Position numbers and translations under genes: made by a program
NCBI GenBank assembly: GCA_049942965.1
Contig: CP188088.1
Coordinates: 330,001 to 362,000, forward strand
Direction: 5' to 3'
Source of the DNA: Candidatus Saccharimonadota bacterium
GTDB lineage: Bacteria > Pseudomonadota > Gammaproteobacteria > Enterobacterales > Enterobacteriaceae
Length of the DNA stretch: 32,000 nucleotides
Shown here: piece after piece, positions 1 to 32,000 of the stretch
How the letters are laid out: the number at the start of each line of letters is the position of its first letter
Position numbering within the stretch: position 1 is the first letter of the stretch
The notes under the pieces: generated by a model
What the model saw: the letters and a program-made list of their open reading frames with translations, nothing else
The model's database searches: none
What the model was told of the DNA's origin: nothing

Positions 1-72
1 GCGAAAAGCAGCTGAATATCCAGCAGGTCCTGAACCTACTACAACAACTTCTGTATCAATTTTTTTACACAT
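1..72 (-). CDS. lpdA: Dihydrolipoyl dehydrogenase (E3 of pyruvate/2-oxoglutarate dehydrogenase), N-terminal 24 codons; continues beyond the window
   Basis: Reverse complement of 1..72 reads ATG TGT AAA AAA ATT GAT ACA GAA GTT GTT GTA GTA GGT TCA GGA CCT GCT GGA TAT TCA GCT GCT TTT CGC = MCKKIDTEVVVVGSGPAGYSAAFR. This is the FAD-binding GxGxxG N-terminus of LpdA (E. coli MSTEIKTQVVVLGAGPAGYSAAFR). It lies downstream of aceE-aceF on the same strand, as in enterobacteria. Confidence 0.85.
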   Translation of the reverse strand, partial: MCKKIDTEVVVVGSGPAGYSAAFR

Positions 73-209
73 TAAATCACCTATACTTTTTAAAATCAAT
101 TAAAAATAAACTCTAAACAAACATTATTAATTATTGTGAATAATTGATACAATAATGAAAAATAAATCAATAAAATTAAAAAATTAAATATATTTTCTAA
201 ATTTTGATT

Positions 210-1454
210 TTATTGCATTAATAAAAGTCTGATATCATTTATATTTTTTTTGACAAAATTAGTAAAACGACAAGCATATACACCATTAATAATTCTATGA
301 TCATATGATAAAGAAAATGGTAATATTATTCTAGGAATAAATTTATTATTATTCCAAATTGGTTTTACAACACATTTAGATATACCTAGAATTCCAACTT
401 CTGGAGGATTTATAATTGGAGTAAAAGCTGTTCCACCTATGCTTCCTAAACTAGTTATCGTAAAGGTTCCATCTTGAAGATCAGAAAATAATAATTTTCC
501 TAATTTAGCCTGATTTGAAAATTTAACTATCTTTTTTGATATTTCTATAATATTTTTATTTTTTAAATTCTTCAATACAGGAACCACCAATCCATTATCA
601 GTATCTACAGCAATTCCAATATTTATTTGATTTTTTAAAATAATATGATTTTTATCATCTGATATAGAACTATTTAGCAATGGAAATTTTTTTAACGAAA
701 TAAATAAAGATCTAACAATAAAAGATAAAATTGTCACTTTGTTTTCTTTATTCTTTGAATTCAAATTATATTTTTTTCTAAAATTTTCTAATTCTGTAAC
801 ATCAACTTCATTAAACTGAGTTACATGAGGAATATTTTTCCAAGAATTTAATAAATTAAAACTTGTATTTTTTTGAATTTTACTTATTTTAATTATATTA
901 AATTTTGAATCAGAAAAATTAAAATTATTTATTTTTTTGTCTCCATTTACTTTCGAATTTATTAAACTTTTTTCTTTCGTAAAAATAATTTTCGATACAT
1001 CCGATTTTAAAATTCTACCTTTTGGTCCAGTTCCTTTAATCTTTGACAAATCAATATTATTAATTCTTGCTAAACGACGAACTATTGGACTAGTGTATAA
1101 ACTTTTTTTTTCAGAACCGTCTATTGTATTTTTTTGTTCTAAACAAATATCTTTACTTGTAGGTATATTAAAAAAATCAATATATTTTTCTTTTAGCTGT
1201 TTTTTATTACTATTTATACACTCTATGTCTATAAACATAATTAAAGTGGAAGTTTTAACTATATCACCAACATTTACATTAATTTTATTTATTACTCCAG
1301 AAACTGGAGAAGGAATTTCCATAGAAGTTTTTTGTCCTTCTACAACCAATAAACTATCTTCTTTCTTTATTTTATCCCCAATATTCACTAAAATTTCTGT
1401 TACTTCTACAGATTCTAATCCTATATCTGGTATTCTAATTTCAGTAACATTCAT
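210..1454 (-). CDS. aceF: Dihydrolipoamide acetyltransferase (E2 of pyruvate dehydrogenase), single-lipoyl-domain form
   Basis: 414-aa ORF with three recognisable parts. One lipoyl domain (VVEGQKTSMEIPSP). An E3-binding domain (TSPIVRRLARINNIDLSKIKGTGPKGRILKSDV). A catalytic domain with SYDHRIINGVYACRF. It sits 12 nt after aceE. Confidence 0.9.
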   Translation of the reverse strand: MNVTEIRIPDIGLESVEVTEILVNIGDKIKKEDSLLVVEGQKTSMEIPSPVSGVINKINVNVGDIVKTSTLIMFIDIECINSNKKQLKEKYIDFFNIPTSKDICLEQKNTIDGSEKKSLYTSPIVRRLARINNIDLSKIKGTGPKGRILKSDVSKIIFTKEKSLINSKVNGDKKINNFNFSDSKFNIIKISKIQKNTSFNLLNSWKNIPHVTQFNEVDVTELENFRKKYNLNSKNKENKVTILSFIVRSLFISLKKFPLLNSSISDDKNHIILKNQINIGIAVDTDNGLVVPVLKNLKNKNIIEISKKIVKFSNQAKLGKLLFSDLQDGTFTITSLGSIGGTAFTPIINPPEVGILGISKCVVKPIWNNNKFIPRIILPFSLSYDHRIINGVYACRFTNFVKKNINDIRLLLMQ

Positions 1455-1466
1455 TATTTTTTCCTA

Positions 1467-4130
1467 TTAAGACAATCTTGGATTATCTTTATCAACATTT
1501 ATTTTAAACTTATTAATAACCTGTGATACTAAATTTGAACTTACCTTTCCTAACTTAGAAAGCTCAAACAATGCTGCTACTACTATATGTATTGCATCAA
1601 TTTCAAAATAATTTCTAAGATTCTCTCTACTATCAGAACGACCAAATCCATCAGTTCCTAAAACCCGATAATTTTTTGTAGGTAAATATCCACGAATTTG
1701 TTCAGCATATAGTTTTACATAATCTGTTGAAGCAATAGCAGGTGAACTATTCATTATTTTTTTCAAAAAAGGAATTTTTTCTTTTTTTTCTGGATTAATC
1801 ATGTTCCAACGTTCACAATCTTGACCATTTCTTGCAAGTTCTGTAAAAGAAGTTACGCTATATACATCAGAAGAAATATTAAAATCTTTGCTTAAAATTT
1901 TAGCAGCTATTCTAATGCTTTGTAAAATTGCTCCTGAACCTAACAATTGTACTTTACTTATATTTCCCGACCATGTTTCTAATTTATAAATACCTTTACA
2001 AATTCCTTCACAAGAATCTTTAGGCATAGAAGGCATAGAATACTTTTCATTCAAAGTGGTTATATAATAAAATATATTTTCTTGTTTTACTCCATACATT
2101 CTCTTTAAACCATCTTGTAAAATAACAGCTAATTCATATGCATATGAAGGATCATATGAAATACAATTAGGAATTGTAGAAGAATAAACATGACTATGAC
2201 CATCTTGATGTTGTAATCCTTCTCCATTTAAAGTAGTTCTTCCAGAAGTTGCTCCAATTAAAAAACCACGTGCTTGTTGGTCTCCAGCAGCCCAAAATAA
2301 ATCCCCTGTTCTTTGAAATCCAAACATAGAATAATATATATAAAATGGAATCATTGGTAAATTATTGGAACTGTATGAAGTAGCTGCTGCTAACCATGAT
2401 GCTGAAGCACCTAATTCATTAATACCTTCTTGTAAAATTTGTCCTTTTTTCTCTTCTTTGTAATAAAAAACCTGTTCGTTATCTTGCGGAATGTATTTTT
2501 GTCCTCGAAAATTATAAATTCCTATTTTTCTAAATAAACCTTCCATGCCAAATGTTCTAGCTTCATCTGCTATTATTGGAACAATATGATTTTTTATTTT
2601 TTTATTTCTTAATAAAATATTCAGAAATCTAACAAAAGCAATAGTAGTTGAAATATCTTTTTTTTGTTCTATTAATAAAGATTTAAAATCGTCTAATTCT
2701 GGAATAAAAATTAAAGAACTTGAATTTGAACAGCGTGTAGGCAAAAAACCACCAAGTTTTTTTCTTTTTTCTTGAATGTATTTATATTCTTTAGAATTAG
2801 CAACAAATGATACATAAGAAAGTTTTTCAAGTTCAAGTTTTGTTAATGAAATTTTAAAACGATTTTTAATATACATCAAAGTATCCATATTAAAATATTT
2901 TATTTGATGCGCTATATTTTTTCCTTCTGCTACATTACCTATTCCATAGCCTTTTACGGTATGAAATAAAATTACAACTGGTTTTTTACGAACACTTAAT
3001 GCTTTTTTAAAAGCAGTATATATTTTTTTTGGATCATGTCCTCCTCTTTGTAAATTCCAAATATCTTCATCACTCATATTTTCTACTAAAGATAAAGTTT
3101 CTTTATATTTTCCAAAAAAATTATTACGAATATAACTTCCATTTTTAGATCTAAAATTTTGATAATCACCATCTACTGTTTCGTTCATTAAACGAATTAA
3201 CATACCTGTAGTATCTCTTTTTAATAAATCATCCCATCCACTTCCCCATATTACTTTTATAACTTCCCAACCTGAACCTAAAAAAATATCTTCTAATTCA
3301 TTTATAATTTTCCCATTCCCAAAAACAGGTCCATCTAGTCTTTGTAAATTACAATTAACAACAAAAATTAAATTATCTAATTCTTCTCTAGAAGCTATTG
3401 ACAAAGCTCCTCTAGATTCAGGTTCATCCATTTCTCCATCACCTATAAAAGCATATACTTTCTGTTTAGAAGTGTCTTTAATATTTCTATATTTTAAATA
3501 TTTTAAAAATTTCGCTTGATAAATAGAACAAATTGGCCCTAATCCCATAGAAACAGTCGGAAACTGCCAAAATTTTGGCATTAATTTTGGATGAGGATAA
3601 GAAGATAAACCAAAACCACCAATTTCTTGTCTAAAATTATTTAATTGTTTTTTGGTCAATCTTCCTTCTAAAAAAGCTCTAGAATAAATTCCAGGAGAAA
3701 TATGACCTTGAAAATATATAAAATCTCCACCATCTAAATCATTTTTACCTCTGAAAAAATGATTAAAACAAACTTCATAAATAGTTGAAGAAGATTGGAA
3801 AGAAGAAATATGACCTCCTAAATCCATATTTTTTCTATAAGCACGAAGTACCATAATTATAGCATTCCAGCAAACAGCAGAATGAATTTTCCTTTCTAAC
3901 TCAATATCTCCTGGATATTTAAATTCTTCTGTTAATGGAATACTATTGACATAATCTTGATTTTTTTTAGTTTGAAAAAAATTCCTTCCAACCGTGTTAG
4001 AAAATAATTGTATTTTATCTAATAAAAATTTTGCTCGATCTAACCCAGATGTTTGAATAACTGATTCAATAGACTCTAGCCATTCATCAGTTTCAACTTG
4101 ATCAATATCATTATTTTCTTTTTCTGACAT
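1467..4130 (-). CDS. aceE: Pyruvate dehydrogenase E1 component
   Basis: 887-aa ORF. The N-terminus MSEKENNDIDQVETDEWLESIESVI parallels E. coli AceE (MSERFPNDVDPIETRDWLQAIESVI), and the length matches (886 aa in E. coli). Confidence 0.95.
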   Translation of the reverse strand: MSEKENNDIDQVETDEWLESIESVIQTSGLDRAKFLLDKIQLFSNTVGRNFFQTKKNQDYVNSIPLTEEFKYPGDIELERKIHSAVCWNAIIMVLRAYRKNMDLGGHISSFQSSSTIYEVCFNHFFRGKNDLDGGDFIYFQGHISPGIYSRAFLEGRLTKKQLNNFRQEIGGFGLSSYPHPKLMPKFWQFPTVSMGLGPICSIYQAKFLKYLKYRNIKDTSKQKVYAFIGDGEMDEPESRGALSIASREELDNLIFVVNCNLQRLDGPVFGNGKIINELEDIFLGSGWEVIKVIWGSGWDDLLKRDTTGMLIRLMNETVDGDYQNFRSKNGSYIRNNFFGKYKETLSLVENMSDEDIWNLQRGGHDPKKIYTAFKKALSVRKKPVVILFHTVKGYGIGNVAEGKNIAHQIKYFNMDTLMYIKNRFKISLTKLELEKLSYVSFVANSKEYKYIQEKRKKLGGFLPTRCSNSSSLIFIPELDDFKSLLIEQKKDISTTIAFVRFLNILLRNKKIKNHIVPIIADEARTFGMEGLFRKIGIYNFRGQKYIPQDNEQVFYYKEEKKGQILQEGINELGASASWLAAATSYSSNNLPMIPFYIYYSMFGFQRTGDLFWAAGDQQARGFLIGATSGRTTLNGEGLQHQDGHSHVYSSTIPNCISYDPSYAYELAVILQDGLKRMYGVKQENIFYYITTLNEKYSMPSMPKDSCEGICKGIYKLETWSGNISKVQLLGSGAILQSIRIAAKILSKDFNISSDVYSVTSFTELARNGQDCERWNMINPEKKEKIPFLKKIMNSSPAIASTDYVKLYAEQIRGYLPTKNYRVLGTDGFGRSDSRENLRNYFEIDAIHIVVAALFELSKLGKVSSNLVSQVINKFKINVDKDNPRLS

Positions 4131-4697
4131 ATTTAAAATCCTTTACAATAACCAATAATTAAAAATTTTTAATAATTCAACAAATCATTACTAAAACAAA
4201 ATTTTTTTATTTTTTAAAAATTATTTTAAAAAATACAAAAAATTAAATAATTTCAAAATTCTTAACAAGACAACAATATTTAATAATTTTAAAAAAATAT
4301 TAAAAATCTTTAAATTCTATAAAATTTTAATAAAAAATAAGATCTAAAAATTAAACTAATTTATATTGTAAAAAATATAAATCTTATATATAATAGTTAG
4401 AAAATTTTTTGAGCTGTTTTTAAAAAAATTTTTAAAAAAATCATTCTAAGAAATAACTTTCTATATTTAAAAATTTTAAAAATATTTAAAACATTTACAC
4501 AAAAAAAATTAATTTATCTTAATATTTTTTTAAATTAATGTTCTTAAAAAATATTAAAAAAATTAAAATTTATTAAAAAAACAAAAAATTTTCTTTTAAA
4601 AAAATTATAAAAAATTATTTTTTAAAATTTTTTAATAAAAAATATATTAAAAATCCATACAATATTTAAATTCTGCATATTTTTTAAAAATTATGAA

Positions 4698-7289
4698 TCA
4701 TTTTCTTAATACAGAATAAAAACTAGAATAATTTTTATTATTTATCTTTTTTAAAAAATTATTATAACTTTTACTAATATTAAAATCTAAATTAGAATCT
4801 TTATTCTGAAATAAAAAAGAAATAACTTCATACTTAAACTCATGAATCATAGAACAAAATAAATAAAAAGATTCCCTTTTATATTCTTGTTTTGGATCTT
4901 TTTGAGCATAAGATCTCAATTGTATTCCTTGTCTTAAATTATCCATAGCAAATAAATGTTCGGTCCAAAAAGAATCTAACATAGATACAACGACAAATTT
5001 TTCATATTTTTTAAAAATTTTAGAAAAATATAACTTTTTTAAACTCAAATAATAATTAACACAAAGATCAATCAAATTTGATGAAAAATCATTTTTTTTT
5101 AATTTTTTATTGCAATTTATCCATTTAAAAATCGAAGATTCTAAAAAAAAGTCATTTTTTAAATGAATAATTAATTTATTAAAATTTAATGTTTCTTTTT
5201 TAGAAACAACAGAAAAATAAAAATTAATTACTTCTAATAATACATCTTTTATTATCTTTATAATAAGATTACTGATTTCTGGAAGATCGATTATTTTTTT
5301 TCTATAGCTATAAACAATTTTTCTTTGAGAGTTCATTACATCATCATATTCTAACAACTGTTTTCTATAAAGAAAATTCATATTTTCTACTTTTCTTTGA
5401 GCTTGTCTTACTGCCTTAGAAACCCATCGATGTTCAATTGGATCTCCTTTTTTCATTCCTAATTTTCTCATAAAATCAATCAATCTTTCTGATGAAAAAA
5501 TACGTATTAAAGAATCTTGCATTGATAAATAAAATCTAGACGACCCCACATCTCCTTGACGACCAGATCTACCTCTTAATTGATTATCAATCCTTCTAGA
5601 TTCATGTCTCTCGGTACCAATAATATGCAAACCTCCAGATAATAAAACTTTTTTATGATTTTCATCCCATTTTTTAAATACATTTTTATTAAAATTAGAA
5701 TCACTATTCTTTTTAGAAAAAAAACAATCCAAACTACCTCCTAAAACTATATCTGTACCTCTTCCTGCCATATTTGTAGCTATTGTAACGGCCCCAACCA
5801 TACCTGCTTTAGAAATAATTTCAGCTTCTTTAGAATGATGTTTTGCATTTAAAACGTTATGTTTTATTTTTAGTTTTTTTAGTTTTTTAGAAATAAATTC
5901 AGATTTTTCAATTGATATAGTTCCAACTAATACAGGTTGTTTTCTTTTAACACATTTTATTATATCTTCAATTATTGCATTTATTTTTTCTTCTTTAGTA
6001 ACATATATTAAATCTGGAAGATCTTTCCGAATCATTGGTCGATTAGTTGGAATAGATACAGTTTTTAAACCATAAATAGAATTGAATTCAAAAGCTTCTG
6101 TAGAAGCTGTTCCAGTCATTCCAGATAACTTTTCATAAAGACGAAAATAATTTTGAAAAGTTATTGATGCTAAAGTTTGGTTTTCAGATTTTATTTCAAC
6201 ATGTTCCTTTGCTTCTATAGCTTGATGTAATCCTTCAGACCATCTTCTTCCATGCATCATTCTTCCAGTGTGTTCGTCAATAATAACGATTTGGTTATCG
6301 TTTACAACATAATCTATGTTTTTTAGAAATAGTTCATTTGCTTTTAATGCAGATAATACGTATTGAATTAATACAATATTATTTTTTGAATATAGATTCT
6401 CATTTTTATTTATTATTTTTTTTTCTAAGAATAATTTCTCAATTTTAATTAATCCTCTTTCAGTTAAATGAACCTGACGAAACTTTTTATCTACAAAATA
6501 ATCTCCTTTGCCTAAAAAATTATCAGAATCTTCCTTTTTTTGTTTTAATAAAACAGAAACAAGTTCATTTATTTTTACATGTATCTTTGGATTTTCTTCA
6601 ATTGGACCTGATATAATCAAAGGAGTTCGAGATTCATCTATTAAAATTGAATCTACTTCATCTATTAACGCGTAAAACAATTTCCTTTGTACTCGTTCTT
6701 CTTTAACATAAACCATATTATCTCTTAGATAATCGAATCCATATTCATGATTTGTTCCGTAAGTAATATCACATCGATAAGCCATCTTTTTTAACTGATT
6801 TGTTAAGTTTGGCAAATTAATTCCTACACTTAATCCTAAAAATTCAAATAATGGTCTATTTTTTTCAGCATCTCTTTTCGCTAAATAATCATTCATTGTA
6901 ACTACATGAACACCTTTTTCTTGTAATGCATTTAAATAAATAGGTAAAGTAGAAGTTAATGTCTTTCCCTCCCCTGTTTTCATTTCAGCTATACAATTTT
7001 TATTTAATACGATTCCTCCCATTAGTTGAACATCAAAATGCCTCATTCCAAATATTCTTCGACTAGCTTCTCGAACTGTTGCATACGATTCTGGAATTAA
7101 TTTATCAAGAGAACACTGTTCATTTATTATTCGATGTTTAAATTTTATTGTTTTTTCTTGTAATTTTTTATCTGACAAAGATTTAAACTTATCTTCCATT
7201 GAATTAATTAATTCTACTGTTTTCTCAACTTCTGTAAAAAATTTATTATTTCGATTAAAAAGAATTTTTTTAAAAAAATTAATTAACAT
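4698..7289 (-). CDS. secA: Preprotein translocase ATPase SecA (lacks the C-terminal zinc-finger tail)
   Basis: 863-aa ORF. The N-terminus MLINFFKKILFNRNNKFF matches the SecA N-terminus. Walker A is MKTGEGKTLT, the DEAD-like motif is LIDEVDSILIDE, and TNMAGRGTDI is present. Confidence 0.95.
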   Translation of the reverse strand: MLINFFKKILFNRNNKFFTEVEKTVELINSMEDKFKSLSDKKLQEKTIKFKHRIINEQCSLDKLIPESYATVREASRRIFGMRHFDVQLMGGIVLNKNCIAEMKTGEGKTLTSTLPIYLNALQEKGVHVVTMNDYLAKRDAEKNRPLFEFLGLSVGINLPNLTNQLKKMAYRCDITYGTNHEYGFDYLRDNMVYVKEERVQRKLFYALIDEVDSILIDESRTPLIISGPIEENPKIHVKINELVSVLLKQKKEDSDNFLGKGDYFVDKKFRQVHLTERGLIKIEKLFLEKKIINKNENLYSKNNIVLIQYVLSALKANELFLKNIDYVVNDNQIVIIDEHTGRMMHGRRWSEGLHQAIEAKEHVEIKSENQTLASITFQNYFRLYEKLSGMTGTASTEAFEFNSIYGLKTVSIPTNRPMIRKDLPDLIYVTKEEKINAIIEDIIKCVKRKQPVLVGTISIEKSEFISKKLKKLKIKHNVLNAKHHSKEAEIISKAGMVGAVTIATNMAGRGTDIVLGGSLDCFFSKKNSDSNFNKNVFKKWDENHKKVLLSGGLHIIGTERHESRRIDNQLRGRSGRQGDVGSSRFYLSMQDSLIRIFSSERLIDFMRKLGMKKGDPIEHRWVSKAVRQAQRKVENMNFLYRKQLLEYDDVMNSQRKIVYSYRKKIIDLPEISNLIIKIIKDVLLEVINFYFSVVSKKETLNFNKLIIHLKNDFFLESSIFKWINCNKKLKKNDFSSNLIDLCVNYYLSLKKLYFSKIFKKYEKFVVVSMLDSFWTEHLFAMDNLRQGIQLRSYAQKDPKQEYKRESFYLFCSMIHEFKYEVISFLFQNKDSNLDFNISKSYNNFLKKINNKNYSSFYSVLRK

Positions 7290-7755
7290 ATTGTATTCTC
7301 ATTAATATAAAAATATTTTTTAAAATTTAACAAAATTATTTATAACTTTTTTATATACAAAATTAAACTAAATCAAATTTTCAAACTATTAAATTTTTAA
7401 TTTTTTAAAATAAAATAAAAGTTTAATACTTTAATTACAAAATTACGTTAAAAAATTACTCAATTTAAAAAAAATATACAAAAAATATTTATAAAATTTT
7501 AATTAAATTATTTGAGTTACCTGTAAAAAAATATATGTAATATGTTTGAAAAAGAAATAATATTTATGTTCAAACATAAAAAAATTAAAAAATTATTTTT
7601 AAAATAATCGATAAATAAAATTTCTAAATAAAATCTATAACTTTGTTTCAAAGAAATATTTTTTTTTCTTTTAAACAATATGTATAGATAGCAAAAAAAA
7701 CTATCTATCATATTCATATATTAAAAATATACTTATTTTTTTAAATGTATAAATT

Positions 7756-9333
7756 TTATTTGTATATCATTTTTTTTTTTTTTTTTTTTTTTTTTGATTT
7801 GATTTTTCTAGAAGAAATTTCTTGAAATCTAAATATATCATTCAATATATCTATTATAGCTGTGATTACAGAATTTAAAAAATCAAAAGAAGAACTTGTT
7901 GCAAAAAATTCTCGGTTACAATATCGAACTATAATATCTAATTTAATTATAGAACTATCATTGATCCCATTAGAAACCAAATTACATTTTTCCAAAAAGA
8001 ACTCAAAACCAACTATTTTCTTTATTGTTTTATAAATAGCTGCAATTATTCCATTTCTTGTTTTAGTAATTGAAGTTTTTTTTTCTTTTCCACAGAGTAA
8101 AGTAACTGATGCAACTGATAGCCCATCTGATCCTGATGTAACATTAAAAGAACCTAATTGAAAATATTTGTATTCTATTTCATTAATATTCATAAACATT
8201 AATGATTCTAAATCAGAATCAAATATTCTTCCTTTTTTGTCAGCCAAATTTAAAAAACTTGAATATAATTTATTTAAGTTATATTCTTCTTCTAAATATC
8301 CTAATTTTTTCATTCTATGTTTAACTGCTGCTCTTCCAGAACGTGAAGTTAAATTTAATTGTACTGGTTTCATACCAACTATTTCTGGAGAAATAATTTC
8401 ATAGTTATTTCTATTTTTTAACACTCCGTCTTGATGTACCCCAGAAGAATGAGAATAAGCATTGCTTCCAACAATGGATTTATTAAAAGGAATAGGAATA
8501 TTACAAACATCACTAACTATTTTACTAGTTCTATAAATTTCCTTACAGTTAATATTAGTAAATACATTTAATATATCTCTTCTCGTTTTTATTGCCATAA
8601 TAATTTCTTCTAAAGCAGTATTTCCAGCTCTTTCACCTAAACCATTTATAGTTCCTTCAATCTGTCTTGCACCTGACTGTATAGCAGCAATAGAATTTCC
8701 AACAGCCATTCCTAAATCATTATGACAATGTACTGAAATAATAGCTGATCCAATATTTGGAACACGATTATATAAAGAAGTAATTATTTTTGAAAATTCA
8801 CTAGGAATAGTAAATCCAACTGTATCAGGAATATTAATTGTATTTGCTCCAGCTTTTATTGCTAATTCTACTATTTTACATAAATTATCAATTTCAGTTC
8901 TTCCGGCATCTTCGCAAGAAAATTCAACATCGTCTGTATATTTTTTAGCTTTTTTAATTGAATAAACAGCTAGATCAATAATTTCTGTAAAGCTTTTTTT
9001 TAATTTAGACGTAATATGTAGAGAAGAAGTTCCCAAAAATAAATGTATTCTAAAATTATTCGACTGAGACATAGCTAAAGCAGCTGTTTCAATATCTTTT
9101 TCAACACAACGAGCTAAACCACATATTCTAGAATCTTTTATATTAGATGCAATAATTTCCGTAGACTTAAAATCTCCAGGAGAAGAAACAGGAAAACCTA
9201 CTTCAATAACATCTACACCCATTTTTTCTAAAGAGAAAGCAATTTTCATTTTCTCTTTTGGACTTAAACTAGATTGTAATGATTGTTCTCCATCTCTTAA
9301 TGTTGTATCAAAAATTATAACTCTTTCTTTCAT
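7756..9333 (-). CDS. leuA: 2-isopropylmalate synthase
   Basis: 525-aa ORF. The N-terminus [24 protein letters not shown] is the LeuA signature, and [13 protein letters not shown] is present. The 3' end runs through a 26-nt homopolymer, giving ...[14 protein letters not shown]. Confidence 0.95.
7770..7795 (-). repeat. 26-nt homopolymer (T26 on + strand, A26 in the leuA mRNA sense)
   Basis: Counted directly: t at 7770, then 7771-7790 all t, then 7791-7795 t, followed by g at 7796. Confidence 0.95.
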
Positions 9334-9717
9334 AGTAGATATCTCTTAGTATTATATTAAATTTAAAAAACATATTCGTATACTAAATAAAACTACATTT
9401 AATATAGATTTCTCTTTGAAAGAAAACAAACATAACTATAAATGATATTAACTTTAAATTTAACATAACATTATTCATAAGTACTATGGATGTTTTCTTA
9501 AAAAAATTTCTAATAAGAAAGAAATTTAATTTATTTTAAAAGATCTAAACAAAAATAGTCAATTTTTCACTAATGTAATTAATTTCTTTAAAATTAAATA
9601 AACAATTCGTTCCTTTAAAAAAAACAAAAAACTTTTTGTTTAAAAAAATAAACATCAAAAAATAAAAAATAAATTTATTTTTAAAATAAGAATTTTAAAT
9701 TAGTAAAAACCTACATT

Positions 9718-10335
9718 TTATCTAAAAAAAGATGGAATATCACTTTCATAATCTAATATTTTAGACTCTTTTTTCATTGTTAAATCAATAGCATCCAAAC
9801 CATTTAAAAGAACTTCTTTATTAAATTTACTAATATAAAATTTATATTCTTTTTTATCAATCGAAATACTTTGATTTAATAAATTGACTATACATTTTAT
9901 TCCAATATTATTTTTAACTAAATGAAATAATTCATCAATTATATCTTCTGATAAGACTACTAACAATAAGTTATTGTTAATACTATTGTTATAAAATATG
10001 TCTGCAAAGCTAGAAGAAATAACGACTCGAAAACCATAATCTAAAATAGCCCAAACAGCATGTTCTCTAGATGATCCACATCCAAAATTTTTTCTACTTA
10101 ACAAAATGCTAGAATTAAGATATTCACATTTATTTAAAATGAAATCAAAATTCTTATTTTTTCTATCAGTATCTAAAAACCTCCAATCATGAAATAGATA
10201 TTTACCAAATCCATCTTTAGTTGTTTGTTGTAAAAATTGTTTAGGAATAATAGCATCTGTATCAACATTATCAATATCAAGAGGTAGAACTATTCCAGAA
10301 TGACTTATAAATTTATTATTAATCATGCAATACAT
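9718..10335 (-). CDS. leuD: 3-isopropylmalate dehydratase small subunit
   Basis: 205-aa ORF. ...[27 protein letters not shown] matches E. coli LeuD ([27 protein letters not shown]). By alignment the true start may be the 4th codon (ATG at 10326, MINNKF...). Confidence 0.93.
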   Translation of the reverse strand: [205 protein letters not shown]

Positions 10336-10341
10336 CCTTAC

Positions 10342-11757
10342 TTATAATATTTTATTTATTTTCAATTTTCTAACGTCAACAAATCGTCCATATAAAGCTG
10401 CAGCTGCTGCCATTGCTGGACTAACTAAATGAGTTCTCCCACCTCTTCCTTGACGTCCTTCAAAATTTCTATTACTAGTAGATGCACACCGTTCTCCTTT
10501 AAGTAATTTATCCTCATTCATTCCTAAACACATAGAACAACCAGGTAATCTCCATTCAAATCCAGCATCAATAAAAATTTTATCTAATCCTTCTTTTTCT
10601 GCTTGTATCTTTACTATTTTAGAACCAGGAACAACAATTCCAGTAACTCTTTTACAAATCTTGTTTCCAGCAACAAAACTTGCTGCCAATCTTAAATCTT
10701 CTATTCTAGAATTAGTACAAGAACCGATAAAAACCTTATCAATTAAAATATCTGTTATTTTCATACCTGGTAATAAATCCATATACTTCATCGATTTTTC
10801 TGCAGCAATTCTTTTGTTAAAATTTTTAAAAGAATCTATATTTGGAATTGATTCATTAATTCCAACCACTTGTTCAGGATTTGTACCCCAAGTAACTTGA
10901 GGAGTAAAATCAGAAATATCAAAAAATAATTCACTATCAAACTTGACGTCTACATCTGACTTTAACGTATCCCAAAAAGTTAAGGCACGATTCCATTCCA
11001 AACCTTTCGGAGCATATTTTCTATTATTTAAATAATTATATGTAATTTGATCTGGAGCTATTATGGCTGATTTAGCACCCATTTCAATAGCCATATTACA
11101 TAATGTCATTCTACTTTCCATACTTAAATTAGAAACTACAGATCCAAAAAATTCTACTACATATCCAGTTCCCGCAGAAATACCAATTTTCCCTATGATA
11201 CTTAATATTATATCTTTTGCTGTGATTCCAAAATTTAATTTTCCAGATATTGTAATTTTCATTGTTTTAGAACGAAATTGTTTCAAAGTTTGCGTTGCTA
11301 GTACATGTTCAACTTCAGAAGTTCCTATACCAAAGGACAAAGTCCCAAATGCTCCGTGAGTAGAAGTATGAGAATCACCACATACAACTGTCATTCCTGG
11401 CAATGTTAATCCTTGTTCCGGACCAACAACATGTACAATTCCTTGACGAGAACTATTCAAATCAAATAATTTAATATCAAATTCTTTACAATTTTTTGAT
11501 AACATATCCATTTGAATTTTTGCTAACTTTTCAGTATTAAGAATATTTCTACTTGTAGTAGAAACATTATGGTCCATGGTAGCAAAAGTTTTCTCTGGAC
11601 GTCTTACTGATCTATTTTTATTACGTAAAGATGAAAAAGCTTGTGGGGAAGTAACTTCATGCAACAAATGTAAATCAATATATAAAATAGGAGGTTCATT
11701 ACTAGACTCATAAACTATATGTTTATCATATATTTTTTGATATAAAGTTTTTTTCAT
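10342..11757 (-). CDS. leuC: 3-isopropylmalate dehydratase large subunit
   Basis: 471-aa ORF starting [15 protein letters not shown], with aconitase-family Fe-S ligand regions ([31 protein letters not shown]). Confidence 0.95.
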
Positions 11758-11761
11758 TAAA

Positions 11762-12865
11762 CTATTCCTTATTAATTAAATAATCGGAAATTTTACTACC
11801 CATACTACTAGTACTTAGAAGAACTTCATTAATATCTGTTGTCATAATATCAAAAGTTCTATAACCTTCTTTTAATACGTCAATTACCGAAGATTCAATA
11901 GAATCTGCTATATGTATTAATTTTAAACTATATCGAAATAGCATTGACAGTGATAAAATTAATGCAATTGGATTAGCAATATTTTTACCAGATATATCTG
12001 GTGCAGATCCACCTGCAGGTTCATATAATCCAAAATTTGATTCATTTAAACTAGCAGATGGTAACATTCCAATAGAACCAGTGATCATTCCACATTCATC
12101 CGATAAAATATCTCCAAAAAGATTTGGACATAACATTACGTCAAAATTAATAGGATTTTTTATTATTTGCATACTAGCATTATCTACATACAAATGATTT
12201 AAAGAAACTTCTGGAAAATTTTTAGAAACTTTATTAACTATTTCTCTCCATAAAATTGAAGTTTCTAATACATTAGATTTATCAATAGAAGTAACTTTAC
12301 CTCTCCTTAATTTAGCCATTTTAAAAGCAATATTCGCTACTCTAGCTATTTCATTTTCATGATAGGTAGCTGTATCAACAGCATATTTTTTTTTTAAATT
12401 GTCTATTCTTTGACCCTTCGGGGATCCATAATATATACCACCTATTAATTCCCTAATACATAGAATATCAAACCCATTTTTAACAATTTTTGATTTAAGC
12501 GGGGACAAATGAGATAAACTTGAATATAGTTTAGAAGGTCTAATATTAACAAATAAATTTAATAATTTTCTTAACGGTAATAAAGCAGCCCTTTCTGGTT
12601 GTTGTTCAATAGAAAGATTTTTCCATTTATCTCCTCCTACTGAACCAAACAATACTGCGTCCGACATTAAACAACCATTAATTGTATCTTTTGGTAAAGC
12701 TAATCCAAATTTATCAATAGCAATACCACCAATAAAATATTCTTTAAAATCTAATTTTAACTTAAATTTTTTTTTTACTGATTCTAAAATTTTAATCCCT
12801 TCTTCCATAATTTCAGGACCTATTCCATCACCAGACAAAATGGCTAATTTATACTTTTTACTCAT
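11762..12865 (-). CDS. leuB: 3-isopropylmalate dehydrogenase
   Basis: 367-aa ORF. The N-terminus [14 protein letters not shown] and the motifs [10 protein letters not shown] and [14 protein letters not shown] are typical of LeuB. Confidence 0.95.
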
Positions 12866-12909
12866 TTGCTGTACCTTAATAAAAAAATTAATATATTAAA
12901 ATTAAAAAA

Positions 12910-13710
12910 CTAAAAAAAAAATTTTTTACTAAATTGAGGAAAACCAAAATTAGATGGGTAATTTACATGAACTAAATATAAACCACGAGCTAAAGCTGTA
13001 GGACCAGACAATTTCCTATTTTTACTTCTTAAAATTTTGTTGATCCAAGATATATTTTTTTTCTTTAATCCTACTTCAATCAATGAACCAACTATATTAC
13101 GAACCATCTTATATAAAAATGCATTTGCTTCTATTTCTATTATAACAAAAAAATTTTTCCTAAAAATATTTAATCTAATTATATTACGAAAAGCAGTCTT
13201 CGATTGACAATTCTTGGCTCTAAATCCACTAAAATCATGTTCTCCCAAGAGATATTTTGATCCATTAATCATTAACTCAACATCTAATTCTTTAAAAATA
13301 TGATTTAAAAAATTTGAAAATATACCATTTCTATACGGACCATTATAAATAACATATCGATATAACCTAGATAATGAGCTATATCTAGCATGAAAGTTAA
13401 ATGGAACAGTTTTAATCCATTGAACAGAAATATCAGAAGGTAAAAAAGAGTTTATTCCTAAAACCCAAGAAAAATTTTCACGGTAAGATGTAGTACAAAA
13501 ATGTGCTATTTGACCAATGCTATGAACTCCAGTATCAGTTCTACCTGAACAAATAACAGTAATAGGATGATTAGCAATAATAGAAATTGCTTTTTCTAAT
13601 TTTTCTTGAATAGTAGTATTTATACTTTTTTGTTTTTGCCAACCATTGTAATACGTCCCATCATATTCAATACATAAAGCAAATTTTTTCTCTATTTTTT
13701 TTTTCTGCAT
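12910..13710 (-). CDS. truA: tRNA pseudouridine(38-40) synthase
   Basis: 266-aa ORF. FALCIEYDGTYYNGWQKQ and the catalytic-Asp region CSGRTDTGVHSIGQ are the TruA signatures. Confidence 0.9.
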   Translation of the reverse strand: MQKKKIEKKFALCIEYDGTYYNGWQKQKSINTTIQEKLEKAISIIANHPITVICSGRTDTGVHSIGQIAHFCTTSYRENFSWVLGINSFLPSDISVQWIKTVPFNFHARYSSLSRLYRYVIYNGPYRNGIFSNFLNHIFKELDVELMINGSKYLLGEHDFSGFRAKNCQSKTAFRNIIRLNIFRKNFFVIIEIEANAFLYKMVRNIVGSLIEVGLKKKNISWINKILRSKNRKLSGPTALARGLYLVHVNYPSNFGFPQFSKKFFF

Positions 13711-13986
13711 AATAACTAATATTTCTTTAATTAATTAAAATTTAAATATTTTATATTTCAAAAAATTTACTATATTTTATAAAAAATATATTACTTGAAA
13801 AAAATTTAACTTGATTTAAAAATATAGTTATATTTTATAAATATAAAAAAAATTTATTATCTAAAATTCTTAAAATAAAAAAATATTTTAAAAAAAATTA
13901 AAACAAGTATTACTAAACAATATAAACTTTTTTAATTATACTAACAAATTGATTTCTATTTGAATAATATTTATTTTGAGAAAAAA

Positions 13987-14442
13987 ATGAAAAAACAAAA
14001 AAAAAATAAAACTTCATCTTTAAGCATATTATCCATGGCTGGAGTAACCCATTATAAAATTAAAAAAAATGAACAATATATGAATGAAAAACAAAAAGAA
14101 CATTTTAAAAAAATTCTATTAGCATGGAAATATCAATTAACGAATGAAGTATATAAAACAATTTCTTATATGAAAGAAGAAGCTACTAACTTTCCTGATC
14201 CTATTGATAGAGCTACTCAAGAAGAAGAATTCAGTCTAGAACTAAGAAATAGAGATAGAGAAAGAAAACTCATAAAAAAAATAGAAATAACACTAAATAA
14301 ATTAAAAAAAAATAATTTCGGATATTGTGAATCATGTAATATAGAAATAGGAATTAAAAGACTAGAAGCTAGACCTACTGCAAATTTGTGTATAGATTGT
14401 AAAACATTAGCAGAAATTCGAGAAAAACAACTATTAGGATAA
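13987..14442 (+). CDS. dksA: RNA polymerase-binding transcription factor DksA
   Basis: Matches E. coli DksA almost residue for residue over [33 protein letters not shown]. The zinc finger is CESC...CIDC. The track ORF begins at a TTG at 13960, but the ATG at 13987 ([15 protein letters not shown]) gives a 151-aa product, the same length as E. coli DksA. Confidence 0.93.
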
Positions 14443-14454
14443 AAAAATTAGACA

Positions 14455-14483
14455 TCAAAAGTACTATTTATTAGTACTTTTGA
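14455..14483 (+). terminator. Hairpin 13 nt downstream of the dksA stop (candidate terminator or RNA-stability element)
   Basis: Perfect 11-bp inverted repeat with a 7-nt loop: tcaaaagtact (14455-14465), atttatt, agtacttttga (14473-14483). It has three G:C pairs in an AT-rich background. There is no clean T-run immediately after it, so its function is uncertain. Confidence 0.4.
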
Positions 14484-14612
14484 CCAACTTTAAAATTACC
14501 AAAATGATTCTATTATCATTGATAATAACAGATAAATTACATAGTTTAAAAAAAACTATACATTTTATTTGTTTTTTAACTAAAAAAATAATGGCTGTGA
14601 ATAATAAATCTA

Positions 14613-15836
14613 ATGACACTAATTATCCATAAATACTATAAATTCCTAAAAAAAAAAAAAATAAGTAAAAATGCAATTAAAGTATTAATTCGTTTAAAAA
14701 AAACTGGTTATCAATCTTATTTAGTTGGTGGAAGTGTCAGAGATTTAATTTTAGGAAAATTACCAAAAGATTTTGACATTGCTACTAATGCAACCCCTGA
14801 GCAACTAAAAAAAATATTTAAAAATTGTCGAATAATAGGAAGAAGATTTCGAATAGCACATATTATGTTTAAATCTGAATTTATTGAAGTATCTACTTTT
14901 AGAAAAAATCATAATAAAAAATCAACAAATAAAAAAAATAAAAAAATCAAAAAAACAATTAATGGAATGTTACTAAATGATAACATTTTTGGTAATATAG
15001 AAGATGATTATAAAAGAAGAGACATAACCATTAATGCACTTTATTATGATATTAATACTTCAATTATTCGAGATTATGTTGGAGGACTAGAAGATCTAAA
15101 AAAAAAAAAAATAAGACTAATAGGTGATCCTGAAACTAGATATAGAGAAGATCCAATTAGAATATTACGAGTTATTCGATTTGCAGTAAAACTAAAAATG
15201 AAAATTTCAAAAAAAACAGAAGAACCAATAACTAGATTGGCAATTTTATTAAAAAATATTCCATCTTCTCGATTATTTTATGAAATTAGCAAATTAATAC
15301 AAACAGGAGAAGGATATAAAATATATAAAAAATTTAAAAAATATAAATTATTTAATTCAGTTTTCTTTTTTCCAAATATTAAAATTGATCTAAAAACAAA
15401 AAAATTAATTAAAGAAATTAGTATAAAAGCTATTAAACTAATAGATGACAAAGTAAAAAAACAAAAACAAGAAAACGATGAGACAGACTTTTTATTTTCA
15501 TCTATTTTGTGGTACTTTCTAGTAAATACAAAAAAAAAAATACAAAAAGAAAACAAAACTGAAGAAAAAGAATCATTTTTAAATGCTATCGAACAAATTT
15601 TTAAAAATATCATTCCATATTTTAAAATACCTAAACAAATCCTTTCTAATTGCAAAGAAATATGGAAATTACAATGGTTTTTAGAAAATAATTTTAAAAA
15701 AAGTAAAATTATAAAAAAAATAACTAAAAAACAAAAATTTCAAAAGTCCTATAATTTACTAAAAATACGTTCAGAAATAGAAAACAATATACAATTATAT
15801 AAAATTGAAAAAATATGGAAAAAACATAACAAATAA
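14613..15836 (+). CDS. pcnB: Poly(A) polymerase I
   Basis: 407-aa ORF. YLVGGSVRDLILGKLPKDFDIATNATPEQLKKIFKNCRIIGRRFRIAHIMF...IEVSTFR is collinear with E. coli PcnB ([50 protein letters not shown]). It lies downstream of dksA as in E. coli, with gluQ missing between them. Confidence 0.85.
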   Translation: MTLIIHKYYKFLKKKKISKNAIKVLIRLKKTGYQSYLVGGSVRDLILGKLPKDFDIATNATPEQLKKIFKNCRIIGRRFRIAHIMFKSEFIEVSTFRKNHNKKSTNKKNKKIKKTINGMLLNDNIFGNIEDDYKRRDITINALYYDINTSIIRDYVGGLEDLKKKKIRLIGDPETRYREDPIRILRVIRFAVKLKMKISKKTEEPITRLAILLKNIPSSRLFYEISKLIQTGEGYKIYKKFKKYKLFNSVFFFPNIKIDLKTKKLIKEISIKAIKLIDDKVKKQKQENDETDFLFSSILWYFLVNTKKKIQKENKTEEKESFLNAIEQIFKNIIPYFKIPKQILSNCKEIWKLQWFLENNFKKSKIIKKITKKQKFQKSYNLLKIRSEIENNIQLYKIEKIWKKHNK

Positions 15837-15855
15837 AATTTTAAAATTTAAAATA

Positions 15856-16389
15856 TTAATCACAAAAAATTACCTTTCCTATATAGGGTAAATGACGATA
15901 TTTTTGTGCATAATCAATTCCATAACCTACTATAAAATCATTTTCAATAGAAAAACCTACATAATCTGCTGAAATTGTAACTTCTCTACATTGAGGTTTA
16001 TCTAATAAAGTACAAACAGAAATCGAACGAGGATTTCTTAATTTTAAAATATTTAATACCTTTTGAAGAGTTAAACCTGAATCTATAACATCTTCTACCA
16101 CTAAAACATTTTTATCAAAAATGTCCTCATCTAAATCTTTTAAAATTTTTATTTCTAAACTAGGAAAAATATTAATTCCATAACTTGATATTGTCATGAA
16201 ATCAACTTCATGTGTCACACTAATTGCACGACATAAATCAGCAATAAAAATAAAGGACCCTCTTAACAAACCAACTAAAATCATTTTAGTACTACTGTTT
16301 TTATATTTTTTACTAATCTGTTTTCCTAATTCATTAATTCTAGAATGAAGTTCAAGTTCAGAAATACTTACTTTAATAATATGTTTCAT
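15856..16389 (-). CDS. hpt: Hypoxanthine phosphoribosyltransferase
   Basis: 177-aa [51 protein letters not shown] and [20 protein letters not shown] match E. coli Hpt closely. Confidence 0.93.
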
Positions 16390-16734
16390 ACAAAAAATTA
16401 ATTAAAATTTATATAATTAAACACATAATTGTATTTTACTTTATTTTTCTATTCAAACAATATTTATATATTTTAAAAAAAATATTAAAAAAACAAAAAT
16501 AAAAATAAATGATAAATACAAAAAAAATGAAAAGAAATAAACTATTGTTAGCATAATAATGAAAAAACAACTAAAGAAAAAGAAACTGTAATATGTTAAT
16601 ATTTAAAAAATATTAACAAACAAACTTTTCAAAATTTATAAAAAAATAATAATTTTGTTATTTTAACATTCTAAAAAATCTATTGAAATAAATTAAATTG
16701 TATAAAAAATATTCAACTGGAGATTATATTTTGT

Positions 16735-19191
16735 ATGAAAACGCTTAAGTTTGGTGGAACATCTTTAAAAAATGCAAAAAAATTTTTAATTGTATCAGAA
16801 ATTATAATTAAGAATTTTGAAAAAGAACAAGTTTCCGTTGTTTTATCAGCACCTAGTACTATTACTGATTGTTTAACAAAAATAATAAAAGAAACAATAA
16901 CAAAAAATAAAATTTCAAAAAAAATAAAACTTGTTAAACTAATATTTACAAAAATTATAGAAGAAATTAATGAAAATTTAAAAAATTTTATAAATGCAGA
17001 ACTAACTGAATTAATTAATTTAGAATTTTTGAATCTTGAAAAATTAACACAAACAATATGTTTGCTTAAAAAATGTCCAAAAAATATTCATGCTTTTATT
17101 ATTTCTAGAGGAGAAATACTATCAATTGCTATTATGAATAGAATTTTACAATGTAAAAAAAAAAATTCATTTATTTTAGATCCAATAAAAAAAATATTTG
17201 CAGTTGGTAATTATTTGAATGCAAAAGTACACATTTCAAAATCTAAACAAAAAATAAAAAATACTACAATTCCTAAAAAAAACATTATATTAATGCCTGG
17301 GTTTATTGCTGGAAACAAAAATCAAGAACTAGTTACTTTAGGAAGAAATGGTTCAGATTACTCTGCTGCAATTTTAGCTGTATGTTTAAAGTCTAATATG
17401 TTAGAAATCTGGACAGATGTTAATGGTATTTATACTAGTGATCCTAGAGAAATATTAAAAACAAAATTAATAGAAAAAATATCTTACAAAGAAGCTATAG
17501 AATTATCTTACTACGGTGCGAAAATACTACATCCAAAAACCATTTTTCCAATTATGCAATGCAAAATCCCTTGTTATATAAAAAATACTAATCAACCTAA
17601 TTTAAAAGGAACACTTATTTCCGATGATAATCTAAATCAAACAAAAAAAAAAAACACTATTACTGGAATTACTCATATCGATAATATTTCCATGATTTCT
17701 ATTAAAGAACCTACCGATGAAACTATCAAAAACATAAAAAAAAGAACTAAATCATTTTTTTACAAAAAAAACATCTGGATTCCAATATCAACAAAATCAT
17801 CCTGTGAAAAAAAAAATAATTATTTTATTTTAGAAAAAAAAATTCCTATTTTTCAATCTTTTTTAAAGAAAGAATTTAACTTAGAACTAAAAAATAACTT
17901 AAATATACCTATACAAATTAAAAAAAAATTATCAATTGTCACAATTGTAGGAAACCAATTACAAACAAATACTTTTAAAAATATTTTTTCTGCTCTATCC
18001 ACTAAAGAAATTAATATTTATGATTTTTCATTAGGAAATTCAAAAAATTCAATTTCTATAATTATAGACCAAAATATTGTTGTTTTAGCAATTAATCTAA
18101 TACATGAGAAAATATTTAACAAAAAAAATATATTAGAAATATTTTTAATAGGATCAGGAGGAGTTGGAAAAGCATTTTTAATGCTACTAAAAAAACAACA
18201 AAAAGAACTAAAAAAAGAAAAAATTTATATTAAAATACATGGAATAGCCAACTCTACAAAATTTTTATGTAAAAGCGAAGAAATTTGTCTAAACGAATGG
18301 GAAAAAAAATTAAATTTATCAAAAAAAAAATTTGATTTTAATAAATTTATCGAATGGAAACAAAATAAGTTCTTTAATAATCCTGTAATTATTGATTGTA
18401 CAGCAAGTCAAAATATCACTAAATATTACATTAATTTCCTATCAAATGGATTTCATATAATAACTTCAAATAAACAATCTAATACAAATAACTATCAATT
18501 ATACAAAAAAATTAGAGAAACTTCGTTAATAAATAAAAAAAAATTTCTGTACGAAACTAATGTAGGGGCTAGTTTACCAGTTATTAATAATCTTAAATAT
18601 TTAATAAAAACAGGAGATAAATTAATAAAATTTAGAGGAATTTTATCTGGTTCTTTATCATTTATTTTTGGTAAATTAGACGACCAATTAACTACATTTT
18701 CAGAAGCAACACAAAAAGCTAAAGATTTAGGTTTTACTGAACCAAATCCCAAAGAAGATTTATCTGGTCTAGATATAGCAAGAAAACTTGTTATTTTATC
18801 TAGAGAATGTGGATATTCTACTGAATTAAAAGACGTAAAAATTGATTCTATATTACCTAATAATGAAATTTATCAAATTAACGACATCAAATCATTTATG
18901 TTGGAATTAAAAAAAACAAACGAAGAATTTAGAAAGAAAATTGAAATTGCAAAAAAGATTGGTAGAGTACTTAGGTTAGTTGGAACTATTAATAATAAAG
19001 GAGAATGTCGAGTAAAAATTGAAAAAATAAAAAAAAATGATCCATTATACAATATAAAAAATGGAGAAAATGCATTGATATTTTATACAAAATATTATAA
19101 TCCTATTCCTTTAGTACTAAGAGGATATGGAGCTGGAAACGAAATTACAGCTTCTGGAGTATTTTCAGATTTACTTAGAGTACTATCATAG
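16735..19191 (+). CDS. thrA: Bifunctional aspartokinase I / homoserine dehydrogenase I
   Basis: 818-aa ORF (E. coli 820 aa). It starts MKTLKFGGTSL, has GRNGSDYSAAILA and EIWTDVNGIYTSDPR in the kinase half, and a C-terminal homoserine dehydrogenase half ending LRGYGAGNEITASGVFSDLLR. GGAG lies 12 nt upstream of the ATG. Confidence 0.95.
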   Translation: MKTLKFGGTSLKNAKKFLIVSEIIIKNFEKEQVSVVLSAPSTITDCLTKIIKETITKNKISKKIKLVKLIFTKIIEEINENLKNFINAELTELINLEFLNLEKLTQTICLLKKCPKNIHAFIISRGEILSIAIMNRILQCKKKNSFILDPIKKIFAVGNYLNAKVHISKSKQKIKNTTIPKKNIILMPGFIAGNKNQELVTLGRNGSDYSAAILAVCLKSNMLEIWTDVNGIYTSDPREILKTKLIEKISYKEAIELSYYGAKILHPKTIFPIMQCKIPCYIKNTNQPNLKGTLISDDNLNQTKKKNTITGITHIDNISMISIKEPTDETIKNIKKRTKSFFYKKNIWIPISTKSSCEKKNNYFILEKKIPIFQSFLKKEFNLELKNNLNIPIQIKKKLSIVTIVGNQLQTNTFKNIFSALSTKEINIYDFSLGNSKNSISIIIDQNIVVLAINLIHEKIFNKKNILEIFLIGSGGVGKAFLMLLKKQQKELKKEKIYIKIHGIANSTKFLCKSEEICLNEWEKKLNLSKKKFDFNKFIEWKQNKFFNNPVIIDCTASQNITKYYINFLSNGFHIITSNKQSNTNNYQLYKKIRETSLINKKKFLYETNVGASLPVINNLKYLIKTGDKLIKFRGILSGSLSFIFGKLDDQLTTFSEATQKAKDLGFTEPNPKEDLSGLDIARKLVILSRECGYSTELKDVKIDSILPNNEIYQINDIKSFMLELKKTNEEFRKKIEIAKKIGRVLRLVGTINNKGECRVKIEKIKKNDPLYNIKNGENALIFYTKYYNPIPLVLRGYGAGNEITASGVFSDLLRVLS

Positions 19192-19214
19192 TATCTAGAT
19201 AGGAAGAATAAAAA

Positions 19215-20147
19215 ATGATTAAAATTTATTCACCTGCTTCTATTGGTAATATAGGAGTAGGTTTCGATGTTTTAGGAGCTGCTATTAAACCAATAGATGG
19301 TACTAATTTAGGAGATACAATCTCAATATCATCTAACCATTGTTTTAAATTGATTAACACTGGAATTTTCAAACATCAACTTCCAAAAAAAAATGAAGAC
19401 AATATCGTTTATAAATGCTGGAAACTTTTTTGCAAAAAAATTAAAAAAGATATTCCTATAAAAATTATTTTAGAAAAAAATATGCCAATTGGATCTGGAC
19501 TAGGATCTAGTGCATGTTCCATTGTAGGAACAATAACTGCACTAAACGAATTTTCAAAAACAAAGAAACTTTCCAATAAAGAAAAAATTCTTTTAATGGG
19601 AAAATTAGAAGGAAACCTTTCAGGAAACGTTCACTATGATAATGTTTATCCATGTTACTCAGGTGGTATACAAATAATTGTCCAAAAAGAAAATATTATT
19701 GGACAAAGAATTCCATATTTTAAAAATTGGTTATGGATTGTTGCATGGCCAGGAATACATATATCAACTTTGCAATCTAGATCTATATTACCAAATACAT
19801 ACAGTAATTCTACGTGTGTTCAACATAGTAGAAATTTAGCAACTTTTATTCATGCATCTTATACTAATCAAGAAATACTAGCAGCAAAATCTATGGAAGA
19901 TATTATTGCTGAACCATATAGATTGAAATTACTTCCTAATTTCAAAAAAGTAAAATCCATGGTCAAAAGAGATGGCGCAATAAGCTGTGGAATATCTGGT
20001 TCAGGACCTAGTTTTTTTGCAATTAGTCGTGATATGAATACTGCAAAAAAAATAGCTCTAACTTTAAAAAATAATTACATAAATAACGATAAAGGATTTG
20101 TATGTATTTGCAAAATAGATCCAATAGGCACTAGAAAAATAGGATAA
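19215..20147 (+). CDS. thrB: Homoserine kinase
   Basis: 310-aa ORF. It starts [23 protein letters not shown] and carries the GHMP kinase motif [20 protein letters not shown] upstream. Confidence 0.95.
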
Positions 20148-20150
20148 CGA

Positions 20151-21440
20151 ATGAAATTATATAATTTAAAAGATAAAAGTGAAATAGTAAATTTTTCACA
20201 AGCTGTAAGATTAGGACTAGGAAAAAAACAGGGTTTGTTTTTTCCAACAGAACTACCTATTTTAAGAAAAGAAAAACTTAGAAAATTACTAAAAATGAAC
20301 TTTATAAAAAGAAGTTCAAAAATTCTTTCGATACTTATTGGAGATGAAATTAAAGAAGAATTTTTATTTAAATTTGTAAAAAAATCATTCTCTTTTCCGA
20401 TTCCAGAATTAAAAAAAGTTAAAGAAAATATTTTTTGTCTAGAACTATTTCATGGTCCGACATTAGCATTTAAAGATTTTGGTGCAAGATTCATGGCACA
20501 AATATTATCCCATTTAAATAAAAATGAGATTACAACAATACTTACTGCAACATCTGGAGATACTGGAGCAGCTGTAGCTCATGCTTTTTATAAAATTAAA
20601 AATGTTCGAGTAATAATTTTATATCCGAAAGGGAAAATTAGCAAATACCAAGAAAAATTATTTTGTACCTTAGGAAATAACATTACAACAATTGCAATAA
20701 ATGGAACATTCGATGAATGTCAAACATTAGTCAAACAAGCATTTAATGATAGTGAAATAAGAAAAAATACAGGACTTAATTCAGCAAATTCTATAAACGT
20801 GAGTAGATTATTTGCACAAATATGTTATTACTTCGAAGCATATTCTCTAATTCCAGAAGAACATAAAAATAAAGAACTAATAATATCAATTCCATGTGGA
20901 AATTTTGGAAATTTAACTGCTGGATTATTAGCCAAATCTTTAGGATTAAAAATAAAATCTTTCATTGCTGCTACTAATTCAAATGATACTATTCCGAGAT
21001 TTTTAAAAACAGGAATATGGAACCCAAAAAATACAATTTCTACTATTTCTAATGCCATGGATATCAGCCAACCCAATAATTGGGTTAGAGTTGAAGAATT
21101 ATTTAATAGAAAAAATTGGAAATTAAAAAATTTAGGTTTTGGAAGTGTTTCAGAAAAAGAAACAATATCTAGCTTAAAAGAATTAAAAAATTTAGGATAT
21201 ATATCAGAACCACACGCGTCGATTGCTTTTAATCTTTTAAATAAAAAAATAAACAAAAAACAACTTGGATTATTTTTAGGAACTGCTCATCCTGCAAAGT
21301 TTAAGGAAACAGTAGAAAATATTCTAAAAAAAAAAATCACTATACCACAGTCACTCTTAATAAGAGACAGACTACCACTTTTATCTAAAAAATTAAAATT
21401 AAACTTTGAAAAACTAAAAGAATTCTTATTAAAAAGATAA
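20151..21440 (+). CDS. thrC: Threonine synthase
   Basis: 429-aa ORF. MKLYNLKD..., the PLP-lysine region HGPTLAFKDFG, and ATSGDTGAAVAHAF. It starts 3 nt after thrB. Confidence 0.95.
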   Translation: MKLYNLKDKSEIVNFSQAVRLGLGKKQGLFFPTELPILRKEKLRKLLKMNFIKRSSKILSILIGDEIKEEFLFKFVKKSFSFPIPELKKVKENIFCLELFHGPTLAFKDFGARFMAQILSHLNKNEITTILTATSGDTGAAVAHAFYKIKNVRVIILYPKGKISKYQEKLFCTLGNNITTIAINGTFDECQTLVKQAFNDSEIRKNTGLNSANSINVSRLFAQICYYFEAYSLIPEEHKNKELIISIPCGNFGNLTAGLLAKSLGLKIKSFIAATNSNDTIPRFLKTGIWNPKNTISTISNAMDISQPNNWVRVEELFNRKNWKLKNLGFGSVSEKETISSLKELKNLGYISEPHASIAFNLLNKKINKKQLGLFLGTAHPAKFKETVENILKKKITIPQSLLIRDRLPLLSKKLKLNFEKLKEFLLKR

Positions 21441-21453
21441 AAAAATAATTTTT

Positions 21454-21487
21454 GAGAGAGGAAAATTTTCCTCTCTTATATTTTTTT
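21454..21487. terminator. Bidirectional rho-independent-type terminator between convergent thrC and ychF
   Basis: Perfect 22-nt palindrome agagaggaaaattttcctctct (21455-21476), equivalent to about a 9-bp stem including 4 G:C pairs. It is followed on the + strand by tata + T7 (21481-21487) and on the - strand by a T-rich stretch. The G/C-rich stem stands out in this AT-rich DNA. Confidence 0.6.
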
Positions 21488-22562
21488 ATACTTGGAACAA
21501 AAAATTTAAAATATCACCGTCTTGTACAATATAATCTTTTCCTTCAGTTCTAACTTTTCCTGTATTTTTAACTAATTTTTTGTCCTTGAGAGATACAAAA
21601 TCATTAAAACTAATAACTTTTGCTTTGATAAAACCACGAAAAAAATCGCTATGAATTTTTCTTGCAGCTTCTCTAACAGTACTATTTTTCTTTATAGTCC
21701 AAGATTTTATTTCCTTTTCTCCTACCGTAAAAAACGTATGAAGATTTAACAATTTTAATGCAGAAAAAGAAATATCCTTTATTTGATCAGAAAAAAACTG
21801 TTTTTTAAACTTATTATTTGAATTGATATAAAAACATTCATTATTATCTTTTTTTAGAAAAACAGGAAAAATCTTCTCTTTTTGATTAAAATAATTAGTA
21901 ATTTGTTCAATAAAATATATACTTTTTTTATCATTATTAATATTTGCAATATATAACATAGGTTTAATTGTTAAAAAATTAAATTCTTTAACATATAATT
22001 TTTCTTTTTCATTTAAAAAAAGTGTACTTAACATGTTCAAATTATTTAAATGTTCAAAACATTTTTCTAAAATTTTAATTTTTTTTTTGTCTACGATGAA
22101 ATTTACTTTTTTATTTGTTTTAATTTTATTTAAATTTTTTTTACAAATACTATAATCTGAAAGAATTAATTCAGAATTAATAATTTCAATATCTTTTATT
22201 GGAGATATTTTTCCATTAACATGAACAATAGAATCGTCCTCAAAACATCGAACAACATGAAAAATTGCATCAGTATTTCGAATATCAGATAAAAATTTAT
22301 TTCCTAAACCTTCTCCTTTAGAAGCTCCCTCTATTAATCCTGCTACGTCAACAAATTCTATGAAAGTATTTGTTATCTTTTTTGTAGGTACTATTTTTGC
22401 TAATTTATACAATCTAGGATCAAAAATAGCAACATTTCCAAAATTTGGAAGAATTGTACAAAAAGGATAATTTTTTGCATCGATATTTAAATTTGTCAAA
22501 GCATTAAATAATGTTGATTTCCCAACATTAGGCAATCCAATTATTCCACATTTTAAACTCAT
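21486..22562 (-). CDS. ychF: Ribosome-binding ATPase YchF
   Basis: 358-aa ORF. The P-loop is MSLKCGIIGLPNVGKSTLFNALT, and the C-terminal TGS-like region is RTEGKDYIVQDGDILNFLF. It lies downstream of pth as in E. coli. Confidence 0.93.
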   Translation of the reverse strand: MSLKCGIIGLPNVGKSTLFNALTNLNIDAKNYPFCTILPNFGNVAIFDPRLYKLAKIVPTKKITNTFIEFVDVAGLIEGASKGEGLGNKFLSDIRNTDAIFHVVRCFEDDSIVHVNGKISPIKDIEIINSELILSDYSICKKNLNKIKTNKKVNFIVDKKKIKILEKCFEHLNNLNMLSTLFLNEKEKLYVKEFNFLTIKPMLYIANINNDKKSIYFIEQITNYFNQKEKIFPVFLKKDNNECFYINSNNKFKKQFFSDQIKDISFSALKLLNLHTFFTVGEKEIKSWTIKKNSTVREAARKIHSDFFRGFIKAKVISFNDFVSLKDKKLVKNTGKVRTEGKDYIVQDGDILNFLFQV

Positions 22563-22625
22563 TTACTTTCTTACCATTATTAACTAATTTTAAATATATA
22601 TTGAGAAATACGTCTGGGCATAGAC

Positions 22626-23168
22626 TTAACTAAAAAATATTTTCTCTATCTCTAAAATGTTTTTGCTAATAGAATTAACAATTAAACGATATTCATTTTT
22701 ACTAGGTTCATCTAAAACATATTCAGACACTTGATTTTTAAATAAAGGACGACCAATTCCAATTCTAACTCGATAAAAACTAACTTTTTCTTTAAAGAAA
22801 GAAATTATACTTCTTAATCCATTATGACCTCCATGTCCATTTCCATATTTTATTTTTATGTTACCAGGAAATAAATCTATATCATCATGCACTATTAATA
22901 TTTCACTTAATTTTATTTTATAATAATAAGCAAAAGAAAAAACAGAACGTCCATTGACGTTCATATAAATATCTGGAATTAAAAATTTAATTTTTCTGTT
23001 TTTTAAAATTATATTAGAAACATATCCATAAAATTTTTTATTTTTTATAAATTTTCCTTTGTATTTATCAACTAAATTATATAACATCCAAGATCCAATA
23101 TTATGTCTGGTTTTTCCAAAATTCTTTCTTGGATTAGAAATTCCAACAACTAATTTAATTTTGAAAAT
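22626..23168 (-). CDS. pth: Peptidyl-tRNA hydrolase; N-terminus extended beyond the track ORF to a proposed non-canonical ATT start
   Basis: The track ORF (22626..23087, 153 aa) starts at the position equivalent to about residue 27 of E. coli Pth. The same frame stays open upstream and encodes ...FKIKLVVGISNPRKNFGKTRHNIGSW-MLYNLV..., collinear with E. coli [30 protein letters not shown]. No ATG, GTG or TTG occurs in this frame between the upstream stop (about 23250-23252) and 23087. An ATT at 23168-23166 sits 8 nt after AAGGA (23180-23176). Confidence 0.8.
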   Translation of the reverse strand: MFKIKLVVGISNPRKNFGKTRHNIGSWMLYNLVDKYKGKFIKNKKFYGYVSNIILKNRKIKFLIPDIYMNVNGRSVFSFAYYYKIKLSEILIVHDDIDLFPGNIKIKYGNGHGGHNGLRSIISFFKEKVSFYRVRIGIGRPLFKNQVSEYVLDEPSKNEYRLIVNSISKNILEIEKIFFS

Positions 23169-23289
23169 AAATATTTTCCTTATTTTAAATTTTAAATTAT
23201 TTAAAAATAAATTTTCTTTAAATAAAAAAAATAATTTTATTTTTATGATTTATATAAAAATTATTTTAAAGAAACCAAAACTAATTTAA

Positions 23290-23925
23290 TTACAATTCAA
23301 AACGTCTTATAGCTTCGTTCCAATTAATAACATTCCAAAAAGCTTCTATATAATGTGAACGATTATTTTGATATTTAAGATAATAAGAATGTTCCCAAAC
23401 ATCTAAACCAATAATAGGTATTCCAGGAGTTACTGATGAAACATCTTTTTTCATTATTGGATTATCTTGATTAGCTGTAGAAACAATAGATAATTTTTTT
23501 TCATTATAGTTATCCATTATTAACCAAACCCAACCTGAACCAAATCTAGATAAAGCAATGGAATGAAACTTTTGTTTAAATTCTGAAAAACTACCAAAAT
23601 TTTTTTCTAATACTTTTTTAAAATCACTAGAAATATTAGTTCCTAAAGATAATCCTTTCCAAAAAAAACTATGATTAAAATGACCTCCTAAATTATTTCT
23701 CAAAAGTTGTCTTTGTTCTAAATCATCTATTTTATTTAAATTAAATAAAATGTATTCAATTGATTTATTCGATAAATTAAAATTATTTATTGATTTTAAT
23801 ATAGAATTAGCATTATTAATATATGTTTGATGATGCTTTGTATGATGAATTATCATTGTTTTTTTATCAAAATAAGGCTCTAAAGCATCATAAGAAAAAT
23901 TTAACTCTGGTAGTTTGTAATTCAT
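23290..23925 (-). CDS. sodA: Superoxide dismutase (Mn/Fe family, SodA-like)
   Basis: 211-aa [38 protein letters not shown], and the metal ligands in [17 protein letters not shown]. Confidence 0.93.
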
Positions 23926-23956
23926 ATTAATTCTCTTCTAATAAAAATTAAATTTT

Positions 23957-23992
23957 CAGTTTTATACTGAAAACATACAGTTTAGAACTGAA
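23957..23992. promoter_or_regulatory. Two tandem copies of the dyad CAGTTT-N3-ACTGAA, 21 bp apart, upstream of sodA
   Basis: cagttttatactgaa (23957-23971) and cagtttagaactgaa (23978-23992) share 12 of 15 positions, and each contains the palindromic core CAGT-N5-ACTG. They lie 32 and 53 bp upstream of the sodA ATG (23925, - strand). Confidence 0.3.
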
Positions 23993-24161
23993 TAATATTA
24001 AACTAATAAATAAAATTATTGAAAGATATTTATATAATTTTATAATATTTTTATATTGTCATTTTATTAACAGTGTGTTAGTTTTTTAAAAAATTAAAAA
24101 ATTTAAATTTTTACAAAAAAAATACAGTTGTATCAAATTAATTGTTAATGTTTAATAAAAA

Positions 24162-24815
24162 ATGAGATTAAAGATGTTCAAAGAAAATGAAATCAATACT
24201 TTAAGAAAACGATTTCGAAATTTTTATCCTGTTGTAATCGATGTAGAAACTGCTGGGTTTAATTCAAAAACAGATGCTTTACTAGAAATTGCTGTTGTTA
24301 CTTTTAAAATGGATGAACTTGGATGGATTAAAAAAGAATCTTTATTACATTTTCATATCATTCCTTTTACTGGATCTTCTATAAAGAAAGAATCTTTAGA
24401 ATTTAATAAAATTGATCCTTTTAATCCACTTCGATCTGCTGTTAGTGAAAAAGAAGCCTTTAAAGATATAATTAAATTAATAAATAAAGGAATAAAAAAA
24501 CAAAATTGCAAAAAAGCAATCATTGTAGCTCACAATGCTACTTTTGACCATAGTTTTACTATGGCTGCTATAAAAAGATCTGGATTCAAAAATCATCCAT
24601 TTCATCCTTTCGTAACTTTTGATACAGCATCACTAAGCGGTTTAGTAGTAGGTCAAACTGTTTTAGCGAAGGCATGTAAAGCTTCAGGAATATTTTTTGA
24701 TACTAATCAAGCTCATTCAGCTTTATATGATACTCTACAAACTGCAAATTTATTTTGTAATATTGTAAACAAATGGAAAAAATTAGGAGGATGGCCTATA
24801 AATAAAAAAAAATAA
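24162..24815 (+). CDS. rnt: Ribonuclease T
   Basis: [33 protein letters not shown] matches E. coli RNase T ([31 protein letters not shown]), and the DEDDh residues in HSALYDT are present. By length alignment the start is probably the ATG at 24174 (MFKENEIN...). Confidence 0.92.
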
Positions 24816-24860
24816 ACCTCCAATTAATTAAAAATAACAATTATTTAATATTTTTATTAT

Positions 24861-25184
24861 TTAAATTTTATTTCCTTTAACAGAACTTATAATTTCTTTT
24901 AATTTTCCATTTTTAAATAGTTCTATTATTATACTACAACCTCCTATTAACTCTCCAGAAATCCACAATTGAGGAAAAGTAGGCCAATTTGCATAATTTG
25001 GTAATTCTGTTCGTATATCTGGATTTTCTAATACATCAATATATGCAAATCTTGTTCCAAAACTTGATAAAATCTTTACAGCTTGTGAAGAAAAACCACA
25101 ACTCGGATGTTCTGGAGTCCCTTTCATATAAATAATAATTGGATTATTTTTTATCTGAGATTTAATTTTTTCAATAGTTTTCAT
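24861..25184 (-). CDS. grxD: Monothiol glutaredoxin (Grx4 family)
   Basis: 107-aa ORF with the CGFS active site (GTPEHPSCGFSSQAV) and WPTFPQLWISGELIGGCSI. Confidence 0.92.
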   Translation of the reverse strand: MKTIEKIKSQIKNNPIIIYMKGTPEHPSCGFSSQAVKILSSFGTRFAYIDVLENPDIRTELPNYANWPTFPQLWISGELIGGCSIIIELFKNGKLKEIISSVKGNKI

Positions 25185-25376
25185 TTTTAAAATTTTAATT
25201 GATTAATCAAAAGATTATTTAAATAATAAATAGAAAAATTGCATTTGACAACAAAAAAAAAAAAAAATAAAAATAATTCTTGTTATCAAATAATAAGAAA
25301 TTGTTCCAATATGATTAATATGTTATTATTATAACAATATTAATTGTTTAATATTAATTATTTAAAATTTAAAAAA

Positions 25377-25767
25377 GGGGCTGTTTTTGGATTTGACAAA
25401 TTAACTGGAAACTTAAGTGCATGTCGAGGAGTTCGGTTGGCCTCGTAAAAAAACCGATAAAAAATAATAGCAGCAAAAACAAAAAATTACGCTTTAGCAG
25501 CTTAAAAAACTAGTTATAGCCCTTCTTATTTATTCTAATATTTCTCTTTTAGAACAAATAAAAATTCTTTTAAGAAGGATAAATTTAAGAGAATGATTGT
25601 GAATAAATTCTGTAAATTCACATATCATATAAAAAAACAGAATTACTTATTATCTTTGATTCTGTACAAAAATAATAAGGAACAATATATACAGAATAAA
25701 CATGTAGAACTAGAGTTGAAAGTGATTTGGACACGGGTTCGAATCCCGTCAGCTCCAATATTATTTA
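25377..25767 (+). ncRNA. ssrA: tmRNA (SsrA)
   Basis: The 5' end ggggctgtttttggatttgac parallels E. coli GGGGCUGAUUCUGGAUUCGAC. The 3' end ggacacgggttcgaatcccgtcagctcca forms the T-arm and acceptor stem, including the G3:U pair. The tag ORF is gca gca aaa aca aaa aat tac gct tta gca gct taa (25470-25505) = AAKTKNYALAA*. The 3' CCA is not encoded; the next bases are ata. Confidence 0.93.
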
Positions 25768-25880
25768 TCTTAAAATATTTTAAAATTTTTTTATTAAATT
25801 GATTTTGAAAAAAAAACAAAATAAAATTTAGTAAAAAAACTATTGAAGTTTAAATTAACAAAATAAAAAACTTAAAAAAA

Positions 25881-26771
25881 TCAAACTTTTTTAGACCAAT
25901 GTAATTTTTTACTTAAAACGTCAAAATAATTATAATTTTTAGGATGTATTAATTTAATAAAATTATTACTCTTACGAATTAAAACCACATCTTTAGGATC
26001 TATAGATAAAACAACTTGACTATCACAACTAATTTTTAAGAAATTGTTATTGTCATCATCTAAAAATTTTAATAAAACCAAACTTCTATTATTTATTACA
26101 ATAGGTCTAGAAGAAAGAGTTTGAGGAAACATCGGGACTAATAGAATAGCTTCTAATGAAGAATCAAGAATAGGACCTCCGGCTGATAATGAATAACCAG
26201 TAGATCCAGTTAAAGTAGATATAATTAAACCATCTGATCTTTGAGAAAAAGCAAACTTTTCGTCAACATAAACTTCAAAATTTATCATATGTGCTACTTT
26301 TTCAGAATGTAAAACAACTTCATTAACAGCAGTACTCATTCTCAATAAAGAATACTTTCTATATATTTTTACTTCTAATACAAATCTATTTTCTAAAAAA
26401 TATTCTCCAGACAAAATTTTTGATAATTCTTCGAACATATTATTTTGATTTAAATCTGTTAAAAATCCTAATTTTCCTAAATTTATTCCAATTAACTTTA
26501 TTGAATAACGAGATAAAGTTCTAGCTGCACTAAGCATATTCCCATCTCCTCCAATAATTATAGCTAAATCACAATAGGAACCAATTTTTTTAATTGTTGC
26601 TATATTTGGTTTTTTTAAAAAAACATAAGGAACAATTGTATTTTCAATTAAGACTTTATATCCTATTTTTAATAACCAACTATATAAAATTTTATGTATT
26701 GAAAATGCTGTCAAATTTCTAGGACAGCCTAAAATTCCAATACGACTAATTTTTATTTTCTTCATATTCAA
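25881..26771 (-). CDS. nadK: NAD kinase
   Basis: 296-aa ORF with the motifs IIIGGDGNMLSAAR, NLGKLGFLTD and TGSTGYSLSAGGPI. Confidence 0.92.
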   Translation of the reverse strand: MNMKKIKISRIGILGCPRNLTAFSIHKILYSWLLKIGYKVLIENTIVPYVFLKKPNIATIKKIGSYCDLAIIIGGDGNMLSAARTLSRYSIKLIGINLGKLGFLTDLNQNNMFEELSKILSGEYFLENRFVLEVKIYRKYSLLRMSTAVNEVVLHSEKVAHMINFEVYVDEKFAFSQRSDGLIISTLTGSTGYSLSAGGPILDSSLEAILLVPMFPQTLSSRPIVINNRSLVLLKFLDDDNNNFLKISCDSQVVLSIDPKDVVLIRKSNNFIKLIHPKNYNYFDVLSKKLHWSKKV

Positions 26772-26806
26772 AAACCTTGCATTTTAAAATTCTAATAATG
26801 ATTTTT

Positions 26807-26836
26807 CTTGAAAGAACAATTGTTGTTCTCCATAAT
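26807..26836 (+). promoter_or_regulatory. Sigma32 (heat-shock)-type promoter candidate for grpE
   Basis: cttgaaa (26807-26813), a 14-nt spacer, then ctccataat (26828-26836). The E. coli sigma32 consensus is CTTGAAA-N13-15-CCCCATNT. It lies 26 nt upstream of the grpE ATG, and the SD AAGAGGAGA is at 26846-26854. E. coli grpE is sigma32-dependent. Confidence 0.5.
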
Positions 26837-26861
26837 AAAAATATTAAGAGGAGAAAATTAA

Positions 26862-27562
26862 ATGAATAAAGATAATACATTCAATGTAAATAAAAATATA
26901 AAAAATGACAAAATCACAGAAAAAAAAAAAAAAAAAATAATATTAAAAATGATATTAATTTTAAATTAAATAAAAAAAATGATTCTATAAAATCAAAATT
27001 TAAAGAAAACGATAAAACTAAAATAGAAAAAGAAAATAATAAAATCAAACAAAAAAATCAATCTAAAAATTCTGAAATTTTTGAAAAACCAGAAATTAAT
27101 TTAAAAAAAGAAATTAACAATTTAAAAAAAAAAATTTTTAATATTCAATTAAGAACTCAAGCAAATATAGAAAATTTAAAAAAAGATACACAAGAAAAAA
27201 TAAAAATAATAAAAAAACAAAAAAAAGAAGAAATTATTATTAATTTAATTCCTATTATTGATAATTTTGAAAAAATTGAAAATACACTACAAAAAAATAA
27301 AACTAAACGAAACGAAAAAATCGTTGAAGGAATATCTTTAACATTATTTAATTTAAAAAATAATTTAAAAAAAATTGGTTTAAAATCAATCAAACTACAA
27401 GATAAAATTTTTAATCCTAATTTTCACGAAACTAAAGAAAAACTAAAACTTAATAAAAATAATAAATACAAAATTGAATCAATTATAAAAAAAGGATATA
27501 TTTATAATAATAAAATATTAAGAAAATTAATTGTTTCAATTTCTAATTCTAAAAAACAATAA
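26862..27562 (+). pseudogene. grpE: grpE (nucleotide exchange factor for DnaK) interrupted by a frameshift inside an A18 tract; may still be expressed through slippage
   Basis: The ATG at 26862 with a strong SD opens MNKDNTFNVNKNIKNDKITEKKKKKIILKMILILN*, with the stop at 26967-26969. The GrpE-homologous sequence is in the +2 frame, open from 26909 to the stop at 27560-27562. It reads ...IQLRTQANIENLKKDTQEKIKII...LIPIIDNFEKIE...VEGISLTLFNLKNNLKKIGLKSI...IFNPNFHE...IIKKGYIYNNKILRKLIVSISNSKKQ*. That frame contains no ATG, GTG or TTG, which is why the ORF track does not list it. The two frames overlap at the A18 tract (26920-26937). Confidence 0.85.
26920..26937 (+). repeat. A18 homopolymer at the grpE frame junction
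   Basis: Counted directly: a at 26920, ten a at 26921-26930, seven a at 26931-26937, then t at 26938. Confidence 0.95.
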
Positions 27563-27596
27563 AAAAAAAATATAAATTAATATTATTAATTAATGA

Positions 27597-28259
27597 TTAA
27601 TTCGACCAATCAATTTCATTTTTTCCTTGAATAGTTAAAAATTTATTAGTTTTTGAAAAGTGCCGACATCCAAAAAAACCTCGATATGCTGATAAAGGAG
27701 ATGGATGCGGCGCCTCTAATATGTAATGTCTATTTCTATCAATAATTTTTCTTTTTTCTTGTGCATATTTTCCCCATAATAAAAAAACAATTCCCTTGTG
27801 ATACAAATTGATCAAATTAATAATATAATCAGTAAAAGTTTCCCAACCTATATTTGAATGAGAACCTGGTTTTCCTGCTTCAACAGTTAAAATACAGTTT
27901 AACAAAAAAACACCTTGAATAGACCATTTAGATAAACAACCACTATTTTTTAAAATAGTTGTGTTCGGAATATCATTTTTTATTTCTCTATAAATATTAT
28001 TTAATGAAGGTGGAACTAATATTCCTCTATCAACAGAAAAACATAAACCATTTGCTTGATTTAAATTATAATATGGATCCTGACCTAAAATAACTACTTT
28101 AATTTTTTCAAACGGAGTATCAAAAAAAACACGAAAAATCTTACCTTTAGGTGGATATATTATCTTTTTTAATCTTTCATTTTTAATAAAAAAAAGCAAA
28201 TCACATAACTCTTTTTTTTTAGATATAACATCTTTCCAAGATAAATTAATAAAATTCAT
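27597..28259 (-). CDS. ung: Uracil-DNA glycosylase
   Basis: 220-aa ORF with the family-1 UDG motifs VILGQDPYYNLNQANGLCFSV and APHPSPLSAYRGFFGCRHFS. Confidence 0.93.
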   Translation of the reverse strand: MNFINLSWKDVISKKKELCDLLFFIKNERLKKIIYPPKGKIFRVFFDTPFEKIKVVILGQDPYYNLNQANGLCFSVDRGILVPPSLNNIYREIKNDIPNTTILKNSGCLSKWSIQGVFLLNCILTVEAGKPGSHSNIGWETFTDYIINLINLYHKGIVFLLWGKYAQEKRKIIDRNRHYILEAPHPSPLSAYRGFFGCRHFSKTNKFLTIQGKNEIDWSN

Positions 28260-28347
28260 TTTTTAATCCCTTCAAAATCATATTAAAATTAATTTTTTAT
28301 TATTATAAAAACATTTTTTAAAAAAAAAATAATTAAAAAAAAATATG

Positions 28348-28376
28348 TTGATACTTTTATTTAAAAAAATTAAAAT
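28348..28376 (+). promoter_or_regulatory. Sigma70-type promoter candidate upstream of ahpC
   Basis: ttgata (28348-28353), a 17-nt spacer, then taaaat (28371-28376), about 95 bp upstream of the ahpC ATG. In DNA this AT-rich, -10-like hexamers are common, so only the G-containing -35 and the exact spacing lend support. Confidence 0.25.
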
Positions 28377-28471
28377 TAGTTAATTTTATATGAAAATAAA
28401 AATTATTTTAAAGAAATTTATTTTCTTTTAAATATATTTTTATATTTCAATAATTTAGGAATTAGAAAAAA

Positions 28472-29077
28472 ATGGTATTGATAAATCAAAAAGCACCAAA
28501 CTTTATTGCTCCAGCAATTTCAAAAGATGGAGAAATAATAAATTCATTTAATCTTAAAGATAACATTGACAAAAATGGAGCTATAATATTTTTCTGGCCT
28601 CTGGATTTTACTTTCGTATGCCCTACAGAAATACTTGAATTTAATTTATTTTATAAAGAATTTAAAAAAAGAAAAATAGAATTAATTGGAATATCTATAG
28701 ATTCAGTATTTACTCATAATGCTTGGAGAAATACTGAAGTTTCTCAAGGAGGAATTGGATCAATACAATTTTTTATGGTTTCAGACATAAAAAGAGAAAT
28801 ACAAAAACTGTATGACGTTGAACACAAAGATATAGGAGTTTCCTTAAGAGCTACTTTTATAATAGATAAAAATCAAATCATTAGACATCAATCTATAAAT
28901 GATTTACCAATAGGTAGAAACGTCAAAGAAATTTTAAGAATTGCAGATGCAATACATTTTAATAATAAAAATGGAGAAGTATGTCCTGTTAACTGGAAAC
29001 AGGGAGATTCAGGGATCATACCAAATTCTAAAGGAATAAAAGACTATTTTAGAAAAAAAATGCTAAAAAACAAATAA
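28472..29077 (+). CDS. ahpC: Typical 2-Cys peroxiredoxin (AhpC/Prx1 family)
   Basis: 201-aa ORF. The peroxidatic Cys is in FFWPLDFTFVCPTEI and the resolving Cys is in GEVCPVNW. Confidence 0.9.
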   Translation: MVLINQKAPNFIAPAISKDGEIINSFNLKDNIDKNGAIIFFWPLDFTFVCPTEILEFNLFYKEFKKRKIELIGISIDSVFTHNAWRNTEVSQGGIGSIQFFMVSDIKREIQKLYDVEHKDIGVSLRATFIIDKNQIIRHQSINDLPIGRNVKEILRIADAIHFNNKNGEVCPVNWKQGDSGIIPNSKGIKDYFRKKMLKNK

Positions 29078-29113
29078 AAAAATAAAATAATCTAACAAAA
29101 AATAAATTTATTA

Positions 29114-29167
29114 TTCCGTCAATTAAATTTAATTTTAATTTTTAAAAAATTAACTTAATTGACGGAA
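29114..29167. terminator. Long hairpin between convergent ahpC and the DUF2076-like gene (candidate shared terminator)
   Basis: Perfect 13-bp inverted repeat ttccgtcaattaa (29114-29126) / ttaattgacggaa (29155-29167), with 4 G:C pairs. The 28-nt AT loop can itself pair (aattttt / aaaaatt). On the - strand it is followed by a T-rich run. On the + strand it is followed by A's, so it looks stronger for the minus-strand gene. Confidence 0.45.
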
Positions 29168-29201
29168 AAAACTCAAAAAAAGTAACTATTTTAAATAATA
29201 A

Positions 29202-29987
29202 TTATACATTATTATCGTCATCATAATTAATATCATCATCGTTTATTTCTAATTCAGAAGAATAGTCATCATTTAAAAAATTAGAATCATAAGATGATTC
29301 ATCTTCTTCATTTATAAAATCATCCTGATTATTTAAAAAATCACTATTTTGATAATCTTCTTCATAAGATGAAAAATTTTCATCATTATTGTGATCTGAA
29401 TTAGAAATATAAGTATTATCATTATTAACAGATGTAAATATTTCTTCTTCTATTGGATGTTGTTTATTTTGAAACATATTAGTTAACATATTACCAACTA
29501 CCATTCCACCAGCTACTCCAACGGCAGTTTGTAACGCATTACCTAAAAAAGTATTATTATTAACTGCTGGATTAGATGATCCAGGACTAGAAACAGAACT
29601 AATAGAATCACTATTAGGAGAAATAATACCGTTATTATAATTCTTAGAAGACATATTTTTTTCTTTTAAACTATTTAAATTACTTTTCTTATTCTCTCTG
29701 TGTTTAAACAACCCAGATAAAAAACTAGTTTTTTCATTTTTTTTTGTAACTTTTTCTTGAAGACTATTAATTTCTTTTTTTAGTTCATTTATTTTTGTAT
29801 TCAGTTTTTTTAAAACTGTTTCTTGTACTAGAACAGTTTGAATTAAATAATATGGAGCGTTTACTTGTTTTTCAATTAAAGAATTAATTAATTTTTCTGC
29901 TAATTCATCTCTTTTAGAAGAACTTTGTTCTACTCTTAATAATCGACTAAATAAATTTTCTATTAATATTTTTTCTTCTGTTTTCAT
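29202..29987 (-). CDS. Conserved hypothetical protein, DUF2076 (COG3416)-like, with a Gly-zipper hydrophobic segment and a long acidic D/N/E/S/Y tail
   Basis: 261-aa ORF. The N-terminus EEKILIENLFSRLLRVEQSSSKRDELAEKLINSLIEKQVNAPYYLIQTVLVQETVLKKL, and later FLGNALQTAVGVAGGMVVGNMLTNMF, follow the pattern I recall for DUF2076 proteins of other gammaproteobacteria. The family assignment is from memory, not from a search. Confidence 0.7.
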   Translation of the reverse strand: MKTEEKILIENLFSRLLRVEQSSSKRDELAEKLINSLIEKQVNAPYYLIQTVLVQETVLKKLNTKINELKKEINSLQEKVTKKNEKTSFLSGLFKHRENKKSNLNSLKEKNMSSKNYNNGIISPNSDSISSVSSPGSSNPAVNNNTFLGNALQTAVGVAGGMVVGNMLTNMFQNKQHPIEEEIFTSVNNDNTYISNSDHNNDENFSSYEEDYQNSDFLNNQDDFINEEDESSYDSNFLNDDYSSELEINDDDINYDDDNNV

Positions 29988-30274
29988 AAAAGACCTAAAT
30001 GTATTTATGTTTCAATTTCAAAAAAAATCTTCTTAATTATTGTAAAGACAAAAAGAACTAAAAACTAAAATTCTTATTATTTAATAATAAACAGATGTAT
30101 TTTATATTTGATATAACATACAAAATACATCTTAACTTATTTTAAATATTAAGAAACTATACATAATATTTTTCATCATAAAAAAATCTTTTAATATGTT
30201 ACTTAGTTAGTTATATTATACATATATTTTCCTAATTTAAACTTCGACAATTAACTTATCAATACAATAATTCT

Positions 30275-32000
30275 ATGAAAAACAATCTTGCTAAAGAAAT
30301 AATACAAATTAATGTAGAAAAAGAACTCAAAAACTCCTATTTAGACTATGCTATGTCAGTAATAGTTGGAAGAGCACTTCCAGATGTTAGAGACGGTCTT
30401 AAACCTGTTCACAGAAGAATACTATTTGCAATGTATATTTTAAATAACTTATGGAACAAACCTTATAAAAAATCAGCAAGAATTGTTGGTGATGTAATTG
30501 GTAAATATCATCCACATGGTGATTCAGCTGTATACGATGCAATAATTCGAATGGCTCAACAATTCTCTTTAAGATATACACTTATCGATGGTCAAGGAAA
30601 TTTTGGTTCCATAGACGGAGATGCAGCAGCAGCAATGCGATATACAGAAGTAAGAATGTCAAAAATAGCTCATGAATTATTATCTGATTTGGAAAAAAAA
30701 ACAGTTGATTTTGTTCCAAATTACGATGGGTCAGAATTCATTCCTAAAATATTACCAACAAAAATACCTAATTTATTAATAAATGGATCTTCAGGAATTG
30801 CAGTAGGGATGGCTACAAATATTCCACCACATAATATTGCTGAGGTAATAAATGGATGTGTAGCATATATTGATAATGAAAAAATGACTGTACAAGATCT
30901 TATAAAATATATACCTGGTCCTGATTTTCCAACTTCAGGAATAATAATAGGACGATCAGGAATTGAAAAAGCCTATAAAACAGGAAAAGGAAAAATTAGC
31001 ATTAGAGCCAAACATAAAATAGAAACAAACATAAAATCTAGAAAAAAATCGATTATTATACATGAAATACCATATCAAGTTAATAAATCTCGATTAATAG
31101 AAAAAATTTCAGAATTAGTAAAAGAAAAAAAAATTGAAGGAATAAGTGCTTTAAGAGACGAATCAGATAAAGATGGAATGAGAATTGTAATAGAAATTAA
31201 AAAAGAAGCAATATCGGAAATTATTCTGAATCAACTATATTCTCTTAGTCAATTGCAAATTTCTTTTGGAATTAATATGGTTGCCTTATGTAACGGAAGA
31301 CCAAAAAGACTATCTTTATTGGAAATTATTCATTCTTTTATCTTACATAGAAAACAAACAGTAACTAGACGTAGCATGTTTGAACTTCAAAAATGTGAAG
31401 AAAAAATTCATATTTTAAATGGTTTAAGTATTGCTATAAAAAATATAAATTTAATCATTAAAATAATTCAATCTTCTAAAAACTCTTCAGAAGCAAAAGC
31501 AAAACTATTATCAAAAACATGGGACAATAATAAAATAGAAAATTTAATTTTAAATAAAAATGATACAAATTTAATTAAAGAAAAAAAAAGTAATTATTTT
31601 ACTGAAAAACAAGCACAATCAATTTTGGAACTACGTTTAAGCAAACTAACAAATTTAGAATATGAAAAAATCATCGACGACAAAAACAATTTACTAAAAA
31701 AAACAAAAAAACTAAAAAAAATTTTATATAATCATAAATATATGATGGAAGTCATACGAAATGAACTATTAGATATTAAAAAAGATTTTGGAGATCAAAG
31801 AAAAACAGACATTATAACTTCGAATCATTCTGAAATTAATTTAGAAGATATGATTAATCCAAAAGATGTTGTCATTACTTTGTCATATTCTGGTTATGTA
31901 AAATATCAACCAATATCTGACTACGAAGCACAAAAAAGAGGAGGTAGGGGAAAAACAGCAGCAAAAACTAAAAAAACCGACTTTATAAAAATATTATTAG
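30275..32000 (+). CDS. gyrA: DNA gyrase subunit A, N-terminal ~575 codons; runs off the window
   Basis: The ATG at 30275 gives [53 protein letters not shown]...[20 protein letters not shown]...[11 protein letters not shown], collinear with E. coli GyrA. The frame is open to the window end (...[25 protein letters not shown]). It is absent from the ORF track because there is no stop in the window. Confidence 0.95.

What the first reader, a model, noticed from the sequence alone, without database searches (positions are those of the whole stretch)
7756..12865. Chromosomal leucine cluster with circularly permuted order leuB-leuC-leuD / 384-bp spacer / leuA
What the sequence shows:
- On the minus strand the order is truA, leuB, leuC, leuD, a 384-bp non-coding spacer (9334-9717), leuA, a 466-bp spacer, then secA.
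- The near-universal operon order is leuA-leuB-leuC-leuD.

Established knowledge: in many Buchnera lineages leuABCD sits on a small circular plasmid together with repA and yqhA-type genes, while some lineages carry it on the chromosome.

Inference:
- B-C-D-[spacer]-A is what a circular leuABCD-rep plasmid would give if it were opened between leuA and leuB and integrated. The 384-bp spacer would then be the eroded replication region.
- The alternative is a local translocation of leuA within an ancestral chromosomal cluster. In E. coli the leu operon lies in the same chromosomal region as secA, separated by ilvIH and the dcw cluster.
- Either way leuA is now a separate transcription unit from leuBCD, which changes how the first committed step is expressed relative to the rest of the pathway.
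Basis: partly seen in the sequence, partly recalled or inferred. Interest (0 to 1): 0.65.

Follow-up and report, generated by a model that had tools for sequence, protein, structure and literature searches.

The report
Buchnera chromosomal leucine genes, order B-C-D-A
This is the leucine-synthesis gene cluster of an aphid symbiont (Buchnera of Tetraneura akinire); its unusual gene order is real, but it is the usual order on leucine plasmids of most non-Aphidinae Buchnera and was not created when the genes entered this chromosome, so the case is ordinary and already described.

Summary
On the minus strand the order is truA, leuB, leuC, leuD, a 384-bp spacer, leuA, a 466-bp spacer, secA. All four leu genes are intact.

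The window comes from Buchnera aphidicola of Tetraneura akinire. T. ulmi and Eriosoma lanigerum Buchnera have the same cluster at the same site. That site is truA-mrcB-secA in A. pisum Buchnera and truA-72 bp-secA in Periphyllus. The cluster is therefore an insertion.

- B-C-D-A with a short D-A gap (44-329 bp) already exists on leucine plasmids of five other aphid subfamilies. Their rep genes lie between leuA and leuB, not between leuD and leuA.
- The same order occurs at two other chromosomal sites, in Melaphis and Chaitophorus.
- Neither spacer holds a detectable rep, yqhA, ibp, mrcB or DnaA-box remnant.
- The replicon survives separately. The sequencing run behind this genome contains a roughly 1.78-kb circular yqhA-repA1 contig.

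The order therefore predates integration, and the spacer matches the plasmids' own leuD-leuA intergenic region in position. Published work already reports the order and the transfer of leu genes from plasmid back to chromosome. Whether leuA has its own promoter remains untested. Interest is low.

The parts
12910..13710 (-). truA, the left flank of the insertion site
   Evidence: TIGR00071 match at 212 bits. A 100% identical TruA lies on a 530,863-bp contig. truA is followed by mrcB-secA in A. pisum Buchnera and directly by secA in Periphyllus.
12866..12909 (.). 44-bp truA-leuB gap
   Evidence: The gap is 11 bp in T. ulmi and 233 bp in E. lanigerum. It is too short to hold a plasmid ori or rep. 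By inference, leuBCD is probably read through from truA or started from a promoter inside truA.
11762..12865 (-). leuB, 3-isopropylmalate dehydrogenase
   Evidence: TIGR00169 match at 472 bits, cut-off 353.
10342..11757 (-). leuC, isopropylmalate dehydratase large subunit
   Evidence: TIGR00170 match at 782 bits, cut-off 560.
9718..10335 (-). leuD, isopropylmalate dehydratase small subunit
   Evidence: NF002458 match at 266 bits, cut-off 167.
9334..9717 (.). 384-bp leuD-leuA intergenic spacer, 14.8% GC
   Evidence: The same gap exists in relatives: 390 bp in T. ulmi, 418 in E. lanigerum, 540 in Melaphis, 115-157 in Chaitophorus, and 44-329 bp on plasmids. There is no protein or DNA similarity to rep, yqhA, ibp or plasmid arcs above shuffled controls. 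There is no DnaA box and no Rfam hit. It is the least conserved of the intergenic spacers of useful length compared with T. ulmi, at 66% over aligned pairs. Only the last ~30 bp before the leuA ATG are conserved.
7756..9333 (-). leuA, 2-isopropylmalate synthase, with its C-terminal regulatory domain
   Evidence: NF002084 match at 803 bits, cut-off 748. The closest relatives carry Pfam HMGL-like, HCS_D2 and LeuA_dimer domains. It is 84% identical to T. ulmi Buchnera LeuA.
7770..7795 (-). A26 homopolymer near the 3' end of leuA, encoding a lysine run
   Evidence: An independent assembly of the same sample has A17, and that is the only difference over 7.5 kb.
7290..7755 (.). 466-bp leuA-secA spacer, 10.7% GC
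   Evidence: No mrcB or rep remnant rises above noise. The 66-aa ORF at 7517-7717 has no family match and is broken by stops in T. ulmi.
4698..7289 (-). secA, the right flank of the insertion site
   Evidence: NF009538 match at 1151 bits.

Best explanation
The region is the chromosomal leucine-biosynthesis cluster of Buchnera aphidicola from the aphid Tetraneura akinire.

What it is:
- It is a copy of the leuB-leuC-leuD-gap-leuA module that leucine plasmids of most non-Aphidinae Buchnera carry.
- The module lies between truA and secA. That site holds mrcB in A. pisum Buchnera and nothing in Periphyllus.
- It arrived there before Tetraneura and Eriosoma diverged.
- The permuted order therefore predates the integration.
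- By position, the 384-bp spacer corresponds to the leuD-leuA intergenic region of the plasmids. It has drifted and probably expanded. It is not a decayed replication region.
- The replication part of the ancestral plasmid (the divergent yqhA-repA1 pair with ori) was not carried along, or was lost at the edges. It survives as a separate ~1.8-kb circle in the same symbiont.

How it works:
- The four enzymes convert 2-oxoisovalerate to 2-oxoisocaproate, the leucine precursor. This follows from established knowledge of LeuA, LeuCD and LeuB.
- By inference, leuBCD is most likely transcribed from upstream, in or before truA, because the truA-leuB gap is only 11-44 bp in Tetraneura.
- Also by inference, leuA is either read through or started from an unmapped promoter in the spacer.
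- Plasmid-to-chromosome is the more likely direction of transfer, but this window does not prove it.
For: - Gene identities and coordinates.
- Organism: TruA is 100% identical to a protein on a 530,863-bp contig. That is the published genome size of T. akinire Buchnera, CP188088.
- Same cluster at the same site in T. ulmi and E. lanigerum.
- Site without the cluster: truA-mrcB-secA in A. pisum Buchnera, and truA-72 bp-secA-aceE in Periphyllus with otherwise identical neighbours.
- Same B-C-D-gap-A order at other chromosomal sites: yggS|ruvX in Melaphis rhois and dcd|gnd in Chaitophorus viminalis.
- Same order on plasmids, with rep between leuA and leuB: Thelaxes suberi, Tuberolachnus, Mindarus, Greenidea, Ceratoglyphina and Cinara species, by coordinates.
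- The pLeu ori is placed between repA1 and leuB in T. salignus, T. suberi and C. cedri (PMC4898801).
- Mini-plasmids carrying only yqhA and repA1 occur in T. ulmi and E. lanigerum. One also occurs in run SRR33632138, the T. akinire run. That contig has a 30-bp terminal overlap and is 83% identical and collinear with the T. ulmi plasmid.
- All Buchnera leu genes form one clade. leuA and leuBCD show no well-supported conflict.
- Literature: the chromosomal location is attributed to back-transfer, and the A-D-C-B order is reported for Fordini and listed under Eriosomatinae.
Against: - The direction of transfer is not shown here. A chromosomal B-C-D-A module captured onto a yqhA-repA plasmid would leave the same pattern.
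- Homology of the 384-bp spacer to the plasmid D-A gaps rests on position only. At 9-15% GC no sequence similarity can be detected between subfamilies.
- The spacer is longer than any plasmid D-A gap sampled (384 against at most 329 bp), so some of it may have another origin.
- I could not check whether the truA-secA site is empty in Fordini, or whether the yggS-ruvX and dcd-gnd sites are empty in Tetraneura.
- The trees are simple neighbour-joining trees with weak internal support. The E. coli outgroup record has a frameshifted leuB.
Confidence: 0.8

Rival explanations
1. A circular leuA-B-C-D-rep plasmid was opened between leuA and leuB and integrated whole. The 384-bp leuD-leuA spacer is what remains of its replication region.
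For: Aphidinae plasmids are repA2-leuA-B-C-D-repA1-yqhA circles. Cutting one between leuA and leuB would formally give B-C-D-[rep]-A. At 15% GC, the absence of a remnant is weak evidence.
Against: - Every B-C-D-A plasmid sampled, from five subfamilies, has a short D-A gap and carries rep in the A-to-B arc.
- The same order at three chromosomal sites would need three independent cuts in the ~60-bp leuA-leuB junction.
- No rep, yqhA or ibp similarity, no plasmid DNA similarity and no DnaA box was found.
- The replicon persists intact outside the chromosome in the same sample.
Confidence: 0.04
2. Local rearrangement. An ancestral chromosomal leuABCD operon near secA lost its neighbours, and leuA was translocated to the far side of leuD.
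For: In E. coli the leu operon and secA lie in the same early part of the chromosome map.
Against: - The truA-secA interval holds mrcB or nothing in other Buchnera with the same neighbours.
- The E. coli neighbours of the leu operon (leuO, the ilv genes, sgrR) are not adjacent here.
- An identical order on plasmids and at two other sites makes a local event at this site unnecessary.
Confidence: 0.03
3. Reverse direction. The B-C-D-A module is ancestrally chromosomal in Buchnera. It was captured one or more times by a yqhA-repA mini-plasmid to make pLeu. The Eriosomatini cluster never resided on a plasmid, although it moved within the chromosome.
For: - Lineages with chromosomal leu genes carry exactly the pLeu backbone without the leu module. 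That fits capture as well as loss.
- pLeu equals the mini-plasmid plus the module.
Against: - At least four different chromosomal sites were found in genomes otherwise known for extreme synteny. None has the enterobacterial leu neighbours.
- The published analysis favours back-transfer from plasmids.
- This model needs as many or more moves.
Confidence: 0.13

Closest known systems
Chromosomal leucine clusters of Buchnera from Eriosomatinae (formerly Pemphiginae) and Chaitophorinae. Source: Sabater-Munoz et al. 2004, J Bacteriol 186:2646, as cited in PMC3229713. Gene order A-D-C-B is reported in PMC11188193.
   Same: The same four genes in the same B-C-D-A order on the chromosome, with the same interpretation of back-transfer from a plasmid. 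T. ulmi and E. lanigerum have the identical site.
   Different: Nothing material. This window is another species of the same tribe. I could not open the 2004 paper itself, so what it says is taken from citing papers and from my memory of its abstract.
pLeu plasmids of non-Aphidinae Buchnera: Thelaxes suberi 8.5 kb, Tuberolachnus salignus 6.5 kb, and those of Mindarus, Greenidea, Ceratoglyphina and Cinara.
   Same: leuB-leuC-leuD, a short gap, then leuA, all on one strand. The proteins are 55-68% identical to those of the window.
   Different: These are circular and carry repA (with or without yqhA and ibp) plus ori between leuA and leuB. Their D-A gap is 44-329 bp, against 384 bp here.
pLeu of Aphidinae Buchnera, for example A. 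pisum, NC_002253.
   Same: The same four genes from the same Buchnera clade.
   Different: The order is A-B-C-D, with the leuD-to-leuA arc occupied by repA1, yqhA and repA2.
yqhA-repA1 mini-plasmids of Buchnera whose leu genes are chromosomal: T. ulmi 1751 bp and E. lanigerum 2503 bp. B. pistaciae carries a 2399-bp plasmid with repA1 and repA2.
   Same: A collinear ~1.78-kb circle, 83% identical, occurs in the T. akinire sequencing run.
   Different: It is not part of the window. The genome announcement lists no plasmid for this strain.
E. coli leuLABCD operon.
   Same: The enzymes are orthologous.
   Different: The order is A-B-C-D, with a leuL leader peptide and attenuator and the neighbours leuO and sgrR. 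Here there is no leader ORF conserved between Tetraneura species and no Rfam leader match.

Membership tests
Buchnera chromosomal leu cluster derived from the pLeu-type B-C-D-A module | Four intact leu genes of Buchnera ancestry | tested here: met
   All four exceed the NCBIfam cut-offs. In neighbour-joining trees all Buchnera copies form one clade with 100% bootstrap, and the window pairs with T. ulmi.
Buchnera chromosomal leu cluster derived from the pLeu-type B-C-D-A module | Order leuB-leuC-leuD-gap-leuA on one strand, as on non-Aphidinae plasmids | tested here: met
   Window. Plasmids.
Buchnera chromosomal leu cluster derived from the pLeu-type B-C-D-A module | Located at a non-ancestral site that is contiguous in other Buchnera | tested here: met
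   truA-mrcB-secA in A. pisum Buchnera. truA-72 bp-secA in Periphyllus. The E. coli leu neighbours are absent.
Buchnera chromosomal leu cluster derived from the pLeu-type B-C-D-A module | Insertion shared by sister lineages, implying one old event | tested here: met
   T. ulmi and E. lanigerum have the same flanks and the same order.
Buchnera chromosomal leu cluster derived from the pLeu-type B-C-D-A module | Transfer went from plasmid to chromosome | not testable with these tools
   This needs ancestral-state reconstruction over all Buchnera genomes. Here it is supported only by the multiplicity of sites and by the literature.
   - tblastn best hits are within the range of shuffled controls.
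- The best blastn hit scores 61.7 bits, against up to 68 bits for shuffled queries.
- There is no DnaA box within 1 mismatch in either spacer.
- Erosion could hide a remnant, so this test alone is weak.
   This is true only for Aphidinae. Plasmids from the five other subfamilies have leuD-gap-leuA adjacency and rep in the leuA-to-leuB arc.
Enterobacterial attenuator-controlled leuLABCD operon | A-B-C-D order with a leuL leader peptide and attenuator upstream of leuA | tested here: not met
   The order is B-C-D-A. There is no Rfam match at E<=1 in 7200-9800. The small ORF in the spacer is not conserved in T. ulmi. There is no terminator-like hairpin.

The most novel reading that the evidence does not exclude
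The B-C-D-gap-A arrangement may not be a neutral relic. It may be a maintained design in which leuA, the feedback-controlled first step, is expressed from its own start site in the gap.

The leu module would then behave as a discrete cassette. It has repeatedly separated from the yqhA-repA1-ori backbone by breaks in the same plasmid arc. Each time it landed at a different chromosomal site and left a self-replicating mini-circle behind.

That would point to a recurrent, site-biased recombination or breakage process in genomes thought to lack recombination machinery.
Probability: 0.15. Interest if true: 0.4.

Novelty: already known. Interest (0 to 1): 0.12.

Why it matters
It matters little beyond bookkeeping. 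The case shows that an odd gene order in a symbiont chromosome can be inherited from a plasmid stage rather than made by the integration event. A non-coding gap should therefore not be read as a decayed replicon without checking plasmid maps in relatives.

The broader, established interest lies in how Buchnera moves amino-acid genes between plasmid and chromosome, which changes gene dosage for the host's leucine supply. This window adds one more species to a pattern described in 2004 and again in 2024.

One small practical point follows. The published T. akinire Buchnera assembly probably misses a ~1.8-kb plasmid.

Tried and rejected
- The genome-contig scan with LeuA returned mostly distant bacteria and only one Buchnera (Chaitophorus). 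I reused the other loci as a rough survey of leu gene orders.
- The key papers are not held: Sabater-Munoz 2004, van Ham 1997 and van Ham 2003. Their content is taken from citing papers.
- Relaxed tblastn of RepA1, RepA2, YqhA, Ibp, MrcB, MutT, CoaE and GuaC against all spacers of the window and relatives found nothing above shuffled controls. The one exception is a borderline coaE piece in the secA-aceE spacer.
- blastn of the window spacers against plasmid non-leu arcs, D-A gaps and mini-plasmids (a first attempt timed out) stayed within the noise.
- A DnaA-box search found no match in the spacers.
- Rfam searches found only the tmRNA elsewhere in the window.
- The promoter scan found 55 sites against 54.8 expected, so it is uninformative. 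The one good match in the spacer (9562-9533) is not conserved in T. ulmi.
- Terminator search and folding gave one terminator-like site in the whole region, inside leuB on the wrong strand. The hairpin after leuD has z = -0.69 and is absent in T. ulmi. The whole spacer has z = -2.05, which is marginal.
- The 66-aa ORF at 7517-7717 is rejected as a gene.
- A leader-peptide reading of the 31-codon ORF in the spacer is rejected. In T. ulmi the same ATG is followed by a stop after 3 codons.
- The last contig look-up (a Thelaxes TruA) found nothing.


Full report
**1. What is in the window**

On the minus strand:
- truA 13710-12910.
- A 44-bp gap.
- leuB 12865-11762.
- leuC 11757-10342.
- leuD 10335-9718.
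- A 384-bp non-coding stretch, 9717-9334, 14.8% GC.
- leuA 9333-7756.
- A 466-bp non-coding stretch.
- secA 7289-4698.
- A 567-bp stretch.
- aceE 4130-1467.

dksA and pcnB lie on the other strand upstream of truA. All four Leu proteins score well above the curated equivalog cut-offs, so the pathway genes are intact.

**2. Whose genome it is**
- The nearest named LeuA (84% identity) is from Buchnera aphidicola of Tetraneura ulmi.
- The window's TruA is 100% identical to a protein on a 530,863-bp contig.
- That is exactly the genome size published for Buchnera of Tetraneura akinire, CP188088 (PMC12243488).
- A Logan contig from that paper's Illumina run, SRR33632138, matches 7.5 kb of the window with no mismatch and one 9-base gap.

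**3. The cluster is an insertion shared by a tribe**
- T. ulmi Buchnera has truA | leuB-C-D - 390 bp - leuA | secA - aceE.
- Eriosoma lanigerum Buchnera has the same, with a 418-bp gap.
- A. pisum Buchnera has dksA | truA - mrcB - secA - mutT - coaE - guaC - aceE.
- Periphyllus testudinaceus Buchnera has hpt - pcnB - dksA | truA - 72 bp - secA - aceE. This equals the window's neighbourhood minus the leu cluster.
- The site is not the enterobacterial home of the operon. In E. coli that is leuO - leuL - leuABCD - sgrT/sgrR, with ilv genes just beyond leuO.

**4. The permuted order is not special to this chromosome**

The same B-C-D-gap-A order occurs at two other chromosomal sites:
- yggS | ... 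| ruvX in Melaphis rhois (Fordini), with a 540-bp gap.
- dcd | ... | gnd in Chaitophorus viminalis, with a 115-157 bp gap.

It also occurs on leucine plasmids. Gap sizes are leuD to leuA:

| Host aphid | Gap | What follows leuA |
|---|---|---|
| Thelaxes suberi | 88 bp | ibp, yqhA, repA2, repA1 |
| Tuberolachnus salignus | 329 bp | repA, 341 bp downstream |
| Mindarus keteleerifoliae | 193 bp | repA |
| Greenidea ficicola | 61 bp | two repA genes |
| Ceratoglyphina bambusae | 44 bp | yqhA, repA |

Two Cinara species show the same leuD-leuA adjacency by coordinates.

In every one of these plasmids the replication genes lie in the arc from leuA round to leuB. PMC4898801 places the plasmid origin between repA1 and leuB in three of these lineages.

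A-B-C-D is found on Aphidinae plasmids, on the Nipponaphis plasmid with a 1.2-kb A-B gap, and on the Phyllaphis fagi chromosome between minE and tsaB.

**5.

The model needs a circle cut between leuA and leuB, with rep ending up between leuD and leuA. The plasmids that share the window's order already have leuD next to leuA and carry rep elsewhere. The order therefore predates integration. By position, the 384-bp spacer corresponds to the plasmids' own D-A intergenic region.

Three chromosomal sites with the same order would otherwise need three independent cuts in the ~60-bp leuA-leuB junction.

**6. Direct search for remnants**
- tblastn used RepA1 and RepA2 (three lineages), YqhA, Ibp, MrcB, MutT, CoaE and GuaC. 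The targets were 15 spacers from the window and relatives, at E<=10. No rep, yqhA, ibp or mrcB hit rose above ten shuffled controls, whose best scores were 25-30 bits.
- The only top hit with a sensible meaning is the C-terminal piece of coaE in the secA-aceE spacer. It scores 31 bits, lies at about 4502-4633, and is on the strand expected from A. pisum synteny.
- blastn of the window spacers against plasmid non-leu arcs, D-A gaps and mini-plasmids gave a best score of 61.7 bits. Shuffled queries reached 68 bits.
- No DnaA box within one mismatch lies in either spacer.
- No Rfam family matches 7200-9800 at E<=1.
- At 9-15% GC a negative result is weak evidence by itself. Here it agrees with the comparative evidence.

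**7. The replicon is alive elsewhere**
- The T. ulmi and E. lanigerum assemblies each include a small plasmid holding only divergently oriented yqhA and repA1, of 1751 and 2503 bp.
- Baizongia and Anoecia Buchnera also have ~1.5-2.4-kb rep plasmids.
- Run SRR33632138, the T. akinire run, contains an 1810-bp contig with yqhA and repA1. It has a 30-bp terminal overlap, so it is a circle of about 1780 bp. It is 83% identical and collinear with the T. ulmi plasmid.
- That divergence matches the one between the two chromosomes (88-89% in leu coding DNA).
- The pLeu backbone therefore persists without the leu module in the very symbiont whose chromosome carries the module.

**8. Do leuA and leuBCD share a history?**
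- Window-to-relative identities are parallel for the four proteins.
- Neighbour-joining trees with 200 bootstraps put all Buchnera copies in one clade (100%). The window pairs with T. ulmi (100%), and Eriosoma joins them in the leuBCD tree (70%) and the leuABCD tree (81.5%).
- The leuA tree does not recover that Eriosoma grouping. It places the Eriosomatinae copies plus Chaitophorus in one clade at 92.5%.
- Nodes that differ between the leuA and leuBCD trees have bootstrap support of at most 85.5%.
- Caveats: these are simple distance trees, and the E. coli outgroup record has a frameshifted leuB.

**9. The spacer and transcription**
- Compared with T. ulmi, the D-A spacer is the least conserved of the intergenic regions of useful length. 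It shows 66% identity over aligned pairs, against 70-80% for the others. The 44-bp versus 11-bp truA-leuB gap is too short to compare. Shuffled sequences give about 49% over alignment columns.
- Only the last ~30 bp, holding the ribosome-binding region before the leuA ATG, is well conserved.
- The promoter scan finds no excess over shuffles (55 against 54.8). Its best hit in the spacer is not conserved.
- No terminator-like hairpin follows leuD. Folding of the whole spacer is marginal, z = -2.05.
- The small ORF in the spacer is not conserved, so it is not a leader peptide.
- Whether leuA is a separate transcription unit therefore stays open.
- The truA-leuB gap is only 44 bp, and 11 bp in T. 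ulmi. This suggests leuBCD depends on transcription coming from truA or from a promoter inside it. That is inference.

**10. What is already known**
- PMC3229713 summarises the pLeu maps. It states that the chromosomal location in Pemphiginae and Chaitophorinae 'seems not to be of ancestral origin' and is explained by back-transfers, citing Sabater-Munoz et al. 2004.
- PMC11188193 (2024) reports three leu orders across subfamilies. It gives A-D-C-B, the reverse reading of B-C-D-A, for Fordini, lists it under Eriosomatinae, and notes repeated plasmid-chromosome movements.
- The bioRxiv paper 10.1101/2022.08.28.505559 mentions pYqhA plasmids and historical inversions among pLeu plasmids.
- The finding is therefore a correct reading of a known feature, with a mechanism that the comparative data contradict.

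**11. Verdict**

Plasmid kinship holds. A cut between leuA and leuB, and a spacer that is a dead replicon, do not. Novelty: already known. Interest: low.

Noticed in passing
Not in the window: locus L096 (Logan contig SRR33632138_27419, 1810 bp): The Illumina run of the T. akinire sample contains a circular ~1.78-kb contig with a 30-bp terminal overlap. It carries divergent yqhA and repA1 and is 83% identical and collinear with the T. ulmi Buchnera plasmid. The genome announcement for this strain lists 0 plasmids.
   Followed up: partly
window 7770-7795 (minus strand, 3' end of leuA): A run of 26 A encodes a lysine tract just before the LeuA C-terminus. The independent Illumina assembly of the same sample has 17 A, the only difference over 7.5 kb, and T. 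ulmi has no such run. This is either an assembly or polishing uncertainty, or real length variation at a slippage-prone tract.
   Followed up: partly
window 4131-4697 (secA-aceE spacer), best signal about 4502-4633 on the + strand: A. pisum Buchnera has mutT, coaE and guaC between secA and aceE, and here all three are gone. A borderline tblastn match (31 bits, 43% over 44 residues) to the CoaE C-terminus lies on the strand expected from synteny. E. lanigerum still has a 48-aa CoaE fragment and guaC.
   Followed up: partly
window 12866-13710 and 7290-7755, compared with L084 and L098: mrcB (penicillin-binding protein 1b) lies between truA and secA in A. pisum Buchnera. It is absent from this site in Tetraneura, Eriosoma and Periphyllus, with no detectable remnant. 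I did not check whether it is present elsewhere in those genomes.
   Followed up: no
window 14613-15836 (+), compared with L084 7510-9173: Between hpt and dksA this genome has pcnB (poly(A) polymerase), as do T. ulmi, Eriosoma and Periphyllus. A. pisum Buchnera has panC-panB there and no pcnB. The lineages lost different genes from the ancestral region.
   Followed up: no
window 7517-7717 (minus strand): A 66-aa ORF in the leuA-secA spacer has no family match and is interrupted by stop codons in T. ulmi. It is most likely a chance ORF in AT-rich DNA.
   Followed up: yes
window 25377-25760 (+): A tmRNA gene (ssrA) with tag peptide AKTKNYALAA is the only Rfam gathering-level RNA match in the window.
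   Followed up: no
locus L091 (E. coli CP054241.1, filed as an 834-kb 'plasmid' in PLSDB): The record carries the chromosomal leu region, and its leuB is split over two frames. It is probably a frameshifted or misassembled chromosomal fragment filed as a plasmid.
   Followed up: no

What the first reader, a model, noticed from the sequence alone, without database searches (positions are those of the whole stretch)
26862..27562. grpE is split into two frames exactly at an 18-nt poly(A) tract but keeps its expression signals
What the sequence shows:
- A well-placed ATG (26862) follows an AAGAGGAGA SD and a sigma32-like promoter (CTTGAAA-N14-CTCCATAAT).
- That frame terminates after 35 codons, at 26967-26969.
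- All recognisable GrpE homology lies in the +2 frame, which is open from 26909 to 27562 and contains no ATG, GTG or TTG.
- The two frames can only be joined inside A18 (26920-26937). An mRNA with 19 A's (+1) or 16 A's (-2) would encode a continuous protein of about 233 aa.

Established knowledge: Buchnera and Blochmannia genes frameshifted in long poly(A) tracts can be partly rescued by transcriptional slippage (Tamas et al., PNAS 2008, cited from memory).

Inference: this is either such a slippage-dependent gene, a very young pseudogene (some Buchnera carry a second grpE copy elsewhere), or a homopolymer sequencing or assembly error.
Basis: partly seen in the sequence, partly recalled or inferred. 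Interest (0 to 1): 0.7.

Follow-up and report, generated by a model that had tools for sequence, protein, structure and literature searches.

The report
Buchnera grpE broken at poly(A) run
The chaperone gene grpE of an aphid symbiont is out of frame by one base inside a run of 18 A's in this assembly, but every relative is in frame and the gene shows no decay, so this is most likely a run-length miscount or a tolerated, slippage-corrected frameshift, not a dead gene.

Summary
The ATG at 26862 opens a 35-codon frame. All GrpE homology lies in another frame (26909-27562) that has no ATG, GTG, TTG or CTG. The two frames meet at A18 (26920-26937).

The window is Buchnera aphidicola of Tetraneura akinire (CP188088). 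That genome is a Nanopore/miniasm assembly polished with 75-nt Illumina reads.

- **Relatives are in frame.** Four related sequences keep the same promoter, SD and ATG, and read straight through the homologous run: T. ulmi A13, a second T. akinire lineage A15-C, T. sorini A19.
- **No sign of decay.** There is no excess amino-acid change on the window's lineage (6 versus 8), no further lesion, and the expression signals are identical.
- **The count of 18 is not corroborated.** A k-mer assembly of the polishing Illumina run stops at exactly 16 A's from both sides. Reads with 16 A's (in frame) therefore coexist with longer ones.

My ranking:
- Miscounted or length-heterogeneous run in a live gene: about 0.5.
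- Real A18 rescued by +1 transcriptional slippage or -1 ribosomal sliding: about 0.3.
- Young pseudogene: about 0.1.

This is a known kind of event (Tamas 2008) and of modest interest.

The parts
26807..26836 (+). Promoter-like element. CTTGAAA (26807-26813), a 14-nt spacer containing the palindrome GAACAA-TTG-TTGTTC, then CTCCATAAT (26828-26836). It fits both the sigma-32 consensus and sigma-70 (TTGAAA-17-CATAAT).
   Evidence: Sequence. Best sigma-70-type match in the region, 10 of 12. TTGAAA-N12-17-CCAT occurs 5 times in the window against 1.7 expected. Identical in T. sorini and in L006; nearly so in T. ulmi.
26846..26854 (+). Shine-Dalgarno sequence AAGAGGAGA. The GGAG core ends 8 nt before the ATG.
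   Evidence: Identical in T. sorini and L006.
26862..26919 (+). grpE 5' segment: ATG plus codons 1-19 and the first base of codon 20 (MNKDNTFNVNKNIKNDKIT-E). This is the N-terminal tail, read in the ATG frame.
   Evidence: The same ATG opens intact ORFs of 236 aa (T. sorini), 232 aa (L006) and 232 aa (T. ulmi). Codons 1-20 give dN 0.115 and dS 0.60 against T. sorini.
26920..26937 (+). A18 run, an oligo-lysine stretch, where the reading frame is lost. 19 or 16 A's would be in frame.
   Evidence: Homologous runs: A19 in T. sorini, A15-C in L006/L008/L010/L014, A13 in T. ulmi, all in frame. Logan contigs of the Illumina run SRR33632138 end at 16 A's on both sides.
26967..26969 (+). TAA that ends the 35-codon ATG frame as assembled.
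26938..27562 (+). grpE 3' segment in the GrpE frame (phase of 26864; the frame is open from 26909), ending at the TAA at 27560-27562. The Pfam GrpE domain covers about 27059-27544.
27044..27562 (+). CDS as annotated in GenBank (XRY30934.1, 172 aa). It starts at an ATC codon with no Shine-Dalgarno sequence, and is probably an annotation work-around for the frame break.
   Evidence: P0001 begins MKQKNQ where the window has IKQKNQ.
25881..26771 (-). nadK, the divergent neighbour of grpE. Context only.
   Evidence: Pfam NAD_kinase. 100% identical protein in the NCBI T. akinire record.

Best explanation
This is the single, functional grpE of Buchnera aphidicola (Tetraneura akinire).

Its disordered N-terminal tail contains an oligo-lysine stretch encoded by a hypermutable poly(A) run. 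That run is 13 to 19 nt long across Tetraneura symbionts.

The one-base frame break in this assembly most likely does not reflect a fixed inactivating mutation. Either the run length was mis-called (true modal length 19 or 16), or the symbiont population and library are heterogeneous in length and include in-frame genomes.

- **Shown:** the identity of the gene, the position of the break, the in-frame state of all relatives, the absence of decay, and the presence of A16 together with longer molecules in the Illumina library.
- **Inferred:** that the modal genomic length is in frame.
For: 1. **Assembly method.** The source genome CP188088 was assembled from Nanopore reads (R10.3, Guppy 4.2.3) with miniasm. 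It was corrected with Racon and polished three times with Pilon using 75-nt NextSeq reads. Such a method is weakest at very long homopolymers.
2. **Independent k-mer evidence.** Logan contigs from that same Illumina run (SRR33632138) are 100% identical to the window but stop inside the run. L009 ends with 16 A's. L001 starts with 16 A's followed by TAAT. A de Bruijn simulation shows that flanking unitigs end at the shortest length variant present. Molecules with exactly 16 A's (in frame, 232 aa) therefore coexist with longer ones.
3. **Parsimony.** A second T. akinire lineage, 98.9% identical (L006/L014 = GCA_035718965.1; L008; L010), reads G-A15-C-TAAT in frame (232 aa, P0005). One C-to-A change would give A16-TAAT with no indel. 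The distance from G to ATT is 20 nt in L006 and in T. sorini, but 22 nt in the window.
4. **Relatives are intact.** T. sorini (A19, 236 aa) and T. ulmi (A13, 232 aa) both read through from the same ATG.
5. **No decay.**
   - Promoter, SD and ATG are identical to T. sorini.
   - With T. ulmi as outgroup there are 6 akinire-specific and 8 sorini-specific amino-acid changes.
   - dN/dS is 0.41, within the range of the neighbours (0.10-0.42).
   - The tract is the only coding-frame-changing indel in 17 kb against the Illumina-only MAG.
6. **No second copy seen.** Only one GrpE per Tetraneura or Eriosoma genome appeared in the protein search. This suggests the copy is needed.
Against: - The same Illumina reads were used for polishing and still yielded 18, so 18 may be the true mode.
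- All coding runs of 10-14 nt agree in length with the independent MAG. The intergenic A15 is confirmed by a contig from another run, L020. The assembly is therefore accurate at somewhat shorter runs.
- No contig or protein in the searched collections carries the A16 or A19 version of this lineage.
- I could not see the reads, so the length histogram is unknown.
Confidence: 0.5

Rival explanations
1. The genomic A18 is real and fixed, and GrpE is still made. RNA polymerase slips on the T18 template and adds one A (or drops two), and/or ribosomes slide back one base on the iterated AAA codons. A fraction of the product is then the 233-aa (or 232-aa) protein. This would be the poly(A) rescue described for Buchnera and Blochmannia.
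For: - The break is exactly in a run far longer than those known to slip.
- A review (PMC5009743) summarises 12-50% 'corrected' transcripts at endosymbiont poly(A) runs. PMC3017870 treats single indels in such runs as potentially intact genes and cites about 30% full-length transcripts.
- In Buchnera, transcription insertions are single bases in A/T runs and rise exponentially with run length (PMC5574713). A +1 insertion is the change needed here.
- Ribosomes slide on iterated AAA lysine codons (PMC4363877). A -1 slide gives the same protein.
- The gene keeps its signals and shows no decay. Polishing left 18.
Against: - The frameshift is not shared by any relative. There is therefore no evidence that the out-of-frame state has been maintained over time.
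- The count is not independently confirmed.
- PMC5574713 found no case of a transcription error restoring a reading frame in Buchnera LSR1.
- There is no stimulatory RNA structure downstream (z = -0.91) and no Rfam element. Any rescue would be unprogrammed.
Confidence: 0.3
2. The A18 is real and grpE is a very recent pseudogene with no useful product. DnaK would work without its exchange factor or with an unseen second copy.
For: - As assembled there is no in-frame start for the GrpE domain.
- Indels in A/T runs are the usual first step of gene loss in these symbionts (PMC3017870).
- The genome paper lists 29 pseudogenes.
Against: - There is no second lesion and no rate acceleration: 6 versus 8 lineage-specific changes.
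- The expression signals are untouched.
- grpE is intact in all relatives examined.
- No second GrpE was seen for Tetraneura genomes (weak test).
- From general knowledge, grpE is essential in E. coli and kept in reduced Buchnera genomes.
Confidence: 0.1
3. A truncated GrpE is translated from an internal non-canonical start. An example is the ATC at 27044 used in the GenBank annotation (172 aa), which would still include the whole Pfam domain.
For: P0001/XRY30934.1 is annotated this way. The Pfam match starts downstream of it.
Against: - There is no ATG, GTG, TTG or CTG in the frame, and no GGAG-type Shine-Dalgarno sequence before 27044.
- The strong SD and conserved ATG lie 180 nt upstream.
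- Relatives translate from the upstream ATG, with constraint on codons 1-20.
Confidence: 0.03

Closest known systems
Poly(A)-tract frameshifts rescued by transcriptional slippage in Buchnera and Blochmannia (Tamas et al. 2008, as summarised in PMC5009743 and PMC3017870)
   Same: An AT-rich obligate insect endosymbiont, a single-base frame error inside a long coding poly(A) run, and an otherwise undegraded gene with intact signals.
   Different: Here the genomic count is not verified, no cDNA or protein data exist, and the frameshift is absent from every relative. The run (18) is much longer than the 9-12 nt runs discussed in those papers. Even in-frame alleles should therefore give mixed transcripts.
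Frameshifts in homopolymers conserved between Blochmannia species (e.g. dnaX in B. vafer and B. floridanus, PMC3017870)
   Same: An essential information-processing or housekeeping gene interrupted in a poly(A) run, with no rate acceleration.
   Different: Those frameshifts are shared between species, which argues for maintenance. This one is confined to a single assembly.
Poly(A) tracks / iterated AAA lysine codons as translation attenuators with ribosome sliding (PMC4363877, PMC4552401)
   Same: Five to six consecutive AAA codons early in an ORF, conserved as a run of 13-19 A's across the Tetraneura symbionts examined.
   Different: No evidence here that the run is selected for attenuation. 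In a 22% GC genome AAA is simply the default lysine codon.
Programmed transcriptional realignment or ribosomal frameshifting (Thermus dnaX A9, Shigella mxiE, IS elements; reviewed in PMC5009743)
   Same: A slippery homopolymer at the frame junction.
   Different: The programmed cases conserve the two-frame arrangement. Here relatives are single-frame, and no stimulator was found.
Homopolymer length errors in Nanopore assemblies polished with short reads
   Same: The assembly method, a run longer than any validated one in the window, and a short-read graph that breaks at the run.
   Different: Runs up to 14-15 nt in the same assembly are correct.

Membership tests
GrpE nucleotide exchange factor (PF01025) | Significant match to the GrpE domain profile | tested here: met
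   E=7.6e-22, 78.2 bits against a cut-off of 25.8, covering profile positions 14-164 of 165.
GrpE nucleotide exchange factor (PF01025) | Orthologous position and close orthologues annotated as GrpE | tested here: met
   The order nadK - grpE - ung - ahpC is the same in T. sorini, T. ulmi and a second T. akinire lineage. Hits are named GrpE.
Slippage-rescued poly(A) frameshift gene (Tamas 2008 type) | Frame error lies within a coding A/T run of 9 nt or more in an otherwise intact gene | tested here: met
   A18 at 26920-26937. The length difference to relatives is confined to 26919-26942, and there is no other lesion.
Slippage-rescued poly(A) frameshift gene (Tamas 2008 type) | Out-of-frame genomic run length verified independently of the assembly | tested here: inconclusive
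   Contigs from the Illumina run stop at 16 A's on both sides, so several lengths are present. No contig traverses the run.
Slippage-rescued poly(A) frameshift gene (Tamas 2008 type) | mRNA pool contains in-frame length variants and full-length protein is made | not testable with these tools
   No RNA or proteome data were reachable.
Slippage-rescued poly(A) frameshift gene (Tamas 2008 type) | No relaxed selection despite the frameshift | tested here: met
   6 versus 8 lineage-specific amino-acid changes, and dN/dS 0.41. This is equally expected if the gene is simply intact.
Evolutionarily maintained (conserved) frameshift | The same frameshift shared by related lineages | tested here: not met
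   T. sorini A19, the L006 lineage A15-C and T. ulmi A13 are all in frame.
Programmed ribosomal frameshift site | Slippery site plus a conserved stimulator (downstream structure or upstream SD-like element), with a two-frame arrangement conserved | tested here: not met
   A slippery A-run is present. The downstream fold is not better than shuffles (z = -0.91), there is no Rfam hit, and relatives are single-frame.
Decaying pseudogene | Additional disabling mutations, loss of expression signals, or accelerated non-synonymous change | tested here: not met
Sigma-32 heat-shock promoter | CTTGAAA, then 13-15 nt, then CCCCATNT, specific to sigma-32 | tested here: inconclusive
   The match is good (CTTGAAA-N14-CTCCATAAT) and conserved. 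The same bases also make the best sigma-70 match. PMC3571970 warns that sigma-32 predictions in Buchnera are unreliable.

The most novel reading that the evidence does not exclude
The out-of-frame A18 is real. GrpE, the DnaK cofactor, is made in this Buchnera lineage only from slipped transcripts or sliding ribosomes. The 13-19-nt poly(A) run kept at the same place in all Tetraneura symbionts examined would then act as a hypermutable dial on GrpE dosage at the DNA, RNA and translation levels.
Probability: 0.12. Interest if true: 0.55.

Novelty: new member of a known kind. Interest (0 to 1): 0.3.

Why it matters
If the frameshift is real, a core chaperone cofactor of an obligate symbiont would depend on polymerase or ribosome infidelity at an unusually long (18-nt) run. 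That would extend the Tamas-type rescue to the heat-shock machinery and give a clean test locus, with in-frame alleles A13, A15 and A19 in sister lineages.

If it is a miscount, the lesson is practical.
- Very long A/T runs in Nanopore-plus-short-read symbiont genomes create false pseudogenes.
- They also push annotation pipelines into improbable starts. Examples here are the ATC start of the 172-aa GenBank protein and the ATA start of the 197-aa T. ulmi protein.

Either way, the correct gene model is the ATG at 26862 through the run to 27562.

Tried and rejected
- **Exact-product look-ups that found nothing.** These were the 296-aa NadK (TTG start), P0001 and P0002. The ATG-start NadK and the T. 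ulmi NadK did work.
- **Exact-sequence look-up of repaired GrpE.** The A16, A19 and A22 versions and the 35-aa ORF are all absent from the collection. Look-ups of contig-edge products returned only the known contig.
It returned only T. sorini plus two unrelated genomes.
- **Ancestral-start idea, rejected.** I considered that the ancestral start might be the ATG at 26979, because the T. ulmi annotation starts nearby. T. ulmi DNA shows the upstream ATG and an in-frame 232-aa ORF, and its annotated start is an ATA codon.
- **Internal non-canonical start, rejected.** The ATC at 27044 has no Shine-Dalgarno sequence.
- **Programmed frameshift stimulator.** None was found.
- **Second grpE copy.** Not seen in two protein searches. 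Those searches are word-limited, and the whole genome was not available to me.
- **bioRxiv 2025.04.02.646943** holds only 16S and qPCR data, no RNA-seq.

Full report
**What is in the sequence**

- CTTGAAA (26807-26813), a 14-nt spacer and CTCCATAAT (26828-26836) precede AAGAGGAGA (26846-26854) and an ATG at 26862.
- That frame runs for 35 codons and stops at 26967-26969.
- Positions 26920-26937 are 18 A's.
- The frame in phase with 26864 is open from 26909 to the TAA at 27560-27562. It has no ATG, GTG, TTG or CTG among its 218 codons.
- A protein joined across the run matches Pfam GrpE at E=7.6e-22. The match lies wholly downstream of the run.
- One extra A gives a 233-aa ORF and two fewer give 232 aa.
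- The neighbours are nadK (divergent), ung and ahpC. A tmRNA gene lies at 25377-25757.

**Source of the window**

The GrpE, NadK and Ung proteins identify the window as Buchnera aphidicola of the gall aphid Tetraneura akinire, a 530,863-bp genome.

The genome announcement (PMC12243488) gives accession CP188088 and the method:
- Nanopore R10.3 reads base-called with Guppy 4.2.3.
- Miniasm assembly and Racon correction.
- Three rounds of Pilon with 75-nt paired NextSeq reads (Illumina run SRR33632138, Nanopore run SRR32628560).
- 29 pseudogenes are reported.

GenBank annotates GrpE as a 172-aa protein (XRY30934.1). Its first residue corresponds to the ATC codon at 27044. That start has no Shine-Dalgarno sequence and looks like a work-around for the frame break.

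**Relatives**

| Source | Locus | Run | grpE ORF |
|---|---|---|---|
| T. sorini (CP188087) | L003 | G-A19-C | 236 aa, in frame |
| Second T. akinire-type lineage, 98.9% identical (GCA_035718965.1 and Logan contigs of SRR7186519 and SRR7186528) | L006/L014, L008, L010 | G-A15-C-TAAT | 232 aa, in frame (P0005) |
| T. ulmi (OZ060366.1) | L024 | A13 | 232 aa, in frame |

- T. sorini has an identical promoter, SD and ATG.
- T. ulmi has the same promoter architecture and ATG. Its 197-aa public annotation starts at an ATA codon and is too short.
- The ATG at 26862 is therefore the real start, and the N-terminal tail is translated.
- A poly(A)/oligo-lysine run has been kept at this spot across the Tetraneura symbionts examined.
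- Only the window is out of frame.
- The length difference maps to 26919-26942. The distance from the G before the run to the conserved ATT is 20 nt in L006 and T. sorini but 22 nt in the window.
- A single C-to-A change in the L006 allele would give A16-TAAT, in frame, with no indel.

**Is the gene decaying?**

No.
- Against T. sorini, grpE has dN/dS 0.41. The neighbours are nadK 0.10, ung 0.22 and ahpC 0.42. The codons upstream of the run are constrained.
- With T. ulmi as outgroup there are 6 akinire-specific and 8 sorini-specific amino-acid changes.
- Against the second T. akinire lineage, grpE differs by only a handful of substitutions.
- Over 17 kb, the tract is the only indel that changes a coding frame.

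**Is 18 the true count?**

This cannot be settled without the reads, but three things bear on it.
1. *Accuracy at shorter runs.* All coding runs of 10-14 nt have the same length in the window and in the Illumina-only MAG. The intergenic A15 is confirmed by a contig from another run. The assembly is reliable up to about 15.
2. *The short-read graph breaks at the run.* Logan contigs assembled from the polishing run itself are 100% identical to the window but do not cross the run. L009 ends with 16 A's, and L001 begins with 16 A's followed by TAAT. A small de Bruijn simulation with k=31 shows that flanking unitigs end with the shortest length variant present, and that a single length gives one unbroken contig. 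The library therefore holds molecules with exactly 16 A's and molecules with more. The cause could be PCR stutter or true heterogeneity.
3. *Nearby in-frame lengths.* Both 16 and 19 lie within two bases of the assembled value.

**Mechanism if A18 is real**

The GrpE frame is reached by one extra A in the mRNA, or equivalently by a -1 ribosomal slip.
- Transcription insertions in Buchnera are mostly single bases in A/T runs, and they rise exponentially with run length (PMC5574713).
- Endosymbiont poly(A) frameshifts yield 12-50% corrected transcripts according to the review of Tamas et al. (PMC5009743; see also PMC3017870).
- Ribosomes slide on iterated AAA codons (PMC4363877).
- No downstream structure or known RNA element suggests a programmed event.
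- At 13-19 A's even the in-frame alleles should give mixed transcripts. The difference between 18 and 19 is therefore quantitative (inference).

**Verdict**

- Most likely (about 0.5): a live grpE whose run length is mis-called or heterogeneous.
- Next (about 0.3): a real A18 that is leaky through slippage.
- A young dead gene: about 0.1.
- An internal non-canonical start: about 0.03.

The event belongs to a known class, the instance is unverified, and interest is modest.

**Other context**

GrpE N-terminal tails are hypervariable in related Buchnera. E. harunire has a 12-residue unit repeated about nine times, and another Buchnera has KENVITDE repeated eight times. This fits a disordered tail that tolerates length change.

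Noticed in passing
window 7770-7795 (minus strand, leuA 7756-9333): A run of 26 A's on the coding strand encodes K8 just before the last four codons of leuA (…[18 protein letters not shown]). It is the longest homopolymer in the window, and its length is as unverifiable as the grpE run.
   Followed up: partly
window 14648-14661 and 15098-15111 (pcnB 14613-15836): There are two in-frame A14 runs in the poly(A) polymerase gene. The second has the same length in the independent Illumina MAG (L014). The first lies outside the part of L014 that aligns to the window.
   Followed up: partly
window 25253-25267: This intergenic A15 run is A19 in the second T. akinire lineage and only A5 in T. sorini. 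Logan contigs of SRR33632138 also break here (L009 starts at 25253, L016 ends at 25246). A contig from SRR25158233 (L020) crosses it with 15 A's.
   Followed up: partly
window 25668 and 25679 (tmRNA gene 25377-25757): The window has one extra A and one extra G within 12 nt of ssrA, compared with both the second T. akinire lineage and T. sorini. The Illumina-derived contig L009 is identical to the window here, so these look like real lineage-specific changes in the tmRNA 3' half.
   Followed up: no
window 26814-26828: The promoter spacer is a near-perfect palindrome, GAACAA-TTG-TTGTTC. It is identical in T. sorini and the L006 lineage. The outer GAAC…GTTC is kept in T. ulmi. It could be an operator-like site or chance.
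   Followed up: no
window 7756-13710: On the minus strand the chromosomal leucine genes lie in the order truA, leuB, leuC, leuD, a 385-nt gap, then leuA, next to secA. This is permuted relative to the usual leuABCD. From memory, some Tetraneura Buchnera carry leu genes on a plasmid. The announcement reports no plasmid.
   Followed up: no
L024 3204-3902 (T. ulmi) and window 27044: Public annotations of grpE in T. ulmi (197 aa, ATA start) and T. akinire (172 aa, ATC start) both begin at non-canonical codons well downstream of the conserved SD and ATG. The gene models are probably too short.
   Followed up: yes
P0006 (Buchnera of Eriosoma harunire) and P0008: The GrpE N-terminal tails carry long tandem peptide repeats: NQHNVTDEQKPI about nine times in a 307-aa protein, and KENVITDE eight times. 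The GrpE tail appears to be a hotspot for repeat expansion in Buchnera.
   Followed up: no
window 27219: The Logan contig built from the Nanopore run (L002) ends at an A7-C-A8 stretch inside grpE. This is another low-complexity site where k-mer assemblies break.
   Followed up: no
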